Source of the DNA: Chitinophagales bacterium
Lineage (GTDB): Bacteria; Bacteroidota; Bacteroidia; Chitinophagales; JAHQVX01
NCBI GenBank assembly: GCA_965215685.1
Contig: OZ244113.1
Location: 2,606,256 to 2,670,255 of the forward strand
Direction of reading: 5' to 3'
Length of the DNA: 64,000 nt
Part shown: positions 1-64,000 of the stretch, piece after piece
How the letters are laid out: each line of letters starts with the position of its first letter
Position numbering within the stretch: the stretch's first letter is position 1
Program-made: the position numbers and the translations under genes
The notes under the pieces: model-generated
Told to the model about the DNA's origin: nothing
What the model saw: the letters and a program-made list of their open reading frames with translations, nothing else
Database searches by the model: none

Positions 1-1203
1 TTTTTCGCCTGAAATTGTATTTTCAAGACACTTTCGCATCGAGTCAACCATAGCATCTACGGAATTGGCTTTAGCCAAATAACCATTTTTTCCTGCCTTT
101 ATTGTTTCGGGGAAATGACCCACAGGCGTAGCCAAAATAGGCTTGCCGAAATTATAACTCAGCGACTCTACACCTGACGGCGTGGCGTATTCATAAAATA
201 AAATAACAGCATCACTGACCTGAAAGTACTTATGGACATCTCCATTCGGAATAAAGGAATTGACAACCATAACTTTATCGGTTATACCCAACTTCTCAAT
301 GAGTTCAAGAGGCCGGTAATCCTTTTCGTCATCTTTTTTTCGAAGAAAAAGCTTTTTGGCAAAACCGAATAAGGCCGTTTTCACTTTAGTGATGAATTTC
401 TTCTTGTCCAATGTTTTCCAAAACGACTCGCCGCATATCAATAAGGATACATCATCTCGTTCCTCGGCCAGCTTTGCGAAAGCTTCAATGGCATTATGCA
501 GTCCTTTATACTTACGAATAAATCCGAAAAAGAGAAAAACATGTTCTTTCAGTTCATTCTCCTTTTTAAAGGCGGCTTTGTCAAATTGCTCGTTGGGCTT
601 AAAGAGGTCATAAACCGGATGATACAGTTTTATCACGTTGGTTTTACCGGCTTGTCGCTCACCGTTCGTGGTAATTGAAAAATCCTTTTTCGGGAGTAAT
701 TTTTTTAGCTCATCAACTGTTTTCTGAGCGTGGCAAACATAAGTATGAGCGTGCCTTATTCCTTTAAGGGTAAACCTTTTATCAAGTTTGCTGTTCTCTT
801 TCTGATCAACAAAATGCAAGTCAAATATCACTTCAATGTCTCCTGCCTTACTGAGTTTTTTTGCAATGTATCCTAGCGGCAAACCTTGAATGGCTATCGC
901 CCATTGAATGATCACCTTGGTTGGCTTTAATTCGAGAATGGTTTTTATCGTTTTATTCCATGTTAGTGGATTATTGTAATTTGTTACGTAGGTGACTTGA
1001 ATGTTTGTTCCTTCCAAAAAATCCGAAGTACTGCTTTTGTCAATAAATTCACGCGGTATAATGGCCGGATACTGCTGTGTCCACGAAACTATGTGTACTT
1101 CATGTCCGAGCGCATCAATGGCTTTAGCCAGGGATGTATTGTAATTTGAAATTCCGCCTTTGAACTTGGGTCCGGGACCAAAACAAACAATGCGCTCTTT
1201 CAT
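1..1203 (-). CDS. Glycosyltransferase, family 4-like (partial; C-terminus runs off the window start)
   Basis: Minus-strand ATG at 1203-1201. Continuous reading frame to position 1 (not in the ORF track because it is open-ended). GT4-like layout. Adjacent to and co-oriented with a sugar epimerase. Confidence 0.55.
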   Translation of the reverse strand, partial: MKERIVCFGPGPKFKGGISNYNTSLAKAIDALGHEVHIVSWTQQYPAIIPREFIDKSSTSDFLEGTNIQVTYVTNYNNPLTWNKTIKTILELKPTKVIIQWAIAIQGLPLGYIAKKLSKAGDIEVIFDLHFVDQKENSKLDKRFTLKGIRHAHTYVCHAQKTVDELKKLLPKKDFSITTNGERQAGKTNVIKLYHPVYDLFKPNEQFDKAAFKKENELKEHVFLFFGFIRKYKGLHNAIEAFAKLAEERDDVSLLICGESFWKTLDKKKFITKVKTALFGFAKKLFLRKKDDEKDYRPLELIEKLGITDKVMVVNSFIPNGDVHKYFQVSDAVILFYEYATPSGVESLSYNFGKPILATPVGHFPETIKAGKNGYLAKANSVDAMVDSMRKCLENTISGEK

Positions 1204-1209
1204 TTTTGT

Positions 1210-2247
1210 TTAGCCCTTCAGGTTTTTTACTGCCTTATCATACACTCTGCGCATACCTTCCCTGATAGATATTTTGGGCTCCCAGCCCAACTTTTCTTTT
1301 ACAAAACTCATATCACAGTAGCGCGCATGTACGCCAACCGGTTTATCCAACAGGCATTTGATCTCCGGATTATAACCGGCAAACTCGGTAAACAGGTCAA
1401 TGATCTCCAAAAAAGAAGTAAGCCGCCCCTGGCCGATGTTTATAGCACTTCCGTCTGAAATTTTATCCATAGCCAGTAAAGTGCAATCTAATACATCGTC
1501 AATATGTACAAAGTCGCGCCCTTGTTTTCCGGTTCCCCAAACTTCAAAAGGATCTTCTTTTTTGGCAGCCCGTTCGGCAATGGCCGGTATAGGGTAGGTG
1601 GTATCCTGGTCTTCGCCGTAACCCGAAAACGGCCTAATGCAGGTAATGTGAATACCGTAATGTTCCGCAGCAATCTTGGCCAAAAACTCGCCGGTTAACT
1701 TGCTCCATCCATAGGTCATATCTGGTTGGCCCATTTTTGCAAAATCAATATCGGTTTCCTTTAGAGCAACACTTCCTGTTTCGGCCTGTAGATCAATAGG
1801 ATAAGCCGCGCTGGAACTCGGGTAAAGCACTCGTTGGGGTCTAGCCTTACAGATCCAGTTAAAAAACTCGGCATCAATGGCAAGGTCTAAAGCTACCGAC
1901 ATGGGGTCGCCGTCAATTTTTGCCCGGCCACCAACAATGGCGGCAAAATGGAATACATCTTTAAAGTAGGAAACATCAACGTTATACACGTTTTTCAGGT
2001 AGGACGGTGATTCGTTTAATCCGGCCAAAACCTTTCTGAAGTCTGCTTCAATAAAGTAAACCTGATCATCGTAAACCGTAATATTTTCTTTTTGATCAAC
2101 CTTTTCAAACTGAAACCATTGGTTGGGATGTTTGCCCACCGACAGATCATCGACAACAAGAATTGGCGTTGAACCGGTTGCCTTCAATCGCTTAACCATG
2201 TTGCTTCCAACGAAACCACAACCTCCGGATACTAAATGAAATTCCAT
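1210..2247 (-). CDS. NAD-dependent epimerase/dehydratase (SDR superfamily)
   Basis: N-terminal GGCGFVGSN Rossmann motif. YGWSK (YxxxK) catalytic motif. 345 aa. Confidence 0.8.
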   Translation of the reverse strand: MEFHLVSGGCGFVGSNMVKRLKATGSTPILVVDDLSVGKHPNQWFQFEKVDQKENITVYDDQVYFIEADFRKVLAGLNESPSYLKNVYNVDVSYFKDVFHFAAIVGGRAKIDGDPMSVALDLAIDAEFFNWICKARPQRVLYPSSSAAYPIDLQAETGSVALKETDIDFAKMGQPDMTYGWSKLTGEFLAKIAAEHYGIHITCIRPFSGYGEDQDTTYPIPAIAERAAKKEDPFEVWGTGKQGRDFVHIDDVLDCTLLAMDKISDGSAINIGQGRLTSFLEIIDLFTEFAGYNPEIKCLLDKPVGVHARYCDMSFVKEKLGWEPKISIREGMRRVYDKAVKNLKG

Positions 2248-2520
2248 CTAAAAAATTGACCGCAAAGGTAAGGGTATTGGGAGTTTATATAGAAAATGCA
2301 ATTACCCGAGGCCTGAAGGCGGAGTTATCTCCGCCGTGTGTAGCACCGCAACCTACAAGCACTATTTTATTTTACCACGAATTTTATTTGGTTCAAGACT
2401 TTGTGGTATAAGCTCGCTTTGGCATGAGACTTCCACACTTCTAATAATCTACTCAATGCCCAAACGAATATTACGAATTACACGAATCGTTTTTCGCTTT
2501 GCGAAAATATTTCATATAAT

Positions 2521-3756
2521 TTACTTTCCTTCGGACGCCATTTTTACCTTGTTCTTTGAAAAGGTGAAAAGTCCGATGCCGAGCGGCAGCAGTGCCGATG
2601 CAAGCGTTAACCATAGGTAGTACCCCGGTATAAAGCCCAGTTGCACCCAAAGCATAATACCCTGAACAAACAGAAGTAGTTCGCTTAAGATGAAACCAGC
2701 AAGAAAAAAGTAAACGCCATTTTTTTTCAAACCGCGGTCTAAATTCAGTACGCCATACTCGTGCATACACCCCAATAAGAAAGTACTCAGGGCACCGAGC
2801 ATTAGCAGGTGTATGAAGCCGATCACAAAGTTGTGAATAGTGTAACTAATAGTGGCAAAGTAGGGTATGGCTACCAGGGTTTGTATCACAATTTTAATAA
2901 TAAGGCAGACCAAGGCAATAAGCCATAAATAATGTGTTCGGAGAGCTACCTGCTCCCGTACTTGCCCAAAGATTATACGCAAAGGCTTCACGAATACCAT
3001 AAGAGCGGCCAGTTGAAGTATCACTCCTATGCTGTTTACCCAAAATATGGCTTTATCAGGCGTACTCCAGGTAACGGCAAGGGCATACGTAAGCAGGCAG
3101 GAAATTACCAACAACCAGTAAAACCAATGGAGTGACCTGGATTTTATATGTACATTTTGCCGCTTTGCATGGTCGAAAAAGAGCGCAATAACTGCAAATA
3201 TGAACCAACCGTTAAATTGAAAGTGCAGAAAGAACTGAACGGCATTGTAGTACCATTTACTTCTGGCCAGCTCACTTTGCATCATTGGACCCAAAGCCCA
3301 TGTTGCCAGTGTAGATAAGAATAAAAAAAATAAAGCCGTTTTCACAAACCTCACCGAAAACCCCTTTCTGCCGCTTCGCTTTATATCTTTACAGATACGG
3401 TAAATAAAGACATAGCTAAGCAGTAAATGAGCTGTGGTAAACAAGATAGATGGTAAGGCATAACCGAAGAATGGAAAAGTTAGCAACATGCCTAAAACGC
3501 TCAGCTGAATCAACCAGAATAAAATGCTGTATGTCTTCGTCCACTTACCGAAAGCTTTAACTATGAAAATGTAAAGTGCTCCGAAAAGCCAACCCATCAT
3601 GGCAATATGAGAGTGGGCATGCAAAACATTTTTATACTTTAAAGGCAACTCAATAACAAAGGCCAGGCGTAATCCTGCTCCAAGAAGAGCCGCTATAAAG
3701 AAATTCAGCAGCACCACTTTTACATAGAGCCGCAATTTGACATTGGGTACAGACAA
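2521..3756 (-). CDS. Polytopic His-rich membrane protein, possibly NnrS-like (NO-response) and part of the nos neighbourhood
   Basis: 411 aa with about 12 predicted TM segments and conserved His clusters (HAHSHIAMMGW). Co-directional with the cytochrome c and Rrf2 genes upstream of nosZ. The family assignment is an inference. Confidence 0.45.
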   Translation of the reverse strand: MSVPNVKLRLYVKVVLLNFFIAALLGAGLRLAFVIELPLKYKNVLHAHSHIAMMGWLFGALYIFIVKAFGKWTKTYSILFWLIQLSVLGMLLTFPFFGYALPSILFTTAHLLLSYVFIYRICKDIKRSGRKGFSVRFVKTALFFLFLSTLATWALGPMMQSELARSKWYYNAVQFFLHFQFNGWFIFAVIALFFDHAKRQNVHIKSRSLHWFYWLLVISCLLTYALAVTWSTPDKAIFWVNSIGVILQLAALMVFVKPLRIIFGQVREQVALRTHYLWLIALVCLIIKIVIQTLVAIPYFATISYTIHNFVIGFIHLLMLGALSTFLLGCMHEYGVLNLDRGLKKNGVYFFLAGFILSELLLFVQGIMLWVQLGFIPGYYLWLTLASALLPLGIGLFTFSKNKVKMASEGK

Positions 3757-3949
3757 TAGAAAGTAGTTTTTTTATTTCTCGCAAAGTAGCCACGGCGCAA
3801 AGTTATTGTTACGTGCCTTTTGCATCCCGACTAATATGGGTAAGAAGTAATTACGAAATATCAAGGTACGCGGTACACACTACGCAGTACGAAATACTAT
3901 ATGCGAAATACCAATTACCAATTACTAGCTACTAATTACCAATTAAAAG

Positions 3950-4423
3950 CTACGCCCCCTTATCATTATCATACAAAAACTCGAGTATGTCACGTGCATC
4001 ACCTATAGACACATTCTGATTTGGCATACGGGTTAAACACTCTTCGAACAGCTTTTGAGCCACAGGGTCTTCATCTAACATAACATCTACATTTGTAATC
4101 ATGTTCATGATCCATTCAGGTTTACGTTTTTCGGTAATACCCGCAAAACCTGGTCCAACCACACGTTGGTCGCTTAACTTATGGCAGGCAGAACACTTCA
4201 TTTCATAGATTGCTTTACCCTTGCTCACCATATCCATATTTAGCGGATCGTTTAACGTTACTTGTTTGATCTCACCAACACCTTTACCATCATTGGTATC
4301 GACTTTTTTCTCAGTTTTGACTTCATTTTTATCAGAAGAAGAAGAGCCTTTGTCGGCTTTACCGCCACCACCGCAAGACCACAGGCCTAATGCGAGAAAC
4401 ATTAATATGATATTTACTTTCAT
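3950..4423 (-). CDS. c-type cytochrome lipoprotein (mono-haem), candidate electron donor to NosZ
   Basis: Lipobox LALGLWSCGGG. Single CSACH haem-binding motif. Low-complexity linker after the lipid anchor. Confidence 0.75.
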   Translation of the reverse strand: MKVNIILMFLALGLWSCGGGGKADKGSSSSDKNEVKTEKKVDTNDGKGVGEIKQVTLNDPLNMDMVSKGKAIYEMKCSACHKLSDQRVVGPGFAGITEKRKPEWIMNMITNVDVMLDEDPVAQKLFEECLTRMPNQNVSIGDARDILEFLYDNDKGA

Positions 4424-4438
4424 GGTTTATTGATTTAT

Positions 4439-4864
4439 TTATAGTTTAAGTCCTTGATTTAAAATTCTTTCGGCTGATTCGTTTATGGTTTCATTCTCCA
4501 ATAAATGTACAAGCCCATCTTTATATCTAATTACTTCGTGATGAAGCGTGCAGGGATTGTTTGAGCTACATTCGGGTAAACCGAGTACACATTGGCCAAA
4601 TATATCCGGCCCGTCAATACACTCTATTACTTCCAGCAAGCTGTTCTTTGTGTTACTTTCATTTAAAAAGAAACCACCGCTTGGCCCCTTTGAAGAAGAA
4701 ATGATCCTGTTACGCGAAAGTTGCTGCAATAGTTTAGCTAAAAAGTGCTTTGGTACGCTCAACTCTTCTGCAATGTCCTTTACCCCCAATTTGGTTTCTT
4801 CATTGGAATGTACGGCCAGGTATAATACGGCTCTTATGGCGTATCTACACGATTTGCTGAACAT
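4439..4864 (-). CDS. Rrf2 family transcriptional regulator (NsrR/IscR-like, Fe-S type)
   Basis: N-terminal wHTH (SCRYAIRAVLYLA). Three-Cys cluster (GQCVLGLPECSSNNPC) typical of Fe-S Rrf2 sensors. Divergent from nosZ. Confidence 0.8.
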   Translation of the reverse strand: MFSKSCRYAIRAVLYLAVHSNEETKLGVKDIAEELSVPKHFLAKLLQQLSRNRIISSSKGPSGGFFLNESNTKNSLLEVIECIDGPDIFGQCVLGLPECSSNNPCTLHHEVIRYKDGLVHLLENETINESAERILNQGLKL

Positions 4865-5024
4865 ACATTTTTCTTTGTTGAAACATGATGCAAATGTATA
4901 TGAAATTTTTTAAAAAAAGACAAAAAAGTCTTTTATTCCTAAACGTTTGTGGATTACCTTTGCACACAGGATAAAAAGACATTATTATCTTAATTAAATA
5001 CTAATGTATTAACAATAAATAACT

Positions 5025-7010
5025 ATGAAAAAATCAACCTTAACCAGTACAGTTACATTCCTGTTAGTTTGTTTCTTTATATCTGCTTTAACGGTAAGCT
5101 GCAACAACTCGGGCAATGGAAGTTCGGGAGGTGGAGCTTTAAGCGGAGATGCTGCGTCGGCAGTATATGTAGCACCCGGTGAACACGATGAGTTTTACGG
5201 CTTTATGTCCGGAGGCTTTAGCGGCCAAATTAGCGTTTACGGCCTTCCCAGCGGGCGCTTGCTAAAAGTGATACCTGTTTTTTCTCAAGACGCAGAAAAG
5301 GGTTATGGCTACAATGAAGAAACAAAGCCAATGCTTAACACATCTTTCGGATTTGTACCCTGGGATGATGCACACCACCCGGAGTTATCACAAACCGATG
5401 GTGAAACTGACGGACGTTGGATTTTTATTAACGGCAACAACACACCACGTGTGGCAAGGGTTGATCTAAGCACATTTGAAACTGCCGAGATCATTGAAAT
5501 ACCTAACAGCGGAGGTAACCACAGTTCACCTTTTACAACAGAAAATACCGAATACGTGGTGGCAGGCACCCGTTTTAGCGTGCCTTATCCGCAAAAGGAT
5601 GTTGCTATAAGCAGTTACCAGGAAAACTTTAAAGGCATGCTCACCTTTATTAAAGTAGGCGATGATGGTGAAATGAATATTGCTTTTCAGGTATTACTTC
5701 CTGCTTTTGACTATGACCTTGCCCACTCCGGTAAAGGTGATTCACACGGCTGGACATTCTTTACAACCTATAATACCGAGCAGTCACATACTCTTAAAGA
5801 AGTAAACGCTTCACAGAACGATAAGGATTTTATTGCCGCTATTAATTGGAAAAAAGCAGAGGAATATATTGCTGCCGGAAACTATGAAGAAATTCCTGCC
5901 AAGCACATGGTAAACCGATATAGTGATAAAACACACATGGCTACTTCTACCGAAGTGCCTACTGTTAAAGTGCTTAAGCCTGAAGATTGCCCGGGTTTGG
6001 TTTATTTCTTACCAACTCCTAAATCTCCTCACGGAGTAGATGTTGATCCAACCGGCGAATACATTGTAGGTAGTGGTAAACTTAGTGCCGACCTTACGGT
6101 TCACTCTTTCTCAAAAATGCTTACAGCTATTGAGAACGAAGCTTTTGAAACTACTATTGAAAGCGTTCCCGTACTTAAATATGATGAAGTTGTGGCCGGA
6201 GTGGTTGAAAAACCGGGCCTCGGACCTTTGCATACCGAGTTTGATAATAAAGGCAATGCCTACACAACGTTCTTCATTTCATCAGAAGTGGTTAAATGGA
6301 AAGTAGGAACCTGGGAAGTGCTTGACAGAGTACCTACTTACTACTCTGTAGGTCACTTAATGATACCTGGCGGCGACTCCAAAAAACCACAGGGTAAGTA
6401 CTTAGTGGCCTTGAATAAGATCACTAAAGACCGTTATCTGCCAACCGGCCCGGAAATGAACCATAGTGCGCAACTCTATGATATTAGTGGCGATAAAATG
6501 AAGTTGCTATCTGACTTTCCAACGGTTGGTGAACCTCACTACGCACAGGGTATTTCTGCTGATAGAATTAAGCCAAAGAGTAAGAAATTCTTCCCTATTG
6601 AAGAGAATGAACACCCTTACGCCGCTAAAGGCGAAGGAGAAACAAAAGTGGTTCGTAGTGGAAATACAGTGCATGTATATATGACATCTATAAGAAGTCA
6701 CTTTGCACCGGATAATATTGAAGGAATAAGAGTTGGCGATGAAGTTTATGTTCACTTAACCAACTTAGAACAAGATTTTGACGTACCGCACGGCCTGGCA
6801 ATACAAGGTGCCAGAAACTCAGAACTTTTGGTTATGCCGGGTCAAACCGAAACTATGTTGTGGAGGCCACAACGCGAGGGAGTTTATTCTTTCTACTGTA
6901 CCGATTTCTGTTCTGCACTTCACCAGGAAATGCAAGGTTATATTCGTGTTTCTCCAAGAGGAGCTAACACGCCTGTTAAATGGAGTGTAGGAGAGACTGA
7001 AGATGAATAG
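5025..7010 (+). CDS. nosZ: Nitrous-oxide reductase NosZ, clade II (Sec/lipoprotein signal)
   Basis: 661 aa. N-terminal Sec/lipoprotein-type signal with Cys and no twin-arginine. Multiple His ligands of the seven-bladed CuZ domain. C-terminal cupredoxin CuA motif CTDFCSALHQEMQGY. Confidence 0.95.
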   Translation: MKKSTLTSTVTFLLVCFFISALTVSCNNSGNGSSGGGALSGDAASAVYVAPGEHDEFYGFMSGGFSGQISVYGLPSGRLLKVIPVFSQDAEKGYGYNEETKPMLNTSFGFVPWDDAHHPELSQTDGETDGRWIFINGNNTPRVARVDLSTFETAEIIEIPNSGGNHSSPFTTENTEYVVAGTRFSVPYPQKDVAISSYQENFKGMLTFIKVGDDGEMNIAFQVLLPAFDYDLAHSGKGDSHGWTFFTTYNTEQSHTLKEVNASQNDKDFIAAINWKKAEEYIAAGNYEEIPAKHMVNRYSDKTHMATSTEVPTVKVLKPEDCPGLVYFLPTPKSPHGVDVDPTGEYIVGSGKLSADLTVHSFSKMLTAIENEAFETTIESVPVLKYDEVVAGVVEKPGLGPLHTEFDNKGNAYTTFFISSEVVKWKVGTWEVLDRVPTYYSVGHLMIPGGDSKKPQGKYLVALNKITKDRYLPTGPEMNHSAQLYDISGDKMKLLSDFPTVGEPHYAQGISADRIKPKSKKFFPIEENEHPYAAKGEGETKVVRSGNTVHVYMTSIRSHFAPDNIEGIRVGDEVYVHLTNLEQDFDVPHGLAIQGARNSELLVMPGQTETMLWRPQREGVYSFYCTDFCSALHQEMQGYIRVSPRGANTPVKWSVGETEDE

Positions 7011-7130
7011 AGTGTCTTCATGTCGTGTTCAATCTCCGGTGTTATAGCCGGAGATTGTTTTATTTCTTAAAAAATATTTAATGTTGTGGCATGTATGGCC
7101 ATGGCATTTTTTAAAAACCTGTAATAATAG

Positions 7131-7790
7131 ATGAAAACATTAAATTTTGAACAATTAAAAGTTGCTGAAGTAGTTGCCGAGAACCTTAAAGCAGCACATG
7201 TTTTTAAAAAACATGGCATTGACTTTTGCTGCGGTGGTGGAATCACCCTTGCCAAAGCCTGTGAGAAGAACAAGGTGAATGCCGATGAATTAAAACGTGA
7301 ATTATTAAACCTTGATGCATCTGATACAAGTGGATTGGATTTTACTTCCATGGCCTCGAAGGACCTGGTTGAACATATTGTAAACACACACCACAACTAC
7401 GTCAGGGAGTCAATTCCGGTTATAACTGCTTACGCCGAAAAGGTGGCAAAAGTACACGGGCAGCACAACCCCGAATTACTGCAAATACGCGACAGGTTTA
7501 AAAAATTCGGTGAGGAATTGCTAGATCATTTGAAGGGCGAAGAAGAACAATTATTCCCTAAAATTGAGAAAGGAGAATCATTAAATACCGAGGAATTTAT
7601 AGATGAACATGAAGATGCCAGTCAAAATCTCCTGGCCCTGCGAAAACTCACCAACGATTTCACACCACCCGAACACGCATGCAATACCTACCGTGCCTTG
7701 TTTGATAAATTAGAAGAATTTGAAGACGATTTGCACGTGCATATTCACTTAGAAAACAACATTCTGTTTAAAAAGGGTAAAGAAAGCTAA
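7131..7790 (+). CDS. RIC/ScdA/YtfE-type di-iron protein (repair of iron centres)
   Basis: N-terminal ScdA_N motif (HGIDFCCGG). C-terminal hemerythrin-like His/Glu-rich domain. Confidence 0.75.
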   Translation: MKTLNFEQLKVAEVVAENLKAAHVFKKHGIDFCCGGGITLAKACEKNKVNADELKRELLNLDASDTSGLDFTSMASKDLVEHIVNTHHNYVRESIPVITAYAEKVAKVHGQHNPELLQIRDRFKKFGEELLDHLKGEEEQLFPKIEKGESLNTEEFIDEHEDASQNLLALRKLTNDFTPPEHACNTYRALFDKLEEFEDDLHVHIHLENNILFKKGKES

Positions 7791-7842
7791 GATAGTTAGT
7801 GCTAAGAACCAATGCCATTGACTACTGACCATTGACCATTCC

Positions 7843-8424
7843 ATGAAAAAACACCAAATATTACTCATTCTGGCCGGACTATTATTGTTGATCCTTTGGG
7901 TTGTACCTATGTGGAAGATAAACTTACAGGCACCTCAATACCCCGATGGGGTTGAAATGCACATCCACATTAACAAGATTGGCGGCAGTGAGCCTGGTAC
8001 ACTTCAGAACATTAACATACTGAACCACTATGTAGGCATGAAAGAGATAAAGCCTGAAAGCATTCCGGAGCTGAAAATCTTTCCATGGGTAATTATGGGC
8101 TTTATAGCTTTGGCTATTATTTGTGCTTTAATTAATAAGCGTTGGTCTTTCATTTTTTGGCCTTTGTTGTACCTGGCGGCCATCATATTTGGTATGTACG
8201 ACTTCTATCTATGGGAATTTGATTATGGCCATAACTTAGATCCCAACGCTATTATGAAATTCGATGTGGATTCTTATCAGCCACCCCTTATCGGCACTAA
8301 AAAGTTATTGAATTTTACGGCAAGTTCGTATCCGCATTGGGGAGGTTGGGCCATGATAGTTTCGTTAGCTCTTGCTGTGTGGGCTGCCGTTGTAAAATTT
8401 AAACGTACGAAGCATGGAGCTTAA
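7843..8424 (+). CDS. Small integral membrane protein, NosB-like accessory of clade II nos clusters (tentative)
   Basis: 193 aa with about 4 TM helices. Sits between nosZ/RIC and nosL. Overlaps nosL by 11 nt. Confidence 0.45.
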   Translation: MKKHQILLILAGLLLLILWVVPMWKINLQAPQYPDGVEMHIHINKIGGSEPGTLQNINILNHYVGMKEIKPESIPELKIFPWVIMGFIALAIICALINKRWSFIFWPLLYLAAIIFGMYDFYLWEFDYGHNLDPNAIMKFDVDSYQPPLIGTKKLLNFTASSYPHWGGWAMIVSLALAVWAAVVKFKRTKHGA

Positions 8425-8857
8425 TAAGGCTATTCTCATTTGCATGGCATTTCTATTTGCTTCCTGCGGTGTTAAGCCCAAACCTATCAACTACAACGAG
8501 GACCAGTGCCATGCCTGTAAAATGATAATAAGTGACAGTCGTTTTGGTGCAGAGTTGGTGACTAAAAAGGGAAAAATATACAAGTACGACGCTATAGAGT
8601 GCATGGTACCGGTAATAAGATCAAACAGCGAGGATGATTATGCGTATATTATGGTTACTGATTTCCATAAACCCGGCAAGCTGATCGATGCCACATCGGC
8701 AACCTATCTGCAAAGCGAAAATTTACCCAGCCCTATGGGCGGATGTTTAAGCGCGTACAAAGATCCTGTGGCCGGAGTAAAAGCAGAAGTGGAATTTAGT
8801 GGTGAGGTTTATAAATGGAACGAATTGAAGGAAAGTGTTAAGATGCAGTATCCATGA
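8414..8857 (+). CDS. nosL: NosL copper-chaperone lipoprotein
   Basis: Lipoprotein signal LFASCGV. About 150 aa with Cys/Met-containing motif (HACKMI). Positioned within the nos cluster. Confidence 0.7.
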   Translation: MELNKAILICMAFLFASCGVKPKPINYNEDQCHACKMIISDSRFGAELVTKKGKIYKYDAIECMVPVIRSNSEDDYAYIMVTDFHKPGKLIDATSATYLQSENLPSPMGGCLSAYKDPVAGVKAEVEFSGEVYKWNELKESVKMQYP

Positions 8858-8867
8858 TAGAGAATTA

Positions 8868-9137
8868 TCATACCACAATGGAGTTTTGTTTTTTAACCAA
8901 TGAATGGAGGAACTCCGGTGCAAAATCAGCTCCGTTCTTCCACTCAATAGTCCATCTGTTCAATCGAAAAGCCTTGAATTCTGCCTCGTTCAACAAAGGT
9001 TTAAAAACAGGTCCATGAAGGTGATCCTGCAGATCTACAGACCCTTTCAGACCATCATTAAAGGTAAGCGAAAGTTTAAACTCGCCTATATATTTGACTT
9101 CCGTTACTTTTAATAACATTTTAAATAAGTGGTTCAA
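8868..9137 (-). CDS. DUF2442 family protein
   Basis: 89 aa, matching the size and family profile of DUF2442. Immediately downstream of a DUF4160 gene on the same strand, which is the usual pairing. Confidence 0.6.
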   Translation of the reverse strand: MNHLFKMLLKVTEVKYIGEFKLSLTFNDGLKGSVDLQDHLHGPVFKPLLNEAEFKAFRLNRWTIEWKNGADFAPEFLHSLVKKQNSIVV

Positions 9138-10619
9138 TTTTCTTTAACATCTCGTGCGCCCTTGCAAGTTCCCAATTTTCCAGCAATTCGTTTTTATGTA
9201 TTGCTAACCAATCAAAAACAAGATTTTAAGCTCTTCGGGGCATTTCTCCTGAAACAATTCCTGACTCAATTTCAACAGTGGCTTCGTAATCTTGATATTC
9301 AATATGGAAATGTGGCGGATTCTGATTGTTGTAAAACATTCTTATCACAATTCCATGGAACCTACATATTTCGGGTATTTTCCGGATATAAAAAGATACT
9401 TTCAACTTTATGCTTTCTGTTGCTTTTTCCCTTTGTCGAATATGCTCAAGTAGAAATTTGTCCAACCTGCCCGGTTAAAAAAATTAAAGAAGGAATAGAT
9501 CAGGCAAAACCTTATTCCACCTTAACTATTAATGGCGGTGAATATCAGGTCGAAAACCTTGTAATAGACAAGCCCATTAAAATCACAGGGAAAAACAACC
9601 CCCGCATCATTTCCAGATCGGGAGATGAAGTGTTTACCATTTTGGCCGATAGCGTAACCATTAAAAACCTGCATATTAGCGGAGTAACCACGAGCTATTT
9701 GAAGGAACGCTCCGGTATTAGAATAAAACGGGCCAATCACTTCAGCATTGAAAATAATATTCTTGAAAACTGCTTCTTTGCAGTTTATTTGGAGCGTGGT
9801 AAACACGGAAAGGTTAAGGGCAACATACTAAAAGGCAATGCCACTACGGAAGCGGAAAGCGGAAACGGCATTCACGCCTGGTATTGTGATAATATACTTA
9901 TAGAAGACAATGAGATTTACGGCCACAGAGATGGTATTTACTTTGAATTTGTAAACGAGAGTATGATCCGGAATAATCATAGTGAGCGCAACAGACGTTA
10001 TGGTCTGCACTATATGTTTTCCAACGATGATGAATACGTAAACAACACCTTTGTGAACAATGGAGTAGGCGTGGCCGTAATGTTTTCACGACGCATTAAT
10101 ATGAGCCACAATATTTTCAAAAATAATTGGGGAAAGGCAGCTTACGGCCTGTTGTTAAAAGAGATATATGATGCTGAAATTGAGCATAACGAATTTGACC
10201 AAAACACCGTGGGCATTTTCGTTGAAGGCTCTAACCGTATCAATTACCGGTACAACGATTTTAAGAGCAATGGCTGGGCACTTAAATTTTCGGGTGGCTG
10301 CGAGGCCAATGATGTAACCGAAAATAATTTTTTAAACAACTCCCTTGATCTGGTGGTGAGTGCTTCACATTCCGACAATAAATTCCATCATAATTATTGG
10401 AGTAACTATACCGGTTATGATCTTAACAAAGATGGAATTGGCGATGTGCCATATTATCCAGTAAAGCTTTTTTCTTACATTATCGAAAAATCGCCTGATG
10501 CTATTGTGTTAATGCGTAGCTTGTTTGTGGAGTTGGTTAACTTTTCAGAAAAAGTAAGCCCTGTATTTACTCCAAAAAATGTTTTTGATGAATATCCATT
10601 AATGCAAGAAGTAAAATGA
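9129..10619 (+). CDS. nosD: NosD periplasmic copper-binding beta-helix protein (5' boundary uncertain)
   Basis: Repeated parallel beta-helix motifs (NNxxxxNxxxGxxL) throughout. Signal-peptide-like segment STLCFLLLFPFVEYAQ appears only about 90 codons into the ORF, with no in-frame ATG nearby. The first about 340 nt overlap the antisense DUF4160 gene. Confidence 0.8.
   Translation: MVQFSLTSRAPLQVPNFPAIRFYVLLTNQKQDFKLFGAFLLKQFLTQFQQWLRNLDIQYGNVADSDCCKTFLSQFHGTYIFRVFSGYKKILSTLCFLLLFPFVEYAQVEICPTCPVKKIKEGIDQAKPYSTLTINGGEYQVENLVIDKPIKITGKNNPRIISRSGDEVFTILADSVTIKNLHISGVTTSYLKERSGIRIKRANHFSIENNILENCFFAVYLERGKHGKVKGNILKGNATTEAESGNGIHAWYCDNILIEDNEIYGHRDGIYFEFVNESMIRNNHSERNRRYGLHYMFSNDDEYVNNTFVNNGVGVAVMFSRRINMSHNIFKNNWGKAAYGLLLKEIYDAEIEHNEFDQNTVGIFVEGSNRINYRYNDFKSNGWALKFSGGCEANDVTENNFLNNSLDLVVSASHSDNKFHHNYWSNYTGYDLNKDGIGDVPYYPVKLFSYIIEKSPDAIVLMRSLFVELVNFSEKVSPVFTPKNVFDEYPLMQEVK
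9226..9465 (-). CDS. DUF4160 family protein
   Basis: NPPHFHIEY motif characteristic of DUF4160. About 80 aa. The true start is probably internal to the called ORF. Confidence 0.6.
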   Translation of the reverse strand: MDKFLLEHIRQREKATESIKLKVSFYIRKIPEICRFHGIVIRMFYNNQNPPHFHIEYQDYEATVEIESGIVSGEMPRRA

Positions 10620-10772
10620 TTGTTTTTAACCACGGAGTAAAACAGAGTTGGCCACAAAGTATCAAAGAGTTGTTATTCAAACGCGCGTATTTAACTCTGT
10701 GTAACTCCGTTTTTACTTTGTGTAACTCTGTGGTTATTTCAGTAACAACTAAAATTCGCGGTTAACTTTCAC

Positions 10773-11501
10773 ATGATCCGATTTCAAAACATACATAAGA
10801 AGTTTGGTAAAAACCATGTGCTTAAAGGCATTGACCTACAGTTCGCTGGGGGAGGAATAACTGCTATCCTGGGTCCCAACGGATCAGGTAAAACCACTTT
10901 AATCAAATGTTTACTGGGTTTGGTCATCCCCGATAGTGGAGATATACAGTTCAACAGCCACTCAATTAAAGGTCAATTCAACTACCGAAACCAGCTTTCA
11001 CATCTTCCGCAAATAGCTCGTTTTCCCGAAAACCTTACCGTTTCCGAAGTCATTAAAATGATTAGGGACTTACGTCCGGGGGAAACAAATGAAACTCACT
11101 TTATTCAACTTTTTAATCTGGATGAACACCTAAAGAAAAAGATGCGGAACCTGTCCGGAGGTACCAGACAAAAAGTGAATATTTTATTGGCTTTAATGTA
11201 TGATAGTCCGGTTATAATCTTAGATGAACCCAGCACTGGCCTTGATCCGCTGGCACTCATTAACCTTAAAGAACACCTTGCACAGGAAAAAGCAAAAGGC
11301 AAGCTCATTCTTATTACAACCCATAGTATGAACTTTGTGCAGGAAATGGCAGATAACATTGTGTTTCTGTTGGAAGGAGAGATCTATTTCAACGGAACGA
11401 AAGAACAACTGTTGGATGAACAAGGAGCGAATAAGGTGGAAGAGGCCATTGCCAATATTTTCAGGAAAGAAGGTGTAGAGCAACACAAACCAGTAAATTG
11501 A
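10773..11501 (+). CDS. nosF: NosF ABC transporter ATP-binding protein
   Basis: Walker A GPNGSGKTT. ABC signature LSGGTRQK. Walker B ILDEP. Confidence 0.85.
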   Translation: MIRFQNIHKKFGKNHVLKGIDLQFAGGGITAILGPNGSGKTTLIKCLLGLVIPDSGDIQFNSHSIKGQFNYRNQLSHLPQIARFPENLTVSEVIKMIRDLRPGETNETHFIQLFNLDEHLKKKMRNLSGGTRQKVNILLALMYDSPVIILDEPSTGLDPLALINLKEHLAQEKAKGKLILITTHSMNFVQEMADNIVFLLEGEIYFNGTKEQLLDEQGANKVEEAIANIFRKEGVEQHKPVN

Positions 11502-11671
11502 AGGGGATGAAAGATTTATTAACCGCAATGTACACAATGTTACCCGCGGTGTTTCGCAATGTTCATCGTGACCATTGTGCTATACTTTGTGCAACATTGT
11601 GGTTATCACTCGGCATGCTCAGGAGAGTTTCACAGAGTATTTTTTAAGGGAAAAGAAAGGCCCTAAAGAGA

Positions 11672-12454
11672 ATGTTTAAAATCTTCAAATACAGTTTTCA
11701 GGACATGGTGCGCAACCGGTGGATGTTCATTTATCTTGGCTTTTACCTGTTGCTCACTTTAGGGCTATTGTTTCTGAGCCATGATGTGACCAAGGTTATT
11801 GTAAGCCTTACCAATATCATTCTCATTCTAACGCCGCTCATTGGAATCCTGTTTGGAGCCATGTATTACTACAACTCGCGTGAGTTTATAGAATTGTTAT
11901 TGGCACAACCATTGTCGCGTACGTCCATTTTTACCGGCTTGTACATGGGTTTGGTATCTTCTTTATCGCTTAGCCTTTTACTTGGGGTGGGTTTACCGAT
12001 GATCTTGTTCGGGATATTCTCATCACCCATGCTAAATACCTTTCTTATTCTGCTGGCCATGGGTGTTGTACTCACCATCATTTTCTCTGGCATTGCCTTT
12101 TTAATTGCCGTTAGGCATGAAAACAAGATAAGGGGACTGGGCATTGTTATATTTACCTGGCTTTTCTTTGCAATTATTTATGATGGCATAGTTCTATTGC
12201 TGCTTTTATTTCTTAAGGATTACCCTCTTGAGAAACTCAGCGTTGGACTCACATCATTCAACCCGATTGACCTGTCAAGAATTCTAATTTTGTTAAAGTT
12301 AGATGTTTCGGCTATGATGGGCTATACCGGTGCTGTTTTTCAAAAATTCTTTGGTAGCGGCACGGGGTCTCTAATTGTGATAGGCATCCTACTTCTATGG
12401 ATGGTGCTGCCGTTTTTGTGGATGCTGAGGCTGGCTAAGAAAAGAGATTTTTAA
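11672..12454 (+). CDS. nosY: NosY ABC-2 type permease
   Basis: 260 aa with six TM segments. Directly follows nosF. Confidence 0.8.
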   Translation: MFKIFKYSFQDMVRNRWMFIYLGFYLLLTLGLLFLSHDVTKVIVSLTNIILILTPLIGILFGAMYYYNSREFIELLLAQPLSRTSIFTGLYMGLVSSLSLSLLLGVGLPMILFGIFSSPMLNTFLILLAMGVVLTIIFSGIAFLIAVRHENKIRGLGIVIFTWLFFAIIYDGIVLLLLLFLKDYPLEKLSVGLTSFNPIDLSRILILLKLDVSAMMGYTGAVFQKFFGSGTGSLIVIGILLLWMVLPFLWMLRLAKKRDF

Positions 12455-12530
12455 TTGTCGTAATTAAGAGTTTCTTAATTTCATCCGTATCCAAAACATT
12501 TTGCAATGCCCGGCCTTCTTCTAATACATG

Positions 12531-12914
12531 AACTAATTCTTTATTCACTCTTTCTGTAATACCTTTTTTGGACTTATTTTTGACATCATTGCCCATAAGC
12601 AATTTAGGTATAAGATATTGTAACGATGTAGGAATTCCCGCGTATCATTTGCATCTTTCATAACCGAATTTTATTTTAAATTAAAAAAATTATGATGACA
12701 ATTAAATATTATTTACTGCTAATGTTTACATGTATTTATGCAGGTTCGCTGGCACAAAATGTGGAGTTTGTGGAGTATGACCTGGACAATGGATTACATG
12801 TAATTCTACACCAGGATAACAGCAACCCAATAGTAGCGGTTTCTGTACTTTATCATGTGGGTTCTAAAAACGAAAACCCTAATAGAACAGGATTTGCGCA
12901 CTTTTTTGAACATT
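12531..12914. repeat. Direct repeat copy 1 (384 bp), upstream flank of the IS1634-family element. It equals the promoter plus first 74 codons of the M16 peptidase gene.
   Basis: Base-for-base identical to 14567..14950 as read from the sequence. It abuts the IS left inverted repeat. Confidence 0.85.
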
Positions 12915-12919
12915 CCTGA
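12692..12919 (+). pseudogene. Truncated duplicate of the M16 peptidase 5' end (first 74 codons, then reads into the IS)
   Basis: The 75-aa ORF is identical to the N-terminus of the 14728..16062 ORF until the IS boundary. Confidence 0.8.
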
Positions 12920-14566
12920 CTTCATCAAATTTTATATTTGGACACTTCTGTTTTTCATAATCAATTGATTTACATTTAATTGTATTTTTTTAATTTCTTA
13001 AATTGGGTGTTAATTGATGTTTTGTAGCTTCATATAGTGTTTGTTAGAAAGCTGAAACATCCAAACGGCAGGACCTATATTCAGGTCATTGAAAAGAAAG
13101 CGGGTAAATTTCTTGTCAAAAAGAGTTTTGGTTCAGCCATATCGGCTACTGATATGGAAAAATTAGTCAAAAAAGCCGAAGGTTGGATTGAAAACACCAC
13201 AGGTTCACTTGAGTTTGATTTTGACAATGAGTCTGCTATTTATCAAAACCTGCTCAATAATATTACCTCTCACAAGCTTGTGGGTATTGATCTTGTTTTG
13301 GGCAAAATATTTGACCAAATAGGGTTTAATAAGATTGAAGACAATCTTTTTCGCCATCTTGTATTGTACAGATTGGTTTATCCAAAAAGTAAATTAAAAA
13401 CCACAGAATATCTGTACCGTTATGAACAAAAGCAATATAGCGAAAACGATATTTATCGCTACATGGATAAGTTGTATGCTACACAGAAAGAGTTGGCTCA
13501 AGATATCAGCTACCGGCACACACTAAAAGTATTGAATGGTAAAATTAGTGTGGTGTTTTATGATGTAACTACTATATACTTTGAGATAGACAAAGATGAT
13601 GAATTGCGAAAAACCGGTTTTTCCAAAGATGGCAAGCATCAAAACCCCCAAATTGTATTGGGTTTGTTGGTTAGCCGGGATGGATACCCGTTGGCTTATG
13701 AAATATTTGAAGGTAATAAGTTTGAAGGACATACCATGCTACCTGTCATTGAATCTTTTAGAAAAAAATACAAGCTTGCTAAACTCATTATAGTGGCAGA
13801 CTCCGGCTTGCTGTCAAAACAAAACATGGAAGATCTTCAATCAAATGGCTATGAGTTTATACTTGGCGCAAGAATAAAAAATGAAAGCAAGCCAATAAAA
13901 GAACAGATAGAAAAACTAAAACTTAAAAATGGAGAAAGTGCTGTTATAGACAAAGATGGCTTACGGCTTATTATTACCTATTCCAACAAAAGAGCCATTA
14001 AAGATGAGTACAATCGAAAAAAGGGGATTAAAAGACTTGAAAAACAGCTTAAAACCGGTCGACTTACTAAAGCCCATATCAACAAAAGAGGCTACAATAA
14101 ATTTTTAAAAATGCAAGGAGGTATTTCTATATCCATAGACCGACAAAAGGTGAAGCAAGATATAAGATGGGATGGTTTGAAAGGCTACATCACTAATGCT
14201 CAATTAAACACCGATGAGTTAATGGATAATTACCAGCAACTATGGCAAATAGAAAAAGCCTTTAGGATAGCAAAAACGGAGTTAAAAATACGCCCTGTAT
14301 TCCATTACAAGCAACGTAGAGTAGAAGCACATATATGCCTAAATTTTGTGGCCTACAAGGTCTATAAAGAATTAGAACGTCAACTGAAAGAAAAACAAAC
14401 TAATATGAGTGCTTCAAAAGCCATTGAAATTGCGCAAAACATATATCAAATTGAAGTAACCACGCCTAAAACAAAAAAGAAACTTAAAAAAATACTACTA
14501 TTTACAAGTGAGCAAAGGCAATTAGCCCAATTGTTTGATTTTGGGTGTTAATTTGCGGAAGTCAGG
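12915..14566 (+). mobile_element. IS1634/IS4-family insertion sequence (about 1.65 kb)
   Basis: Imperfect terminal inverted repeats: left CCTGACTTCATCAAATT, right reverse-complement CCTGACTTCCGCAAATT. Single 504-aa transposase. Flanked by a 384-bp target-site duplication. Confidence 0.75.
13037..14551 (+). CDS. IS4/IS1634-family DDE transposase
   Basis: 504 aa. N-terminal region typical of IS1634-like transposases. C-terminal DDE-type core with K/R-rich tail. Confidence 0.7.
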   Translation: MFVRKLKHPNGRTYIQVIEKKAGKFLVKKSFGSAISATDMEKLVKKAEGWIENTTGSLEFDFDNESAIYQNLLNNITSHKLVGIDLVLGKIFDQIGFNKIEDNLFRHLVLYRLVYPKSKLKTTEYLYRYEQKQYSENDIYRYMDKLYATQKELAQDISYRHTLKVLNGKISVVFYDVTTIYFEIDKDDELRKTGFSKDGKHQNPQIVLGLLVSRDGYPLAYEIFEGNKFEGHTMLPVIESFRKKYKLAKLIIVADSGLLSKQNMEDLQSNGYEFILGARIKNESKPIKEQIEKLKLKNGESAVIDKDGLRLIITYSNKRAIKDEYNRKKGIKRLEKQLKTGRLTKAHINKRGYNKFLKMQGGISISIDRQKVKQDIRWDGLKGYITNAQLNTDELMDNYQQLWQIEKAFRIAKTELKIRPVFHYKQRRVEAHICLNFVAYKVYKELERQLKEKQTNMSASKAIEIAQNIYQIEVTTPKTKKKLKKILLFTSEQRQLAQLFDFGC

Positions 14567-14950
14567 AACTAATTCTTTATTCACTCTTTCTGTAATACCT
14601 TTTTTGGACTTATTTTTGACATCATTGCCCATAAGCAATTTAGGTATAAGATATTGTAACGATGTAGGAATTCCCGCGTATCATTTGCATCTTTCATAAC
14701 CGAATTTTATTTTAAATTAAAAAAATTATGATGACAATTAAATATTATTTACTGCTAATGTTTACATGTATTTATGCAGGTTCGCTGGCACAAAATGTGG
14801 AGTTTGTGGAGTATGACCTGGACAATGGATTACATGTAATTCTACACCAGGATAACAGCAACCCAATAGTAGCGGTTTCTGTACTTTATCATGTGGGTTC
14901 TAAAAACGAAAACCCTAATAGAACAGGATTTGCGCACTTTTTTGAACATT
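14567..14950. repeat. Direct repeat copy 2 (384 bp), downstream flank of the IS. It carries the promoter and 5' end of the intact peptidase gene.
   Basis: Identical to 12531..12914. Confidence 0.85.
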
Positions 14951-16062
14951 TGTTGTTTGAAGGATCCAAAAATATTGAGAGAGGAGAATTTGATAAGTAC
15001 ATTTCGGAGGCCGGCGGAATGAACAATGCCAACACAACCAACGACCGTACCTATTATTACGAACTTTTACCATCCAATCAATTAGCACTTGGCCTGTGGC
15101 TTGAAAGTGAGCGTATGTTACACGCCAAAGTAGAGAATAAAGGAATTGAAACACAGCGAGAAGTGGTTAAAGAAGAAAAACGAATGAGAGTTGACAATCA
15201 GGCATATATGAATGCCATTTGGAGCGAAGTCCCGGCAGAGCTTTTTAAAAATCATCCCTATCGCTGGTCGGTTATTGGTTCAATGGAACATTTGAATGCT
15301 GCACAAGAAGCTGATTATAAAGATTTTTATGCTACGTTTTACGTACCTAACAATGCCACCCTGTCTATTGCCGGTGATTTAGACATTGAAGAAGCTAAAG
15401 CCTTGATTGAGAAGTATTTTGGAGATATACCAAGAGGAACCAATCCAATTCCAAGACCAAATGTAAAAGAGGCTCCGATTACCCAAGAAATACAAAAGAA
15501 TTTTTACGATAAAAATGCACAGATACCCGCTGTGGTATTTGCATATCGTACACCGAAACAAACCGATAAAGACAGCTATGTACTTAATATAATTTCAAGC
15601 ATATTAAGTGGTGGTGAAAGCTCCCGAATGCAAAAGAAAATTGTTAATGAAAAACAATTGGCCATGGCAAACTTTGCTTTTTTAAACGCTATGGAAGATT
15701 ACGGCATGTTTCTCGTTATTGCCCTTACAAATCAAGGAGTAGGACCTGATGAACTTGCAACTGCAATGGATGAAGAAATCAACAATTTATTGAAAAACGG
15801 AATTACCGACAGAGAGCTGCAAAAACAAATTAATCAGTTAGAAAAAGCGTATATAGAAAGTAACCGGTCTATGGCTGGTATTGCTGAGTCATTAGCCAAT
15901 TACCACGTTTATTACGGAAATGCCAATTTGATAAATGAAGAGCTTAAAACCTACAGATCAATTACGAAAGAAGATGTGCTAAGGGTGGCCAATGAATATT
16001 TAAAACCCAACCAAAGAGTACGCGGGTTGATTTTGCCGGCAGACAAAGAAGTATCTAACTAA
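14728..16062 (+). CDS. M16 family zinc peptidase (pitrilysin/insulinase-like, catalytic subunit)
   Basis: Signal peptide. Inverted zincin motif HFFEH followed by downstream Glu. 444 aa. Confidence 0.85.
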   Translation: MMTIKYYLLLMFTCIYAGSLAQNVEFVEYDLDNGLHVILHQDNSNPIVAVSVLYHVGSKNENPNRTGFAHFFEHLLFEGSKNIERGEFDKYISEAGGMNNANTTNDRTYYYELLPSNQLALGLWLESERMLHAKVENKGIETQREVVKEEKRMRVDNQAYMNAIWSEVPAELFKNHPYRWSVIGSMEHLNAAQEADYKDFYATFYVPNNATLSIAGDLDIEEAKALIEKYFGDIPRGTNPIPRPNVKEAPITQEIQKNFYDKNAQIPAVVFAYRTPKQTDKDSYVLNIISSILSGGESSRMQKKIVNEKQLAMANFAFLNAMEDYGMFLVIALTNQGVGPDELATAMDEEINNLLKNGITDRELQKQINQLEKAYIESNRSMAGIAESLANYHVYYGNANLINEELKTYRSITKEDVLRVANEYLKPNQRVRGLILPADKEVSN

Positions 16063-16076
16063 TTAAACTTGAAAAC

Positions 16077-18182
16077 ATGTTACACATGAAAAATATTAAA
16101 TTTTATTTGGTATTAATTACAATCTTTTTTGCAGGTTGTTCTCCAAAACAAATAACAAAAACTACTGAAGTAGATTTTAGATCACAGGCTCCTGCACCCG
16201 GTCCGGCTCCTGTAATTCAGTTAAAAAAACCAGCATCATTTATACTTAATAATGGTTTAAAAGTTTTGGTAGTAGAGAACCATAAACTTCCTACGGTAGA
16301 TATGGACCTGTTTTTAGACTATCCCCAACTTGTTGAAAAAGACAAAGCTGGTATGTTGGAATTCTTTGGGCCAATGATGAAAGCCGGAACCAAAAACTTT
16401 ACGAAAGAAGCTCTTGACGAAGAACTGGACTTTCATGGCATACAGTTAGGCTTTGGTGCCCGTGGCTTAAATGTTAGCACCTTAAAGAAAAAGTTGCCAA
16501 AAGCTATGGAATTAATGAGCGAAGTGCTTTTTAATCCAACTTTTAATAATGAAACTGAGTTGAATAAATTTAAAAAGCAGGCCATTACGGGATTAAGCCA
16601 CTTATCCAAAGATTCTGACGGAATAATGGGTCAGGTTAAGAACGCGGTAATGTACGGTAAAGATCATCCTTGGGGAGAATATGCTACAGAAGATAGTTAC
16701 AAGGCCATTTCATTAAGCGATTTTTCAAAACATTATAATACCTATTTCAAGCCTAACGTTGGCTACTTAACTATTGTAGGAGATATAACACTAGACGAGG
16801 CCAGATCACTGGCCAACAAACACTTTTCAAACTGGAAAAAAGGGAATATAGCTTCAATCCAATATAATGAACCGAAAAACCTTAGTAAAACAGAAATAGT
16901 TGTGGTGGATCTGCCAACGGCAACCCAATCCAATATTTCTATCTCTAATTTACAAGATCTGAAAAAGGCAAATAAAGATTATTTCGGAACGGTTTTGGGC
17001 AATCACATTTTAGGCGGAAGCAGTTTTTCAAGGTTATTTAAAAATCTGAGAGAAGATAAAGGTTATACATATGGTGCTTATTCATCGCTAAGTAATCATC
17101 ATAAAATGCCATCTACATTCAGTGCATCGTTAAAAGTAAGAAATGAAGTAACGGACAGCGCAGTTGTAGAAGTTATGAAAGAGCTAAAACGTATTACTGC
17201 TTCTTTACCCTCGGATGAGTTGGAAACGGCCAAAAAAGAACGGACCGGCCGGTTTGCCCTGGGGCTGGAAGATCCGGCTACCATTGCCCGATATGCCCGA
17301 ACTATCCTACGAGAGAATTTAGATGATGATTTTTATTCCAATTATCTCAAGAGTTTAAATGGCCTTTCTACTAATGATGTAATGGCTGCCATGGATAATT
17401 ATGTAAAGCCCGATAACGCGCGCATTTTTATAGTAGGAAAAGCCACTGAAATTGTTCCCGGTCTTAAAAAATTGGGCTACCCCATACGCTTTTACGATAT
17501 GTGGGCTAACGAAGTAGCTGACCCCACAATTAAAGCAGACTTAGGAGAGGTAACTGCTGAAAGCGTGGTCAATAAGTATTTGAAAGCTATTGGGGGAAGA
17601 GAGAAGCTGGAAAGCATAGGTTCAATGATTCAGGAAATAGATTTGGAGATTCCGGGATTACCCGGGCCGGCAAGCGGAGTGATTAAAATAAAAACGCCTG
17701 ATAAGATGACCATGACTATGAGTGCCGAGGGCATAGGACAACTTATGAGAATGGTATTTAACAAAGACAAAGGCTTTATGGAACAAATGGGGCAAAAAGT
17801 GGATATGGGCCAGGCCGAATTAGTGCATTATCTCAATAGGAATTTATTTGTCGAAGAGCTGGATTTAGATCCGGCCAACATGAAATTAGACAATAAGATT
17901 ACTGAAAACAACAGAGAGTATTATAAAATTATTGTAACCGAAGAGAACGGTACCAATGAGAGGTTCTATGATGCAGAAACAGGTTTGTTGGCTAAAGTGA
18001 TATCTGTTTATAATATCGGCGAGCAACAGGATGTTACCTCATTTATGTATAAAGACTATACCGATTTTGATGGTATTTTGTTGCCAAAATCTCAGGTTAC
18101 AAGTTCTATGGGACAGGAATTTGGTTCAACAATAACAAAAGTGACCTTTAACTCGGGTGTGGAGGATGCAGATTTTGAATAG
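16077..18182 (+). CDS. M16 family peptidase-like lipoprotein (non-catalytic partner subunit)
   Basis: Lipobox FFAGCS. M16 fold without HxxEH. 701 aa. Directly follows the catalytic M16 gene. Confidence 0.75.
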   Translation: MLHMKNIKFYLVLITIFFAGCSPKQITKTTEVDFRSQAPAPGPAPVIQLKKPASFILNNGLKVLVVENHKLPTVDMDLFLDYPQLVEKDKAGMLEFFGPMMKAGTKNFTKEALDEELDFHGIQLGFGARGLNVSTLKKKLPKAMELMSEVLFNPTFNNETELNKFKKQAITGLSHLSKDSDGIMGQVKNAVMYGKDHPWGEYATEDSYKAISLSDFSKHYNTYFKPNVGYLTIVGDITLDEARSLANKHFSNWKKGNIASIQYNEPKNLSKTEIVVVDLPTATQSNISISNLQDLKKANKDYFGTVLGNHILGGSSFSRLFKNLREDKGYTYGAYSSLSNHHKMPSTFSASLKVRNEVTDSAVVEVMKELKRITASLPSDELETAKKERTGRFALGLEDPATIARYARTILRENLDDDFYSNYLKSLNGLSTNDVMAAMDNYVKPDNARIFIVGKATEIVPGLKKLGYPIRFYDMWANEVADPTIKADLGEVTAESVVNKYLKAIGGREKLESIGSMIQEIDLEIPGLPGPASGVIKIKTPDKMTMTMSAEGIGQLMRMVFNKDKGFMEQMGQKVDMGQAELVHYLNRNLFVEELDLDPANMKLDNKITENNREYYKIIVTEENGTNERFYDAETGLLAKVISVYNIGEQQDVTSFMYKDYTDFDGILLPKSQVTSSMGQEFGSTITKVTFNSGVEDADFE

Positions 18183-18288
18183 GTCAACTATTCACAAAGA
18201 ATAAAAACCTATAGTTCTGTGCGTATTGTTCCATTAGACGAGCAGTACGCACAGATATGGTTTTTAGGATAAGTCCTTTTTCCTGTTT

Positions 18289-19824
18289 TCATTTTTTGGG
18301 CACCCGACAATTTTTTGGATGATTTGATATAGTTCTCCCCTTAATGTTCAGTTGTCTAATAAACTCAACCGTTTCCATCATATCATAGTGTAATGTTCTG
18401 TCCTCTTCTACTTTAGGAACGGCGGCTCTATATTGCTTGCGAAGTTGTTCAATGGTTGGAGAACTTTTCTTTTTCCGGAAGTCCAATCCCTGCATAGCGG
18501 TCATGAGTTCTATGGCAAGAACCCGCTCTACATTTTCAAGTACGCGCAGACATTTAGTAGCAGCGTTAGCACCCATGCTCACATGGTCTTCCTGTCCGTT
18601 GCAACTCACAATATTATCAATGCTGCTTGGTGTACAGTACTGTTTGTTCTGACTAACTATGGAGCCTGCCACATACTGCGGGATCATAAAACCACTATTC
18701 AAGCCCGGATTCGCAACCAAAAATGCCGGCAGTCCGCGCTGACCCTCCAACAACTTGTATATACGTTTTTCACTAATGCTTGCAATTTCAGCCATGCTCA
18801 TGGCCAAATAGTCCAAGGGCAATGCCAGGGGCTGTCCGTGAAAGTTGCCGCCGGAGATAATATCACCTTCGTCGGGGAAGATGTTAGGGTTATCGGTTAC
18901 GGCATTTATCTCTGTTAATATCACATCAGCTACATAATTAACGCAATCTGTGGAGGCACCGTGTACTTGAGGAATACAGCGGAAAGAGTAGGGATCCTGA
19001 ATGTGAGCCTTCTCCTGAGCCATTATTTCGCTGTCGGCAAGTATATCACGAATTTGGGCAGAGCACTGCTTTTGGCCACTGTGTCTGCGAATTTCATGCA
19101 ATCGCGGGTCAAACGGATCTAACCGGCCATCAAAGGCATCAATAGAACAAGCGGCTATAAGGTTAGCCGTGTTCAGTAACTTCTTAGCCAGGAGTACACA
19201 GTAGGCACCGTATGCACTCATAAACTGCGTGCCGTTTAAAAGTGCCAAACCTTCCTTACTTCTAAGTTTTAAGGGCATTATTCCGGCTATATCTAAAATG
19301 GTTTCGGCCTTAAACTTTTGGCCGTTGCTCCATACATCGCCTTTACCAATAATGGGTAAGGATAAGTGTGCCAAAGGTGCCAGATCGCCCGATGCACCCA
19401 GCGAGCCCAATTCATAAACCACCGGATATATCTCTTTGTTATGAAACTCCAGTAATCGCTCAACGGTTTCTATGGCTACACCTGAATACCCTTTTGATAA
19501 ACCCAATGCCTTAAAAATGAGCATTAATCTGATAATGTCGGTGGGTACTTCGGCACCCATACCGCAGGCATGGCTCATTACAAGGTTTTCCTGCAGTTTA
19601 GACAACTCGGCATTGGGAATTTTAACATTGTACAATGCCCCAAAGCCTGTGTTGATGCCATAATATGCCTGCTCCGATGCATCTAATTGCTCATCGAGGA
19701 AAACCCGGCATTTCTGAATTTTTTTGGCTGCGCTTGCACTTAATTCCAGATGGGGCTTTTCATAATTAAGTGTTTTTATATCCTGCCAGGTCAGGTCTTT
19801 ATCACCAAGTTTGAACGATTTCAT
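18289..19824 (-). CDS. hutH: Histidine/aromatic amino-acid ammonia-lyase (MIO-dependent)
   Basis: GASGDLAPLAHL motif with the Ala-Ser-Gly triad that forms MIO. 511 aa. Confidence 0.8.
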   Translation of the reverse strand: MKSFKLGDKDLTWQDIKTLNYEKPHLELSASAAKKIQKCRVFLDEQLDASEQAYYGINTGFGALYNVKIPNAELSKLQENLVMSHACGMGAEVPTDIIRLMLIFKALGLSKGYSGVAIETVERLLEFHNKEIYPVVYELGSLGASGDLAPLAHLSLPIIGKGDVWSNGQKFKAETILDIAGIMPLKLRSKEGLALLNGTQFMSAYGAYCVLLAKKLLNTANLIAACSIDAFDGRLDPFDPRLHEIRRHSGQKQCSAQIRDILADSEIMAQEKAHIQDPYSFRCIPQVHGASTDCVNYVADVILTEINAVTDNPNIFPDEGDIISGGNFHGQPLALPLDYLAMSMAEIASISEKRIYKLLEGQRGLPAFLVANPGLNSGFMIPQYVAGSIVSQNKQYCTPSSIDNIVSCNGQEDHVSMGANAATKCLRVLENVERVLAIELMTAMQGLDFRKKKSSPTIEQLRKQYRAAVPKVEEDRTLHYDMMETVEFIRQLNIKGRTISNHPKNCRVPKK

Positions 19825-20267
19825 ACTTCAAGTTCTTCTTTTTTATTCTCTAACGATTGGGCTAGCAATAGGCCGACTACCATTATCACCAACAGTGCAA
19901 TAAATGTAAATAAACTCAGGTAGTTAAAAAGGGTAGCCATGGCCAGTGTAATGGCGAGCACGGCTGCACGGTCTTTTTCTTTGCGAATAAAGGCAAGCAC
20001 GCCCAATGCAAAGGCTGCGAGCGATGTGCTTACTATAAATATTTTAATCATTTTGTCAGGCCCGAATTTGCGTTCCGGCTTTGACTCTTCTATCTCTTTT
20101 CCAATGATCTTTTCATCAAACCATTGCTTTACCGATTTACTTTTTTCAACCACCACTTCCTGTATATTCGGCTTTTTCTCAACGGGACCGAATACTTTGT
20201 ACAAAATGAAGGTACATAAGGCAAGCAAACCTAAATAAGTAGCTAAAGAACCAAGTTTTAATTTCAC
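19821..20267 (-). CDS. Small membrane protein (2-3 TM), translationally coupled to the ammonia-lyase
   Basis: Overlaps the downstream gene by 4 nt. Hydrophobic segments. No recognisable motif. Confidence 0.45.
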   Translation of the reverse strand: MKLKLGSLATYLGLLALCTFILYKVFGPVEKKPNIQEVVVEKSKSVKQWFDEKIIGKEIEESKPERKFGPDKMIKIFIVSTSLAAFALGVLAFIRKEKDRAAVLAITLAMATLFNYLSLFTFIALLVIMVVGLLLAQSLENKKEELEV

Positions 20268-20354
20268 CTTGTGAAGTTATAGTTTGTCATTTAATTGAAC
20301 CATAATTAGTTTTTAAACTCAAGACCCGTTATATTAGTATTAATCTAAAACACT

Positions 20355-20765
20355 ATGGATTTGAAAAAATTTTTACTATCCAGCATTATGGGCTGTGCCG
20401 CGCTGTTCTTACTCGGCTATCTATTTTATGCCGTGTTATTGGTCAATTTTTTTGAGAACAATGCCGGAACGGTTATTGGGGCCAGACGTACAGAACCCCA
20501 TGTAGCTGCTCTGATTGTGGGCAATTTGGCTTATGCAGCCTTTTTGGCATTTGTCTTTTTAAAATGGGCAGGTATAAGTGGGTTACGCAACGGATTGAGA
20601 GGAGGGTTAGTAATCGGCTTATTTTCTGCGCTCACTTTTGGTTTTATCTCTTATGCCACGTCCAATGCGCTTAATATGAACGGTACGTTGGTTGATGCCT
20701 TAGTTTGGACAGTAATGTCAACCATTGCCGGTGGAGTAGTTGGGGCTATTATTAAGAGAGTATAG
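20355..20765 (+). CDS. Hypothetical membrane protein (4 TM, Gly-rich helices)
   Basis: 136 aa hydrophobic ORF. No recognisable motif. Confidence 0.4.
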   Translation: MDLKKFLLSSIMGCAALFLLGYLFYAVLLVNFFENNAGTVIGARRTEPHVAALIVGNLAYAAFLAFVFLKWAGISGLRNGLRGGLVIGLFSALTFGFISYATSNALNMNGTLVDALVWTVMSTIAGGVVGAIIKRV

Positions 20766-20800
20766 CTACGAACTACGAAATACCAACTATGGGCTACAAA

Positions 20801-22324
20801 TTATAACCGCTTTAAAGCATTGATCAAAATGGCGGGTTCCAACTCTTGTTGCTGACCACCTTCCATCCACTTAACACTGAATTTTCCGCTTTCCAGCTCA
20901 CGGCTACCTATGGTTACTACGGCCGGAATGCCTTTATCGTTGGCGTATTTGAATTGCTTTTTCAGTTTAAAAGGCTCTAAATACATTTCCGCATTAATGT
21001 TATTAAATCGCAGCTTTTCGACAAAATCAATAACGGCACTTTCATATGCCTTTTCCATGTTTACTACAAGCACTTTGGTAGGGCTTTTTCGCTGAACCTT
21101 CGGAGGCCAAAGGCTTTGACTTTCCATTACATCGTACAAACGGTCTAAACCAAAAGATATACCTACACCTGAAACATCATTTAATCCGAATACAGAGGTG
21201 AGATCATCATACCTCCCGCCGCCGGAAACACTGCCAAAGCCACTATCAGGGATTACCGCTTCGAATATGGTACCTGTATAATAGCTTAGTCCGCGTGCCA
21301 GAGTTATGTCGAAAACTATTGGTTCTTTGCTTATGCTTACTGTACTCACTTTGTTCAAGAGTGATTCCATTTCGCTAATGCCTTCTTCAGCTATAGATGA
21401 TCCGGAAAGCATTTCTTTTAACTGATTTATTTTGTCTTCGTTACATGCGGAAATCTCCAGGACATGCCTAATACTTTCTTGCTGATCTTTATTGAAACTA
21501 CGGTTTTCCAACTCCTTCAACACACCATCAATTCCAATTTTATCTAACTTGTCTATGGCAATGGTCAGGTCCATAAATTTATCAGATGCATTCATGCTCT
21601 CCGCCAAACCCGCCAATATTTTTCTGTTATTTAACCTAAGCCGGTAGTTTTTCAAACCTAACCTGCGGAACACATGATCGTAGATCTGAATAAATTCAAA
21701 TTCGGCCAGCAAGCTGTTGGTGCCAATTACATCGGCATCGCACTGATAAAACTCGCGGTAGCGGCCTTTTTGCGGCCTGTCTGCCCGCCAAACCGGCTGC
21801 ATTTGGTAACGCTTAAATGGAAATGTAATATCATTGCGGTGTTGGGCCACGTAGCGCGCGAAGGGGACGGTAAGGTCGTAGCGGAGAGCCTTGAATGCGA
21901 TATTTTTTTTAAAGACTTTAATATCAAAAAAATTGGAGAGAGATTTTGACTGGGAAGAAGAATATCTATTATTCCATCTGTAAACTGTCCAATCTGCCTC
22001 CTCAATAACTTCAAAATATCCCCCACCAGATACTTTATCAATTTCATGCATTTCCTTGAGAAACTGCTTGATTACTTTATCATCAAGAATTTGGTTGCTG
22101 AGAAAATCTCCGCTATCCAATACGCTAAATAGTAGCTGTTCCCCCTCATCACCATATTTTCCGGTAAGCACATCTAACTTTTCCATAGTAGGCGTTTCAA
22201 TAGGTTCAAATCCAAATAACTCATATACTGCTTTGACGGTATTCAGAATAAAATACCTTTTGTTGAGCTGTTCGGCATTGAAATCGCGCGTGCCTTTTGG
22301 TATGGAAGGATGAATTTTAGACAT
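20801..22324 (-). CDS. hisS: Histidyl-tRNA synthetase
   Basis: N-terminal PKGTRDF motif. Class II aaRS motifs. Anticodon-binding C-terminal domain. Confidence 0.9.
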   Translation of the reverse strand: MSKIHPSIPKGTRDFNAEQLNKRYFILNTVKAVYELFGFEPIETPTMEKLDVLTGKYGDEGEQLLFSVLDSGDFLSNQILDDKVIKQFLKEMHEIDKVSGGGYFEVIEEADWTVYRWNNRYSSSQSKSLSNFFDIKVFKKNIAFKALRYDLTVPFARYVAQHRNDITFPFKRYQMQPVWRADRPQKGRYREFYQCDADVIGTNSLLAEFEFIQIYDHVFRRLGLKNYRLRLNNRKILAGLAESMNASDKFMDLTIAIDKLDKIGIDGVLKELENRSFNKDQQESIRHVLEISACNEDKINQLKEMLSGSSIAEEGISEMESLLNKVSTVSISKEPIVFDITLARGLSYYTGTIFEAVIPDSGFGSVSGGGRYDDLTSVFGLNDVSGVGISFGLDRLYDVMESQSLWPPKVQRKSPTKVLVVNMEKAYESAVIDFVEKLRFNNINAEMYLEPFKLKKQFKYANDKGIPAVVTIGSRELESGKFSVKWMEGGQQQELEPAILINALKRL

Positions 22325-22686
22325 AAAGTGCGAAGATAGTAAGGATTACGTGGTAGAAGTACTATCTTTATACATGAAATTAATTTTCAATATTAATGAA
22401 AATTGAAACACTTGTAGTTATCGCGGGAATCGTGCAAATACTCATTTCATTGGGGTGCATCGTCCTGATTTTGGTTGACACTTTTTTACATTATCCACAG
22501 CGGGATAAGATAGCTGTGTTTTGTAAAGCTAAAATTATATTTTTTCTTTGTGTCATTCAGGCTAAACGGATTCGGGCTCTGACGTGGGGATGTCAACTCG
22601 ATAGGGATAACCTGATGCGATGGAGTTTTATACTTCTCAAAGGTCATCTAAAAGATGACCTTTAAAGAATAATAACTTCAGCGCTT

Positions 22687-23649
22687 TTATGCCTTAATAA
22701 ATTCCCCTTCCACTTTCTTTCGATAATTTTTCCAATGCTTTTTAAGAACTCCTGTCATATTATATGCCTGGTTTGGTGTATGCCAATCAATACTTCTGTG
22801 TGGTCTGTTTTCATTATAAAACCGGATGATTTTTTTGATTTGTTGTTTTCCTTGCTTTAAGCTGTTGAAGCTAAGTTGTTTATCGTCTGTAAACTCCTCT
22901 TTTATGGTTTTATTTACTCTTTCTGCTATAGGGTTTTCCAAAGGGTCGCTTTGTTCTGTCATACTAAGCAGAAAATGATTTTTCTTTAATATCCGCACAT
23001 ATTCATTGCAACAATATTGCACCCCTCTGTCTGAGTGATGAATACATCCTTTTTGCCTGTCTTTGGTATTTGACAAAGACATATTCAGACAAGATAATGC
23101 ACCAGCAGCTGCTAAGCTTTTGCTTAAGCAAAAGCCGATAATTTTTCTTGAATATACTTCAGTGGTTAAAAACAGATAAGAAAAACTGTCTTCTTGGTTC
23201 AACCAAATATAGGTGATGTCTGATACCCAAATTTCATTTGCCCTCTCAGGTTGTATCGTTTTGACCAAATTAGGGTATTTATGATAACGATGATAGCTAT
23301 CTGTTGTTGACACCTTGCGTTTTCTTAGTTTTTTCAATAACCCATGTCGCCGCAGTATATCATAAAATTTATCTCTTCCTATTTTTATCTGATGTTTTTT
23401 AAAATCTGATTGCAAGGCCTTTAGTAAGTTTCTGCCACTTCCTCGCTTCCATATCTGGCGCTTTTGTTCTATTAGCCCAACTATTAAATATTCATCAAAT
23501 GATTGCTTTTCCAACCTACACAAAGACTTGTAGTAAGCCTGCCTGCTGTAACCAAATAATGAACATAGTGCTTTTATTTTCGAATCAGGCCTTTGCCTTT
23601 TAAATGCTTCAATAGTTGGGCTCCATACTTTTTTTAATGTCCAATTCAA
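22687..23649 (-). CDS. IS3-family transposase OrfB (integrase/DDE core)
   Basis: 320 aa rve-type core (HSDRGVQY, D..D..E spacing). Begins with TTG in the overlap with orfA. Confidence 0.8.
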   Translation of the reverse strand: MNWTLKKVWSPTIEAFKRQRPDSKIKALCSLFGYSRQAYYKSLCRLEKQSFDEYLIVGLIEQKRQIWKRGSGRNLLKALQSDFKKHQIKIGRDKFYDILRRHGLLKKLRKRKVSTTDSYHRYHKYPNLVKTIQPERANEIWVSDITYIWLNQEDSFSYLFLTTEVYSRKIIGFCLSKSLAAAGALSCLNMSLSNTKDRQKGCIHHSDRGVQYCCNEYVRILKKNHFLLSMTEQSDPLENPIAERVNKTIKEEFTDDKQLSFNSLKQGKQQIKKIIRFYNENRPHRSIDWHTPNQAYNMTGVLKKHWKNYRKKVEGEFIKA

Positions 23650-23980
23650 GCTGAGCTTCGGCTACTTCTATCATTTTCTCCCATAGATCAGCTCGTAGAT
23701 TAGCTTGATATACCTCTTGTTCTAATTGACGAATACGAGCTTGCATTTGTTCATACTCCTTTGAACGCTTCATACTAGTTAAGTCTTTGATCTTAGAACG
23801 TGGGTTTCGATAATCGTCATTACCACTAAACTTACGCATCCAGTACAAAATTGCGCAATTACTCCTAATTCCATAAACAAGCCTCGCTTCTTCTTTGCTG
23901 TACTTGCCTGATAATACTTCTTGAACCACCTTCCATTTAAATTCCTCTGTATAGTGTTTCGACTCTTTTTCTTTCAGCAT
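23609..23980 (-). CDS. IS3-family transposase OrfA (HTH/leucine zipper)
   Basis: 123 aa. HTH. Heptad Leu repeats (LEQEVYQANLRADLWEKMIEV). Confidence 0.8.
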   Translation of the reverse strand: MLKEKESKHYTEEFKWKVVQEVLSGKYSKEEARLVYGIRSNCAILYWMRKFSGNDDYRNPRSKIKDLTSMKRSKEYEQMQARIRQLEQEVYQANLRADLWEKMIEVAEAQLELDIKKSMEPNY

Positions 23981-24548
23981 TTAATCCTGATTTAAGTTGA
24001 CTTATCCACAATTATTCTGTCAACCTATTTCAGGACTATACACTATTTCAGGACTATACAATGAAGTGATTTGTTCATGCTGATCCCGCAGGTGCGGGAG
24101 AAGGATCTTATACTACGCTGTTTTAATTTTCGGTTTCAAGTTGATTCGCCTTCTCTCTAACCGGCGGTGAAAACACCGCCCGGGGCAGCATTTTTATTTT
24201 TGACATGAGTGTGTCGCTCCTCCGGAGCTTTTTACATATAATTGTTTAGCCGTTACAGAGGTTGCGCCCCTCCGGGGCTGGGGATTAGTTTATAGTGTGA
24301 AAAGTTAGCAATAGCTACGGCTATTCCAAAATTTTCTTCATCGTCTAGCCAAAAAAACTTCTGCCCGCCCGGATGAACCCCGTAAGTACTGGGTTCGGAC
24401 GGGCCCACCCGAACTTACCATTCGCTACGGGCGGGCTTTTATTCAGGAATCTATCAAGTAGAACTGGTATAAACCGGCCTTATCCATAAATCGGTATTGG
24501 ATATTCTAAAAGCTTTCTCTAACGTAATCAACTGGGACGAGATGAAAT

Positions 24549-27494
24549 CTACTTGTTCGGAAAATTAGAAATGATTCGTCTTAAACTTGGTGATGAATTC
24601 CAACTCTCAAATTTGTTCTTAACTAAATCTGAAATGGTAAAACCATATTTGGTCACTAACTCCTTATGTATCTCTAACATTTTTTTTGTATTGGTAAGGG
24701 GCTTGTCGGGCATATTGACAATCATACTATTCAATAAAACCAAAAGTTCAGCATCGGTATTAGGATTAGTACGGAACAACCTTTCAGAGAGTATGTCGGT
24801 GAACCTTTTTAGAGGAAAATAATTCTTGCTCAGCATATAACCTATGTTTTCTCCCAGCAACCTATTATCAACCAATTTTAATTCGGTAAATCTTAGCCAA
24901 ACAGCTGCTGATAAGTCCCTTGCGGTTCTGTCGGAATACAGTAGTGCGTTTGCTAAATATAAATGAGAGCCATTCTTTAATGGAGCTTGTAACTCTAATA
25001 AAGTTTCGTTTACACTCGCAACCAATTTAGCTTCATTTTTACCTCCGCTATCCTTAAGGTTAAATATCTTTTCCGATAATCGGGTCAGGAATGGTTCAAA
25101 GTAATTAGGGAAAAGAAGCAACAATCTGGCAATATCATTATGTTCACTAGTTTGCCATTGATAATTGAACTGGATATTATCATAATTGCTGACTACCTTC
25201 GGTAGAGACTTTTTAAATACCTTCAAAATTTTTCTTACCAGGGACTCTTTATTCTCCTTAATATTTGTACTGGTTACCAACTCTTCGCGTACTCCTTTTT
25301 TCTTGATTCTCTTATATGTTCGCCCGGAATAATCAAAATCTATGTAGGTGTATTCTACTTCTTTTAGTTCAAAATCAACCTTGCCGGCATAGTATTTAAG
25401 GTTATTAAAATTTGAATATTCCTTAAGGGGAAACGCCTCTTCATTCCTGTTAAAAGTTATCCATGAATGGAGTATAGGGGCTTCATAGGTTGTGTTGCTC
25501 GGTTCTCCTCTCTTAGTATTAAAACCAACCATTAAAGCCTGCTTTACAGGTCCATTTTTGAGAGATGCTTCAACTTTTTCTATGGCAGATTCTTTTACAT
25601 CGACTATTAATCTGGATAACGCTATTTGAAAATCAACACTAAACGGCAGTTTGCCATATTCCTCATATTGTTTCAGCCGACCAAGGAAGGTATCAAGGTC
25701 TATTAAACAAGGGTAGTGAGTAGGAGTTGAAAGAAATTGTAATTTAATATTTCTACGCACCAATGTAAGGAAGTTGAACATGTGCTGCTTAGGTATATTA
25801 TAAATCATTGAAGAATAAGCCCACCTTTCGAGACCGTGAATTTGCGTGTCAAAAAATTTATTCTCCTTTGCCTTTCTCCTTTCCTCGTTAACTTCTTTCC
25901 GGTAATATGATTTAAGATTTTTACCGGAATCAGGATACTTCTCAATGAGATGATTTACCAGACTAACAATGGTAGCTGCCATCATTACATCTAAGTATCC
26001 ATCTGTACTCCGCATGTCTTTTTGCAAAAGGTTTATGGCTCTTTGCAAAACAGGCTGTAATTGATCAAGTACCTGATCTGAGTTAAGTTGATCTTGAAAT
26101 TTCAGATAGTAATGTGGCAATAAGTAAAAGTCAATACTGCGGTTATTATCTAAAATTTGACTTAGAAAGAAGATAAAATCATCTATCGTTTTCACCCCAT
26201 CTTCTATTGGAACAGGTTCTGAAAAATCTGGCCTGAAACTTTCACTTTCTAACCCGGTTTGATCAGGTGTCGATTCAGGTATATTATCGTCCAATTCCGT
26301 AATTTCTTTAAGAAATGGATTTAACATCTGCTTGGGCTCGCTAAAAAGATAAGAACTATATAACGCAATCTGTTCTAACAATTCCTTATTCTTATTGTTT
26401 CCGTGTTTCACTATAAGTTTGGCGGTTCTAAGCTGTATATCTTCCTTTTCGTGCACTAAAGCTTGTGATGCTAATGTGGTTATTTGACCTTTGGATTTTG
26501 GTTTTTGAACGGCCACCTTGTCAAGCAAGATAAGAGTAGATTTTACTGTGGATATTACGTCAGATGCTAGTAAAACTGGCACTTGGTCCAAAAACAGTTT
26601 GTGATTGAATTTTGGTTCGGCAACAATTTTTTTTACATTTTGTAAGGCATAGTTTTTAGCCTTACTATGCTCAGATGTTAGAATAAGGTTAAATGCCTCC
26701 TGCTGGTTAATAATTTCCTCAATAGTTGGCTTTAAGAATTTATGTAAGTCGATAAACCAACCGGCATTGGCTCTGCTAAAGTTCCTGTTGGCAGTTAAAA
26801 GACTTTCTTTTAAAACTCTGTTCCTATCAATTTTTCCTGAATCTGTAAAGTCTTTTATTGTTTGTTTCCAAATGTTAACTGTTTTTGGTTTATTATTTCC
26901 AATCCAGGTTTCATCATGCCATTTCATTCCTGTATCGTCTGAAAACAACCACCAGAAATGTTTATTGAGTGTTTCGGGATACTTTAAGAGCATTTCCGGT
27001 TTAATGAGTGCGTAACTTTTCTTTACTTCATCATAATGCCTTTCTATGATCGACCTTGGCAAGGTTCTTACGATAAATTCTCTCTGTAAGGTTATGTATC
27101 CTTTTCTTTCATACTCCATAGCCTTTATATAATCTAAAAAGCCCCATCTTTGTGAAGTACCAGAAAACCACTTCGGACAATACGCCTCAAGTATTTCATC
27201 AAGCATACCTGATTTAAATATCCTATGGAATCCGAAATTCTGCATTTTCTTTGCCGGATGAATAAAAAAGCGAGCAATATCTCTTAGAACTTCCTGTTCA
27301 TCGGTACAAGATCGTTCTATGATATACCGGTTCCTGACCACCTTATGTTCAACTTTAAAATGCTCCTTGAACTCATCTTCAAAAATTTTAGAGAGCTCTC
27401 TTCTTTCCTGTTCGGTTATATTTTTGAAAAACGGGATTATATTGTCACGTTCCTCATTAAGGATTATAGATTTTAAATCGGAAATTTTGCTCAC
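24549..27494 (-). CDS. Large uncharacterized protein (981 aa), partner of the SWIM zinc-finger protein; possibly a DUF4132/MolR-like family member
   Basis: No catalytic motif recognisable by eye. Predicted soluble and largely alpha-helical. Start overlaps the stop of the upstream SWIM gene (ATGA), indicating translational coupling. Confidence 0.6.
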   Translation of the reverse strand: MSKISDLKSIILNEERDNIIPFFKNITEQERRELSKIFEDEFKEHFKVEHKVVRNRYIIERSCTDEQEVLRDIARFFIHPAKKMQNFGFHRIFKSGMLDEILEAYCPKWFSGTSQRWGFLDYIKAMEYERKGYITLQREFIVRTLPRSIIERHYDEVKKSYALIKPEMLLKYPETLNKHFWWLFSDDTGMKWHDETWIGNNKPKTVNIWKQTIKDFTDSGKIDRNRVLKESLLTANRNFSRANAGWFIDLHKFLKPTIEEIINQQEAFNLILTSEHSKAKNYALQNVKKIVAEPKFNHKLFLDQVPVLLASDVISTVKSTLILLDKVAVQKPKSKGQITTLASQALVHEKEDIQLRTAKLIVKHGNNKNKELLEQIALYSSYLFSEPKQMLNPFLKEITELDDNIPESTPDQTGLESESFRPDFSEPVPIEDGVKTIDDFIFFLSQILDNNRSIDFYLLPHYYLKFQDQLNSDQVLDQLQPVLQRAINLLQKDMRSTDGYLDVMMAATIVSLVNHLIEKYPDSGKNLKSYYRKEVNEERRKAKENKFFDTQIHGLERWAYSSMIYNIPKQHMFNFLTLVRRNIKLQFLSTPTHYPCLIDLDTFLGRLKQYEEYGKLPFSVDFQIALSRLIVDVKESAIEKVEASLKNGPVKQALMVGFNTKRGEPSNTTYEAPILHSWITFNRNEEAFPLKEYSNFNNLKYYAGKVDFELKEVEYTYIDFDYSGRTYKRIKKKGVREELVTSTNIKENKESLVRKILKVFKKSLPKVVSNYDNIQFNYQWQTSEHNDIARLLLLFPNYFEPFLTRLSEKIFNLKDSGGKNEAKLVASVNETLLELQAPLKNGSHLYLANALLYSDRTARDLSAAVWLRFTELKLVDNRLLGENIGYMLSKNYFPLKRFTDILSERLFRTNPNTDAELLVLLNSMIVNMPDKPLTNTKKMLEIHKELVTKYGFTISDLVKNKFESWNSSPSLRRIISNFPNK

Positions 27495-28828
27495 TTAATA
27501 ACCTTTTTGACGGCTAAAACGTGCTTGCAAACTCCTCTGTCGCCATGATGCTTTGCAAACCACATACAGGTACACCTTTCCCGTTCGTACTCTAAAAGAA
27601 CGGAATGTTCTACTCCAGTACCCTGCACTCTTGCTTCTACTTTGCCATCGGTTTGACTAATGATTTTCACTTTTCCATCTTCAATCAGTTTATTGGCGGA
27701 TTTAAGACGGGGATTAAGACTTAGAATACGGCTTAACTTAAAAGGTAAGCGTCTGTAGAAATAATGATTTTCGTCCAAATCAAATCCTAAAAGACCAATA
27801 GCTGCCAACTTGGCCGCAGTGGTCTCCACACTTGTCAAGGATAAACCACGGTCAATAGCTAACGACGTAGGATTGAAGAATTGATTTGAATAGCTCAAAT
27901 TGTCCATTTTTTCAATCCAGTCATCTGGCACTTCATCTATTAATGATTCTAGTGCAGCACCTTCTCCTGAATAACCTCTCCAACTATCTCGTGAAATGGA
28001 TAGGCTAAAAACAACAGTGCCAAAGTATAATTGCCAAGTGGTTGATAAAGCCTTGGGATGCGTATATACCTGAACTTTATCTGCCAACGGCATCAAATGC
28101 TCAATAAGCCTTAGTCGATGAGCACCTCCAACGCAGAGGGCATTTTTAGAAGGTACAGGTGACAAGGAAGGCTTGTTGCCACGTATTGTTAAGTAATAAT
28201 CGCGGCGCATATCCTTTTTAGGCACCGTGCGCATGAGTTGTATTGCTTGTGGTTTGTTAAATGTGTGAACCAATTCAGTATCAGCCAAATAAATTTGGAC
28301 AGTTGAGAGTCCTTTTAGCCATTTAGTAGGTAAAGGTACTTTTCGCTCTACCACCTTCTTTCCTTCTGTGCTAACGGTGAATTCTTTTTTTCCTACCGAC
28401 ATCACGAATTTGTGGTTCTTTTGAACAGAGCCCAGGGCAGAAATCATAGGTGAATTAAAATCGACATTGGTTGTTCCGGTATCCAGAAATTCTCCATCAT
28501 GTCCATTAGGAAGAATATCGACCCGGGCATAAGCTCCTGCACAATGGGAGAAAGCCTCAAACCTGATTCGCTCATTGCCGGCCGTAACAATGGGGTCTTT
28601 CAAAGCTGCAAGATCAGCAGGAGATAAGCTAAAGCTTGATTTAACTACTTGTGCCAAAGTAATTAAGCACTTAGACGTGTGATACGGGTCAACCAACTTA
28701 CCCCAAAAGAAACATGGGGTATCCTTTTTTTGAACTTCAGAGTATTTGGATAAAAATAATTCTTCACCCGTTTTAGTTTTTACGATATTAGATGGTGTCG
28801 GATATAAATACGTAAGTGTGTTGCTCAA
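27491..28828 (-). CDS. SWIM zinc-finger domain protein (445 aa)
   Basis: C-terminal CxCx(n)CxH signature: C-T-C-MWFAKHHGDRGV-C-KH. N-terminal about 400 aa without recognisable motifs. Confidence 0.7.
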   Translation of the reverse strand: MSNTLTYLYPTPSNIVKTKTGEELFLSKYSEVQKKDTPCFFWGKLVDPYHTSKCLITLAQVVKSSFSLSPADLAALKDPIVTAGNERIRFEAFSHCAGAYARVDILPNGHDGEFLDTGTTNVDFNSPMISALGSVQKNHKFVMSVGKKEFTVSTEGKKVVERKVPLPTKWLKGLSTVQIYLADTELVHTFNKPQAIQLMRTVPKKDMRRDYYLTIRGNKPSLSPVPSKNALCVGGAHRLRLIEHLMPLADKVQVYTHPKALSTTWQLYFGTVVFSLSISRDSWRGYSGEGAALESLIDEVPDDWIEKMDNLSYSNQFFNPTSLAIDRGLSLTSVETTAAKLAAIGLLGFDLDENHYFYRRLPFKLSRILSLNPRLKSANKLIEDGKVKIISQTDGKVEARVQGTGVEHSVLLEYERERCTCMWFAKHHGDRGVCKHVLAVKKVIK

Positions 28829-28902
28829 TAGATATGATTTTATTTAAAGGTAAATAATAGAATGGTATTTATGGAAAACCCATATTACCACATCATCACT
28901 AT

Positions 28903-29199
28903 GTGATAAAACTACTTATTACAGCTCTGTTACTACAAATACTCTTATATGCGTATGTTCTAAATAAGGGTTGTTGGTCTGCAGTTCATTGGTGTTTCAT
29001 TATTCAGTTCGTATTCCTGGCTATAGTTTGTCCTGTCATTTACATCTCCGGGCTACCAGAATTTCCCGAAGGGCAGGGGCATTGCGGTGTGCCCACCTTT
29101 GCAATATTGGTGATCTGTTGGTTAGCAGCTGGAGTAAGCCTAATTGCACATGTGCTTCACCTGATTTTGTTCTGGTTAGTTGCCAGGCTAAAGGCTTAA
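28903..29199 (+). CDS. Small hypothetical membrane protein
   Basis: 98-aa hydrophobic ORF in the divergent promoter region of the SWIM operon. Weak support. Confidence 0.25.
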   Translation: MIKLLITALLLQILLYAYVLNKGCWSAVHWCFIIQFVFLAIVCPVIYISGLPEFPEGQGHCGVPTFAILVICWLAAGVSLIAHVLHLILFWLVARLKA

Positions 29200-29239
29200 A
29201 GTGCGCAGCGGCTTAGCCGCCACGCAACATGAATTAACC

Positions 29240-29776
29240 CTACAAGGTCAAGGCCGCCAAAGCACTTCTTAATCTACCCATCTTGCGCCTTACTCTGTCT
29301 TTTTCACCGCTTAAGAAGTTCATAAAGCTGCTGTTTAAAGTAGCATTATATGCCTTGCTATAATTGATGAATGCCTTTTTTAAGTCTCCTTTCAATTCAA
29401 ATACTCTGGCCTCAATGTAGTACAAGTTTGCCTTGTCAACTTCAGCAACACCTTTGGCTTTTGCAATTAACTTTTCAGCTTCTTCCAACCTGTTGCTGTC
29501 CAATAAAACATACAAGTAGTTTAAATAGGTTGCGCCATATTCGGCTGCATACTTTAAGGCTAATTTGTACATTCTTTCGGCTTCGGTTAAGTCATTCAAA
29601 GCTTCATTGTAAATCCAACCTAACAAGTTATAGGCTCTACCATAGGTAACGTCAATAGCTAACAACTCTTCGATTACCGCTTTAGCTTCGACCAATTTTC
29701 TTTCATCGATCAAATCGCTTGCTCTAACGTATAATTCTTCAACGTATAAATTTTCGTTTCTTTCCATTTTATTCAA
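29240..29776 (-). CDS. Tetratricopeptide-repeat protein
   Basis: Three to four TPR-like 34-residue repeats (AxxYxxLG, AxxxYxxA patterns). Confidence 0.6.
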   Translation of the reverse strand: MNKMERNENLYVEELYVRASDLIDERKLVEAKAVIEELLAIDVTYGRAYNLLGWIYNEALNDLTEAERMYKLALKYAAEYGATYLNYLYVLLDSNRLEEAEKLIAKAKGVAEVDKANLYYIEARVFELKGDLKKAFINYSKAYNATLNSSFMNFLSGEKDRVRRKMGRLRSALAALTL

Positions 29777-29833
29777 GATTTATGGAACCAAGATTCATGA
29801 ATCAAGAGAGTCTTGGCTCTAAAAATCCTGGTT

Positions 29834-31282
29834 CTAGTTACCTTCCATTCTTACAATTTTTGGTAGAAATGTACCCAGTACTCCTACCAAATCAACTTGT
29901 TGCGCCATCACTTCGTGGATGTTTTTGTATGCCATGGGTGCTTCATCCAATCCGCCGCCGATAAGTTCAACTCCATTGTCGCGTAAAAATTTATCTACAT
30001 ACGACTTTGTTAAACTTCCTTTGGCTTTTGTACGGCTCATCACCCGGCCTGCGCCGTGCGATGCAGAGTTGAGCGATGCTCGCTCTCCTTTACCACGTAC
30101 TATAAATCCATGTGTAGCCATAGAACCCGGAATAATTCCCAGTACTCCTTTACCGGCCGGTGTGGCCCCTTTTCGGTGTACTATTACCTCACGACCATCT
30201 TCCAACTTCTCCTTCCAGGCAAAGTTGTGGTGGTTCTCCACCGTTGCCAATGGTCGCTCACCTATGGCCTTGCCTATTCGCCGGTGGATGTCGTGGTGGC
30301 AGGCACTGGCATAATCTCCGGCCAAATTCATGGCCAACCAGTATTCCTCACCTTCCTGTGTATCCAAATTCAACCAGGCAAGATGTTGCGCCACCTTCGG
30401 CAAGGGGGTAACATCTTTGGCCACTTTTGTGTAGTGGCGGGCAATATTGGCCCCCAGTCCGCGAGACCCTGAATGCGATAGCAGGCCCAGGTATTCTCCA
30501 ACGGGCAAACCAAATTCATTGTCTTCTCCTAAGATCTCAACCACACCAAATTCAACAAAATGGTTACCGCCACCGGATGTACCCATCTGCTTGTAAGCAC
30601 GATCTTTCAGATCCCGCACCACCTTAATGTCCTTAAACTCATCGCGCTCAAGTACTTTATCGGCATACGGATTGCTGAACACTTCTTTACCGCCAAAACA
30701 AGTGTTATCCAGTAGGATTCTTTTGAACTTCTCGCTTTCGCCTTTCAACAACCCAACCGGCATATCGTACATTGTCAGGCACATTCTACAACCGATATCA
30801 ACACCTACTCCGTAAGGTATAACTGCGTTATCTGTGGCTAACACCCCACCAATTGGCAAACCGTATCCATGATGTGCATCCGGCATAAGGGCTCCTTCCA
30901 CAGCAACCGGCAACTTTAATGCCGTGTACAGTTGATCTTTGGCACTTTCTTCAATAAAATCTTCGCCATAGATCTTGTGCGGAGCTCTTGAACCGGTTAG
31001 CTCTTGCTTTACCACTTTCACGGGTTCTATCAATTGTTCCACAATTGTTCCCATTACTTCGTCACCCAGGTATTTCTCCGGATTTTCCAGTACGTCTTTT
31101 AATGCATCCAATACCCATTGTTTGCTTTTCTTTTTATGGTATTGCTGCATTTTCCCCAAGGCAATGCCTACCACTTTACCTTGCGGAAATCCTATTTTAA
31201 GGAGGTCTTTGCCTCGTAATTTTAGCTTTGCCATAATTAGACTCTTAGACATAAGCCACAAGACTTTTAGACTTGTGCTCAT
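29834..31282 (-). CDS. rtcB: RtcB RNA 3'-phosphate ligase
   Basis: Conserved RtcB metal/GTP-binding motifs: GGGNHF and SHGAGR. His/Cys/Asp ligands. An N-terminal extension is present, so the true start may be the internal Met at MAKLKLRG. Confidence 0.85.
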   Translation of the reverse strand: MSTSLKVLWLMSKSLIMAKLKLRGKDLLKIGFPQGKVVGIALGKMQQYHKKKSKQWVLDALKDVLENPEKYLGDEVMGTIVEQLIEPVKVVKQELTGSRAPHKIYGEDFIEESAKDQLYTALKLPVAVEGALMPDAHHGYGLPIGGVLATDNAVIPYGVGVDIGCRMCLTMYDMPVGLLKGESEKFKRILLDNTCFGGKEVFSNPYADKVLERDEFKDIKVVRDLKDRAYKQMGTSGGGNHFVEFGVVEILGEDNEFGLPVGEYLGLLSHSGSRGLGANIARHYTKVAKDVTPLPKVAQHLAWLNLDTQEGEEYWLAMNLAGDYASACHHDIHRRIGKAIGERPLATVENHHNFAWKEKLEDGREVIVHRKGATPAGKGVLGIIPGSMATHGFIVRGKGERASLNSASHGAGRVMSRTKAKGSLTKSYVDKFLRDNGVELIGGGLDEAPMAYKNIHEVMAQQVDLVGVLGTFLPKIVRMEGN

Positions 31283-31450
31283 TTTCGTTTATTATTTAAT
31301 TAATTCGAACTCCTTCATGGGGAATTCATGTTTTACCTACTTTTCTTTGTACTTCACAAAGCCTGTATCCTTGCATATTTTTATCTCCAATTTACCATTT
31401 CACTATTAACAAAACAGTGTTGCGAAAGGCTATAGCATTTCGCAAACTGC

Positions 31451-32551
31451 TTATTTGTTTACAAAGATCTCAGACAATTGGTCCACGATTTGGCTTTTAC
31501 CGGAAACGTTGATCTCACCGATCTTCTCTGCAATTCTCTCCACATATTCCATCTCCTTCAATTTCAACAACATCTCGTTGTCTTCCATCAACTTCGCAGT
31601 GTTCAACAAGTTTCTGGTTGCAGCGGTTTCTTCTCTCCTCATAATGCTGTTAGCCTGAGCTTGCTTTTGAGCGATCAACACCTGGTTCATGATATCTTTC
31701 ATATCACCGGGCAAGATGATGTCTTTAACACCTGCATTCAAAACCTCAACACCTAAGATCTGAGATTTCTCAGCTACTTGATCCAAAACGTACTTGCCAA
31801 CGGCTTCTTTGTTGGCCAACAATTCGTCCAAAGTCAAAGTACCAATAAATGCTCTCAAAGCCAATTGCATTTGAACATAGATCTGCTTTTCGTAGTCTTT
31901 GTTCTCCAACAAGGCCTTTTCTACATCAGTTACTTTGAATTGAGCATCAAAGTTGATCCTTAAAGCCGCCTTATCCTTGGTCAATAACTCCTGACCAGTG
32001 ATCTCCATTTGTCTTTTTCTCATATCAGCACTTAAGATCTTGACTTCATTTGCATTCTTCCAAAACCTGTAAGTACCAGTTTCCAATTGCTTTACGAAAT
32101 CACCATCTACCATTAACATGGCTTTTTCGTAAGGCTCAACGAAAAAAACTCTCATGTATCTCAACACTTCAGGTTTTTGCAAAATTGCTTTGTCCAAAGT
32201 GCCGTCAACTTCTAAGTCATTTAAGTTAATAACCTTGAAATCATATTTCATTATACCTTTCCAGAAGGCATATCTACCGGCCTCCAAAACTTGTTTGAAG
32301 TTGCCGTTTTCATATTGCAAGGCGATTTCGTTGTCTTTAACTTCAACTACAATTAACCTTTTGGCTAATTGTTTATCCTGCAATAAGATGTTCAACTCAA
32401 CAGGTGCATAGAAAGGCCTGGTTTTGTCATAGATCATTACCTGATCGAACAAACCGATCCAATACTTGCCCGCAGTCAAGCTTCTCTTGTATTCACCTTT
32501 TCTGCTGAATACTAAACCTACATTGTAGGCTGGAATTTCTATCCTTTTCAT
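31451..32551 (-). CDS. SPFH/band-7 (flotillin/slipin-like) domain protein with N-terminal extra domain
   Basis: C-terminal half has SPFH-like beta/alpha core followed by an Ala/Gln-rich coiled coil (IAQKQAQANSIMRREETAA). There is no N-terminal TM anchor. Confidence 0.6.
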   Translation of the reverse strand: MKRIEIPAYNVGLVFSRKGEYKRSLTAGKYWIGLFDQVMIYDKTRPFYAPVELNILLQDKQLAKRLIVVEVKDNEIALQYENGNFKQVLEAGRYAFWKGIMKYDFKVINLNDLEVDGTLDKAILQKPEVLRYMRVFFVEPYEKAMLMVDGDFVKQLETGTYRFWKNANEVKILSADMRKRQMEITGQELLTKDKAALRINFDAQFKVTDVEKALLENKDYEKQIYVQMQLALRAFIGTLTLDELLANKEAVGKYVLDQVAEKSQILGVEVLNAGVKDIILPGDMKDIMNQVLIAQKQAQANSIMRREETAATRNLLNTAKLMEDNEMLLKLKEMEYVERIAEKIGEINVSGKSQIVDQLSEIFVNK

Positions 32552-33039
32552 TTTAATTAGTCTTTAAGAAACGAGAACTAATTCTTGTTTCGGTTTAACA
32601 ATACGGTTTCCAATCATCGTTATTGGCTAACCTTTATTTACAGGTGCACCTGTAATCTTATTCGTCATGTAGAGCCTGTCGATTCCATAAGACTTCTATT
32701 TGTTACCAAGTCTCATCCTTTATCAAGCTCCGGCTGACGTCAATTTTTAAATAGAATCAGATTGATGTTAACCATCCACCGCAGATGGGAAATTGATTGA
32801 GTTAAGCTTTCACAAAGTGGTACTTGTAGATGTTCTAAATTTTCATACTGAACTGTGCTCAGAGTAAAAAGGAAGAAAAATCCACAAAAAGCAAATTGCT
32901 GCCGCCAACGGTATCCTCGCCTTCCGGTCATTGTTAGACTGCCTTTCCTGGTGTTGTGCCGAAGCAGCAACACGCGGTTAGGCTGGTCAACATCTCTCTG
33001 ATTCAGAGTGATCATTTTTACAAGTGATCAGCTTTTCAT

Positions 33040-33300
33040 CCTACATCTTCAATGTAGTGCTCTACCAACTGAGCTATTCCGATTCGTGGTCGGAAACGGG
33101 AATCGAACCCGCGCATCAGGGGCTATTGTTCTATCCACTGAACTATCCCGAAATAATATCGGGAGCAGGAGTCGAACCTGCGACCTATAGCATGGCGACA
33201 AAACCAATCAACTACAAACGGCATATAACATTCCATAGGAGCTACACCGCCGTGTTATACAGAAACACAAGCTGTAAGTTTGCTTGTATCATGTATTTTG
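33040..33300 (-). pseudogene. Cluster of degenerate tRNA-like fragments
   Basis: Reading the minus strand, the region contains in order:
- a tRNA-Phe(GAA) 5' half (acceptor, D arm, anticodon arm) lacking a T arm;
- a 65-nt tRNA-like unit with D arm, T arm and acceptor but a truncated anticodon arm;
- a T-arm plus 3'-acceptor fragment GCAGGTTCGACTCCTGCTCCCGATA;
- a 13-nt tRNA 5' start GGCGGTGTAGCTC. Confidence 0.55.
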
Positions 33301-33528
33301 TCAGACCCTTATTCCATTTGGAATAAGAGATTTTTTTGTATCAGAGTGATACTATTTTCAATATGTAAAGAACTTTCAAGTCGTCACGATGAGTTTAACG
33401 AACCATGAGACTGGAATTTGATCAGACCTATCCTTCGTCAGGCCAGGATGACGTCTGATCATAATAGCCATCCCGAACACCGTTGTTTACAACGGCTCGT
33501 CCCAAATGTTCGGGATGGCCTGGACTAG

Positions 33529-33612
33529 TGGGAGAGATTGGATTCGAACCAATTCAGCACGAAAGCACCGGATTTACAGTCCGGCACGGCTCTCCAACTC
33601 CGTCGCACTCCC
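33529..33612 (-). tRNA. tRNA-Tyr (anticodon GTA), long variable arm
   Basis: Manual fold. Acceptor GGGAGTG/CTCTCCC (one mismatch). D stem ACGG/CCGT. Anticodon stem CCGGA/TCCGG with loop CTGTAAA. Variable hairpin GTGCTTTCGTGC. T arm ATTGG-TTCGAAT-CCAAT. Confidence 0.75.
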
Positions 33613-33656
33613 AATTGTTGGTCAGGCAGGCCTTGAACCTGCTACCTCCAGAGTTG

Positions 33657-33728
33657 AAGCCGAAACAGGATTTGAACCTGTACCACCGAGTTCAAAACCC
33701 GGTATCCTTGCCATTGGACCATTCGGCT
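33657..33728 (-). tRNA. tRNA-Gln (anticodon TTG)
   Basis: Acceptor AGCCGAA/TTCGGCT. D arm GTCC-AATGGCAA-GGAT. Anticodon stem CCGGG/CTCGG with loop TTTTGAA. T arm ACAGG-TTCAAAT-CCTGT. Confidence 0.8.
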
Positions 33729-33734
33729 TAGAAG

Positions 33735-33808
33735 CGGTGACGGACGGACTTGAACCGACAATCCACTCGCAGACAACGAGGTACATTCACCAAATATGCT
33801 GCGCCACC
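33735..33808 (-). tRNA. tRNA-Asp-like (anticodon GTC), slightly non-canonical
   Basis: Acceptor GGTGGCG/CGTCACC (one GU). Anticodon loop TTGTCTG (position 37 is T). T stem with one T-T mismatch. Six-nt spacing to neighbours like the other array members. Confidence 0.55.
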
Positions 33809-33814
33809 ATCATG

Positions 33815-33887
33815 TATCAGGTACGGGGCTCGAACCCGTGTCTTCGCTGTGAAAGAGCGAGATCCTGGCCAACTAGACGAACCTGAC
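33815..33887 (-). tRNA. tRNA-Glu (anticodon TTC)
   Basis: GTCAGGT-TC-GTCTAGTTGGCCAGGA D arm closely resembling bacterial tRNA-Glu. Anticodon stem TCGCT/AGCGA with loop CTTTCAC. T arm ACGGG-TTCGAGC-CCCGT. Acceptor 3' strand ACCTGAT. Confidence 0.85.
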
Positions 33888-33992
33888 TTTAGAATGAAAA
33901 GGTCATACTGAGCCTGACGAAGTATAGCCGCTTTTCATTTTGGGGACATTACGTTAAAGAACATTTGGAGAATCATTCCCTGAATTGGGGAC

Positions 33993-34024
33993 AAAAAAAC
34001 GCCCGACTACTGGCCGGGCGTTTG
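33993..34024. terminator. Bidirectional Rho-independent terminator (7-bp GC stem ACGCCCG/CGGGCGT flanked by A7 and T3)
   Basis: Seen in sequence. Lies between the tRNA array and the uvrA operon. Confidence 0.6.
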
Positions 34025-34165
34025 CACTGTAAGTGATCTAAAATCTTAGAACTCCTCAAATTTATACAAACTACACCCGGCCGGGAGCTGATCAAACAGC
34101 ATCTCCGGATAACTCGTTTCAATTCTATTTATTTGCTTCATTTGTTGCATCTTTTCTTTTTCCAT

Positions 34166-34196
34166 AAAAAAACCCCGCGTTTTTGGCGCGGGGTTT
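34166..34196. terminator. Bidirectional Rho-independent terminator (stem CCCCGCG/CGCGGGG, A7 upstream, T3 downstream)
   Basis: Seen in sequence. Appropriate to terminate the minus-strand operon ending at 34425. Confidence 0.7.
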
Positions 34197-34424
34197 AATA
34201 TTATTTATTCTAATATAAACTTAACACGCCCTTTCCGGTTTTAAACTAAAATCCGGCGTATAATTTTCAATTTGTTTTACTCTTAGAATCATTTTCTCTT
34301 TATTCGGGTGCAAATGTTTGAAATTTTTTTCACAAAAACAAGACCAAATAAAAAATTAGATTCATTCTAAGTGAACTCTCCCCCGTAGGGGGAGAGAATT
34401 TTTCGAAAAAATTGATTTGTGCTA

Positions 34425-34796
34425 TCACTCTACATACCCATGTCGCTCAACCAAGGCCAACCAGTCGTTTTCCAGTTCTAAGTAACCCTGATCATAGCAG
34501 AAATAGTAAACTGCGCCTTTGCGGGTTTTATAGATGTTGGTGAAATAGTTGAAGTTGAAGCCTTCATCAATGAGTTTGGCTTTGGTGACTTTGGCCTTGC
34601 CCCTTGGGTTGTTTTTCTTCAGAATTCGCCAGTTTTTTCGCAAACGACGATTAATGTTGCGCATAAAATTGCTGCTGTCTTTATTGGCCACATTGTGATA
34701 CTCTGTGCGGCATTGGTCGGAGCAATATTTTTGCCCACGCCTGCCGAGAAGCTCCCGGCCACATACCTGACATTCTCTTTTTTCTCTCCTTTTCAT
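34425..34796 (-). CDS. Hypothetical protein with N-terminal CxxC...CxxC zinc ribbon
   Basis: CQVCGRE ... CSDQC motifs. Basic. 123 aa. Confidence 0.5.
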   Translation of the reverse strand: MKRREKRECQVCGRELLGRRGQKYCSDQCRTEYHNVANKDSSNFMRNINRRLRKNWRILKKNNPRGKAKVTKAKLIDEGFNFNYFTNIYKTRKGAVYYFCYDQGYLELENDWLALVERHGYVE

Positions 34797-34841
34797 TTAT
34801 TCCAATTGGCAAAGTAATCAATAGCAAATTACAAAAAAGGT

Positions 34842-35174
34842 TTAACGGGCACAATGCATACATCGCAAACTTTCAGGCATGTACATAAGTCGTTGTACGG
34901 CTATGGATTTGCCGCAGGATATACAAGTGCCGAAGTCCGGCTCATCAACCTTTGATAGTGCACTCTCCAGTTTCTTAAGTTTAGCTTGTGCCATGCGTAA
35001 ACTGTTTTCCAACACAGCTTTATTGTTGATAGCTTCCATACGGCTTATTCTACCATACGCATCATCGGGAGAAATGGGTTGGGTTTGTTCCTCTAACTCA
35101 AGAATATCGAGTTTTACCTGCTCAATCTTTTCCTTAATCTGATCCTTCAGTTTGGTTCTTTCATCCTTTGTCAT
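34842..35174 (-). CDS. DksA/TraR family C4-type zinc-finger protein
   Basis: Coiled-coil N-terminal part. C-terminal CISCGKSI...CMHC four-Cys finger. Confidence 0.7.
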   Translation of the reverse strand: MTKDERTKLKDQIKEKIEQVKLDILELEEQTQPISPDDAYGRISRMEAINNKAVLENSLRMAQAKLKKLESALSKVDEPDFGTCISCGKSIAVQRLMYMPESLRCMHCAR

Positions 35175-35521
35175 AAATCTAATTTTTTTATATCATTTTC
35201 AGTTTGAAGAAAAGTGATTAGACAAGTAGTTACAACCATTAAAAGTAAACCGATGGTAAGAACGGAGTAATTATTGAATTTTGTTAAAAAGGTTACCAGG
35301 GCGAGCACGTAGAAAGGTATGCTCCAGGCTATCAATCGTTTAGCGGCAACTTGTTGTGCAAAATCCCAATTACGTTGATTTTTCATGGCTCGTTTGGTTC
35401 TGTACCCATAGAGCGGATTTATCTTTTTAGGTGGTTTTTTTCGAAGTATGTAGCCGGCCAGAAAGTAGCAGATTCCCAATAGAAAAAATAAAACCGGAAA
35501 GGCAAGCTGATCAAAGTTCAT
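35171..35521 (-). CDS. Small membrane protein (3 TM)
   Basis: Hydrophobic 116-aa ORF coupled between uvrA and the DksA-like gene. Confidence 0.45.
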   Translation of the reverse strand: MNFDQLAFPVLFFLLGICYFLAGYILRKKPPKKINPLYGYRTKRAMKNQRNWDFAQQVAAKRLIAWSIPFYVLALVTFLTKFNNYSVLTIGLLLMVVTTCLITFLQTENDIKKLDL

Positions 35522-38372
35522 CCTTTAAATATTGCGCAGTATATCCTTTGCCTAATTTAACAATTTGTTGCGGACTCCCTTCGGCAACAATAGTGCCTCC
35601 GGCATCGCCGCCTTCAAGGCCCAGGTCTATGATGTGATCGGCAGTCTTTATTATATCCATGTTGTGCTCAATGATCAAAACAGTATTACCTCGATCAACC
35701 AAGCGGTTAACGATCTCAAGTAAATGCCTTATGTCTTCAAAGTGAAGACCTGTAGTGGGTTCATCCAAAATGTAGAGCGTTTTACCCGTGTCTTTTTTCT
35801 GTAATTCAGATGCCAGTTTTACACGCTGTGCTTCACCACCTGATATGGTTGTAGAAGACTGCCCAAGTGTAAGATAACCCAGGCCGACATCTTGTAATGT
35901 TTTAAGTTTTCGGTATATGAAATGTATCGGTTCAAAGAAGACCGCTGCTTCATCTACGCTCATGTTCAACACATCGGAAATAGACTTTCCACGGTAGCGA
36001 ACTTCCAGCGTTTCGCGGTTGAATCGTTTGCCAAAACACCCCTCACATTCTACCATTACATCGGGTAAAAAATTCATTTCAATCACTTTCATTCCACCGC
36101 CTTTGCACACTTCGCAACGGCCACCCTTTACATTAAAACTAAAACGGCCGGGCTTGTAACCGCGGATTTTGGCTTCGGGCAAATCGCTGAACAGTTTTCG
36201 TATATCAGTAAAAACACCTATGTAAGTTGCCGGGTTGGAGCGTGGTGTTCGGCCAATAGGACTTTGGTCTATATCGATGATCTTGTCAATCAGCTCCAGG
36301 CCATTTATTTCGGCGTAAGGCAAGGGTTTTTTCTTAGCCCGGTAAATATGTTTATTGAGAATAGGGTAGAGTGTTTCATTAATGAGTGATGATTTACCGC
36401 TACCCGATACACCGGTAACACAGATTAGTTTTCCTAACGGAATTGTAACGTCAACGTTTTTTAAGTTGTGACCGGTAGCTCCTTTGAGCACAACATTATT
36501 TTTACTCCCTTGCCTTATTTGTTGAGGTACTTGAATCTGTTTTCTACCGTTGAGATAATCGGCAGTAAGTGTTTTGGCCTTTTGGAATTTTTTTGGAAAC
36601 CCTTCAGCTACAATTTTTCCGCCGTGGTTGCCGGCCCCCGGCCCCATATCTATCAGATGATCACTGGCTAACATTATATCCTTGTCGTGTTCTACTACAA
36701 TAACCGTATTACCACCTTCAACAAGGCCTTTCAATGCTTTAATAAGATTATGATTATCGCGCTGATGCAAACCAATGCTCGGCTCATCCAATATGTAGGT
36801 TATACCCCTGAGCTTACTTCCTATCTGGCTTGCCAGCCTTATTCGTTGACTTTCTCCGCCGGAAAGTGATCGGGTAGGGCGATTAAGATTTAGATAGGTT
36901 AATCCAACGTTGTTTAAAAAACCTATACGTTCTTTTATTTCTTTTAAAATATCCTTGGCAATGGCTTTCTGCCTTTCTTCCAACTTACCTTCCAGATCAC
37001 TGAACCACTTTGCTAATTCGCTTATGTCCAATTCAGTAAGCTCGTGAATAGCTTTATCGGCCACAAAAAAGTATCGTGATTCTTTTTTTAGCCTGCTTCC
37101 TTCACAAACCGAGCATTTGGTTTTAGTCATAAACTCCTCAGCCCAACGGCGAATTTTATCTGTAGAGGTGGTATCATAAGACCTTTGTAACATGGGCAGC
37201 AGGCCTTCATACTCCAAATTGTATTTACGACCGTGGCTATAGCCCATATCAATCTTAAAGGTTTCACCCTTTGATCCGTTTAGTATAATGTCAAGTGCAT
37301 TTTCGGGTATGTCTTTTACAGGTGTGGCAAAGCTAAATTTGTATTTGGCAGCAATGGCACGGAGTTGCTTGAAAGTATAATTGTTACGAACCTCACCAAG
37401 AGGTACAATACCTTGTTGGTTGATGGATTTTCCCCTGTCCGGAATTACCAGCGACATGTCAATTTTCTTGAGTTCGCCGAGGCCATTACAGTTCACACAG
37501 GCACCGTATGGTGAGTTAAAAGAGAAGGTGTTGGGCGATGGTTCTTCGTAGGAGATACCTGTATCCACACACATTAGTGACTTGCTGTATAATTTGGCGG
37601 CTTCCGTGTCATGGTCCATTACCATAACCAGGTTTTTGGAAATCTTAAAGGCTTCCTGCATACTTTGCAGCAATCGGATTCGATCATCAGGATTAACCGT
37701 AAGGCGGTCAACCACCACTTCAATATCATGGATCTTGTAACGATCAACCTGCATTTTGGGTTCTAGTTCGGTTACAATGCCGTCAATTCTAACTTTAAGA
37801 AAACCTTGCTTTCTTACAGACTCAAAAAGTTCGCGGTAATGGCCTTTTCGTCCGCGTACCACAGGGGCCAGTATTAGAATACGGCAGCCTTCGTATTCCT
37901 CCAAAATATTTTCAACGATCTGTTGTTCGGTAAACTTAACCATAGGCTTACCCGTATTATAGGATATGGCTTTACCGATTCGTGCGTACAGCAGTCGAAT
38001 AAAGTCGTACAGTTCAGTTGTAGTACCTACGGTAGAGCGTGGGTTTTTGCTTACGGTTTTTTGCTCAATGGAAATAACAGGGCTAAGGCCGGTTATCTTA
38101 TCCACATCGGGCCGCTCAAAACCTCCCACAAACTGACGGGCATAAGCTGAAAAACTCTCCATGTACCTGCGCTGGCCTTCGGCATAAATGGTGTCAAATG
38201 CGAGTGAGGACTTACCGCTGCCGGAAATGCCCGTTATTACTACAAACTTGTTTCGCGGTATGGATAAACTTATGTTTTTAAGATTGTGTACACGTGCACC
38301 TTCGACATGAATATGCTTGGTTTCAAGACTTTCTATCTTCTTTTTCCTACGCTTTATATCGGTTGACTTCAT
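35511..38372 (-). CDS. uvrA: Excinuclease ABC subunit A
   Basis: Two ABC ATPase modules ([14 protein letters not shown]; [14 protein letters not shown]). Zn-finger CxxC pairs. 953 aa. Confidence 0.95.
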
Positions 38373-38425
38373 TAACTTTTACCTGGCAAACAAGCTAAGG
38401 AGTGAAGATATGGAATACGACCAAA

Positions 38426-38457
38426 TAAAAAACTCCTCATTGTTGAGGAGTTTTTTT
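38426..38457. terminator. Bidirectional intrinsic terminator (ACTCCTCA-TTGT-TGAGGAGT flanked by A6 and T7)
   Basis: Seen in sequence, between the uvrA start and the peroxidase stop. Confidence 0.65.
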
Positions 38458-38514
38458 CAATTCAACGGAATGATCCCTCTTCAGTAATTCGCATCTATAG
38501 GGTAAATCAATACT

Positions 38515-39948
38515 TTAGCTTACTGCGGGAACATCCATCATATTTGCAAAGGCAAGCATGTGCGATATGTTAAATGAACCGGCACTTGGACCTAAATTTG
38601 GTGAAAATCCTGCATCGAAGTGGGTGCTGTCGTGCCACATTCGTATAAAAGTTTCTGCTACAATTCTTCCACCTACCGGACCGAGATGTTTTCCATCGCA
38701 TTTCACTTCAGCTTCTTTTAGTGTATAAAACCAAAGTGGGGTTTTACGCAAAAATAGTCCGCCATCGGCCTCAAGAATGTCCTTTTGAACCGGCATTAAG
38801 TTGGTAAACAACTCATTTTTGGTCATAGTGGCCACACCGAGAGCCGTAGCACAAAACTGACCACTTGGTAATCTTACACTCATGCCACGCAACAAGTTAC
38901 GGGCACTTAACATCTTCATAAAGTTTATGGTTTCACCGGGCAACTGAAACAACTCATTGGCTACCTGGGTATCAATATTCCGGCTTACATTCTCCGGATT
39001 TCTGTTTCCCACTTTAAAGAAACGTTTCCAGTCAACGATCCAATTATTTGGTACTGGAGCACCTCTTCTACCCGTAAATTCGAATATTTGATTAAATGTT
39101 GAATTAGGGAAGAAATTGTTTGTGTCGTACGTGTCGCGTACCATGCTATGGCCAAATCTGTAGCAGGCAAAAGCAAACTCTGCCGGCATAAAGAAAGTTT
39201 TGAACTTTTCTTTAGTAAATATTTTAAAGCCATTGTTTAGAATATCATCAACTGTTTCCTTACCACATATTGTTTTCAGATAATCGTGAATTACTACATG
39301 TTGATAGTGCTGAACAACTATTTCCTTGGCCGCAGCAAATACATCGCCACCACCTAAACCGTTGGCAATTACATGGTCAACAACGGCATTATGAAATTTT
39401 AGCCAGCCTAAGTGTAACTGGGCTACAAATAAATTTTCGTCATTTCTGAAATCGCCAATAATGGCTGTTCCATCGGCTTCTCGCGGAAGATCAAAATCTG
39501 TAGGGGCTCCTCCTACAACATTTTGGTTTGTGCCAATTCTAAGTTTAATTCCATCGGCCTGATAGAGATTGGGCGAAGCTATAGGACCGTTACCATAAAC
39601 ACTATCTAAATCAAGATTTGGAGTTCTAAGGTTAGTGAGATCCCGGGCATTGTGAAATCCATTAATATCAATGGAAGGAGTAAGGGTTATATCGTGATCA
39701 ATAAATTGTCCAAGATATGTATAGCCCGCCGGAATTTTGGCATTATCAATACCCAGCGCGGGGTTATCTCTCATAGCCTGACCAAGGGCAACCAACTTAT
39801 CGCGGTTTCTTTGATTGTCATGCAAATCGTTCTTAGCTGTACGAGCTGTGGTAAATAAATAACCAAATTTGTTTTTTGGATTTTCTAATGCTGTTTGGGG
39901 AAAATGGAATTTTGACGGAAAAAATCCATGTAAGGATTTATCACTCAT
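38515..39948 (-). CDS. Animal-type haem peroxidase family protein (peroxidase-cyclooxygenase superfamily)
   Basis: GQFIDHDITL distal-His motif. Additional conserved His/Arg positions. 477 aa with no signal peptide evident. Confidence 0.65.
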   Translation of the reverse strand: MSDKSLHGFFPSKFHFPQTALENPKNKFGYLFTTARTAKNDLHDNQRNRDKLVALGQAMRDNPALGIDNAKIPAGYTYLGQFIDHDITLTPSIDINGFHNARDLTNLRTPNLDLDSVYGNGPIASPNLYQADGIKLRIGTNQNVVGGAPTDFDLPREADGTAIIGDFRNDENLFVAQLHLGWLKFHNAVVDHVIANGLGGGDVFAAAKEIVVQHYQHVVIHDYLKTICGKETVDDILNNGFKIFTKEKFKTFFMPAEFAFACYRFGHSMVRDTYDTNNFFPNSTFNQIFEFTGRRGAPVPNNWIVDWKRFFKVGNRNPENVSRNIDTQVANELFQLPGETINFMKMLSARNLLRGMSVRLPSGQFCATALGVATMTKNELFTNLMPVQKDILEADGGLFLRKTPLWFYTLKEAEVKCDGKHLGPVGGRIVAETFIRMWHDSTHFDAGFSPNLGPSAGSFNISHMLAFANMMDVPAVS

Positions 39949-40106
39949 GGTTTTCTTGTTTTGGATTAACGAATATTAATTACCTGATAAAGGTATTCAT
40001 TTTTTTTGAAATGAAAGAACAATACCGGCTCTTCTTGGAAAACTCAGATTAAATAAACATACTCCGATGATTCATTTTACTTTGATTTCGTGAATACGGA
40101 ATTAGA

Positions 40107-42140
40107 TTAAACTATGTCTTCTTTGAGTACTACAGAAACATTTTTCACCGGAAGGGTAATGTTCACTTTAAAGCCTTTTTCAATTTTCGAATCAATATAG
40201 ATGTCGCCCCCCATGGCTTTTACGCGTGCTCTGATTTGGTTAAGTCCTATACCGTGTGATTCGTCTATTTTATTTATGTCGTAGCCCACGCCGTTATCTT
40301 CCACCTCAATATATAACTTTTGATCTTTTCGCTCCACAAGTATACTAGCTTCACTGGCTCTACTGTGCTTTAATATGTTGTTCACCAATTCCTGTATTAT
40401 GTGATAAACCTTGCTTTCCAATTGTTGAGGTAAGCGTCTATAACCACCTGTTACATTTGAAGTGAAGGTGAGTTCGTCTGTGCTTATTTTCTCACATAAA
40501 TCACTTAGAGCATCAGAGAGCCCGAAGTTTAACAAAACCGAGGAAATCATATTATGCGAAAGCAGTCTTAGTTTATCAGATGCTTCTCCAATTATCTCTT
40601 GTGCTCTGTTGATGGGAGCAGTACCATTTTTCGTTTTGTTTTTATAGGCTTGTAAATGGAGTGTTGCTGAGGAAAGCAATGTACTTACACTATCGTGCAG
40701 CGTTTGAGCAATTGACTCACGTTCATATTCGCGGCCATCTAACATGGCGTTAATCGCTTTTATTTCGGCCATGTTCTCCAGTTCCGATATACGTTGACTA
40801 TGGAGTGCCTTGTTACGTTCCACTTCCAAATCGGCAGCCTTTTGTTTTAGTTTGTAGTACCTGAATATTAAAAAATAACCCAGTGCCGCAACGGCCAGTA
40901 ATATACCAAAGAATAAAGCCAGTATGGTAATTTTCCTCAAATTGGCCTGGTTTTCTAAGTTTTCGTTTTCCAGCTGAAGGTTGCGCCGCTGACTTTTTTC
41001 AAAATCGTATTTCTGAGCTACATCATTTAAAACTGCTGTGCGTTCCAGGTTAAACAACGAATCCTGATACCGGTTGGCAAGTTGCTCAGCTTGTAAAGAC
41101 AACTTATATTTTCCCTGTTTTTGAAGCACTCGAGCCCTGTTTTTTTCAATAGAATAGGCAAAGAACAAGTTATCGCTTACTTCATTTAGTTCTTCGGCTT
41201 TATTAAGTTTTAGTTTGGTCGTTTTGTAATCACCTTTAATAAAATCAATTTCAGCTCCCGAAATATAATTTTGAATAATACTCTCCGTATGGTTTTGCTT
41301 TCTCGAAAGATTCAAACTCTTGTTAATGTATGCTTCCGCAGTGTTTAATCTGGTTTTGTCTTTTGAATAAATACTTCCCATTTGAGCATAGACCTGAGCC
41401 AGTTGAATAGTATCCTTTGCCAGTACAAAGTATCGTTCAGCCCTGTTCATATAATACATACTACTATCAACATCATTTAATTGTTGGTGCAGCAGTCCCA
41501 ACAAATAAAACGAATTGCCTCTCTCAACCTGTAAGCTATGTTCGTTTCTTATTTGAAGACCCTGGGCAATATACTCTCGTGCCCTTGCCATTTCGTTATG
41601 CCTAATAAAACTGTGGGCCAGTTCATCGCAGATTAAAGCCGATGCCGCATGTTGATCTAAATCAGCCGTTATGGTTAGTGCTTTAAAAAGATGTTCAACC
41701 TGGTTAGGGTGGTCTTGCTGCCGTTTGTAAAAATTACTCAAGGCCATTAAAGCTTTTACTTCATCATCTTTATTTCTGGTTCTAAGGCTGGAAGCTAAAC
41801 TTTCATTTAAGTATGGTAATGCCTGTTTGTATTTCTTTTCCAATTCAATTGCCCTGCCGTATAACCTGAGTACCGCTGACCTTTTGTCAGATAAATCATG
41901 ATCATTGACAAATTCTAAGCTACGCTTAGCATAATGTTGGGCAAGATCGGCCTCGTTTTCATTTACATAATGCTGTGTAATTTGGATAAAGACATCGGCT
42001 TTGTAAGTATTTGTAGTATCAGTTTTTAGCAATTTTATCAGGCTGTCAACCGGAGTGGCAAAAGCACTACTGCTTATCCCAACTATAAGGAACCAAACGG
42101 TATAAAATATTTTTTTATAAATATGCTTTAAGCAGGCCAT
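40107..42140 (-). CDS. Sensor histidine kinase with N-terminal TPR repeats (NarL/LuxR-type partner, HisKA_3 plus HATPase_c)
   Basis: Signal and TM segments. Multiple TPR-like repeats. His box SQTLHDSVS. C-terminal ATPase G-boxes. Confidence 0.8.
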   Translation of the reverse strand: MACLKHIYKKIFYTVWFLIVGISSSAFATPVDSLIKLLKTDTTNTYKADVFIQITQHYVNENEADLAQHYAKRSLEFVNDHDLSDKRSAVLRLYGRAIELEKKYKQALPYLNESLASSLRTRNKDDEVKALMALSNFYKRQQDHPNQVEHLFKALTITADLDQHAASALICDELAHSFIRHNEMARAREYIAQGLQIRNEHSLQVERGNSFYLLGLLHQQLNDVDSSMYYMNRAERYFVLAKDTIQLAQVYAQMGSIYSKDKTRLNTAEAYINKSLNLSRKQNHTESIIQNYISGAEIDFIKGDYKTTKLKLNKAEELNEVSDNLFFAYSIEKNRARVLQKQGKYKLSLQAEQLANRYQDSLFNLERTAVLNDVAQKYDFEKSQRRNLQLENENLENQANLRKITILALFFGILLAVAALGYFLIFRYYKLKQKAADLEVERNKALHSQRISELENMAEIKAINAMLDGREYERESIAQTLHDSVSTLLSSATLHLQAYKNKTKNGTAPINRAQEIIGEASDKLRLLSHNMISSVLLNFGLSDALSDLCEKISTDELTFTSNVTGGYRRLPQQLESKVYHIIQELVNNILKHSRASEASILVERKDQKLYIEVEDNGVGYDINKIDESHGIGLNQIRARVKAMGGDIYIDSKIEKGFKVNITLPVKNVSVVLKEDIV

Positions 42141-42162
42141 ATTTATGATTTAAAGAGTCGTG

Positions 42163-42834
42163 CTAAATTATTCCATGCATTAAAGCAAATTTGGCCAAAC
42201 CTATTGAATTTCTGACATTAAGTTTTCTGATCAGATTTTTTCTGTGTGTTTCAACAGTATTAGGGCTTATGTACAATTGTTCGCCAATTTCCTTACTACT
42301 ATACTCCTGGGCAATAAGTTTTAAAATATCTAGTTCTCTTGCTGTTAGAGATATTGGTAAAACACCTTCGGTAGGTCTCTCTTTTTTATCATTAGCTCCG
42401 GGAAAAGCGTTTACTATCTTTTTTTGTACGTCATCATCAAAATACTGTCCGCCATTAATTACCGATTCAATGGCATCAATAATTCCCTCGGCAGCCGATT
42501 TTTTAGTTAAATACCCATGGGCTCCGGCCTTCAGCATTTCTTTTATTAAACGTATATCATGATATGACGAGAGTACAATGATTTTCATATCATCATATCT
42601 GCCCTCAATGGTTTTGAGTACTTCAATACCATCCATTTCAGGCATTTTTATGTCCATAACAAGTACATCAACACTGTCTTTTTTTAAAAAATCAAGCACT
42701 TCTTTACCATTGTGTGCATGGCCAACTACTTGAAACTGATCCAAATCACCAAGAATGGCTACAATACCATCAATAAGCATTTGATGATCATCGGCAATTA
42801 AAATTCTTACAGGCTTAGATTCCGTATTTATCAT
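42163..42834 (-). CDS. Response regulator, LuxR/NarL family
   Basis: REC domain (DD...D...K). C-terminal HTH_LuxR (ELDILKLIAQEYSSKEIGEQLYISPNTVETH). Confidence 0.85.
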   Translation of the reverse strand: MINTESKPVRILIADDHQMLIDGIVAILGDLDQFQVVGHAHNGKEVLDFLKKDSVDVLVMDIKMPEMDGIEVLKTIEGRYDDMKIIVLSSYHDIRLIKEMLKAGAHGYLTKKSAAEGIIDAIESVINGGQYFDDDVQKKIVNAFPGANDKKERPTEGVLPISLTARELDILKLIAQEYSSKEIGEQLYISPNTVETHRKNLIRKLNVRNSIGLAKFALMHGII

Positions 42835-42944
42835 TAAAATGAGGTATTATTACTCAAGGTGATAAATATACAAGTTATTGTGGAGAAGCATATTTGATTT
42901 TAACACTTCTCAGGCTGCATAATTCTTAGATTTGCGATCTTGAT

Positions 42945-45212
42945 TTGAAGATATCAGTGCAGATGAATTACCTCAAAGAACTAAATCAACAACAACTACA
43001 AGCTGTTAAAGCGGTAGAAGGTCCGGTTATGATCATTGCAGGCCCCGGTTCAGGAAAGACAAGGGTGTTGACATATCGTATTGCCTATTTAATGAATCAG
43101 GGGGTAGATGCCTTTAGAATTCTGTCACTCACTTTCACTAATAAGGCGGCCAAAGAAATGAGGGAACGTATTGAGCACATCATCGGTCCGGAAGCGCGTA
43201 GCCTTTGGATGGGTACTTTCCATTCCATTTTTGCTAAAATTTTGCGGTTTGAAGCGCATAGATTGGGCTATCCATCCAACTTTAGCATTTACGATACACA
43301 GGATAGCAAAAGCCTTATCAAGAAAATAATAAAGGAAATGGGTGTGAATACAAAAATCTATAAAGAAGGTTTTGTTTTCGGACGAATTTCCGGTGCTAAA
43401 AACAGCCTAATAGGCCCCGAAGCTTACGCACAAAACATTGATTTAACGAGTGAAGATGAAAGTAGCGGAAGAGGTAAAATAGCTGAAATATATCGTGAAT
43501 ATGCCAGACGATGCTTCATATCGGGAGCCATGGACTTTGACGATCTGCTGTTTAAAATGCATGAATTGCTCAGCCGTTTTCCGGAGGTATTGCACAAATA
43601 TCAAAACAAATTTTCACACGTTTTAATCGATGAATTTCAGGATACGAACTATGCGCAGTATGAAATAATAAAATTGTTGAGTGCCGTGCACGAAAACCTG
43701 TGTGTAGTGGGCGATGATGCGCAAAGCATTTATGGATTTAGAGGGGCGACCATACAAAATATATTAAACCTGAATAAGGACTACCCAGACCTTAAAACCT
43801 ATAAACTGGAGCAGAACTATCGTTCAACAGAAAATATTGTAAATGCGGCCAATGAGTTAATAAAGTTCAACAAATTTCAACATGCCAAATCTATCTGGAC
43901 GGATAACGGATCGGGTGATAAAATACATATTGTTAAGAACATTAGTGATAATGATGAAGGCAGGTGGGTGGCCGAGAGCATTTTTGAAAACAAAATGAAC
44001 AAACATTATCGTAATAATGATATTGCCATTTTGTACCGCACCAACGCTCAGTCAAGAGCCTTTGAAGAGGCGCTAAGGAGAAGAAATATACCATACAGGA
44101 TCTATGGCGGCCTGTCTTTCTATCAACGTAAGGAAATAAAGGATATGCTGGCTTATTTGAGGTTGGTAGTAAATCAGAATGATGAAGAAGCCCTCAGAAG
44201 GATCATTAATTATCCCAGGCGGGGCATAGGCAACACCACAGTTGAACGCATTACTGTTTGGGCAAGGGAAAACGAATGTTCTCTTTGGGATATAGTTGTT
44301 AATATCAGATCATTTCCACTTAACTCACGATCACATAGGCTGGTGGAAGAGTTTGCCGTAAAGATCAGAAGTTTTCAGGCAATGCTCAACTCCAAAAACG
44401 CTTATGACCTTACCGATCATATCGCAAAATCAACCGGACTAAAAACTGAATTGTATAATGATAAATCGGTTGAAGGACTTAACCGCTATGAAAACTTTCA
44501 GGAGCTGTTAAGCAGTATTAAGGAATTTACCGAAAACGATGAAGTAATAACAGATGAAGAAGTTGACGACCGAAGCCTTGGCACTTACCTGCAGTCGGTA
44601 ACATTGTTAACAGATGCAGATAATGATGATGCCAGTATTGACCAGGTAAAACTTATGACCATTCATGCAGCCAAAGGACTGGAGTTTGAAATGGTTTATG
44701 TGGGTGGTTTAGAGGAAAACTTGTTTCCATCCAGTTTTTCGGTTTATAGCCGTGAAGATCTGGAAGAAGAACGCCGGCTGTTTTATGTAGCTGTAACAAG
44801 AGCCAAAAAGCAATTATATCTTTCTTATGCCACATCGCGCTATAAGTTTGGCGATCTTACCTACTGCGAACCGAGCAGATTTTTGGATGAAATTCCTGAA
44901 AAAAATGTTGCCCGGCTGCGAGATGCTAAAAAGCAGGTAAAAACTGTAGAAAAGAACCCTAAGTTTTCAGGTCTTAAGGTACATAAGAAAACTCCTGAAC
45001 GCGCTATACCTCCCAAGCTGGATATAGCTGATTTTGTACCTTCACCTTCCGAAAAGCTACAGGCAGGTCACAGCATTGTTCATCAGCGTTTCGGAGAGGG
45101 AAAAATACTAAGTGTGGAAGGAGATGGAGCCCGCAAAATGGCCACAGTATTTTTTAAAAACCACGGGAACAAAAAATTATTGCTTAAGTTCGCAAAACTA
45201 ATGATCGTTTAG
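42945..45212 (+). CDS. UvrD/PcrA/Rep-family superfamily-1 DNA helicase
   Basis: Walker A AGPGSGKT. Helicase motifs II-VI. C-terminal extension. Confidence 0.85.
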   Translation: MKISVQMNYLKELNQQQLQAVKAVEGPVMIIAGPGSGKTRVLTYRIAYLMNQGVDAFRILSLTFTNKAAKEMRERIEHIIGPEARSLWMGTFHSIFAKILRFEAHRLGYPSNFSIYDTQDSKSLIKKIIKEMGVNTKIYKEGFVFGRISGAKNSLIGPEAYAQNIDLTSEDESSGRGKIAEIYREYARRCFISGAMDFDDLLFKMHELLSRFPEVLHKYQNKFSHVLIDEFQDTNYAQYEIIKLLSAVHENLCVVGDDAQSIYGFRGATIQNILNLNKDYPDLKTYKLEQNYRSTENIVNAANELIKFNKFQHAKSIWTDNGSGDKIHIVKNISDNDEGRWVAESIFENKMNKHYRNNDIAILYRTNAQSRAFEEALRRRNIPYRIYGGLSFYQRKEIKDMLAYLRLVVNQNDEEALRRIINYPRRGIGNTTVERITVWARENECSLWDIVVNIRSFPLNSRSHRLVEEFAVKIRSFQAMLNSKNAYDLTDHIAKSTGLKTELYNDKSVEGLNRYENFQELLSSIKEFTENDEVITDEEVDDRSLGTYLQSVTLLTDADNDDASIDQVKLMTIHAAKGLEFEMVYVGGLEENLFPSSFSVYSREDLEEERRLFYVAVTRAKKQLYLSYATSRYKFGDLTYCEPSRFLDEIPEKNVARLRDAKKQVKTVEKNPKFSGLKVHKKTPERAIPPKLDIADFVPSPSEKLQAGHSIVHQRFGEGKILSVEGDGARKMATVFFKNHGNKKLLLKFAKLMIV

Positions 45213-45268
45213 CGCGTTGGAGTTTATGAAATAGTAATTTTCGCGCATCAATACATTACCTTTGTTTT

Positions 45269-45904
45269 ATGGAATATAATACTGAGAGAGAAGACCTGAA
45301 AATTCGTGAATATGGACGACATATTCAAAAGCTCGTTGATTTTGCCGTTAAGGAAAAAGATAAGAAAAAACGTCAGGATATTGTGGAACATACCATTGAG
45401 TTAATGGGCTTTTTAAACCCTCAACTAAAAACCGAAGCCGATTACAAGCACAAGTTGTGGGATCATCTTTATTATATCTCCAATTTTGAATTAGACTGCG
45501 ACTCGCCATACCCTAAGCCCGAACCGGAAGAGTTGTTTAAAAAACCGGAAAAATTTGAATATCCACGCCAAAGAGGAAAGTACCGGCACTATGGAAAGAA
45601 TATTGAGAGCATGATTGAAAAGTGCATCAATTTGGACGAAGAGGAAAAAAAGCAGGCATTTAAAGAGTTGATAGCGCGTTTTATGAAACGTACCTACTCT
45701 ACTTATAATAAGGATGGAGTAAATGATACCATAATCAAACAAGATCTTAAAAGAATGTCTGATGGCGAATTAACACTAAGCGAAGAAGCTACTATCGCTA
45801 CAATAAAGGTCAATCAATCACGTAGAAGGCAAGGTGCTAAAGGCCGTCATTCAAATAAAAGAGGTAAAAACCAACAACGTAATCGTAATCAACGAAGAAG
45901 ATAA
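45269..45904 (+). CDS. Conserved hypothetical protein, DUF4290-like (recalled as commonly preceding murA in Bacteroidetes); K/R-rich C-terminal tail
   Basis: 211 aa. Genomic position immediately upstream of and abutting murA. Family assignment from memory only. Confidence 0.5.
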   Translation: MEYNTEREDLKIREYGRHIQKLVDFAVKEKDKKKRQDIVEHTIELMGFLNPQLKTEADYKHKLWDHLYYISNFELDCDSPYPKPEPEELFKKPEKFEYPRQRGKYRHYGKNIESMIEKCINLDEEEKKQAFKELIARFMKRTYSTYNKDGVNDTIIKQDLKRMSDGELTLSEEATIATIKVNQSRRRQGAKGRHSNKRGKNQQRNRNQRRR

Positions 45905-47208
45905 TGGATGCCTTTGAAGTAATAGGTGGTAAAAAACTTCATGGTACAATAATTCCTCAAGGTGCAAAAAATGAAGCACTTCAAATACTTTCGGCAGTAT
46001 TACTAACACCCGAAAAGGTTGTAATTAGCAATGTGCCTGATATCAGGGACGTCAACTTTCAAATTGAAATCTTGGAAGAACTAGGCGTAAAAGTCAGCAA
46101 AGAAGGAGATGACACGTATAGTTTTCAGGCTGATGAGGTAACTCCTGATTCTTTAAAGCAAACCGGATTTAAAGAAAAAGCAACAAAAATAAGGGGTTCG
46201 GTAATGCTTATAGGACCTATGCTTAGCCGTTTTAAAAAGGCACATATTCCCAAACCCGGCGGAGATAAGATCGGTAGGCGTCGATTAGACACGCATTTTC
46301 AGGGCTTTGAAGATCTCGGCGCAGAATTTACTTACGACTCGGCGGATAATAGTTACAGTATTAGCGGCGACAAGTTGCATGGAGCCTATATGCACTTAGA
46401 TGAAGCCTCAGTAACCGGAACAGCTAATATTATTATGGCATCTGTAATGGCTGAGGGAGAAACAACTATTTACAATGCGGCCTGTGAACCTTACATTCAA
46501 CAGCTGTGCCGAATGCTCGTAAGTATGGGTGCTCATATTGAGGGCATTGGAAGTAACCTGCTTAAAATACATGGGGTTGAACATTTGGGCGGCTGTGAAC
46601 ATCGCTTGCTACCCGACATGATAGAAGTTGGCAGCTTTATCGGCTTAGCTGCCATGACACAAAGCGACATCACCATCAAAGATGTACGGTACGACCAGTT
46701 AGGCATTATACCGGATGTTTTTAAAAGACTGGGAATTCAATTTAACCTTGTGGGTGATGATATTCATGTACCCGAACAGGATATGTATGAAATAACCACT
46801 TTTATCGATGGGTCTATTCTTACTGTTTCAGATGCTCCCTGGCCCGGATTTACACCCGATCTTTTGAGTATTGTATTAGTAGTAGCTACCCAGGCCCGCG
46901 GCAATGTACTCATTCATCAAAAAATGTTTGAAAGCCGCCTTTTCTTTGTAGATAAACTCATTGATATGGGTGCTCAGATCATCCTTTGCGACCCTCATAG
47001 AGCAAATGTTATGGGTCTTGGCCGCACGAGTACGTTACGCGGTATTACAATGAGTTCACCCGATATCAGAGCCGGAGTTTCCCTGTTAATTGCCGCACTA
47101 AGTGCCAGTGGTAAAAGCATAATTCACAACGCACATCAAATAGACCGTGGTTACCAAAATATTGATGGACGATTGAGGGCTTTAGGTGCTGATATTACAA
47201 GGTTATAG
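45904..47208 (+). CDS. murA: UDP-N-acetylglucosamine 1-carboxyvinyltransferase
   Basis: EPT-family two-domain layout. K/R plus catalytic-loop motifs. 434 aa. Confidence 0.85.
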   Translation: MDAFEVIGGKKLHGTIIPQGAKNEALQILSAVLLTPEKVVISNVPDIRDVNFQIEILEELGVKVSKEGDDTYSFQADEVTPDSLKQTGFKEKATKIRGSVMLIGPMLSRFKKAHIPKPGGDKIGRRRLDTHFQGFEDLGAEFTYDSADNSYSISGDKLHGAYMHLDEASVTGTANIIMASVMAEGETTIYNAACEPYIQQLCRMLVSMGAHIEGIGSNLLKIHGVEHLGGCEHRLLPDMIEVGSFIGLAAMTQSDITIKDVRYDQLGIIPDVFKRLGIQFNLVGDDIHVPEQDMYEITTFIDGSILTVSDAPWPGFTPDLLSIVLVVATQARGNVLIHQKMFESRLFFVDKLIDMGAQIILCDPHRANVMGLGRTSTLRGITMSSPDIRAGVSLLIAALSASGKSIIHNAHQIDRGYQNIDGRLRALGADITRL

Positions 47209-47312
47209 TCAGTTTTTGAAAACCTCTATTTCATCTTTCACCTTAGTTAATGATGGATTAAACCTTTTCCCTTCTTTGTAAGCCAGGTTAGCAGCGGTTT
47301 GAATACTTTTTA

Positions 47313-48361
47313 ACCTGAGTTCGATTTTAAAATAGCAATAATTGGTTAGAATGATTGGGTCGGTATTCATAGAATTTTATCGAAGGTTTTTTAGGCAAGA
47401 AAGAGTAAGCAATGATAGCTGCTAAGATGTTATTAATGAAGTTATGTAATGACCGATGACGAGAATGTTCTATCATACAAATGTTTTTTAGTTGGTCATT
47501 GATGGTTTCGATGATTGACCGTTTTCTGAGCATTATTTTATCAAACAAACTCATCAACTGATTTTTCATATTCTTTCTAATTCCGGTGATGAAGTGAATA
47601 CCGTCAGAGAATAACACCTCAGCCAATGTTTTACTCACATATCCTTTATCACCATACAGTTTTCCCCATATCTTTTTCAATAGGTTTCCTTGCTTTAACG
47701 GCTCTCGATCATCCACATTGGCTTGGGTGATTTGAAAGTCAATAATCTCACCTAATTCATTGACTATCAAATGCAACTTAAACCCATAAAACCAACCCAT
47801 AGTTGATTTACCTCTAGTGGCTATTCCATCAAAGACCTTGTGGTTAAAAATGCGCTTATTATTACAAACCCTCAATGGAGTGGAATCCATAAATGAAATA
47901 CCACTACAGTTTCCCAAACAACAGGTTTTAGCAAATACGGCCATGGGCAATACAACCTGCTTTTGCAATTCAACAAATCGATTATATGAAACAGTTTTGG
48001 GAAAGTCATCCTGAAGATGTTTTTGCACATACTTCAAATAAAACCATTTAAAACATCTTACACCACTCAACTGAAACAATATCATAATCGTCATCACTTC
48101 TGATGAAACCATTTTAGGTTCTATTTTAGGTTTATTGCCAATTAAGTGTGCAGATAAATGAGCTTCAAATTCTAACATAAACTCATCAACAACACAGAAA
48201 ATATTTGTAATTTGGTCTTTCGTAATCATAGGGAATAGTTTGTTTAATTAATTGATTATCAACCATTAAAGTACAAATTATTCCCTTTTTAACCAAACAA
48301 ATTCCTTAATATTTTATCTATAAATTACTAACATTCAATTAGTTCATAATCGAACTCAGGT
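47313..48361 (-). mobile_element. IS982-family insertion sequence (about 1.05 kb)
   Basis: 14-bp perfect terminal inverted repeats: ACCTGAGTTCGATT at 47313..47326 and its reverse complement at 48348..48361. Single 300-aa transposase. Flanking TTTTAA on both sides is a possible target duplication. Confidence 0.75.
47327..48229 (-). CDS. IS982-family transposase
   Basis: 300 aa. N-terminal NIFCVVDEF motif typical of IS982 transposases. DDE core. Confidence 0.75.
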   Translation of the reverse strand: MITKDQITNIFCVVDEFMLEFEAHLSAHLIGNKPKIEPKMVSSEVMTIMILFQLSGVRCFKWFYLKYVQKHLQDDFPKTVSYNRFVELQKQVVLPMAVFAKTCCLGNCSGISFMDSTPLRVCNNKRIFNHKVFDGIATRGKSTMGWFYGFKLHLIVNELGEIIDFQITQANVDDREPLKQGNLLKKIWGKLYGDKGYVSKTLAEVLFSDGIHFITGIRKNMKNQLMSLFDKIMLRKRSIIETINDQLKNICMIEHSRHRSLHNFINNILAAIIAYSFLPKKPSIKFYEYRPNHSNQLLLF

Positions 48362-49441
48362 TTTTAAGGTTTTGTTTTCCATACCACATTTATATTGTAA
48401 AAGGGAGAGTATATCATAATGTCTGTGGTTGACAGTATTTGCTTCGACATATTTTTCAAATGCGTTACAAGTGGCAACTACGTTCTGAGAAAATTTAGTT
48501 TGATAAATAAGCACTGAAGCGGCATCGTACAAAAGCTGAATGTCTGATGTTTCAGGATAATGTGTTAAAAGAGATACAGCAAATGACATTAATTTCTCAC
48601 GCGGAGTAATAAGGAACCTTTGATCCTTCAGATTGGCGTAGGCGTATAAGTATGCCATTAATTTTTTATCACTTTTTATGCCAATTTTTGACAAGGCATT
48701 AATAGCACCTTTAATTCCCCGGCTATTAAAGTTTCCTTTAAGGTAATAAAGTGCCAATTTTTCCTTTACCGCCGGTTTTGTAAGTACATCTAATGGATTA
48801 TCGGCAACAAACCGGTTAACCATATCATCATCTGTTATTGGCAAGCAAAAGAGAAACAACCTATTGGCCAATTTCCCTTCAAGTGTTTTGCGCTGCTCTA
48901 AAAATTTCTTAGTTAAGATTTTTGCCGGTTGCTCTCCGCCGTTGTTATAGGCATCAAGTATATATGCTTCTATTTCATCATCTTTAGCATTTAAAACTTT
49001 GTTCAGAAAATCAGTGGAATAGTATGGAGCAATTTTCTTAACCTTTTCACCCAATTCCAAGAATTTAACTTTATCTCTTCCGCCTACAGTTTTGTAAACT
49101 TCATTGCCGGATAAATCTATAAAAAGTAAGGTGGGGTAGCTCCTCACTCCATATTTTTTCTTAAAATTGTTACTACTATCACCATTTACCTTAAGGTTTA
49201 CAAATGTTTCATTAAATAATTTTACAACGTTTGGATCTGTAAATACTTCCCGTTCCATTTTCTTACATGGGCCACACCATGAAGTTGCCACATCAACAAA
49301 AATGAGTTTCTTTTGCTCATTAGCTAGTTTTTTGGCTTTAGTAAAACTGCGTGTAAATTGGATTTTTTCTGTTTTCTTTTGGCCGTAGCAGGAATAACCT
49401 GCGACATAGAATATAATTACTACAAGTATTAGCCGATGCAT
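48356..49441 (-). CDS. Thioredoxin-fold protein (WCGPC) with signal peptide and C-terminal helical domain
   Basis: WCGPC active site. The last codon and the TGA stop lie inside the IS982 terminal repeat. Confidence 0.7.
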   Translation of the reverse strand: MHRLILVVIIFYVAGYSCYGQKKTEKIQFTRSFTKAKKLANEQKKLIFVDVATSWCGPCKKMEREVFTDPNVVKLFNETFVNLKVNGDSSNNFKKKYGVRSYPTLLFIDLSGNEVYKTVGGRDKVKFLELGEKVKKIAPYYSTDFLNKVLNAKDDEIEAYILDAYNNGGEQPAKILTKKFLEQRKTLEGKLANRLFLFCLPITDDDMVNRFVADNPLDVLTKPAVKEKLALYYLKGNFNSRGIKGAINALSKIGIKSDKKLMAYLYAYANLKDQRFLITPREKLMSFAVSLLTHYPETSDIQLLYDAASVLIYQTKFSQNVVATCNAFEKYVEANTVNHRHYDILSLLQYKCGMENKTLKT

Positions 49442-49521
49442 AGGTTAAATATAAAGAATTTGGTATGTTATTGTTAAACGGTAATCAAATTGTTACAATT
49501 ATCTTCGCAAAAATTTCCCCC

Positions 49522-50964
49522 ATGTATAAACGAAGCATCCTACTAATACTTGCACTTTCGGTATCGTGCCGGTCAGAGAAACGTAACCTGGCCTATGATG
49601 CCGGTGATTCTGAGTCAACTCAAGTTACCCAAACGCCTACATTCACCCAACCGGATTGGTCGAAAAATGCCGTGATGTATGAAGTAAATACACGCCAGTT
49701 TTCCGAAGATGGTTCATTTAGTGCAGTACAAGATCAACTTCCAAGATTAAAAGACATGGGTATTGACATTCTTTGGTTCATGCCTATACATCCGATTTCT
49801 GTAGAAAAACGAAAAGCTGAAGGCGATTTGTTGGTTACTGAAATTGAAGATCCTGAAGAACAAAAAAAATACCTTGGAAGTTATTATGCAGTTGCAGACT
49901 TTAAAGAAGTTAACCCCGAGCACGGAACGTTAGATGACTTCAAATCGCTGGTAAACGAAGCTCATGAGCTAAGTATGAAGGTGATAATAGACTGGGTGCC
50001 GAACCATACAGGCTGGGATCATAGCTGGATCACTGAACATCCTGAATGGTACACACAAAATGATAAAGGTGAAATTGTTGATCCTTTAAATCCTGAAACG
50101 GGTGAAAGCTGGGGCTGGACCGATGTTGCAGACCTAAACTACGATGTAGCTGAAATGCGCGAAGAAATGATCAGCGACATGAAATACTGGCTCACTGAAG
50201 CAAATATTGACGGCTTTAGATGTGATGTAGCCCATGGTGTGCCGGTTGATTTTTGGCGCGATGCAAATGCCCAACTGCGAGAAACCAAAAACGATATCTA
50301 TATGCTAGCCGAAGCAGAAATTCCTGCCCTGGCCGAAATGTTTAACTCAAGCTATGCATGGAGTTTTCATCACACACTTAAGGAAGCACTCCATGGCGAA
50401 AAAGAATTAGATGAATTGGAAGCAACTGTAAAGTCTTACAAGGAAAGATTTGGTAAGGATCATCACATGCTTATGTTTACCACCAATCATGATGAAAATG
50501 CCTGGAGCGGAACCGTATTTGAGCGTTACGGTGATGCACATAAAGCCATGGCCGTACTTACTTTCACCCTTGATGGTATGCCCCTGGTTTACAGCGGACA
50601 GGAGTCCGGAATGGACAAAAGACTTAAATTTTTTGAAAAAGACGTGATAGAATGGGGCGATTATGCTTTGCAAGATTTTTACAAAAATTTGCTCGCCCTT
50701 AAAAAAGGAAACAAGGCGTTGTATAACGGTAGTTTTGGAGGTGATCTTGAAGTAATTGATTCCGGTAACCCTAAAGTATATACATACCAGCGAGAAAAGG
50801 AAGGCAACAAGGTTTTTGTAGCTATTAACTTTTCAGACAAAGAACAGTCATTCGATTGGCCGCTTAACGGCAACGATTCCTGGAATCTGGAGTTTGGCGA
50901 AGTTTTACCTGAAAACAAAGGTCTTGGCAAATATGGTTATGCAGTTTGGGTAAAAAATGAATAA
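49522..50964 (+). CDS. Alpha-amylase family glycoside hydrolase (GH13) lipoprotein
   Basis: GH13 regions DGFRCDVAH and NHDE. Lipobox ALSVSC at the internal Met start. The called ORF starts upstream at 49465. Confidence 0.8.
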   Translation: MYKRSILLILALSVSCRSEKRNLAYDAGDSESTQVTQTPTFTQPDWSKNAVMYEVNTRQFSEDGSFSAVQDQLPRLKDMGIDILWFMPIHPISVEKRKAEGDLLVTEIEDPEEQKKYLGSYYAVADFKEVNPEHGTLDDFKSLVNEAHELSMKVIIDWVPNHTGWDHSWITEHPEWYTQNDKGEIVDPLNPETGESWGWTDVADLNYDVAEMREEMISDMKYWLTEANIDGFRCDVAHGVPVDFWRDANAQLRETKNDIYMLAEAEIPALAEMFNSSYAWSFHHTLKEALHGEKELDELEATVKSYKERFGKDHHMLMFTTNHDENAWSGTVFERYGDAHKAMAVLTFTLDGMPLVYSGQESGMDKRLKFFEKDVIEWGDYALQDFYKNLLALKKGNKALYNGSFGGDLEVIDSGNPKVYTYQREKEGNKVFVAINFSDKEQSFDWPLNGNDSWNLEFGEVLPENKGLGKYGYAVWVKNE

Positions 50965-51044
50965 TAGCAACAAAGCCACGAACTTTGAACCTGAAATAAT
51001 CAGGTATCGGCGGTAAGCACAAATACATTTTTCTACTAAGCCAC

Positions 51045-51728
51045 ATGCGGGCTTATACTACCTTGCTCGGCCACATTCTCGGCAGTCATGCGGAAATAAT
51101 GGGTTATAACGAGAAGCACCAGAGCTATAGGTCTAACCTGGGTTTAACAAAACTCCGGTTTAAAGTAAGGTTGCTCACAACCTCAGGCGATAAGCCTACA
51201 TACTGGTTTGATAAGATATTACATAATGATTATAAACTGTCGGCAAGTATTCTTCAAAGGGAAAATTTTCGTTTCATTTATGTGGTGAGAAAACCAGAAG
51301 ACACTTTGCGCAGCATTATAAATATGGGCAATGAAATGACAAGAGCCGTGAAATGGTACCGGCATCCGAAAAGTGTGGCCGATTATTATACCGCACGCCT
51401 GGAAAAGCTGGCAGACTACGCTCCTTTTACCAAAGGCAGAAGCACCTTTGTCCATGCCGAAGATCTAATAGTTGAGCCTGACACAGTGTTGGAAAAGCTT
51501 ACGAAATTTCTTAGACTTAATAGTCCGTTGAATAAAGATTACAAAACCTTTACATTCAGTGGTACGCTTGGGCTCGGCGATCCTTCAGGTAAAATAAAGA
51601 GTGGAGAAATTGTACAGGAGCCCTCCCATTATGAGCATATTCAAATTCCTGAAAAGTTCCTCGATAATTGCCAAAAAATTTATGAAAGAAAAGTTCCTTT
51701 TCTAAAGCACACGTTTAATAGATCGTAA
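51045..51728 (+). CDS. Hypothetical protein
   Basis: 227-aa ORF with no motif I can assign confidently. Confidence 0.4.
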   Translation: MRAYTTLLGHILGSHAEIMGYNEKHQSYRSNLGLTKLRFKVRLLTTSGDKPTYWFDKILHNDYKLSASILQRENFRFIYVVRKPEDTLRSIINMGNEMTRAVKWYRHPKSVADYYTARLEKLADYAPFTKGRSTFVHAEDLIVEPDTVLEKLTKFLRLNSPLNKDYKTFTFSGTLGLGDPSGKIKSGEIVQEPSHYEHIQIPEKFLDNCQKIYERKVPFLKHTFNRS

Positions 51729-51888
51729 GATCTAAAACTGAGATAATCACCTTGTAAACTCTGTACTCAATATTGTGCTCGTTGTGGTTAAAAGAGCACA
51801 ATAACTGATATGAACAGATTCCCTGCCAAATTGACCGTTTTACTACCTTTGGCGCGTCTTTTGACCATGAAAAAGTAGTAATTAAAAC

Positions 51889-52500
51889 ATGTTTAACAAG
51901 ATAAAATCAGCATTAAAAATGGATAAAGAAGAAAAGCAGGTGAAAGATGCATCGGCGGAAGTAGAGAAGGATATGAACCAAACTGATACAGTTGAGGAAA
52001 ACAACGTGGATGACTTACAGGAAGAAGTTGAACAGGAACTAAGTTTGGAAGAACGCCTGGAAGAGGCTAACATTCGTTATGCCGAACTGAACGATAAACA
52101 TATTCGCCTGTTTGCTGAATTTGATAATTATAAAAAGCGGGTGAACAGGGAACGGATTGAGATGTTGAAATTGGCCGGTCAGGATGTATTGAAAGATATA
52201 CTCCCCGTGCTTGACGATATGAAACGTGCACGAAAAAACATGGATGAAGCCGATGATGTGGAAGCTTTGCGTGACGGTATTGACCTTATCATTTCAAAAC
52301 TCATGAATACGCTCGGTCAGCGTGGCCTTAAAGAAATGAAAGTAGTACATGAAGTGTTTGATCCGGAGTTACACGAAGCTATATCTGAGGTTCCGGCCCC
52401 AAGTGAAGAAATGAAGGGTAAAGTTTTAGACGAAGTTGAACGCGGCTACACGCTCAACGATAAAATAATCCGCTTCCCGAAGGTAGTGGTAGGTAAATAA
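51889..52500 (+). CDS. grpE: GrpE nucleotide-exchange factor
   Basis: Acidic N-terminal tail, coiled coil, C-terminal beta domain. Immediately precedes dnaJ. Confidence 0.8.
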
Positions 52501-53690
52501 TGACTAAGCGCGATTATTACGAAATACTGGGAGTGAGCAAAGGTGCAACGGCGGAGGAAATAAAAAAAGCTTACCGTAAAACCGCACTTAAATATCACCC
52601 CGACAGAAACCCTGATGATAAAGCTGCCGAAGAAAAATTTAAAGAGGCCGCTGAAGCTTATGAAGTCTTAAGCGATCCCAATAAGAAGGCACGTTATGAC
52701 CAATTCGGACATGCCGGAGTAAGCGGTAATGGTGGCTTTGGCGGTGGAGCACCGGGCGGTATGAACGTGGAAGATATATTTGAACATTTCGGAGATATAT
52801 TCGGAGATATTTTTGGTGGTGGAAGAAGCGGCGGCTTTGGTGGCGGCGGTTTTGGAGGCAGTAGTACGCGCACAAGACGTGGAAGGCCGCAAGGGGAAAG
52901 AGGAACAAATCTTAGGGTAAAACTGAAACTCGATCTCGAAGAAATTGCCACCGGAATTCAAAAAAAGATCAAGATTAAAAAGTTTGTGAATTGTGAATCC
53001 TGCGGAGGGTCCGGCGCTAAGGACAGTTCTGCATTTCACACCTGCGGTACGTGTAATGGAAACGGTGTAGTGGTTAAAGTAACCGAAACTTTCCTGGGCC
53101 GCATGCAAACAACAACAACCTGCCCTTCGTGCCGTGGTGAGGGAAGGATCATTAAAGCCAACTGTGGAACCTGCAGCGGCGAAGGTCGAAATTATAAAGA
53201 AACATCGGTAAGTATTGATATTCCCCAGGGCGTTGAAGATGGCATGCAGTTGAGTTTATCGGGCAAAGGAAATGCAGGTAAACGCGGAGGGCCAAGCGGT
53301 GATCTGATAATCGTTATTGAAGAGAACAAGCATCCGAGCTTTACACGTGATGGTATGAATTTGATTCATGAGCTCTTCATAAGTTTTCCCGAGGCCGTAT
53401 TAGGGGCCAATATTGAAGTGCCAACCATTGACGGTAAAGCCAGGATTAAGATACCGGAGGGTACGCAAAGCGGAAAAATATTCCGGTTGAAAGGCAAAGG
53501 GCTACCATCGGTAAGGGGTAGGGGGAAAGGCGACCAGTTGATACATGTTAATGTATGGACACCGAAAAAACTCAGCAAGCAGGAACGGGCGGTATTGGAG
53601 AGTTGGAAAGGAAATAAAAACTTTGACCCTATTCCGGATGATGAGCACCGAGGATTTTTCGATAAAATGAAGGATTTCTTTGGTGGTTGA
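52500..53690 (+). CDS. dnaJ: Chaperone DnaJ
   Basis: J domain (YYEILGV..., HPD). Gly/Phe-rich linker. Four CxxCxGxG zinc-finger repeats. Confidence 0.95.
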
Positions 53691-53835
53691 TAAGCGTAGT
53701 GTAACATTGTTGAAAAAAGAAGTATTTATTGATAGCCAGTTGACTGGCAGAAAAACCATACTATGATTCTGTTATTACTTGTTGTATTATGTTTGGTGCT
53801 TGGAATAAGCCTTGAGCAGTTAATACACTAATCGT

Positions 53836-54741
53836 ATGCACATTTTGGATATTCAGGCTGTAACAAAAAATTACAGAGACGTTACCGCCGTTAACAACGT
53901 TACGCTTCAAATTCCCAAAGCTTCTATATTCGGATTATTGGGCCCGAATGGTGCGGGTAAAACATCTCTTATTCGTATGATCACCCAAATTACGGGTATC
54001 GACAGCGGTAAAATTTACTTCGATGGCGAAGCATTGAAACCTCCTCATACTTCTCGAATGGGATACATGCCCGAAGAACGTGGCTTGTATAAGAAGATGA
54101 AGGTAGGCGACCACCTTGTTTATTTGGCTGAGCTGAAGGATATGAAAAGCAAGCAAGCCAAAGCAAAAATTAAGGAGTGGATGGAAAGGTTTGAAATGGA
54201 TGGCTGGTGGAATAAGAAAATTCAAGACCTTTCGAAAGGCATGCAGCAAAAAGTACAGTTCATTGCCACGGTAATGCACCAGCCCGCTCTGCTAATTCTC
54301 GATGAGCCGTTTTCCGGTCTTGACCCAATTAATGCAAGATTGATAAGAACAGAAATAGATCGAATGGTAAGGGAAAAGGGTACTTCTGTAATATTTTCAA
54401 CACACAGAATGGAACAGGTTGAAGAGATCTGTGAGTACATAGCCCTTATCAATAACGGCAGGTGCATTTTAAATGGCCCAATGCTGGAACTAAAACAAAA
54501 CTTTAAAAAGAATCGATTTGCTGTTCAGTACAGAGGCGATCTACCGGCCGGTTTGTCAGATGAATTTCAGGTGCTTTCTACCAATGGATCAGAGGTAGTG
54601 TTTCAATTAAATTCTGAAGAAGAATCGAATAAATTGTTGCGCCGGTTGCTGGATAAAGGAATACATGTAACCGGCTACAACGAGGTGTTGCCAACCATGA
54701 ATGAAATATTTATTGAGCAGGTTGAAAACAATGTGGAATGA
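53836..54741 (+). CDS. ABC transporter ATP-binding protein
   Basis: Walker A GPNGAGKTS. Signature LSKGMQQK. Walker B ILDEP. Confidence 0.85.
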   Translation: MHILDIQAVTKNYRDVTAVNNVTLQIPKASIFGLLGPNGAGKTSLIRMITQITGIDSGKIYFDGEALKPPHTSRMGYMPEERGLYKKMKVGDHLVYLAELKDMKSKQAKAKIKEWMERFEMDGWWNKKIQDLSKGMQQKVQFIATVMHQPALLILDEPFSGLDPINARLIRTEIDRMVREKGTSVIFSTHRMEQVEEICEYIALINNGRCILNGPMLELKQNFKKNRFAVQYRGDLPAGLSDEFQVLSTNGSEVVFQLNSEEESNKLLRRLLDKGIHVTGYNEVLPTMNEIFIEQVENNVE

Positions 54742-56054
54742 AGAAGCTTTGGGTTATCATTAAAAGAGAGTATCTCTCAAGGGTTAAGAAGCGTTCCTTC
54801 TTAATTACAACGCTTTTGGTTCCGCTGTTAATTATTGGATTTTATGCCCTAATGGGTGTATTAATGGCAACCAATGCCGGTGGTACAAAAAAGAAAATTG
54901 CCGTTGTAGATGAGTCGGGATACTTTGCCGACAAGCCTTTCCGTGATTCAAAAACCATAACCTTTAAAAAGGAAAGCGGCAGCCTTGAAGAGGTGAAAAG
55001 CCGGATTGAAGAGAACGACTACCACGGCATTTTATACATACCTGAATTTAATATTTACCGGGTAAACGACAACATAAAGTACTTGTCGGACAATAAGCTT
55101 GGCCTTGGCCCCAAAGAATATGTCGAGAATGAGTTGGAGCGGCACATTAAGGCCATGCGCATGGAGGATAAAGAAATTGAGCGCAGTGTACTTGATGTAC
55201 TGCGGGTGAGCATGGACCTGACCGAACCCGGCCTTGATGAAAAGGAAACAGGTGTTTCAGCTTCAGAGATACTGGCCATGCTGGGTTTTATAATTGGTAT
55301 GATACTGTATATGACCTTAATGATCTTCGGAACCCAGGTTATGCGCGGTGTAATGGAAGAGAAAACCAACCGTATTGTGGAGGTTATCGTTTCTTCGGTT
55401 AAGCCCATGCAACTGATGTTTGGTAAGATAATAGGCATTAGTTTGGTAGGAATAACCCAGTTTTTAATATGGACTGTTATCATGTATGCCGGATATATTG
55501 TGCTTTCCATTGTTGGTATTTCCTCGCTCGGAATAGATCCCGGAATGTTGCAGAATGCCGGCTCGGGAGGCGGCAGTGCACAGGCTGCCGACCTTGAAGG
55601 AATAGAAAAAGTGATAGTACCCTTGTTTACGTACGGAGGCTATCCTAAATTGATACTTACGGCCTTGTTTTACTTTTTGGGCGGCTATTTGATCTACGCC
55701 GCTATGTTTAGTGCGGTAGGCTCTGCCGTAAATGATGAAAGTGAGAGCCAGCAGCTGGTATTTCCAGTTATGATGCCCATTATTTTCTCGGTGTTGATTC
55801 TCGTAACCTTATTTAACGATCCGCATAACAAGTTGGCGGTAATAGGCTCCATATTTCCGCTTACATCGCCCATAGTTATGCCCGCTCGTATGCCTTTTGA
55901 TCCGCCCACCTGGCAAATTATTGCATCGGTATTAGCCCTTATTGCAGGCACCTGGTTTTTTGTTTGGTTATCGGCCAAAGTATATCGAGTAGGCATTTTG
56001 TTATACGGTAAAAAACCCAGCTTTAAAGAGTTGCTTAAGTGGATGAGGTATTAG
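54738..56054 (+). CDS. ABC-2 family transporter permease
   Basis: 438 aa with N-terminal TM, large periplasmic loop and C-terminal 5-TM bundle. Translationally coupled to the ATPase. Confidence 0.75.
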   Translation: MKKLWVIIKREYLSRVKKRSFLITTLLVPLLIIGFYALMGVLMATNAGGTKKKIAVVDESGYFADKPFRDSKTITFKKESGSLEEVKSRIEENDYHGILYIPEFNIYRVNDNIKYLSDNKLGLGPKEYVENELERHIKAMRMEDKEIERSVLDVLRVSMDLTEPGLDEKETGVSASEILAMLGFIIGMILYMTLMIFGTQVMRGVMEEKTNRIVEVIVSSVKPMQLMFGKIIGISLVGITQFLIWTVIMYAGYIVLSIVGISSLGIDPGMLQNAGSGGGSAQAADLEGIEKVIVPLFTYGGYPKLILTALFYFLGGYLIYAAMFSAVGSAVNDESESQQLVFPVMMPIIFSVLILVTLFNDPHNKLAVIGSIFPLTSPIVMPARMPFDPPTWQIIASVLALIAGTWFFVWLSAKVYRVGILLYGKKPSFKELLKWMRY

Positions 56055-56214
56055 GCTGTTGGGTTGGTAAAGGATATTTCCGTTCCTATCGTAGGTCAGG
56101 TTTTTATCAGCTAGTCGTTCCGAAAGCAGGAAGGAATTTTGACCTGGATTATATGACGAAAAAGACATCTCCATCGGAGATGTTAAGGTACAAATTTCTC
56201 ATGTTTAATAGGGG

Positions 56215-56607
56215 CTAAAGGGGCTGTAATTCAAGAGTCTCTATCTTCTCAAAATGACTGTCGGATGTGACCAAAGTAAGTCCGTGTTGCTCGGCCAAAG
56301 CTCCAATCCATATATCGTTTTCTGGTATCGGGGTTCCAGCCTTTTTTAGTTCCGTTTTTATTCTCCCGTACACCAGGGCCGTACCTTCATCTATCATAAG
56401 AACATTGCATTCTTTGATGAATGCTTCAGTTTGGTTTTTATGAATTTCGGGCTTGTTTGAATTCTCGGCCCCGTAGTACAACTCTCCAACAACTGTAACC
56501 GGAATATTAATTGGGTTTAGTTTTTTAACAAACTCAACCGTGGGTTGATGTGCTCTGAATAGATTGATAATTATGTTGGTGTCGAGCAAATAAGTCTTAC
56601 CACTCAT
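56215..56607 (-). CDS. PIN-domain toxin (VapC-like)
   Basis: N-terminal YLLDTNIIINLF with acidic residues at PIN positions. 130 aa. Confidence 0.75.
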   Translation of the reverse strand: MSGKTYLLDTNIIINLFRAHQPTVEFVKKLNPINIPVTVVGELYYGAENSNKPEIHKNQTEAFIKECNVLMIDEGTALVYGRIKTELKKAGTPIPENDIWIGALAEQHGLTLVTSDSHFEKIETLELQPL

Positions 56608-56821
56608 TGTCTATCCTTTCACATCCATCAGCAATGACCGTTTCCCAGTTGTTGGCCTCCTCTTCACTCAGAATTCCAACAAAGCGATCAATATTAGATT
56701 TCTCCTTATCCTTAAGGCCGTAGTCCAACATGCTCTTTATGGCTTTGAGCAATCGGGTATCCTTAACTTTTTCAAGCCGGTTCACCAGTGTTTTTATTTC
56801 TATATCCGGATTCATCATCAC
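56597..56821 (-). CDS. Putative antitoxin partner of the PIN toxin
   Basis: 74-aa ORF overlapping the PIN gene start by 11 nt. Acidic. Confidence 0.5.
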   Translation of the reverse strand: MMMNPDIEIKTLVNRLEKVKDTRLLKAIKSMLDYGLKDKEKSNIDRFVGILSEEEANNWETVIADGCERIDNEW

Positions 56822-56932
56822 TTGTTAATGCTAAAGTAACGAATTAATCAGCTCAATGGTTTCAAAGCATAGAATTCAAAGGAAAAATTTTACCTAATTG
56901 ATTTATTGAACAGCACTTAACTGAACGCCCCC

Positions 56933-56999
56933 GCTGGCGCAAGTCTTTGCGCGCTTGCCGGCAGCAGAGCAGACTTGTGCCCGATAATCCATAAAACTT
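56933..56999. repeat. REP-like palindromic repeat, copy A
   Basis: Shares the core GCAAGTCTTTGCGCGCTTGCC...CAGACTTGTGCCCG.ATA.TCCATAAAAC with 58937..58998. Contains internal inverted repeat GCAAGTCT/AGACTTGT. Confidence 0.65.
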
Positions 57000-57089
57000 A
57001 CCAGATATATGCACCATGGATTAATGAATTTGTACTTTCTGACCACAACTTAAAATTAACTGAATTTACAATACCGTTCAGAGCTTACA

Positions 57090-57140
57090 TGGCACAAGTC
57101 TTTCGGCTGCTTTACTGTTGCAGTTAGACTTGCGGCGGCA
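57090..57140. repeat. REP-like palindromic repeat, degenerate copy C
   Basis: CAAGTCTTTCGGCTGC...GCAGTTAGACTTGCGGCGG carries the same inverted core. Confidence 0.45.
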
Positions 57141-57195
57141 GAGTTCAGCAGTGGCTTACCGCAACTTCCTTGTAAGAATTTTGAAATAGAAAAAG

Positions 57196-58767
57196 TTAGT
57201 GAACAACAAATCTCCCGGTTACAGTCTCGTTGTTAACGCTTAGCCTGATTATATACATGCCCGGGGATAAATTGCCTGAACCATGACTAACAGATTGACT
57301 TCCTTTAACTGCTTCAAATTCCCGAGACATCACCAGGGCCCCCATACCGTTATAGACCTCGTATTTGGCATTGCCTATATCATTACTTACTATAGTAATT
57401 GTTGAACGATTAAATAGGGTTATCCTAAAATTTTCTTCGGTTAAGGCATTAACAGAAACAATATTGCTATAACTGAACGATCCATCAAAATCCACTTGAC
57501 GCAAACGATAATAATTTAACCCGCTGACCGCCTCATTGTGAACAAAACTATATTCTTGAGCAATTTGACTGTTGCCATTACCTTCTACTTTTCCAACAAC
57601 CGACCAATGCGTACCGTTAATAGAGTGTTGTACTTCAAAATAGTCGTTTTCAGTCTCACTGGCAGTAATCCATTTAAGTAATGACTCTTTATTTTCGTTA
57701 AGCCATTGAGCAGAAAAAGAGACAAACTCTACGGGAAGGACGGTTCCATTAGGGATTTCGGCAAAAATATATGCCTCGGTTTCTTCGAAGGTAGTTAATC
57801 TGGTATAGTTGGTATTAAACAATCCATGATCATTTTGTTGTGAATCTGAATGAATAAAAACCGTATTAGCTGTAAATGCCCCGTTATCACCAAGGGGGGT
57901 TTTAAAGGTTCTTTCGTAGCTATTCGTGTCGAACGGATCCAAAGGTTCATTATTTTGTATCTTATCAGTAAGATATCCAAAACTAAAATCACCCTCAAAT
58001 TCGGTATAAAACAGAAAATCTAAATTCGTATTTGCAAAGGCATCTACCACTTCTTGACTTTGCCTTTCACCGCAAATAATGATTCCGTAACTATAAGTAT
58101 TTCCATCATTCGCAGTAAAATACCTGGTATATGAAGTAGAATTAGTTAAAGCAATAGCTTCATCATACCAATCTCTATTAACTTTTTGTGCATTTTGATA
58201 ATAATAGGGATACGGGGCGACCCAATCACTTGCTCTTACTTTATAATCTATATCCACGATGTCACCACTCCGATCAATGATTAACAGGGAATTCAACAAA
58301 ACGGGGTCGGGCATTAAAGGGTAAACATTGGGATCTTTCTCGTACTTAACCATTGCGGTACCTGCAAGTATAATTATATTTTTATTATCCGCGATCGCCT
58401 TTAATCTATTTACACCATCTATAATCTCTTGATTTGATGAAGCCAATACATCATAAACACCATTATTTTCCTGAAGGTGCAGTGCTTTATCCCAGGACAC
58501 CGATTCCGGAATAACATCGCTGAAACTTCGAGATTCTGCGGTGTTATCAAAATCATAATGGATCAAAGAATACTCCGGCAGCAAAACAATATCAACATTT
58601 GGATGTGCCAGAGTAAGCGCGTTGATATTAGCCTCAATTTTATCAACTGAACCCTTAATGGTATAGCCTGACCCGCTTAAATCATTTTTTATAGTTGCAA
58701 CTTTTGCCTGAGAAAAAAGAAGGCTATTTGCAAAAAACATGATTAAAATAGTCAAGTGGTATTTCAT
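57196..58767 (-). CDS. Secreted protein with C-terminal T9SS sorting domain
   Basis: N-terminal signal peptide. About 80-aa C-terminal beta-sandwich-like tail typical of Por/T9SS CTDs. Confidence 0.6.
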   Translation of the reverse strand: MKYHLTILIMFFANSLLFSQAKVATIKNDLSGSGYTIKGSVDKIEANINALTLAHPNVDIVLLPEYSLIHYDFDNTAESRSFSDVIPESVSWDKALHLQENNGVYDVLASSNQEIIDGVNRLKAIADNKNIIILAGTAMVKYEKDPNVYPLMPDPVLLNSLLIIDRSGDIVDIDYKVRASDWVAPYPYYYQNAQKVNRDWYDEAIALTNSTSYTRYFTANDGNTYSYGIIICGERQSQEVVDAFANTNLDFLFYTEFEGDFSFGYLTDKIQNNEPLDPFDTNSYERTFKTPLGDNGAFTANTVFIHSDSQQNDHGLFNTNYTRLTTFEETEAYIFAEIPNGTVLPVEFVSFSAQWLNENKESLLKWITASETENDYFEVQHSINGTHWSVVGKVEGNGNSQIAQEYSFVHNEAVSGLNYYRLRQVDFDGSFSYSNIVSVNALTEENFRITLFNRSTITIVSNDIGNAKYEVYNGMGALVMSREFEAVKGSQSVSHGSGNLSPGMYIIRLSVNNETVTGRFVVH

Positions 58768-58936
58768 GATTTATTATTCTTTTACTAAAACAATCACGTA
58801 AAAGTACTTAAAATTAGTAACAATAACAATTTGTTAGCAGATTTCAATGCTGCAGTTAAGCTAGCAGCCTTGATGTGCAGTTGATTGACATATGCCTGTA
58901 CATCAAACAATTACAACGCGGTTTGTTTTCTCACTG

Positions 58937-58998
58937 CTGGTGCAAGTCTTTGCGCGCTTGCCAGGGCAGATCAGACTTGTGCCCGGATATCCATAAAC
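58937..58998. repeat. REP-like palindromic repeat, copy B
   Basis: See copy A. Confidence 0.65.
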
Positions 58999-59147
58999 TG
59001 TAGAAAAACTTACAAGGTATATGCGACAGGATAATTGAATTTGGTTGGTTCTGTTTGGTTTATTGTATCCTGCGTTACATACTCAGGATAATTTTGTTTT
59101 AATGTTTGGTTGGAAGAATTAGGAGAGCTTGATTCTTAGGCGCAGCC

Positions 59148-61619
59148 CTAATTATTATTATTATTATTCTTAAAAAGATTCTTAATCTGGCTGTAGTCTA
59201 AATAGTACAGCAACTTAATGGCTAACTGATTGGATTTTGGGGCTTTAAAGCTCTCCACAATGTTGTTTGGCAAGCCGGTGCGGACATCGGTGGTATATTC
59301 CGAAAAAGCATTTTTGTAAATTAAATTAAGGTCGCTGCCCGCTGCAAAACGCCAACTGAAAACAGCATCTAAATTAAAGGCCGAAAAATTGAACGGATCC
59401 TTGTCGGGAAAGTTGGCTGTCGGGTTAAGAGAACCATCGTTTTCTAAAATATAATAACCTTTATATATCCCTTTATCCCAGGTGTATCTTCCCTCAACCC
59501 ATAAGTTTGTATTCTCGTTAAAAATGTATTCAAGTACTAATTCGGAACCGGTGATCTTTCTGTCGCGTTTACCCATTATTACGTCTCCACCACTATTAGT
59601 TTCTACATAGCCATAATCTGTAGGGAAGTGATAGAATTCCAACTCTCCTTTCGCAGAAAATTTATCGCTAAATGTGAACCGGGGCTCAAATTCAAAAAAG
59701 TATTCTTCAAATAAATGATGTTTATTATCAGAAAACTGATGTCCGCCAGCTACATCTACGGCAAATTGTTTACGGTAATCGCTTGATACTCCTAACCTCC
59801 CCATATAACGTGGAGGTCGCTCATAATAGGTTTCAAAATCACGCTGGCGAGGCTCATAATAATCACGTGTACCATCGGGTATTACTCTAAAGAAAGCCCA
59901 CATAGTTGTATAATCTTTGAATGTAACATGGGGGTTTATGTTAATTCTGTGATCTACATTTTTAAACGGCTTATACAGGTTTTGTTGAAAAGCACGAAGT
60001 GAAATACCATAATTCTGATACCATTCACCCGAATCATTTTCAAAATACCTGACTCTAACCCCATGGTTCATCTCATTATTATTAAAAAGAATACCCAGGT
60101 CATTTCTATCGTACTTATCGCTTTCTATACTGCTCCACAACTCCCAATTGAATTTTCCGCTTATTTTTCCATACTCCACAAAACTGTTAAAGCCTCTTTT
60201 ACTGTTATACTTGCTCTCATTATCATTATAATTGAACACCTGACTCACATTGATTCTGCCGGATAAGGCATGTGAATTCCTTTCATTGCCGAGGCGTAAT
60301 CCTAAACCGGTAACATTGGCATTCCTTCCTTTGTTTGCCCTTAGCACATTAGTATTAATTAAACTCACCGAAGAGTTTTTGGGTAAGGTTTTTTCAACGC
60401 TCAGAATATTAAAATTGGTAAAAGGGCTGGTAACTATCTCACGGCTTTCATTGGTAACGGTATTTACGGCAGTAGCACTGGTTTTTTGCGTAAATGCATT
60501 GAACACACCAATTCCCCAACCATTGCCTGTTCTTCCTGATAGTTTCGCGGCATTTAACAACTTTGCTTCAATTGGGTTTCTGGTAATGATCTCATTGCTG
60601 CTTATTTCATTTTTTAAATTAACAAAGCCGCGCGCTTTCTGCCCAATTCTTCTCGAGTAGAACAAATTTTGTTTACTGAATAATTCGGTTCCCTCGGTAA
60701 AAAAAGCTCGATTCTCATCAAACCTTTGCTCAAACGGACTTAGATTGAGAATTTGCTCGTCTGATTTTACTTCACCAAAATCAGGGATAAGAGTTAGGTC
60801 TAAGGTAAAACTCTCATTCAGGCCATATTTTACATCCATACCTGTGTTGTAGCCAAAGTCGGCAGTAATATTGGTTGATTTGTCCATTGTGCCTGCAACA
60901 AAAGGCGTAAACGATAGCCTGGTTGGAGGCGATATGTCTTTTAATCCGGTAAGCACTCCGCTTTGATTCACCACACCGTCTTCAGTAGTATCAAAATAAT
61001 CCCAGGTACTTCGTTCGCGAATTCCTCTAATACTCCTCCAAAAATTCAAACCCCAGGTCTGTTCTGCCTGTTCAGGAAACCTGATAGCTGAATAAGGAAT
61101 TTTTATTTCAGCAACCCAACCATCCGCAACTATTTTGGCGGCGCTTTCCCAAACCGCATCCCAGTTTTCATCTTCTTCATTCCGATTGCTCATTTTAACA
61201 TCGGCCTGTACACCGGCCGATGTAACAAAAAAGCCGAAGGCATTTTCATCATCATCAAAAGTGTCAAGGGTAACGGAAAAATAATCGGCGTTAACGCCCA
61301 GGTCATCTCTTTGTCCCAGGTTTTTCAAAATACGCTCCGGATCATTATCGTACATATAAGCCGATATGTAGATGGCAATATCATCATAAACCAGGCGAAC
61401 CTCCGTGTTTTTTGAAGCTGGCGTATTCGGGTTTGGTTCAAATTGAATAAAATCTGTGGCTATATTGGCGTTTTGCCAGGCAACATCATCTAAAACACCG
61501 TCAATCTTTGGAGCTTCAGGAATTCTAACAGCTTCATAAGACTTATCCTGGGCTTCTGCCGAAAAGATGAAAGACATACAAAGTGCTGATAACAAGATGA
61601 TCTTCAGGTAGTTAAGCAT
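59148..61619 (-). CDS. DUF5916/CBM9-like domain outer-membrane protein (823 aa) with C-terminal poly-Asn
   Basis: Signal peptide. N-terminal PKIDGVLDDVAW...TDFIQFEP motif, recalled as typical of CBM9-like/DUF5916 proteins. Beta-rich. Ends KNNNNNN, encoded by (AAT)7. Confidence 0.6.
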   Translation of the reverse strand: MLNYLKIILLSALCMSFIFSAEAQDKSYEAVRIPEAPKIDGVLDDVAWQNANIATDFIQFEPNPNTPASKNTEVRLVYDDIAIYISAYMYDNDPERILKNLGQRDDLGVNADYFSVTLDTFDDDENAFGFFVTSAGVQADVKMSNRNEEDENWDAVWESAAKIVADGWVAEIKIPYSAIRFPEQAEQTWGLNFWRSIRGIRERSTWDYFDTTEDGVVNQSGVLTGLKDISPPTRLSFTPFVAGTMDKSTNITADFGYNTGMDVKYGLNESFTLDLTLIPDFGEVKSDEQILNLSPFEQRFDENRAFFTEGTELFSKQNLFYSRRIGQKARGFVNLKNEISSNEIITRNPIEAKLLNAAKLSGRTGNGWGIGVFNAFTQKTSATAVNTVTNESREIVTSPFTNFNILSVEKTLPKNSSVSLINTNVLRANKGRNANVTGLGLRLGNERNSHALSGRINVSQVFNYNDNESKYNSKRGFNSFVEYGKISGKFNWELWSSIESDKYDRNDLGILFNNNEMNHGVRVRYFENDSGEWYQNYGISLRAFQQNLYKPFKNVDHRININPHVTFKDYTTMWAFFRVIPDGTRDYYEPRQRDFETYYERPPRYMGRLGVSSDYRKQFAVDVAGGHQFSDNKHHLFEEYFFEFEPRFTFSDKFSAKGELEFYHFPTDYGYVETNSGGDVIMGKRDRKITGSELVLEYIFNENTNLWVEGRYTWDKGIYKGYYILENDGSLNPTANFPDKDPFNFSAFNLDAVFSWRFAAGSDLNLIYKNAFSEYTTDVRTGLPNNIVESFKAPKSNQLAIKLLYYLDYSQIKNLFKNNNNNN

Positions 61620-61738
61620 GAAGTACGGTTTGGCTTGTAGTACTTTTCTAATACTAGAGTTTATTTACAGTTTTTATAGACGGTACAAAGCTAATCTATG
61701 TTACAAAACTGCCATGTTTTTTCATCAATAACCTATCT

Positions 61739-62704
61739 TTGAGGGTTCAATTATTCGTCCAAATGATAGGAGAGAAAATCGCGGTACTGGATCTGGGAAC
61801 AAATTCATTTCATATACTTATTGCTAAAGTTGAAAAAAGTTGCATTGAACCGCTGGTGAGCAGAAAGGAGTTTGTTATGATGGCTGCAAACGGGAAAAAA
61901 CATATTGATGAAGAGGTAGAACAGCGTGCTTATAAAATATTGGATGGCTACAAAAACTTATTAGAGGAATACCAGGTTACCACCTGTCGCATTTTTGCTA
62001 CAGAAGGTTTAAGGCGTGCGGTAAACTCAGCCGACTTTATAAAAGGGTTGCAGGAAAACTATGGGTTTAACGTAGAGATCATTGACGGTAATCGGGAAGC
62101 TGCTCTCATTTTTAAAGGAGTGAAACGAGCTTATAAGATTGGCAAAAAAAAGGTGCTGGCTATGGACATTGGCGGGGGTAGTTGCGAGTTCATTATCGGA
62201 AATAAAAAGAAGATCTTTTGGGCGCACAGTTTCCCCATAGGTGCGTCTGTTATGCGCAACCGGTTCCATCATACTGAACCTATAACTCAAAAGGAATACG
62301 ATGCACTTATTAAGCATTATACTGAGACTTTGAAACCTCTGTGGGAAGCATTAAAGGAACATGAGCCTGTTGAGCTTGTGGGTGCATCGGGATCGTTTAC
62401 GGCATTGCTGAACATGCAAAATGGTAAGCACATGCTTTATCCGGCCCTCGATGAACGAAGTGGGCTTATCAACCTTTCCGGATTTAAAACCATGCACTTG
62501 AACTTGCTCAGATCTAATTTGGAAGAACGACAAAAGATATCGGGGCTTGAACCATACCGTGCAGAAATAATGGTGGCTGCCACAACGTTGATCTCTCTAA
62601 TTATATCAAAGTTGCAACCTTCAAGAAGTATAGTGGTATCAAACTATGCGATGAAAGAGGGAATGCTATTGGAAATGGCCGAAGAATTAAGCCTGGCCAT
62701 TTAA
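61739..62704 (+). CDS. Ppx/GppA family phosphatase (exopolyphosphatase-like)
   Basis: ASKHA-fold N-terminal motif AVLDLGTNSFHILIA. 321 aa. Confidence 0.75.
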   Translation: MRVQLFVQMIGEKIAVLDLGTNSFHILIAKVEKSCIEPLVSRKEFVMMAANGKKHIDEEVEQRAYKILDGYKNLLEEYQVTTCRIFATEGLRRAVNSADFIKGLQENYGFNVEIIDGNREAALIFKGVKRAYKIGKKKVLAMDIGGGSCEFIIGNKKKIFWAHSFPIGASVMRNRFHHTEPITQKEYDALIKHYTETLKPLWEALKEHEPVELVGASGSFTALLNMQNGKHMLYPALDERSGLINLSGFKTMHLNLLRSNLEERQKISGLEPYRAEIMVAATTLISLIISKLQPSRSIVVSNYAMKEGMLLEMAEELSLAI

Positions 62705-62750
62705 GTCAAATCGTAAGCACATTCGGCAATATCTTTCTATTTTTAATGCA

Positions 62751-64000
62751 ATGTTTGTAAAGTTTCGCTTAAGCGTTTTATTCATATTCGTTTCATCAAT
62801 TGTCACTGGCCAGGAAAGTTATTGGCAGCAGGAGGTAAACTCTGTAATACATGCTGAATTAAATACTGATGACCATACCCTTACAGGTGATATTAGTGTG
62901 GAGTACATCAATAATTCACCCGATGCCTTGTCCGAAATATATATCCACCTTTGGCCCAACGCCTACAAGAATAACAAAACGGCCTTCGCGCTTCAACAAT
63001 TAGAAAATGGCCGCCGTAGGTATTATATGTCAAATGATTCCGACCGTGGTTATATCAACGGACTTGACTTCTTTATCAACGACAAACAGGCGAGATGGAC
63101 ATTAAATTCTAACAATGTCGATATTGCCAAGATCACGCTGGATCAACCTTTGGAATCCGGGAAAAGTCTGGTTATTTCCACCCCCTTTCATGTAAAAATA
63201 CCTAAGATATTTAGCCGCTTGGGTTACGATGGACACCGCTATCACTTAACGCAGTGGTTCCCGAAGCCGGCCGTATATGACAAAAACGGCTGGCATCCAA
63301 TGCCGTACTTAGGTCAAGGTGAGTTTTATGCTGAGTTTGGTAACTACGAAGTTACCCTAACCGTACCTGCCAACATGGTTGTGGCAGCCACAGGTGTTTT
63401 GCAAAACGAGGAAGAAATTACATGGCTGAATGAGCTGGAAAGTGCTACACGCAAAGGACAACAAAATGAATACGACTTAAGCGAGGCAATAAAAGTAAAA
63501 GCTAGGCCAGGTAAAAAAACTATAACCTTTAAGCAGGATAAGGTACATGACTTTGCGTGGTTTGCATCTGAAGATTTCTTTCTGTTGAGTAAAAATGTTG
63601 CCACAGGAGATGGCAATGTGACTTCGGCACGTGCATATTTTTCTGAAGATGAGATTTTCAACTGGGAGCAAGTACCTGATTACATTGAAACAGCACTTAA
63701 GGTATATGGAGAGGAAGTTGGCCTATATCCCTATGCTCATTGTTCGGCTGTGTCGGGCGGATTGAAAGCAGGAGGTGGCATGGAATATCCTATGATAACC
63801 GTTTTAAAGAATACGCCCAGCGACCTGGGCCTGAAAACGGTAACCTACCACGAAGTAGGTCACAATTGGTTTCAGGGTATGCTTGCTAATAACGAACGCC
63901 GGCATCCCTGGCTTGATGAAGGAATTAACTCCTTCTACGAAGGCTTAACACTGGCCAAAGATATTGGTAAAGAGGATAATCCTTTTACAAAGGAAAAAGC
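62751..64000 (+). CDS. M1-family zinc metallopeptidase (partial; 3' end beyond window)
   Basis: Signal peptide. HEVGHNWF zinc motif with downstream E (WLDEGINSF). The frame is open to the window end. Confidence 0.75.
   Translation, partial: MFVKFRLSVLFIFVSSIVTGQESYWQQEVNSVIHAELNTDDHTLTGDISVEYINNSPDALSEIYIHLWPNAYKNNKTAFALQQLENGRRRYYMSNDSDRGYINGLDFFINDKQARWTLNSNNVDIAKITLDQPLESGKSLVISTPFHVKIPKIFSRLGYDGHRYHLTQWFPKPAVYDKNGWHPMPYLGQGEFYAEFGNYEVTLTVPANMVVAATGVLQNEEEITWLNELESATRKGQQNEYDLSEAIKVKARPGKKTITFKQDKVHDFAWFASEDFFLLSKNVATGDGNVTSARAYFSEDEIFNWEQVPDYIETALKVYGEEVGLYPYAHCSAVSGGLKAGGGMEYPMITVLKNTPSDLGLKTVTYHEVGHNWFQGMLANNERRHPWLDEGINSFYEGLTLAKDIGKEDNPFTKEK

Follow-up and report, generated by a model that had tools for sequence, protein, structure and literature searches.

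A DhiT/DhiA-like toxin-antitoxin cassette with a dead toxin gene lodged antisense at the nosL-nosD junction of a Chitinophagales bacterium, and its probable effect on the nosD start

Adjacent genes for DUF4160 and DUF2442 proteins have been validated experimentally as toxin-antitoxin systems, DhiT/DhiA, so that the statement in the preliminary description of the present locus that the function of such pairs is unknown is outdated (PMC8198452; PMC12724237). In Dickeya dadantii 3937, the DUF4160 protein DhiT inhibits the growth of both Dickeya and Escherichia coli, whereas the pair co-expressed in its native order is harmless; the dhiTA genes are co-transcribed, with the toxin gene first, and the complex of the two proteins represses its own promoter (PMC8198452). 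On plasmids of Thermus thermophilus, a DUF4160/DUF2442 pair increases plasmid persistence, and the introduction of a plasmid without the second ORF failed (PMC12724237). A comparative study describes DUF4160 as an effector domain with no confident structural homolog (PMC12065111).

The 64-kb window analyzed here (the whole stretch of 64,000 nt from a Chitinophagales bacterium) carries a plus-strand clade II (Bacteroidota-type) nos cluster. Along this strand follow nosZ (5025-7010), a ScdA/hemerythrin-like gene (7131-7790), a membrane-protein gene (7843-8424), nosL (8414-8857), the recognizable NosD sequence (9390-10619), nosF (10773-11501) and nosY (11672-12454), and a gene for an IS1634-family transposase (13037-14551) neighbors the cluster. 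The nosL gene encodes an intact protein of 147 aa (Pfam NosL, E 4.1e-10), and all other nos genes with the exception of nosD are intact as well. Further insertions are apparent in and around the cluster, namely, the ScdA-like gene, hairpin elements in two spacers and the IS1634 element next door.

Identity and state of the DUF4160/DUF2442 pair

The two minus-strand ORFs that had been placed between nosL and nosD are present in the interval that separates the nosL end (8857) from the start of the NosD signal peptide (9390), and Pfam assigns them to the DUF2442 and DUF4160 families. The dhiA-like antitoxin gene (8868..9119, minus strand; ATG at 9119, TGA stop at 8868-8870) encodes 83 aa and matches DUF2442 (PF10387) with an E-value of 2.5e-12. 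The second gene, delineated mechanically as an ORF at 9226-9465 (minus strand), matches DUF4160 with an E-value of 2.2e-11; once an in-frame stop is read through, the match covers the complete model (PF13711, positions 1-65 of 65) with an E-value of 4.8e-20. By homology, the dhiT-like gene thus comprises 85 codons at 9121..9378 of the minus strand, and not the interval 9465..9226. The NPPHFHIEY motif noticed earlier is found in this gene as QNPPHFHIEY. The order is toxin first, with a gap of a single nucleotide between the original toxin stop (9123-9121) and the antitoxin ATG (9119-9117).

When compared with the NCBIfam models for DhiT and DhiA (NF048015/NF048016), the toxin scores 67.4 bits (toxin_DhiT, E 1.3e-18) against a cut-off of 100, and the antitoxin scores 43.2 bits (antitoxin DhiA, E 5.4e-11) against a cut-off of 200, so that both stay below the equivalog level. 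To judge from these matches, the pair is a type II toxin-antitoxin cassette of the DhiT/DhiA superfamily, and hence a known kind of element, but a distant member of that superfamily rather than an equivalog. Searches of PADLOC and PDB sequences with the pair yielded no matches.

The DUF4160 toxin gene is evidently an inactivated pseudogene because its start codon is ATA (9378-9376), where every homolog has ATG, and because codon 51 is an in-frame TAA (9228-9226), with the homology to DUF4160 running on past it. For a closer comparison, we used the 110 homologs of exactly 85 aa among the 120 closest ones listed. All 110 begin with Met, mostly as MPEI, and the window toxin deviates from them at 4 of the 30 columns that are conserved in at least 90% of these sequences (Met1 to Ile, Tyr8 to His, His19 to Gln and Leu51 to stop), some of the affected residues being 100% conserved; only one of the 110 homologs shows equally many deviations. 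The replaced His19 is the invariant His of the HxPPHFH motif. An alternative genetic code or recoding of the toxin TAA was considered and dismissed given that TAA is the most frequent genuine stop codon in the window, where it terminates 19 of the 39 long ORFs. The death of the toxin gene was missed in the preliminary description.

The antitoxin retains 21 of 22 conserved columns, as is typical of its family, and the gene, left as an orphan, appears intact, a state that could be due to chance over so short a gene. The native 5' flank of the cassette is limited to only about 11 nt between the toxin start and the nosD codons, and therefore the cassette probably has no promoter of its own. Most likely, it is a decaying remnant and not a working addiction or defense module.

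The insertion at the nosL-nosD junction

In eight more distant relatives, the gene directly after nosL is nosD, initiated at ATG, with nothing in between. The nosL stop and the nosD ATG overlap as ATGA (-4 nt) in L001 and L003, and the distance from the former to the latter is 4 nt in L038, 6 nt in L037, 12 nt in L039, 21 nt in L006, 29 nt in L005 and 31 nt in L036. Compared with this range of -4 to +31 nt, 532 nt separate the nosL stop from the signal peptide in the window, and no start codon adjoins the latter. The arrangement in these eight relatives identifies the toxin-antitoxin pair as an insertion that parted nosD from its ancestral start. The preliminary description, which suspected either an unusual nosD start or a 5' end altered by the insertion, was right in substance and had pointed to nos clusters without the pair as the relevant comparison; relatives that combine the same arrangement with a conventional nosD start were sought among the relatives' nos clusters and were not found. 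With the exception of L002, for which only in-frame TTG candidates were found, all relatives examined have an ATG directly at the signal peptide. The NosD homologs open with M-K-K or a similar sequence, about 20 residues ahead of a conserved V-x-V-C motif; exactly at the position of M-K-K, the window reads Y-K-K-I-L-S-T-L.

The inserted cassette, of about 530 bp, occupies 8858..9389 (minus strand), each of these limits being accurate only to within about 10-20 nt. Apart from the two genes, it contains no more than some 10 nt at either end. The insert ends (8858 and 9389) were inspected for the marks of an integron cassette or of a mobile element of the IS or MITE type, but neither a target-site duplication nor terminal inverted repeats nor an attC-like site was found. 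No second copy of the insert was found within the 64-kb window.

The nosL stop, TGA, sits within ATGA (8854-8857), and the same overlap of stop and start joins nosL to nosD in L001 and L003. The ATG that overlaps the nosL stop (8854..8856, plus strand) is accordingly a candidate for the codon at which nosD ancestrally began; at present, it is the start of a 54-codon ORF that runs antisense to the antitoxin gene in a frame different from that of nosD. The empty site is most simply reconstructed as CCATGA|AAAAGATACTT, encoding MKKILSTL, which would place the insert between codons 1 and 2 of nosD; an ancestral short spacer between nosL and nosD is an equally possible alternative. Removal of 8858-9390 would leave the junction CCATGAAAAAGATA.

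The best NosD identity in a scan of genome contigs was 64%. A scan of metagenome contigs, aimed at finding a close relative or a site that lacks the insert, yielded nothing useful, and a search of 5.8 billion proteins found no NosD above about 66% identity except the gene itself, which is present in the protein collection as the 496-aa product. L039 came up as a NosZ cluster-mate at 90% protein identity, yet at the DNA level the identity is only 76%, so that L039, which lacks the insert, was discarded as a close relative. L039 is a low-coverage contig in which the nos genes are split.

The nosD gene and its possible start codons

Mature NosD (9447..10619, plus strand), the beta-helix maturation protein for nitrous oxide reductase, is well conserved. 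It is recognized by TIGR04247, whose match spans residues 119-493 of the 496-aa ORF and scores 421.8 bits (cut-off, 300), and by PF05048 with an E-value of 9e-34, and the gene holds its position between nosL and nosF in the nos cluster. NosD keeps 117 of the 119 highly conserved columns, its two deviations comparing with a family median of 1 and a maximum of 6; the frequency of deviations at conserved columns is significantly lower than in the adjacent toxin (2/119 vs 4/30; Fisher p 0.015). The identity of NosD to its relatives, 64-67%, is no lower than that of NosL, NosF or NosY, that is, there is no rate acceleration, and it matches the identity of the L037 and L038 NosD to that of L001. The lack of decay in the NosD sequence suggests that the gene is still in use. 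The toxin lesions could be older than the insertion, and if they are, the argument from an intact NosD beside a decayed toxin fails.

As noted in the preliminary description, the nosD frame opens at 9129, far upstream of the signal peptide, which begins at about codon 90; the codon at 9129 is GTG. A stop-free stretch of 87 codons (9129..9389, plus strand), antisense to the toxin pseudogene, precedes the signal peptide (9390..9446, plus strand); the latter consists of KK (codons 88-89, at 9390), the sole hydrophobic core, ILSTLCFLLLFPFV (residues 90-104), and a likely cleavage site at A106|Q107 that is predicted from homologs and the preference of Bacteroidetes for Gln at +1. The overlap of the nosD ORF with the DUF4160 gene, previously put at about 340 nt, is reduced by homology to 250 nt (9129-9378), and the NosD-like part, from 9390 onward, does not overlap the toxin pseudogene at all. 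The ATA and TTG candidates are located as described, with in-frame ATA at 9366 and 9396 and TTG 9420 within the hydrophobic core. The claim that there is no start within reach holds insofar as no canonical start adjoins the signal peptide, but not farther upstream, where the in-frame codons GTG 9129, TTG 9162, TTG 9201 and GTG 9312 lie 26-87 codons ahead of it, and no stop intervenes from either GTG.

In the nosD register, the segment across the toxin pseudogene (9129-9378) contains no stops, whereas each of the 19 distinct homologous toxin genes for which DNA was obtained has one to seven; a count of zero is nonetheless not extreme because the closest toxin homolog has only one in the same register. 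Back-translation of the 110 homologous toxins with the codon usage of the window left the frame open in 1.0% of the cases (P 0.010), with a mean of 4.8 stops, and synonymous resampling of the window's own toxin sequence left it open in 6.8% (P 0.068). The window toxin protein is the sixth lowest of 111 in expected antisense stops. The antisense frame of the antitoxin is not depleted of stops (3 observed, 4.9 expected), and the stretch that would have to be open if GTG 9312 is the start is short and is open by chance in 41% of the resamples (P 0.41). The substitutions Phe16Tyr and Ile11Val were considered as selected removals of antisense stops and rejected, both being common in the family (Tyr16 in 48 and Val11 in 35 of the 110 homologs). 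The disabling mutations of the toxin were likewise rejected as frame openers: neither the change of ATG to ATA nor that of TTA to TAA adds a stop to the plus strand or takes one away.

Of the candidates, GTG 9129 has the most start-like context. On a crude matrix that was built from the starts of 30 ORFs in the window, it falls in the 95th percentile of all NTG triplets, with an A-rich, unstructured upstream sequence (predicted folding energy of -1.8 kcal/mol); GTG 9312 falls in the 42nd percentile. The 87-residue extension carries a net charge of +4 and contains no hydrophobic segment that rivals residues 90-104. No plus-strand terminator-like site was found within the insert, and scans for sigma-70-type promoters gave matches at or below chance. 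A perfect Bacteroidetes-type TAnnTTTG at 9089 (plus strand) was rejected as a promoter given that such matches occur at the chance rate and that this one results from the antitoxin codons for the conserved K-Y-I.

We consider the chances about even that, following the separation of nosD from its start by an antisense DhiT/DhiA cassette with a dead toxin, the gene is translated from an upstream in-frame codon. An upstream start is favored by the combination of an undecayed NosD, an open antisense frame and the start-like context of GTG 9129. Under this scenario, nosD would still be expressed, with translation starting on the strand complementary to the dead toxin gene, most likely at GTG 9129 or, alternatively, at GTG 9312. 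Pre-NosD would thereby be lengthened at its N terminus by a new segment of 26-87 residues and net positive charge, which would remain in the cytoplasm as a long n-region while the unchanged hydrophobic core engages Sec; cleavage by signal peptidase near A106|Q107 would then free the normal mature NosD. It is uncommon for a signal peptide to be preceded by an extension of 87 residues, which could hamper export, and the frame statistics behind the upstream start are modest. Somewhat short of even are the chances that nosD was rescued by overprinting after the toxin-antitoxin insertion, the antisense stretch of 87 codons having been selected to be stop-free and serving as a long n-region.

The main alternative, which we regard as rather unlikely, is that the insertion killed nosD: with no usable start, no NosD would be made, NosZ would remain unmatured, the cluster would be in early decay, and the open frame would be coincidental. 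The absence of ATG, GTG and TTG within 26 codons of the signal peptide is in line with a silent nosD, the probability of 1-7% for a frame open by chance is not negligible, and the other insertions (the ScdA-like gene, the hairpin elements and IS1634) are compatible with relaxed constraint; nevertheless, the 117 conserved columns of 119 are kept, NosD has diverged as far as the other Nos proteins, the other nos genes are all intact, and the adjacent toxin had time for four hits at conserved positions. Low-level translation of nosD from a near-cognate codon beside the signal peptide, either ATA 9396 or ATA 9366, seems improbable. Both codons are in the nosD frame. ATA 9396 has an A-rich context (95th percentile) and would yield M-LSTLCFLLLFPFVEYA|Q, but drops the basic n-region, whereas ATA 9366 would yield M-FRVFSGYKK-ILSTL..., a conventional signal peptide with a basic n-region, but its context is only in the 14th percentile. 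In E. coli reporter measurements, initiation at ATA proceeds with roughly 1% or less of the efficiency of ATG; such a start is thus expected to be inefficient and, in addition, would leave the stop-free frame back to 9129 unexplained. Even less probable, in our view, is a sequence or assembly error that masks a normal start, for example, a missing G in a true GGAT ATG AAA AAG. A one-base change beside the A5 run at 9390 would indeed restore ATG AAA AAG, the MKK of the homologs, but the long uninterrupted ORFs elsewhere in the window give no sign of an error-prone sequence, in contrast to the low-coverage L039, and the reading frame found open in the present sequence would be incorrect, its openness a pure coincidence. 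The start of nosD would in that case lie about 10 nt from the start of the toxin gene.

Implications and comparison with known systems

The presence of nosZ together with nosDFYL is widely used to call N2O reducers. The cluster in the window seems complete to a gene caller, yet 87 of the 496 residues of the predicted NosD are antisense toxin sequence. The locus is a clean case in which the toxin has decayed first and an orphan DhiA-type antitoxin is left behind, and it illustrates how closely promoter-poor toxin-antitoxin cassettes can be fitted in at the boundaries of genes. Should the extended start be true, new coding sequence was born from the reverse strand of a pseudogene, and if the overprinting is true, the locus is a natural example of the repair of an operon gene after a toxin-antitoxin insertion. 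What is unusual here is the position of the cassette and the possible rescue of nosD by antisense-derived coding sequence.

The canonical clade II nosLDFY junctions compared (L001, L003, L005, L006 and L036-L039) share with the window the order nosZ, membrane protein, nosL, nosD, nosF, nosY, at 57-67% protein identity. With dhiTA of D. dadantii 3937, the window pair shares the combination of a DUF4160 toxin and a DUF2442 antitoxin, the unusual toxin-first order, the nearly abutting genes and the toxin length of about 85 aa. The Dickeya DhiA is about twice as long as the 83-aa antitoxin of the window, as judged from the 160-position NCBIfam model, and, unlike dhiTA, the window cassette has a toxin pseudogene and no native promoter region. 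In the T. thermophilus module, the two short ORFs in tandem encode a toxin of 87 aa and, after it, a protein of 92 aa, similar in size to the 85 and 83 codons in the window, and its second ORF is required to tolerate the first (PMC12724237). The Thermus module is plasmid-borne and functional, whereas the copy in the window is chromosomal and lies antisense inside an operon, its toxin inactivated.

A further comparison is with homologous cassettes from Bacteroidota genomes and viral contigs (L009-L011, L040, L041 and L015-L035), of which 21 loci are on viral contigs. These cassettes encode an 85-aa toxin, with 52-73% identity to the window toxin and 55-65% identity between the antitoxins, and the gap between the two genes is 5-7 nt, in contrast to 1 nt in the window. 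Like the window copy, they are tightly lodged between unrelated genes; in L041, for example, the antitoxin stop abuts the start of paaB, and the pair is stacked on a ParE module. Unlike the window toxin, however, the toxins of the homologous cassettes are intact and have ATG starts. Furthermore, these cassettes sit between genes and are either co-directional with their neighbors or independent of them, whereas the window copy is antisense and, under the simplest reconstruction, lies between the start codon and the second codon of a gene.

Further insertions and repeats in and around the nos cluster

The DUF4160-DUF2442 cassette is not the only insertion in the nos cluster: a gene encoding ScdA_N and hemerythrin domains, of the repair-of-iron-centres type, lies between nosZ and the membrane-protein gene (7131-7790), and none of four relatives' nos loci (L001, L037, L038 and L039) contains anything at this position. 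This gene is a second lineage-specific insertion within the cluster. In addition, an IS1634-family transposase gene (13037-14551; NCBIfam, 3.1e-113) is located approximately 580 nt downstream of nosY.

The distal nos genes are separated by spacers: in L037 and L038, nosD overlaps nosF and nosF overlaps nosY, whereas in the window the respective spacers are 153 nt (10620-10772) and 170 nt (11502-11671) long. Each spacer contains one hairpin-forming element of about 100 nt, and the two elements share the termini TTAACCRC...GYGGTTA; the predicted RNA folds have energies of -38.5 kcal/mol (z -2.6) for the nosD-nosF element and -46 kcal/mol (z -1.8) for the nosF-nosY element. Neither element matches any Rfam family, and together they look like a small family of REP- or MITE-like repeats.

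Outside the nos cluster, ARAGORN and Rfam delineate a minus-strand tRNA gene cluster (33088-33887), in which ARAGORN predicts tRNAs for Tyr, Gln and Glu, and Rfam adds two further tRNA matches (33735-33808 and 33088-33152).

Reading frames antisense to the antitoxin gene

Two plus-strand open reading frames run antisense to the antitoxin gene: one of 54 codons (8854-9018), which starts at the ATG overlapping the nosL stop codon, and one of 69 codons (8904-9113), which shares the reading frame of nosD and terminates 16 nt short of the GTG at 9129, a candidate upstream start of nosD. Translation of these frames, if it occurs, could limit polarity across the insert.

Homologous cassettes and another insertion upstream of nosD

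In L009, a locus from a Bacteroidia MAG, the homologous DUF4160-DUF2442 cassette lies between two copies (about 2616-2668 and about 3296-3350) of a roughly 52-nt direct repeat that includes the hairpin GCGGGGATAAATCCCCGC; this is a hint that repeats may mediate movement of the cassette there. In L041, the DUF4160-DUF2442 pair is stacked with a ParE-type module and another small open reading frame, with overlapping ends (126-1510); the paaB start directly adjoins the antitoxin stop, and this is therefore another cassette lodged very tightly against an operon gene.

In the NosD homologue P0014, encoded on a 1.99-Mb ENA contig, a tandem repeat array with units of about 25 residues lies in frame upstream of the signal peptide, and the called protein is therefore 709 aa long. 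As in the window, sequence has here been inserted immediately upstream of a nosD gene.

Follow-up and report, generated by a model that had tools for sequence, protein, structure and literature searches.

How does a gene stay complete when an insertion sequence (IS) has entered its 5' region, and what made the two long, identical repeats that bracket that IS? The question is raised by a locus in a 64,000-nt stretch of DNA from a Chitinophagales bacterium (GCA_965215685.1, contig OZ244113.1, 2,606,256-2,670,255, forward strand; this whole stretch is called the window below), where an IS lies at the start of an M16 peptidase gene (Table 1). We favor, with a probability of about 0.87, a single insertion of an IS1634-family element into the 5' region of the peptidase gene that gave rise to a 384-bp target duplication. 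Read in this way, the insertion neatly illustrates that a gene can be hit and yet remain intact when the target duplication is very long.

Alignment of the two flanks of the IS gave an exact direct repeat of 385 bp with 0 mismatches (12530..12914 and 14566..14950). Its first G is ambiguous, as it can be assigned either to the right end of the IS or to the repeat, and the 384-bp reading used in Table 1 is as valid as the 385-bp one. Beyond the repeat, identity over the adjoining 50 bp on each side is only 26% and 42%. The IS termini, CCTGACTTCatCAAATT and CCTGACTTCcgCAAATT, match at 15/17 positions, and their terminal CCTG..TTC core is kept in 24 aligned relatives. An earlier note on this DNA had described identical 384-bp segments around a 1652-bp element with imperfect inverted repeats of about 17 bp and one 504-aa transposase; the alignment and the single long ORF bear out that description. 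Internal to the termini, two copies of a subterminal motif lie in direct orientation to each other, and the left and right copies co-vary across relatives.

Table 1. Features of the IS insertion and the neighboring peptidase genes (window coordinates)
Feature	Coordinates	Strand	Basis or remark
Left copy of the 384-bp target duplication (385 bp with G12530)	12531..12914	+	Exact match to 14567..14950
Candidate Bacteroidetes-type -7 promoter element TATTTTTG	14611..14618, twin 12575..12582	+	Weak evidence; motif not enriched over shuffles
Remnant ORF, 75 aa	12692..12919	+	Signal-peptide-like N-terminus through HFFEH zinc motif
IS1634-family insertion sequence, 1652 bp	12915..14566	+	Bounded by the repeat and inverted termini
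Left terminal inverted repeat CCTGACTTCATCAAATT	12915..12931	+	Terminus comparison
Subterminal motif TTGGGTGTTAATT, left copy	13003..13015	+	In 5' untranslated region of transposase gene
Transposase, 504 aa, GTG start	13037..14551	+	Sole long ORF of the element; NF033559, Pfam DDE_Tnp_1
Subterminal motif TTGGGTGTTAATT, right copy	14541..14553	+	Overlaps last transposase codons (FGC, stop)
Right terminal inverted repeat AATTTGCGGAAGTCAGG	14550..14566	+	Overlaps final two bases of transposase stop codon
Right copy of the 384-bp target duplication, running on into the rest of the peptidase gene	14567..14950	+	Exact match to left copy
Intact M16 (pitrilysin/insulinase-type) peptidase gene, 444 aa	14728..16062	+	Pfam Peptidase_M16 and M16_C
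Partner M16-family gene, 701 aa (context)	16077..18182	+	Pair syntenic in orthologous loci

The transposase matches the NCBIfam model NF033559, "IS1634 family transposase", with 379.4 bits (cutoff 100) over residues 36-502 and profile positions 17-481 of 483, a wide margin for the family named in the earlier note; the score against Pfam PF01609 (DDE_Tnp_1) is 53 bits. The DDE triad (D176/D255/E406) is intact and invariant in a 29-sequence alignment, with a spacer of 151 aa between the second D and the E. The YREK-type motif reads Y399-x2-L402-x3-E406-x6-K413, the R being replaced by L402; the family variant is Y-x2-R-x3-E-x6-K, with the R usually absent (PMC2266710). The 1652-bp length and single ORF fall within the family range (1500-2000 bp, one ORF), the element end CCTGACTT starts with C, carries TT at positions 7-8 and fits the family pattern C-----YT, and close homologs of the transposase carry the NCBI name 'IS1634 family transposase'. 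The element shares the DDE_Tnp_1 domain and a weak IS4 NCBIfam hit with IS4-family elements (IS10, IS50, IS231), but these have a complete YREK motif and fixed duplications of 8-13 bp (PMC2266710). We rejected membership in the IS4 family sensu stricto, as the score on NF033592, 35.3 bits, stays below the cutoff of 115 and the R of YREK is absent. The element at 12915..14566 is an ordinary new IS1634-family member of an already known kind and is apparently active.

Its repeats, at 384/385 bp, depart from the family norm, which according to De Palmenaer et al. 2008 (PMC2266710) is an AT-rich target duplication of 5-6 bp. ISGka5, a family member from Geobacillus kaustophilus, made a 6-bp repeat in observed experimental transposition (PMC8024623). 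The window element resembles ISGka5 and typical members in family, size class (1.5-2 kb) and DDE transposase, and differs from them in repeat length, as do most of the relatives surveyed below (16-573 bp). As atypical members the 2008 review names only IS1634 and IS1549, with repeats of 8-514 bp between them (PMC2266710). IS1634 of Mycoplasma mycoides subsp. mycoides SC (Vilei et al. 1999, as described in PMC2266710) is like the window element in belonging to NF033559, with a large DDE transposase that lacks the R of YREK, and in having short imperfect inverted termini that start with C and long variable repeats; by the same description it differs in host (Mollicutes rather than Bacteroidota) and in copy number (~60 in strain PG1, one in the window). 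The family founder, IS1549 of Mycobacterium smegmatis (Plikaytis et al. 1998, likewise by its description in PMC2266710), also has long direct repeats, although its host is a high-GC actinobacterium.

A single-protein scan of genome contigs found no relatives; an alignment-based scan found them. About 34 independent insertions of related elements have flanking repeats, of 16-573 bp, and the surveyed relatives share 54-70% amino acid identity in the transposase and similar CCTG..TTC termini. In 21 relatives the repeats measure 16, 30, 60, 70, 75, 88, 89, 90, 109, 115, 127, 132, 136, 144, 155, 183, 215, 216, 229, 356 and 572 bp; another (L022) has a repeat of ~230 bp, and 12 further related elements have repeats of 39-321 bp. 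Where at least 900 bp of flank was available on both sides, a repeat is present in 21/26 relative loci, the five without one being L003, L024, L033, L039 and the chimeric L005. Length varies between insertions of the same or a closely related element, as in the IS1634/IS1549 subgroup: the repeats measure 70, 216 and 115 bp at the three sites of one identical transposase (P0064), 88 and 127 bp at the two Aquimarina copies, and 229, 60 and 109 bp at the three from Marinifilum. In the repeat lengths (n=22), no helical period from 9.5 to 12 bp reached significance once multiple testing was allowed for. Near L010, L033, L035, L036 and L041, additional 9-mers resembling the IS ends were dropped, since their rate equals the chance expectation with one mismatch.

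Long repeats predominate in the surveyed, mostly Bacteroidota, clade of relatives. The earlier note had called long variable duplications the hallmark of the IS1634 group; this describes the relatives found here, in which long repeats are usual, and overstates the case for the family as a whole (PMC2266710, PMC8024623). Such duplications had previously been reported for two IS1634-family elements only; they now extend to ~34 independent insertions in a widespread clade, with a clear bias at the junctions.

This bias was measured at 20 insertions with ends defined by motif. The last duplicated base, next to the IS end, is T in 36/40 junctions (p about 9e-15), and the next base is a pyrimidine in 38/40. 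The transferred strand in relatives reads ...GAAGTCAGG^A(G/A)AA at both junctions (the caret marks the junction), and the duplicated segment accordingly has the form 5'-AR....YT-3'. The window junctions, …ACATT^CCTGAC and GTCAGG^AACTAA, fit this pattern. In most relatives no more than 1 nt separates the repeats from the motif-defined ends; L004, L059, L066 and L091 have junctions that depend on blast extension or show an offset or ambiguity of 3-6 nt. Two junction cases, one of 5 nt (L066) and one of 11/15 (L091), are unexplained. Microhomology-driven joining was set aside because the one-base junction ambiguity is at chance level.

We also searched for the site as it was before insertion. No same-species empty site was found in the collections searched: clustering at 90% identity left the peptidase a singleton, a metagenome scan with a 38-mer across the downstream repeat boundary hit one contig only, that of a distant ortholog (77% over 203 bp), and there were no exact-protein matches to the window's transposase and peptidase or to P0001 and P0016, which lie on the same 3.2-Mb contig. 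For this reason the target duplication is deduced from the structure and the relatives rather than seen directly. Orthologous loci at 73-77% identity contain the first 74 codons a single time and lack a transposase. This single-copy state, with the exact repeat, the long repeats of relatives and the junction bias, supports the target duplication and gene preservation that the earlier note had proposed.

Other histories could leave the same arrangement. Two IS copies could have inserted 384 bp from each other on sister chromosomes and then recombined by homology; this, or a comparable unequal exchange mediated by the IS, would yield an identical order of repeat, IS and repeat, and the chimeric flanks of L005 (left from L001, right from L002) hint at exchange between copies or at assembly joins among relatives. 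This route is nevertheless improbable, since it requires two close insertions and an exchange at each of the ~34 independent loci. Moreover, no short duplication is nested at the junctions, and 12915..14566 is the only IS copy in the 64-kb window, with no further copies or solo ends at 0 mismatches. The symmetric motif at both repeat boundaries is instead to be expected of a single event involving two strand transfers.

An IS is also the type of repeated sequence around which an assembler could misplace the same 385 bp on both sides, and many relatives are found alone on ~1.65-kb contigs, so assemblers do break at these elements. Here, however, the source is a single 3.2-Mb contig, and the same architecture recurs across independent projects and assemblers, including long-read and finished chromosomes (for example, that of Aquimarina sp. 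ERC-38, CP098511). The repeat lengths, at 16-573 bp, track no k-mer size, and the boundaries match the IS termini within a few bases and carry a biological junction motif, which makes an artefact highly improbable. Least probable of all is a pre-existing 384-bp tandem duplication with later insertion of the IS exactly at its junction. This would accommodate the family norm of 5-6 bp, as the IS itself would have made no or only a very short duplication, but the IS would have had to hit the new joint exactly and duplicate no further bases, both here and in dozens of relatives, and the orthologous loci are single-copy.

For the preferred reading, a single insertion with a 384-bp target duplication, we infer the strand-transfer chemistry, its polarity and the repair step as follows. 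The IS ends would each have been joined to one strand of the target, the two points of joining being 384 bp apart with a 5' stagger. One of these would lie in the intergenic DNA 161 bp upstream of the peptidase ATG and the other within codon 75, where the HFFEH zinc motif is encoded. Repair synthesis by the host, with strand displacement, would then have copied the intervening segment on both sides, leaving the 384-bp direct repeat. Each IS end apparently picks its own target site, which suggests that the spacing between the two strand transfers is not fixed, unlike in short-repeat IS families. The perfect identity of the repeats, from which a recent insertion had been concluded, is consistent with recency but does not require it, as gene conversion could also keep the copies identical.

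Up to the 2008 review, no mechanistic model for long duplications had been put forward (PMC2266710). We tentatively suggest, at somewhat less than even odds, that in this large, mostly Bacteroidota clade the ends integrate as two uncoupled transfers, each at its own short A-run (5'-N^A(G/A)AA on the transferred strand), ~16 to ~570 bp apart. If so, a long variable duplication would be what normally happens and not a peculiarity of two elements, the subterminal GGGTGT motifs, which co-vary and are direct instead of inverted, would point to an asymmetric transposition complex, and the origin of very long target duplications would become directly testable with an abundant natural data set. The junction motif, the long-repeat clade and the co-varying subterminal sites all bear on this unsolved mechanism, and the insertions of the relatives offer a starting data set and predictions for a DDE transposase making staggered cuts hundreds of bases apart.

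The effect on the peptidase gene follows from the position of the duplicated segment, which spans 161 bp of upstream intergenic DNA and peptidase codons 1-74. Because the segment begins upstream and reaches into the coding region, its right copy restores the gene in full, together with 161 bp of native upstream sequence. As had been proposed, this copy is continuous with a 444-aa ORF in which both M16 domains are present; orthologs are of like length (442-445 aa, 73-76% identity). The same note had placed the peptidase promoter and ribosome-binding site, along with the first 74 codons, in each repeat. The codons are there; promoter scans turned up nothing more than consensus matches, with no sigma-70-like hit on the + strand upstream of the peptidase, and no Shine-Dalgarno-like sequence precedes its ATG. 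The -7-like motif TATTTTTG is not enriched in the window (58 found, 81 expected by shuffles). It is plausible that promoter and ribosome-binding site are carried in the 161 bp of the repeat upstream of the ATG, and the right copy would presumably retain promoter activity. A minus-strand ORF of 55 aa (12435..12602) matches no protein family and was taken to be spurious.

For annotation it matters that insertions of this type leave exact duplicates of gene fragments together with duplicated upstream regions, which can be mistaken for assembly errors or pseudogenes. Here the fragment is the 75-aa remnant ORF already reported in the earlier note, made up of 74 peptidase codons and a Ser, with its TGA contributed by the left end of the IS. 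This left stub and the transposase gene point the same way, and the stub reads on into the IS.

An exact direct repeat of 385 bp (12530..12914 and 14566..14950, no mismatch, found by extending the match by script around an offset of 2036) brackets the IS element, and across the 50 bp outside it identity is only 26% and 42%. The leading G can be assigned either to the right IS terminus or to the repeat, and the 384-bp reading (12531..12914 and 14567..14950) is equally valid. The earlier note had described two identical 384-bp segments around a 1652-bp element with imperfect terminal inverted repeats of about 17 bp and a single 504-aa transposase, and the alignment and ORF search agree on each count. 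The transposase GTG lies 122 bp from the left IS end, and its stop codon ends 15 bp before the right one.

Features of the insertion locus (window positions)
Feature	Position	Size	Remarks
Stub ORF	12692..12919	75 aa	From the left repeat
IS element	12915..14566	1652 bp	Segment between the repeat copies
IS ends			CCTGACTTCatCAAATT left; CCTGACTTCcgCAAATT right (reverse-complemented); 15/17 positions agree
Left motif copy	13003..13015		In transposase 5' leader; ~80-90 nt inside left end in relatives
Transposase ORF	13037..14551	504 aa	GTG start; sole long ORF in element
Right motif copy	14541..14553		13-25 nt inside right end
M16 peptidase ORF	14728..16062	444 aa	Continuous with right repeat; Peptidase_M16 and Peptidase_M16_C
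M16-type partner	16077..18182	701 aa	Next after peptidase ORF

The proposed membership of the IS1634 family is upheld by several features of the transposase. It scores 379.4 bits against the NCBIfam model NF033559 "IS1634 family transposase" (cutoff 100), covering nearly the whole profile, while its scores against the IS4, IS1182 and IS701 models all lie far under their cutoffs. It contains the Pfam domain DDE_Tnp_1, and residues D176, D255, E406 and K413 occupy invariant columns in an alignment of 29 homologs. The surroundings of the catalytic glutamate (Y399-x2-L-x3-E406-x6-K413) lack the arginine of the IS4-type YREK signature, an absence that De Palmenaer et al. 2008 (PMC2266710) give as typical for IS1634-family members. 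The family table in the same paper agrees with the element's size and with its ends, which have C at position 1 and TT at positions 7-8. The nearest database proteins are 65-71% identical, almost all of 504 aa, and some are named "IS1634 family transposase" by NCBI (Aquimarina, a Flavobacteriales MAG). The identical protein occurs in one record, on a 3,205,684-bp contig that also carries, outside the window, a second family member (69% identical).

Upstream of the repeat lies an ABC-2-type permease ORF, whose stop codon is 76 bp away; 161 bp separate the start of the repeat from the peptidase ATG. The stub ORF comprises peptidase codons 1-74, with the HFFEH zinc motif exactly at their end, and then Ser and a TGA from the IS terminus. 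Of the two insertion boundaries, one is thus intergenic and the other within codon 75. The duplicated segment begins in upstream DNA and runs on into the coding region, and for this reason the downstream copy restores the gene to full length, leaving the short upstream remnant and intact peptidase that had been described from the sequence. Orthologs of 442-445 aa (73-76% identity) are found in Saprospiraceae- and Flavobacteriales-like MAGs. At the orthologous loci L092-L094 the synteny of the M16 pair is kept and the upstream neighbours differ: an ABC ATPase and ABC-2-like permease in the window (region compared, 10773..12454), PTR2/MFS transporters in the orthologs. On the 3' side the orthologs have a same-strand AMP-binding ligase and the window a minus-strand ORF (18289..19824).

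The repeat had also been said to carry the peptidase promoter and ribosome-binding site along with 74 codons; the codons are there, and the two signals were not recovered. A sigma-70 scan of the 161 bp gave no plus-strand site, and no Shine-Dalgarno-like sequence precedes the peptidase ATG, where the bases are all A/T; absence of such a sequence is usual in Bacteroidota. Within the 161 bp a single plus-strand signal turned up, the Bacteroidetes-type -7-like octamer TATTTTTG (12575 and 14611), a pattern that shuffled sequence contains at least as often as the window does (81 expected, 58 found). It is reasonable to infer that the 161 bp hold the native promoter, since the upstream intergenic space at orthologous peptidase loci is just 22-105 bp.

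No same-species empty site was found: clustered at 90% identity among ~15 billion proteins, the peptidase stands alone, and a 38-mer spanning the downstream boundary matched only a distant ortholog in a metagenome collection (77% over 203 bp). At the orthologous loci L092-L094 and L095, the 74-codon N-terminal segment is present once, with no transposase. We collected IS relatives with their flanks from ten places that encode one and the same transposase (P0064), from the finished Aquimarina sp. ERC-38 chromosome (two copies), and from 80 GTDB species-representative loci, most sharing the termini CCTGACTTC...GAAGTCAGG or near variants, and asked at each locus whether the sequence up to the left terminus equals that beginning past the right terminus. 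Flanking repeats of 16, 30, 60, 70, 75, 88, 89, 90, 109, 115, 127, 132, 136, 144, 155, 183, 215, 216, 229, 356 and 572 bp were found, plus one of ~230 bp with an internal indel (L022), and twelve more distant elements have repeats of 39-321 bp; the window's 384 bp falls within this range. Among the 26 loci flanked on either side by 900 bp or more, 21 have a repeat. Copies of one element differ in the length of their repeats: P0064 has 70, 216 and 115 bp, the Aquimarina copies 88 and 127 bp, and those in a single Marinifilum chromosome 229, 60 and 109 bp. Most repeats among the closer relatives adjoin the motif-defined ends within 1 nt; L004 is off by 1 and 3 nt, with an unmatched AGA that separates its repeat from the right IS end. 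Among the twelve more distant elements, L059, L066 and L091 have ambiguous junctions, since the boundary given by blast runs 3-6 nt or more into the IS terminus.

These variable repeats, together with the single-copy orthologous loci, support the claim that the 384-bp repeat is a target duplication. Were it an assembly artefact, long repeats would not be expected to recur, as they do, in independent assemblies; the same recurrence argues against two nearby insertions followed by recombination, which would be needed at every locus. The observation is confirmed and its interpretation as a long target duplication supported, with qualifications on the promoter and ribosome-binding site and on the term "hallmark". 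As a hallmark of the IS1634 group, long variable duplications fit the surveyed clade; the term is too strong for the whole family, because the norm is 5-6 bp (PMC2266710) and ISGka5 transposition, as observed, gave a 6-bp duplication (PMC8024623). The window element, at 384/385 bp, agrees with all family criteria tested save this "normal" length. Long repeats are already established for IS1634 of Mycoplasma mycoides and IS1549 of Mycobacterium smegmatis, at 8-514 bp (PMC2266710).

No mechanistic model for the IS1634 and IS1549 repeats had been proposed as of De Palmenaer et al. 2008 (PMC2266710), and our literature search found no later one; the survey of relatives is a usable data set for this open question. 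Among the 20 cleanest targets, which we reconstructed (40 junctions), the last duplicated base beside the IS end is T in 36 junctions (background T/A ~31%; binomial p ~9e-15), the preceding base is a pyrimidine in 38, and the two bases further from the IS are mostly T. The transferred strand reads ...GAAGTCAGG|A(G/A)AA at both ends, so the duplicated segment has the form 5'-AR....YT-3'; the window junctions conform (GTCAGG|AACTAA right, ...ACATT|CCTGAC left). The T-run and A-run are still found at junctions of loci with no detectable repeat, and no helical period stands out convincingly from the repeat lengths. From the symmetry of the junction bias and the breadth of the length range, it appears that each IS end picks its own A-run site, with a spacing unfixed by the complex. 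In standard DDE chemistry the 3'-OH transposon ends each attack a target strand, leaving a 5' stagger; here the two attacks would fall 384 bp apart, and strand-displacement synthesis from the free target 3' ends would then run through the segment, yielding two duplex copies.

Apart from the termini, every aligned relative (24) contains two copies of a motif, TTTGGGTGT(TAA or CCC), in direct rather than inverted orientation. The copy at the left end co-varies with that at the right (TTAA/TTAA, TCCC/TCCC, and GGGTGACCC/GGGTGACCC in two separate lineages), and this paired change across elements points to a sequence-specific site, putatively an operator or a place where the transposase binds. At 12933..12940, just within the left IS end and ~100 nt 5' of the GTG, the Bacteroidetes-type -7-like octamer TATATTTG is a candidate transposase promoter by consensus match. 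Read-through transcription into the transposase is also possible, since the truncated peptidase copy is oriented like the transposase gene and runs into the IS.

Hundreds of relatives are assembled as lone contigs about one element long (1.63-1.75 kb), which shows a multi-copy clade that is widespread among environmental Bacteroidota; at least 575 confirmed matches occur across GTDB species-representative genomes. On contig L005 one and the same IS has the L001 insertion's left flank on one side and the right flank of L002 on the other, a product either of recombination among copies of the IS within that population or of chimeric metagenome assembly. Unusually long similarity between IS terminus and target is seen in a few relatives (L066, L091, L059), one-base ambiguities elsewhere being at chance level: in L066 (2889..2893) the terminus resembles the target just outside the duplicated segment over 5 nt (CCTGT), and in L091 (2751..2765 and 4530..4544) 11 of 15 nt are alike. 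Elsewhere in the window, ARAGORN predicts three tRNA genes (Tyr, Gln, Glu) in a minus-strand cluster at 33088..33887. The Rfam tRNA model additionally matches 33735..33808 (41 bits), resembling tRNA-Asp(GUC) with several mismatched pairs, and 33088..33152 (33 bits), a 65-nt tRNA-like piece without an anticodon arm.

Follow-up and report, generated by a model that had tools for sequence, protein, structure and literature searches.

A probable one-base contraction of the poly-A slippery run in an IS3-family insertion sequence with orfB at +1

Introduction

Canonical elements of the IS3 family, e.g. IS911, IS3 and IS150, use programmed −1 ribosomal frameshifting at an A_AAA_AAG heptamer. Another arrangement is described for the IS1447 subgroup of the same family, in which orfB is at +1 relative to orfA, the junction carries an A9 run and OrfAB is formed by loss of one A (Liu et al. 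2018; PMC6211511). Each of two one-A length changes was found in about 16% of the IS1447 cDNAs and an A7 run sufficed (PMC6211511). The +1 arrangement and a run of A7–A9 are conserved in 34 homologues, mostly from Firmicutes, with multiple active copies (PMC6211511). The subgroup is also marked by a stem loop next to the slippage-prone run, by an A run that varies in length in cDNA but not in genomic DNA, and by production of the OrfAB protein.

Related cases are found outside of this subgroup. The pairing of a +1 with a −1 cluster in a transposase family is a signature of transcriptional realignment, and transposases as well as dnaX show an interchange between PRF and PTR (Antonov et al. 2013; PMC3711429). 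The term ‘pseudo-pseudogenes’ has been used for A-run frameshift mutations for which a rescue takes place in the mRNA (Baranov et al. 2005; PMC1088944). Common to the cases in PMC1088944 and PMC3711429 is that a poly-A site can be used in three ways, i.e. for ribosomal frameshifting, for transcriptional slippage and for replication slippage.

The locus treated here is an IS3-family insertion sequence of 1587 bp at positions 22456..24042 on the minus strand of a 64-kb window, the window being the whole stretch of DNA that was analyzed. Judged by its sequence, it is an ordinary member of the family, in which the slippery run has a lesion (or miscall) of one base, and represents no new recoding mechanism. 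Earlier work already covers this phenomenon, as well as the other route of rescue and the position of orfB at +1.

Organization of the element

As in canonical IS3 elements (IS911, IS3, IS150), an orfA of the HTH type overlaps an orfB that carries the DDE (rve) domain, the terminal inverted repeats end in TG...CA and the total length is ~1.6 kb. The relatives of the window element also share with the canonical elements the 3–4 bp target duplications and an in-frame A_AAA_AAG with orfB at −1. Unlike canonical IS3, the window copy is one A short, which takes the heptamer out of phase and puts orfB at +1; it also has no detectable target duplication and displays an extra 18-bp tip at the left terminal inverted repeat (IRL).

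orfA as now read spans positions 23609..23980 on the minus strand and is predicted to encode 123 amino acids, of which those after the A run, SMEPNY, form a C-terminal tail that is not homologous. orfB, at positions 22687..23649 on the same strand, is an open frame of 320 aa from a TTG. The two-part composition of the family, with HTH at the N terminus (orfA) and the DDE/rve catalytic domain at the C terminus (orfB), is found in the window copy. Pfam analysis of orfB shows rve (2.5e-17) and rve_3 (1.8e-15), and that of orfA shows a weak HTH_Tnp_1 match of 18 bits, which is below the cut-off of 24.1. The DDE motifs of orfB are WVSDITY (D144), HHSDRG (D207) and AERVNKTIK (E243), and the three acidic residues do not vary among the 19 homologues that were aligned with it.

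A histidyl-tRNA synthetase-like open reading frame at positions 20801–22324, on the same strand as the element, has its start ~130 bp downstream of the tip of the right terminal inverted repeat (IRR). Just outside of the IS on its other side, at about 24180–24300 (minus strand), the sequence holds a pair of GC-rich motifs that resemble each other, CCCCGGAGGGGCGCAACCTCTG and GCTCCGGAGGAGCGACACACTC. One of these scored as terminator-like on the plus strand (24216–24228), and the pair may be a small intergenic repeat. A scan for terminators gave four, where 1.3 are expected, none at an informative position. A promoter scan was at the chance level (seven found, 6.1 expected), and an Rfam search of positions 20500–25000 gave no match at E ≤ 0.1.

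The orfA–orfB junction

An A7 run at positions 23629..23635 (minus strand) is the only long homopolymer in the overlap of the two open reading frames, and it begins in phase 0 of orfA. The frame difference, (23980 − 23649) mod 3, equals 1, which places orfB at +1 (equivalently −2) relative to orfA. This bears out the preliminary description, which had put orfB one nucleotide downstream of orfA (+1 or −2) across an A7 tract. The orfA frame reads across the run as ATT AAA AAA AGT ATG GAG CCC AAC TAT TGA. The third frame was said to hold a TAA where canonical −1 slippage would land, and this TAA is indeed present at positions 23636–23634, where it overlaps the start of the run. Past the run the −1 frame is open for just 19 codons (KKYGAQLLKHLKGKGLIRK, then a stop codon), so that a −1 shift cannot reach orfB. 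This short frame, at positions 23574..23633 (minus strand), is the tail of the ancestral orfA, now out of frame, and its stop column is shared with the orfA stop of relatives. The TTG ‘start’ of orfB at position 23649 owes its existence to the change of frame, and homology with relatives begins at the A run.

Two structures near the run are mentioned here. An inverted repeat of 15 nt, 93% complementary (AGCCCAACTATTAAA and TTCAATAGTTGGGCT), joins positions 23608–23622 and 23474–23488; the first arm is just downstream of the A run and the second lies in orfB, 119 nt further on, which makes the pair a candidate long-range frameshift stimulator. Upstream of the run, within orfA, the nt sequence at positions 23646–23708 (minus strand) displays a stem loop, UCAAGCU...AGCUUGA, with −18.8 kcal/mol and z = −2.55, which ends 10 nt before the A7. 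Conservation of this stem loop was not found in 11 relatives.

Comparison with related elements

Related loci were fetched from species-representative genomes (31) and from metagenomes (80), and eight contigs encoding the three closest protein matches were looked up in addition. The reading frames on either side of the homologous point were compared for every locus that has its junction on the contig. The relatives are found in Bacteroidota genomes and metagenome-assembled genomes, with a few others. The protein with an OrfB identical to that of the window copy (P0001) is recorded once, and its cluster at 90% identity has one member on one contig; the comparison therefore rests on relatives at ≤69% OrfB identity and not on sister copies of the window IS.

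orfB is at −1 in all 58 related elements with a readable junction, at 30%–69% OrfB identity. Fifty of these junctions display A6G or A8G (one has A7C) in the orfA frame, 44 of the 50 being at 42% OrfB identity or more. The eight further junctions belong to the closest protein matches (67%–69% identity) and are likewise all at −1, six with ATT-A8-G and two with ATC-A9-T. Among the 16 closest relatives (58%–69% identity), 14 have ATT-A8-G or ATC-A8-G and two have ATC-A9-T, which reads A_AAA_AAA. In ATT/ATC-A8-G the last six A residues and the next G (position 23628 in the window) form the canonical A_AAA_AAG heptamer in the orfA frame. More distant relatives show xGA-AAA-AAG or CTA-AAA-AAG, i.e. 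A_AAA_AAG in the orfA frame, with one A7C. The preliminary description had named other copies with an A8 or A6 run and orfB at −1 as the observation that would mark this copy as a frameshift pseudogene or a sequencing error, and the relatives show that state, with 58 of 58 at −1 and 14 of the 16 closest with A8-G.

The A9 runs of the relatives L118 (positions 700–720) and L119 (positions 508–528), both ATC-A9-T, are long enough for ribosomal and for transcriptional slippage, and orfB is still at −1. The A7C case is in L023 at about positions 2495–2510, where the sequence reads CGA-AAA-AAC, again with orfB at −1.

The most direct comparison is with L032. Its junction is ATTAAAAAAAAGTATGGAGCCCAAC and that of the window copy is ATTAAAAAAAGTATGGAGCCCAAC; the two are the same but for one extra A in L032. 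Thus ATT, the A run and GTATGGAGCCCAAC form an identical stretch, the one extra A aside.

When one A is inserted into the window sequence in silico, OrfA becomes 135 aa in length and ends in DIKKKYGAQLLKHLKGKGLIRK. Complete OrfA sequences of relatives are 133–136 aa in length and end in DIKKKYGAQLLKHIDDKTDP (L034), DIKKKLGAQLLKDLSEIKKRPE (L037) and DIKKKYGAQPSKRSNEARRRQK (L032), and the repaired tail matches those of L034, L037 and L118. In the nucleotide alignment the restored frame ends at the very column that holds the TAA or TAG orfA stop of relatives. The SMEPNY tail of the present 123-aa OrfA has no counterpart in relatives, and the TGA that now ends orfA is out of frame in relatives that have the same CTATTGAAG sequence. 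The addition of one A also restores orfB to −1 and the heptamer to the orfA frame. The fusion that a −1 shift would then produce is 431 aa in length and matches the NCBIfam model NF033516, ‘IS3 family transposase’, end to end (model positions 1–368 of 369) with 232.8 bits, the cut-off being 160.

The A8 run and −1 arrangement of the relatives, together with the homologous OrfA that is recovered by the repair, indicate that the A7/+1 state is a one-base contraction of the canonical slippery site. This state is very likely derived and non-programmed, whether it is real or an artefact. An orfB at −1 with a heptamer of the A6G type in the orfA frame, otherwise a feature of the family, is not found in the window copy. 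This is due to the single-base lesion and not to a different architecture.

The explanation preferred here is a real contraction from A8 to A7 by a slippage mutation in the genome, which would leave the copy defective or leaky; its probability is put at roughly 65%. The element is a member of a Bacteroidota-centered clade of IS3-family insertion sequences in which OrfA would be made by normal translation and OrfAB by programmed −1 ribosomal frameshifting on A_AAA_AAG, the heptamer lying within the A8 run and the following G in the closest relatives. In the window copy the run would have shrunk by one A, most likely by slippage during replication of the genome. This has three effects. orfA enters a foreign six-codon tail and stops 12 codons early; the heptamer is no longer in the X_XXY_YYZ phase of the orfA frame; and orfB is at +1, so that the −1 shift of the family reaches no further than the 19 codons that are left of the old orfA tail. 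The formation of OrfAB would then need slippage of RNA polymerase on the A7 template. Loss of one A would give a direct fusion of 430 aa (...DIKKVWSP...), and gain of one A would give an A8 mRNA in which normal −1 frameshifting is restored. Slippage at the DNA level could also revert the copy.

Of the three explanations offered in the preliminary description, i.e. transcriptional slippage, +1 ribosomal frameshifting and a 1-nt indel that inactivated the copy, it is the third that agrees with the relatives. The A8/−1 state of the relatives supports the indel, with the copy defective or at best leaky. Against this explanation, the element is intact apart from the missing A, as would be expected no less from an error of sequencing or from selection that still acts than from a mutation of very recent date. 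In addition an A7 run is enough for productive transcriptional slippage in IS1447 (PMC6211511), and the term defective may thus overstate the effect.

Frameshifting and slippage at the A7 run

Programmed +1 (or −2) ribosomal frameshifting on AAA_AAA_A would have the P-site tRNA-Lys slip forward by one base into the orfB frame. As read from the sequence, this tRNA could re-pair perfectly at +1 within the A run. The usual +1 sites, e.g. that of prfB, depend on an A-site codon that is slow or rare, or else on a stop codon. Features of the prfB type, i.e. a slow or stop A-site codon that is conserved among homologues, are not found at the window junction. The codon that follows is AGT, which the window uses more than any other serine codon (15 per 1000, giving it rank 28 among 61); there is no conserved flanking stimulator, and the arrangement is present in none of the relatives. 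A search for a conserved downstream frameshift stimulator gave an RNAalifold consensus of only −0.4 kcal/mol and a window fold of z = +0.43, and no downstream stem loop or pseudoknot conserved in the clade was found. With the usual signal absent, +1 ribosomal frameshifting, the second of the earlier suggestions, is considered highly improbable.

The remaining suggestion, a fusion by transcriptional slippage with loss of one A, has to be divided. As a leaky rescue it is possible; nothing points to it as a selected mechanism, and none of the 58 relatives has orfB at +1. Programmed slippage of the IS1447 type would drop one A in some transcripts and give a 430-aa OrfAB by an evolved mechanism. 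An orfB at +1 with a run of at least seven A residues at the junction is exactly the IS1447 arrangement, and an A6 mRNA would encode ...DIKKVWSPTIEAF..., which is one lysine shorter than the canonical fusion. The stem loop upstream of the run (z = −2.55) is particular to the window copy, which could be counted in favor of such a mechanism; however it is not conserved and it ends 10 nt before the run. The +1 arrangement is absent from all 58 relatives, including the closest at 58%–69% identity, and no sister copy of the element is on record. In addition the old orfA tail and its stop codon are still recognizable in the disused frame, which points to a recent change rather than an adapted state. 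An evolved slippage mechanism is thus quite unlikely. Unlike IS1447, where the +1 state and the A7–A9 run are conserved, the clade of the window element has a single copy with the +1 state and is otherwise −1 throughout, the comparison with IS1447 being made by description.

Transcriptional slippage is the only plausible route to OrfAB in the present copy, and it is plausible as a possible leak and not as the mechanism of the element. The case resembles the pseudo-pseudogenes and the PRF/PTR interchange in that a frameshift mutation in an A run can be partly corrected in the mRNA by slippage of RNA polymerase. The published cases (PMC1088944, PMC3711429) however lengthen the run to A9, which is more slippery, and the window copy shortens it to A7; rescue should therefore be weaker. 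It is improbable, though conceivable, that the contraction switched the element from ribosomal −1 frameshifting to RNA-polymerase slippage on A7 and left it alive.

The movement of related elements can be read from the P0003 element, which has an A8 run and is present in at least three different flanking contexts. This indicates that the copies with A8 are the ones that move.

Mutation or assembly error

The contraction could also be an artefact of sequencing or assembly, in which case an A8 run of the genome was read one A too short and the element is intact and uses −1 frameshifting as is normal in the family. A homopolymer is a classic site of error. The difference from the state of the family is exactly one base in an 8-nt homopolymer, and no further damage is seen in the element, as both open reading frames are open and the DDE residues and both inverted repeats are present.

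The other A/T runs of the window provide a measure of the error rate. There are 48 such runs in the 64-kb window, 40 of 7 nt and eight of 8 nt. Among the 47 other than the A7 run itself, no gene was found to be broken at a homopolymer, and stop-to-stop open reading frames of 982, 956 and 839 codons read straight through runs of 7–8 nt. The 0 of 47 and the long open reading frames argue for a low error rate per run. As no other gene is broken at a homopolymer, the assembly does not appear error-prone at such sites, and a real mutation is favored over an artefact. An artefact is accordingly rated as rather unlikely, and the deletion is probably real, with activity of the copy probably lost or reduced.

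The two other pairs of open reading frames in the window that overlap on the same strand were considered as homopolymer frameshifts and rejected. The frames at positions 34842–35174 and 35171–35521, with a T7 run, and those at 7843–8424 and 8414–8857 are in each case distinct genes with their own ATG starts.

Terminal inverted repeats and the left end

The element extends from the inner IRL tip (TGTATAG... at position 24042) to the IRR tip (...GATGCA at position 22456). IRL, TGTATAGTCCTGAAATAGGTTGAC, is located at positions 24019..24042 (minus strand) and is near-identical in at least 10 relatives. IRR, GTCAACCAAAATCAGGACGATGCA, is located at positions 22456..22479 (minus strand) and was placed by comparison of the terminus with relatives. 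The two form an imperfect terminal inverted repeat of 26 nt, 81% complementary, and the termini align with the TGTATAGTCCTGAAATAGGTTGAC and GTCAACC...CAGGAC....CA ends of relatives. Imperfect inverted repeats that end in 5′-TG...CA-3′, a feature of the family, are thus present in the window copy.

The outermost part of IRL is duplicated. The preliminary description had noted a tandem duplication of 16 bp in the leader; the duplication is there, but its length is 18 bp and its location is the outermost IRL rather than a leader in general. On the plus strand an exact tandem repeat, two copies of CTATTTCAGGACTATACA, is found at positions 24025–24042 and 24043–24060, where 0.04 would be expected by chance. 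The inner copy is continuous with the remainder of IRL and can be aligned with IRR, and the outer copy (TGTATAGTCCTGAAATAG, positions 24043..24060, minus strand) is the extra one. Every relative with a readable left end has a single tip, which makes the duplication specific to the window copy. It could have come from replication slippage or could be an abortive transposition product. With the tandem tips the element has two candidate left ends, 18 bp apart.

No target duplication (a direct repeat of 3–4 bp) was found at the window copy with either candidate left end (positions 22446–22455 and 24043–24070). The flanks read ...cat before the outer IRL tip, ...tag before the inner tip and ccc... 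after IRR, with no repeat between them. Target duplications of 3–4 bp are present in the relatives L037 (CCT), L045 (CATT) and L035 (AAG), and several other relatives are without them.

An inverted internal copy of the IRL core, GTCAACTTAAATCAGGAT, is found at positions 23984..24001 (minus strand); it ends 3 nt before the ATG of orfA and pairs with IRL. The IRL core, GTCCTGAAATAGGTTGAC, and this inverted copy form a hairpin at positions 23984–24036 (minus strand), with −25.8 kcal/mol and z = −4.5. The inverted copy is kept before orfA in 10 relatives, including L032, L033, L035–L038, L040, L041 and L045, in a comparison from which the row of L115 was left out. According to the folding model, the hairpin would bury the start region in transcripts that enter from outside. 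No informative covariation was found in the hairpin across relatives, and hence the sequence could equally be a second transposase-binding site that acts at the DNA level.

Significance

For annotation, the two open reading frames should be treated as one IS3-family transposase gene with a frameshift at the slippery site, i.e. as a pseudogene or a copy of low activity. The case matters little beyond annotation. It does show the poly-A slippery site of IS3 elements as a mutational hotspot in itself, where one indel flips the frame relation from −1 to +1. If the copy is active, it would be a small natural case in which ribosomal frameshifting and transcriptional slippage replace each other, as is known for dnaX and other transposase families. 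If the switch to slippage on A7 is true, the element would be a natural snapshot of how IS3 lineages that use +1 transcriptional slippage, e.g. IS1447, may arise from ancestors with −1 PRF by a single poly-A indel.

Follow-up and report, generated by a model that had tools for sequence, protein, structure and literature searches.

A two-gene operon pairing a predicted clamp-like SWIM protein of the type XIII retron accessory family with a HEAT/ARM-type solenoid

In the 64-kb window (the whole stretch of DNA analysed), two large ORFs lie on the minus strand where the first-pass annotation had placed them: gene 1 (positions 27491–28828), encoding a 445-aa SWIM protein with predicted clamp-like and winged-helix parts, and gene 2 (27494 down to 24549, i.e. 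24549..27494), encoding a 981-aa, all-alpha HEAT/ARM-type solenoid. Gene 1 runs from a TTG start to a TGA stop, and in the alignment this TTG lines up with the Met at which all homologues begin (MS[DE]T...). A 4-nt overlap was present at 27491–27494, where the GTG start of gene 2 lies over the TGA stop of gene 1; its letters are GTGA, not ATGA as read before. Since more than 1288 homologues of the gene 1 protein and 1311 representatives of 50%-identity clusters of its family were found, and since gene 2 is covered by three Pfam families, the ORFs are not chance occurrences. About 115 nt past the gene 2 stop, a hairpin resembling an intrinsic terminator (24351–24436, minus strand; GCCCGCCCG...CGGGCGGGC followed by U7) is the probable end of the operon. 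The hairpin-dense spacer downstream of gene 2 (folding z = -2.85) was also considered as a repeat element or a retron RNA; no second copy occurs in the window, and it is best read as the terminator plus small hairpins. The two genes form a compact, autonomous operon.

Approximately 500 bp downstream of gene 2 is an IS3-family element (22456–24042, minus strand; NCBIfam transpos_IS3, 1.4e-59) comprising orfA (23609–23980) and orfB (22687–23649), both on the minus strand, with inverted terminal repeats read from the sequence at ~22456 and ~24042. The hisS gene (20801–22324) lies on the same flank. Upstream of gene 1, Pfam and NCBIfam identified co-oriented minus-strand genes for a TPR protein (29240–29776), the RNA ligase RtcB (29834–31282) and an SPFH/Band-7 protein (31451–32551), and a tRNA array occupies 33529–33887. 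The flanks are thus as first described, with IS3 beside the operon, hisS on one side and rtcB and the tRNA array on the other. IS elements do not recur beside related modules, and the IS3 element was therefore judged incidental; the SPFH/RtcB/TPR block (29240–32551) is a possible functional neighbour of the module.

The gene 1 protein is basic (pI 9.2) and is predicted to consist of a PCNA-like clamp module of two domains, a winged helix and a SWIM finger. The clamp assignment is based on a single AlphaFold model with a pLDDT of 78 (AF2; 77.6, pTM 0.74), in which a fold search recognised tandem domains with clamp topology at residues ~10–285 (27974–28801, minus strand). Sequence identity to PCNA, 9-1-1 and beta clamps is ~9%, and no clamp family was matched in profile searches against PDB sequences, nor any clamp domain in Pfam. 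The first of the modelled clamp domains carries an acidic "DEDE" motif, D78-x7-E86-x4-E91-x31-D123-x37-E161 (28346–28597, minus strand), which is conserved family-wide; among 51 diverse representatives, D78, E91 and E161 were invariant and D123 near-invariant. A near-invariant R-G-[FY]-S-G-E-G loop (residues 284–290; 27959–27979, minus strand) links the clamp module to the winged-helix region found by the fold search (residues ~300–380; 27689–27931, minus strand), and is probably flexible because model confidence is low there (pLDDT ~53 at residues 281–290). The C-terminal SWIM domain (residues ~385–445; 27494–27676, minus strand) contains the CxCx12CxH finger noticed in the first pass (27521–27574; C419-x-C421-x12-C434-x-H436), which is invariant throughout the family. 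Mean column identity in the family alignments is 78–81%.

Gene 2 encodes a HEAT/ARM solenoid by fold, on which Pfam found only DUF6493 (26556–27482; 7e-59), DUF7824 (25554–26198) and DUF7825 (24567–25211); it also has a disordered acidic linker (26217–26300) and a long beta-hairpin (25269–25376), all on the minus strand. The DUF4132 (WGR-HEAT) domain named in the first-pass annotation was not found on gene 2 by Pfam. Pfam, NCBIfam and the fold search recognised no catalytic domain in either protein, as the earlier reading by eye had suggested; the invariant acidic residues of gene 1 could nonetheless make up a catalytic site of an unrecognised kind. Profile searches against PDB sequences gave no sequence-level link to a solved structure for either protein.

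Among described proteins, the gene 1 product is closest to the SWIM protein that accompanies type XIII retrons as an accessory (PMC7736814). It matched the PADLOC model SWIM_XIII with E = 5.8e-58, and it belongs to the family of the "primary" accessory protein of these retrons. Mestre et al. 2020 (PMC7736814) gave Mx162, Mx65, Sa163 and Ne144 as type XIII examples, with an RT of clade 10, and described cluster 114_1 as a winged-helix/SWIM protein with a DEDE motif, paired with a HEAT/ARM-repeat protein of cluster 216, 259, 1688 or 3262. The published spacing is Dx7[D]x4Ex30-32Dx37E, Glu being permitted at the bracketed position in close homologues; the same authors placed the SWIM homologue among putative nuclease effectors, proposed a transposase origin from its DEDE motif, and reported that inheritance of type XIII homologues is moderately correlated with 16S and partly vertical (PMC7736814). 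Gene 1 shows all the features of cluster 114_1, namely the DEDE spacing (D78/E86/E91/D123/E161), the winged helix and the CxCx12CxH finger. In PADLOC-DB v2, only SWIM_XIII and a weak, finger-only PDC-S62 were matched, and no catalogued defence system was complete. The partner had no PADLOC match at E<=1 and is at most a putative homologue of the retron HEAT/ARM proteins of clusters 216, 259, 1688 and 3262.

A six-frame motif scan detected no RT in the 64-kb window, PADLOC matched no retron RT model among 354 neighbouring genes (±3 genes) of ~125 related loci, a motif regex found no RT motif in any ORF of the metagenome loci, and the four annotated loci contained no RT. The window scan, the neighbour censuses and the regex together rule out a hidden RT in the sequence that they covered. 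Two "RT_UG29" matches are best explained by Pfam-confirmed DnaG primases, which formed the only cross-set homologue pair. Rfam models, which were not specific to type XIII, had no match in the flanks, and neither Rfam nor all-against-all blastn of 400-bp upstream regions revealed an upstream ncRNA conserved between genera. Most of the SWIM_XIII family seems to be RT-less, with the retron-linked copies a minority.

The two-gene family extends to at least Bacteroidota, Proteobacteria, Actinomycetota and Planctomycetota. The large gene lay next to the SWIM gene in the same orientation in 79 of 84 Bacteroidota loci, the pair was kept in nearly all of 80 distant metagenome loci (essentially all of those with enough sequence), and RefSeq-annotated pairs were found at four loci in four phyla; in Proteobacteria and Actinomycetota, RefSeq names them "SWIM zinc finger family protein" and then "DUF6493 family protein". 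The SWIM gene usually comes first and the solenoid gene second, and in most related loci the two are spaced by roughly -4 to +60 nt, though a few have wider gaps. The pair therefore co-occurs across homologues, and the initial proposal of a conserved, translationally compact and functionally uncharacterised two-gene system is upheld. Where paired SWIM proteins share 60–70% identity, their partners share merely 26–31%; each module has one to three partner copies, some related loci carry decaying or pseudogenised ones, and one has a split SWIM gene. A third homologue search using the partner alignment yielded no further members. The distribution is patchy (more than 530 loci confirmed in a set of 185,579 species genomes), as for an accessory and not a core gene, and some members are plasmid-borne. 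No family matches occurred in viral contigs or phage genomes, which rules out a phage origin.

The neighbours of related modules were very heterogeneous and mostly metabolic or housekeeping genes, the censuses counting 147, 131 and 182 different Pfam families among the 354. They contained no recurrent partner except RNA-repair genes, and a conserved third gene was thereby ruled out. RNA-repair cassettes (RtcB/RtcA, Pnkp/Hen1, Ro60, RlaP) adjoin the module in six independent lineages, this window included, and are repeatedly directly upstream on the same strand; at one locus (L087), SPFH-RtcB-RtcA is directly upstream of a divergent SWIM/DUF6493 pair. Hence rtcB, first taken for a housekeeping flank, belongs to the sole class of neighbour that recurs with the module. 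This linkage could still reflect co-location in accessory regions, because in ~87–93% of lineages no RNA-repair gene lies within 10 kb. The suggestion that the operon lies among defence or accessory cargo received mixed support: defence-island, integrase or toxin-antitoxin neighbours do occur around homologues, but sporadically, amid mostly metabolic or housekeeping genes and, here, beside an incidental IS3. In an Asticcacaulis locus, a ribonucleotide reductase gene adjoins the module.

Our best guess, which we put forward tentatively, is that the module is a clamp-like platform which binds nucleic acid, carries exchangeable adaptors and works with RNA-damage and repair responses. The clamp/winged-helix part would bind structured or damaged nucleic acid, and the SWIM finger and RGFSGEG loop would dock the solenoid as an exchangeable adaptor or sensor, which would explain how one to three divergent paralogues come to accompany each conserved core. 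The ligand of the type XIII retron proteins would be msDNA, and that of the RT-less form a nucleic acid of the cell or of an invader. For the latter, RNA with damaged ends is the most plausible candidate, given that RtcB/RtcA, Pnkp/Hen1, Ro60/TROVE and RlaP cassettes are repeatedly found immediately upstream and co-oriented. The module would accordingly be a platform or sensor alongside RNA-damage and repair responses, not a nuclease of a recognised fold. A bolder version, which we regard as doubtful, is that the family is an unrecognised class of bacterial clamp-like nucleic-acid platform serving no replicative polymerase: the RT-less form would be a "tool-belt" or sensor uniting damaged or structured RNA with RtcB, Pnkp/Hen1 or Ro60-type enzymes via HEAT adaptors, and the type XIII clamp would hold or thread an unusually long msDNA.

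An anti-phage or abortive-infection role, in which the SWIM protein would be a toxic effector with a nuclease-type acidic site and the HEAT sensor would restrain or trigger it, is unlikely. By analogy, the pair would act as presumed in type XIII retrons, except that it would sense directly and not via msDNA, and adjacent RNA-repair cassettes would permit recovery from, or counter, RNA damage. The SWIM_XIII match, the placement of the homologue among putative nuclease effectors (PMC7736814), the patchy spread, the variable copy number with decaying partners and a split SWIM gene, the rapid divergence of the partner, and the occasional defence-type neighbours and plasmid copies are all consistent with such a system. 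However, neither an RT nor any other known defence partner turned up in the searches; defence effectors are usually far less conserved than this putative one; its modelled fold is a clamp and no known nuclease fold; the neighbours are mostly metabolic or housekeeping genes; viral contigs and phage genomes yielded no family members; and the literature searched contained no defence phenotype for type XIII retrons. The modelled PCNA/9-1-1/beta-clamp fold and the very high sequence conservation would also suit an accessory factor of DNA replication or repair, in effect a sliding-clamp-like alternative that tethers a scaffold to DNA for chromosomal maintenance, as would the partly vertical inheritance of type XIII homologues (PMC7736814), a DnaG primase within a few kb at two unrelated loci and the ribonucleotide reductase in Asticcacaulis. 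We consider this improbable, since the gene is accessory, its context varies, pseudogenised copies exist, and no clamp loader, polymerase or DNA-repair enzyme was among the families that the neighbour censuses listed as recurrent, where RNA-repair genes recur instead.

The first-pass annotation had likened the pair to E. coli YehQ and the DUF4132 protein MolR/YehI, a system working with MoxR/VWA ATPase modules, and the superficial architecture is indeed the same, a SWIM-finger protein beside an alpha-helical protein of ~1000 aa or more. This identity is very improbable and, at the family level, largely refuted: BLASTP of gene 1 against YehQ gave E = 0.78, hhalign aligned the finger alone (E = 0.05, probability 1%), and gene 2 showed no similarity to YehI by either method, which together rule out YehQ/YehI homology, and the Pfam families differ. 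The MoxR/VWA neighbours to be looked for were likewise missing, as Pfam and NCBIfam found no MoxR AAA+ or VWA gene in the window neighbourhood, the four annotated loci had none, and none was among the top 25 families of each census of the 354 genes. MuDR-type transposases carry SWIM fingers, and gene 1 might be a domesticated or decaying MULE/IS256-like DDE transposase, fitting the adjacent IS3. Despite the transposase origin suggested from the DEDE motif (PMC7736814), we find this scarcely credible, for no RNase-H-like structure was among the listed fold matches and the DEDE-bearing region models as a clamp fold.

Mx162, a type XIII retron, was among the earliest retrons to be discovered. The literature searched contained no experimentally tested role for type XIII accessory proteins, and the sole published guess found was a transposase-derived nuclease. 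Here, a clamp-like structure, and not a recognisable nuclease, is predicted for the conserved accessory protein, and RNA repair is the only recurrent genomic partner of the RT-less two-gene family. If these indications hold, the interpretation of type XIII retrons would change, bacterial biology would gain a non-replicative clamp-fold protein family, and a biochemical entry point would be opened to DUF6493, DUF7824, DUF7825 and poorly understood RNA-repair loci.

Among known systems, E. coli YehQ with YehI/MolR resembles the module in having a SWIM protein near a very large alpha-helical protein, but the MoxR-VWA genes YehL/YehP lie near YehQ and the module has no such partners. MuDR/MULE transposases and FAR1-type derivatives share a C-terminal SWIM finger and conserved acidic residues upstream of it, whereas the acidic residues here fall in a clamp-like, not RNase-H-like, modelled fold, and transposon ends are absent. 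Sliding clamps form a closed ring that encircles duplex DNA, has a basic inner surface and is loaded by an AAA+ clamp loader; PCNA is acidic overall, whereas the gene 1 protein is basic. The gene 1 protein also differs from PCNA, 9-1-1 and beta clamps in its fused winged helix and SWIM finger and its conserved acidic motif, of a type that we do not know from canonical sliding clamps. RNA-repair cassettes (RtcB-RtcA, Pnkp-Hen1, Rsr (Ro60/TROVE) with Y RNA, SPFH-RtcB) are adjacent to and co-oriented with the module in the six lineages, but the module, unlike them, lacks any ligase, kinase, phosphatase, cyclase or methyltransferase domain, and such cassettes are missing beside most modules. The likeness to type XIII retrons comprises the SWIM_XIII match, the Dx7[D/E]x4Ex31Dx37E spacing, the winged helix, the CxCx12CxH finger and the large alpha-solenoid partner. 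These retrons, however, have an RT and an msr/msd RNA, neither of which was found here; the solenoid of the module is a DUF6493/7824/7825 protein unmatched by the PADLOC models; and type XIII retrons usually have the HEAT/ARM gene in first place, whereas in the module the SWIM gene usually precedes the solenoid.

The two long co-oriented ORFs proposed from the sequence alone are present on the minus strand of the window, at 27491..28828 (gene 1, 445 aa) and 24549..27494 (gene 2, 981 aa). The first-pass annotation had them overlapping by ATGA, but the actual 4-base overlap is GTGA, in which the GTG start of gene 2 lies over the TGA stop of gene 1. Gene 1 has a TTG start codon, whose position in the alignment matches exactly the Met start of all homologues, and its product carries the C-terminal CxCx12CxH SWIM finger that had been noted by eye and that is invariant family-wide. 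Gene 2 is somewhat AT-rich (GC of approximately 35%, compared with approximately 40% or more in the flanks). The surroundings were also described correctly, since an IS3 element, hisS, RtcB and a tRNA array were all found in the window. The IS3 element (orfA/orfB) has its ends at approximately 22456 and 24042, and the spacer between it and gene 2 is best read as a terminator and small hairpins. Its terminal inverted repeats (24018-24060 and 22456-22480) read TGTATAGTCCTGAAATAGGTTGACA and, as the reverse complement of the other end, TGCATCGTCCTGATTTTGGTTGACA; at the left end the outermost 18 nt are duplicated in tandem (24043-24060). The array contains a fourth tRNA at 33735-33808 (-), which scored 41.2 bits with the Rfam tRNA model and was missed by ARAGORN, which reported only Tyr, Gln and Glu.

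The gene 2 product (the partner) is covered by three Pfam domains of unknown function, DUF6493 (7e-59), DUF7824 and DUF7825, and has no PADLOC match. The gene 1 product (the SWIM protein) showed no Pfam match at E <= 0.01 and matched the PADLOC model SWIM_XIII at 5.8e-58. The pair had been likened to E. coli YehQ with a MolR-type protein; when YehQ and YehI were compared by BLASTP and by profile, only a weak zinc-finger alignment was obtained, which does not support this identity. Both gene families are already catalogued: they have names in RefSeq, DUF entries in Pfam and a PADLOC model, SWIM_XIII. In the literature searched, no publication dealt with DUF6493, DUF7824 or DUF7825, and none connected a clamp fold with the accessory proteins of retrons. 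The module is of note in that concrete, testable predictions follow from it.

Conserved pairing of the two genes, as anticipated, was borne out by Bacteroidota, metagenome and RefSeq plasmid loci. A genome scan gave more than 530 confirmed loci, the best 80 of which were all from Bacteroidota. Our own ORF calling and clustering placed a partner gene adjacent to and co-oriented with the SWIM gene in 79 of 84 loci, the other five having none within reach. The order SWIM→partner is found in Cytophagia, Chitinophagia, Sphingobacteriia and the window, and SWIM→two partners in Bacteroides; in Chryseobacterium and Parabacteroides one or two partners precede the SWIM gene, the extra copy often having decayed to fragments, and Dysgonomonas has three partners per locus. 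An exhaustive profile search for the SWIM protein yielded 1311 cluster representatives at 50% identity (359 of them at E<1e-30), nearly all approximately 450 aa long and matched full-length, with Actinomycetota and Planctomycetota among the named members. In 80 metagenome loci of a distant subtype, the Bacteroidota-partner HMM matched the directly downstream gene in essentially every locus with room for it (59 matches). In RefSeq, plasmid loci of Cytophagales, Alphaproteobacteria, Betaproteobacteria and Streptomyces alike carry a gene annotated "SWIM zinc finger family protein" and, after it, one annotated "DUF6493 family protein"; the two genes overlap by 4 nt in two examples. The module is carried on plasmids occasionally (17 of 72,556 records) and was not found in phage collections.

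The module is accessory rather than core, and its distribution is patchy. The SWIM protein is unusually conserved (mean column identity 78-81% across Bacteroidota classes), and the partner diverges fast: partners share 26-31% identity where SWIM proteins are 60-70% identical, and paralogous partners inside one locus share only 24-31%. That a single constrained core serves between one and three divergent solenoids points to an invariant platform whose adaptors or sensors can be exchanged. In some lineages the module appears dispensable and decaying. The SWIM gene of Mucilaginibacter sp. CAU 1740 (L028 10001-11341) is split into ORFs of 265 aa and 147 aa, and in many Chryseobacterium species (e.g. 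L043, L050, L055, L064, L071 and L073) a second partner copy is cut to fragments of 92-366 aa.

Neighbourhoods of the module are very heterogeneous. Support for the proposed defence or mobile context is weak to mixed: defence genes, integrases and toxin-antitoxin genes occur only sporadically, metabolic or housekeeping genes predominate, and the IS3 element in the window is incidental to the module. RNA repair is the one theme that recurs. In the window, SPFH-RtcB-TPR genes lie directly upstream on the same strand as the module; the arrangement is RtcB…TROVE-RlaP-RlaP→SWIM in L019 and TROVE-Hen1-Pnkp→SWIM in Pontibacter (L001), Pnkp-Hen1 lies downstream and convergent in Sabulibacter (L021), and TROVE is found approximately 1 kb downstream in 24 of 32 Chryseobacterium loci. 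L087 reads SPFH-RtcB-RtcA-Hen1 fragment-Pnkp fragment→SWIM; its module is of a different subtype (against the Bacteroidota type, the SWIM protein shows 39-42% and the partner 22-25% identity), and its Pnkp remnant is 76% identical to Pontibacter Pnkp. When SWIM proteins were clustered at 80% identity into 81 lineages, 47 of them with a flank of at least 8 kb, RNA-repair neighbours occurred in six, i.e. 7-13%. Because RNA-repair genes number only a handful per genome, we would expect one within ±10 kb by chance in roughly 1-2% of genomes, and the link is therefore suggestive, not proof.

Several further features were observed at these loci. The SWIM genes of contigs L086 and L087 are 100% identical, and the regions upstream of them differ (L086 59-985 versus L087 4720-5444): in L087 a Hen1 N-terminal fragment is fused beside a Pnkp C-terminal fragment, and in L086 a Mrr_cat restriction-endonuclease domain precedes the same Pnkp remnant, showing that an RNA-repair cassette decayed and was replaced at the module junction. 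Pontibacter virosus (L001 1-3314, 14573-20816) has a YobI-type ATPase, an RHS fragment, a WYL regulator, a Multi_ubiq/ThiF/BubE ubiquitin-like system and AbiEii, which together look like a conflict island holding the module and its RNA-repair cassette. Window positions 33041-33189 (-), with the tRNA array on one side and the SPFH-RtcB genes on the other, gave sub-threshold matches to YrlA (Y RNA-like, RF02553) of 34.7 and 31.8 bits against a gathering score of 69 (E = 1e-4 and 9e-4), overlapping a tRNA-like match (33088-33152, 33.2 bits) not called by ARAGORN; the site may be the tRNA-like or Y-like RNA partner of an SPFH/RtcB RNA-repair cassette. Two Chryseobacterium loci carry the orphan Rfam motif Flavo-1 RNA (RF01705) on the minus strand, at L041 13917-14005 and L071 13870-13957, with 64.8 and 62.4 bits, which exceed the gathering score. 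The motif sits just 3′ of the TROVE/Ro60 gene (L041 12368-13885) and might stand in for Y RNA in Flavobacteria.

The SWIM protein was modelled with AlphaFold2 on a 76-sequence alignment (pLDDT 77.6, pTM 0.74). The predicted order is a clamp-like module (approximately residues 10-285), an RGFSGEG loop that is conserved and flexible, a winged helix and the SWIM finger. Foldseek matched the model to PCNA with probability 1.00 (TM 0.60-0.66, normalised to PCNA), and no relationship to clamps at the sequence level emerged from profile searches. Housekeeping genes of DNA replication, two for DnaG primase and one for ribonucleotide reductase alpha, occur within a few kb of the SWIM gene in unrelated lineages (L025 13740-15719; L155 3241-5094; L166 4908-6689), a proximity that is probably due to chance, if notable given the clamp-like fold. 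The "DEDE" residues, formerly taken as a transposase or nuclease signature, sit within clamp domain 1 of the predicted fold. What the data show is the architecture, homology, pairing and context; from these we infer a mechanism in which the clamp and winged-helix part would bind structured or damaged nucleic acid, and the HEAT solenoid, an adaptor or sensor, would be docked by the SWIM finger and RGFSGEG loop. Chief among the alternatives is an effector/sensor pair for abortive infection whose acidic residues would be catalytic; the high conservation of the SWIM protein and its predicted clamp fold make this reading less likely.

As described by Mestre et al. 2020 (PMC7736814), type XIII retrons comprise a reverse transcriptase (RT) and a pair of accessory proteins. 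In the "primary" accessory protein (cluster 114_1), the motif Dx7[D]x4Ex30-32Dx37E is combined with a winged helix and, at the C terminus, a SWIM finger of the form CxCx12CxH; the second is usually of the HEAT/ARM-repeat type. D78, E86, E91, D123 and E161 of the window protein match the published motif spacing exactly; D78, E91 and E161 show no variation among 51 diverse family representatives, and D123 is almost invariant. No RT motif was detected when the 64-kb window was scanned in six frames, and a PADLOC census of 354 neighbour genes (±3 genes, approximately 125 loci) detected no retron RT, which makes the module a relative of the retron XIII accessory pair that lacks an RT. The single "RT_UG29" matches, one per set in two sets, are most readily accounted for by two homologous proteins, ordinary DnaG primases according to Pfam; DnaG proteins appear to yield misleading PADLOC "RT_UG29 / RTasDnaG-like" matches. 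In the loci sampled here, RT-less modules seem to make up most of the family. Under the proposed nucleic acid-binding mechanism, the bound ligand of the retron form would be msDNA, and that of the RT-less modules would more likely be an RNA tied to damage and repair responses.
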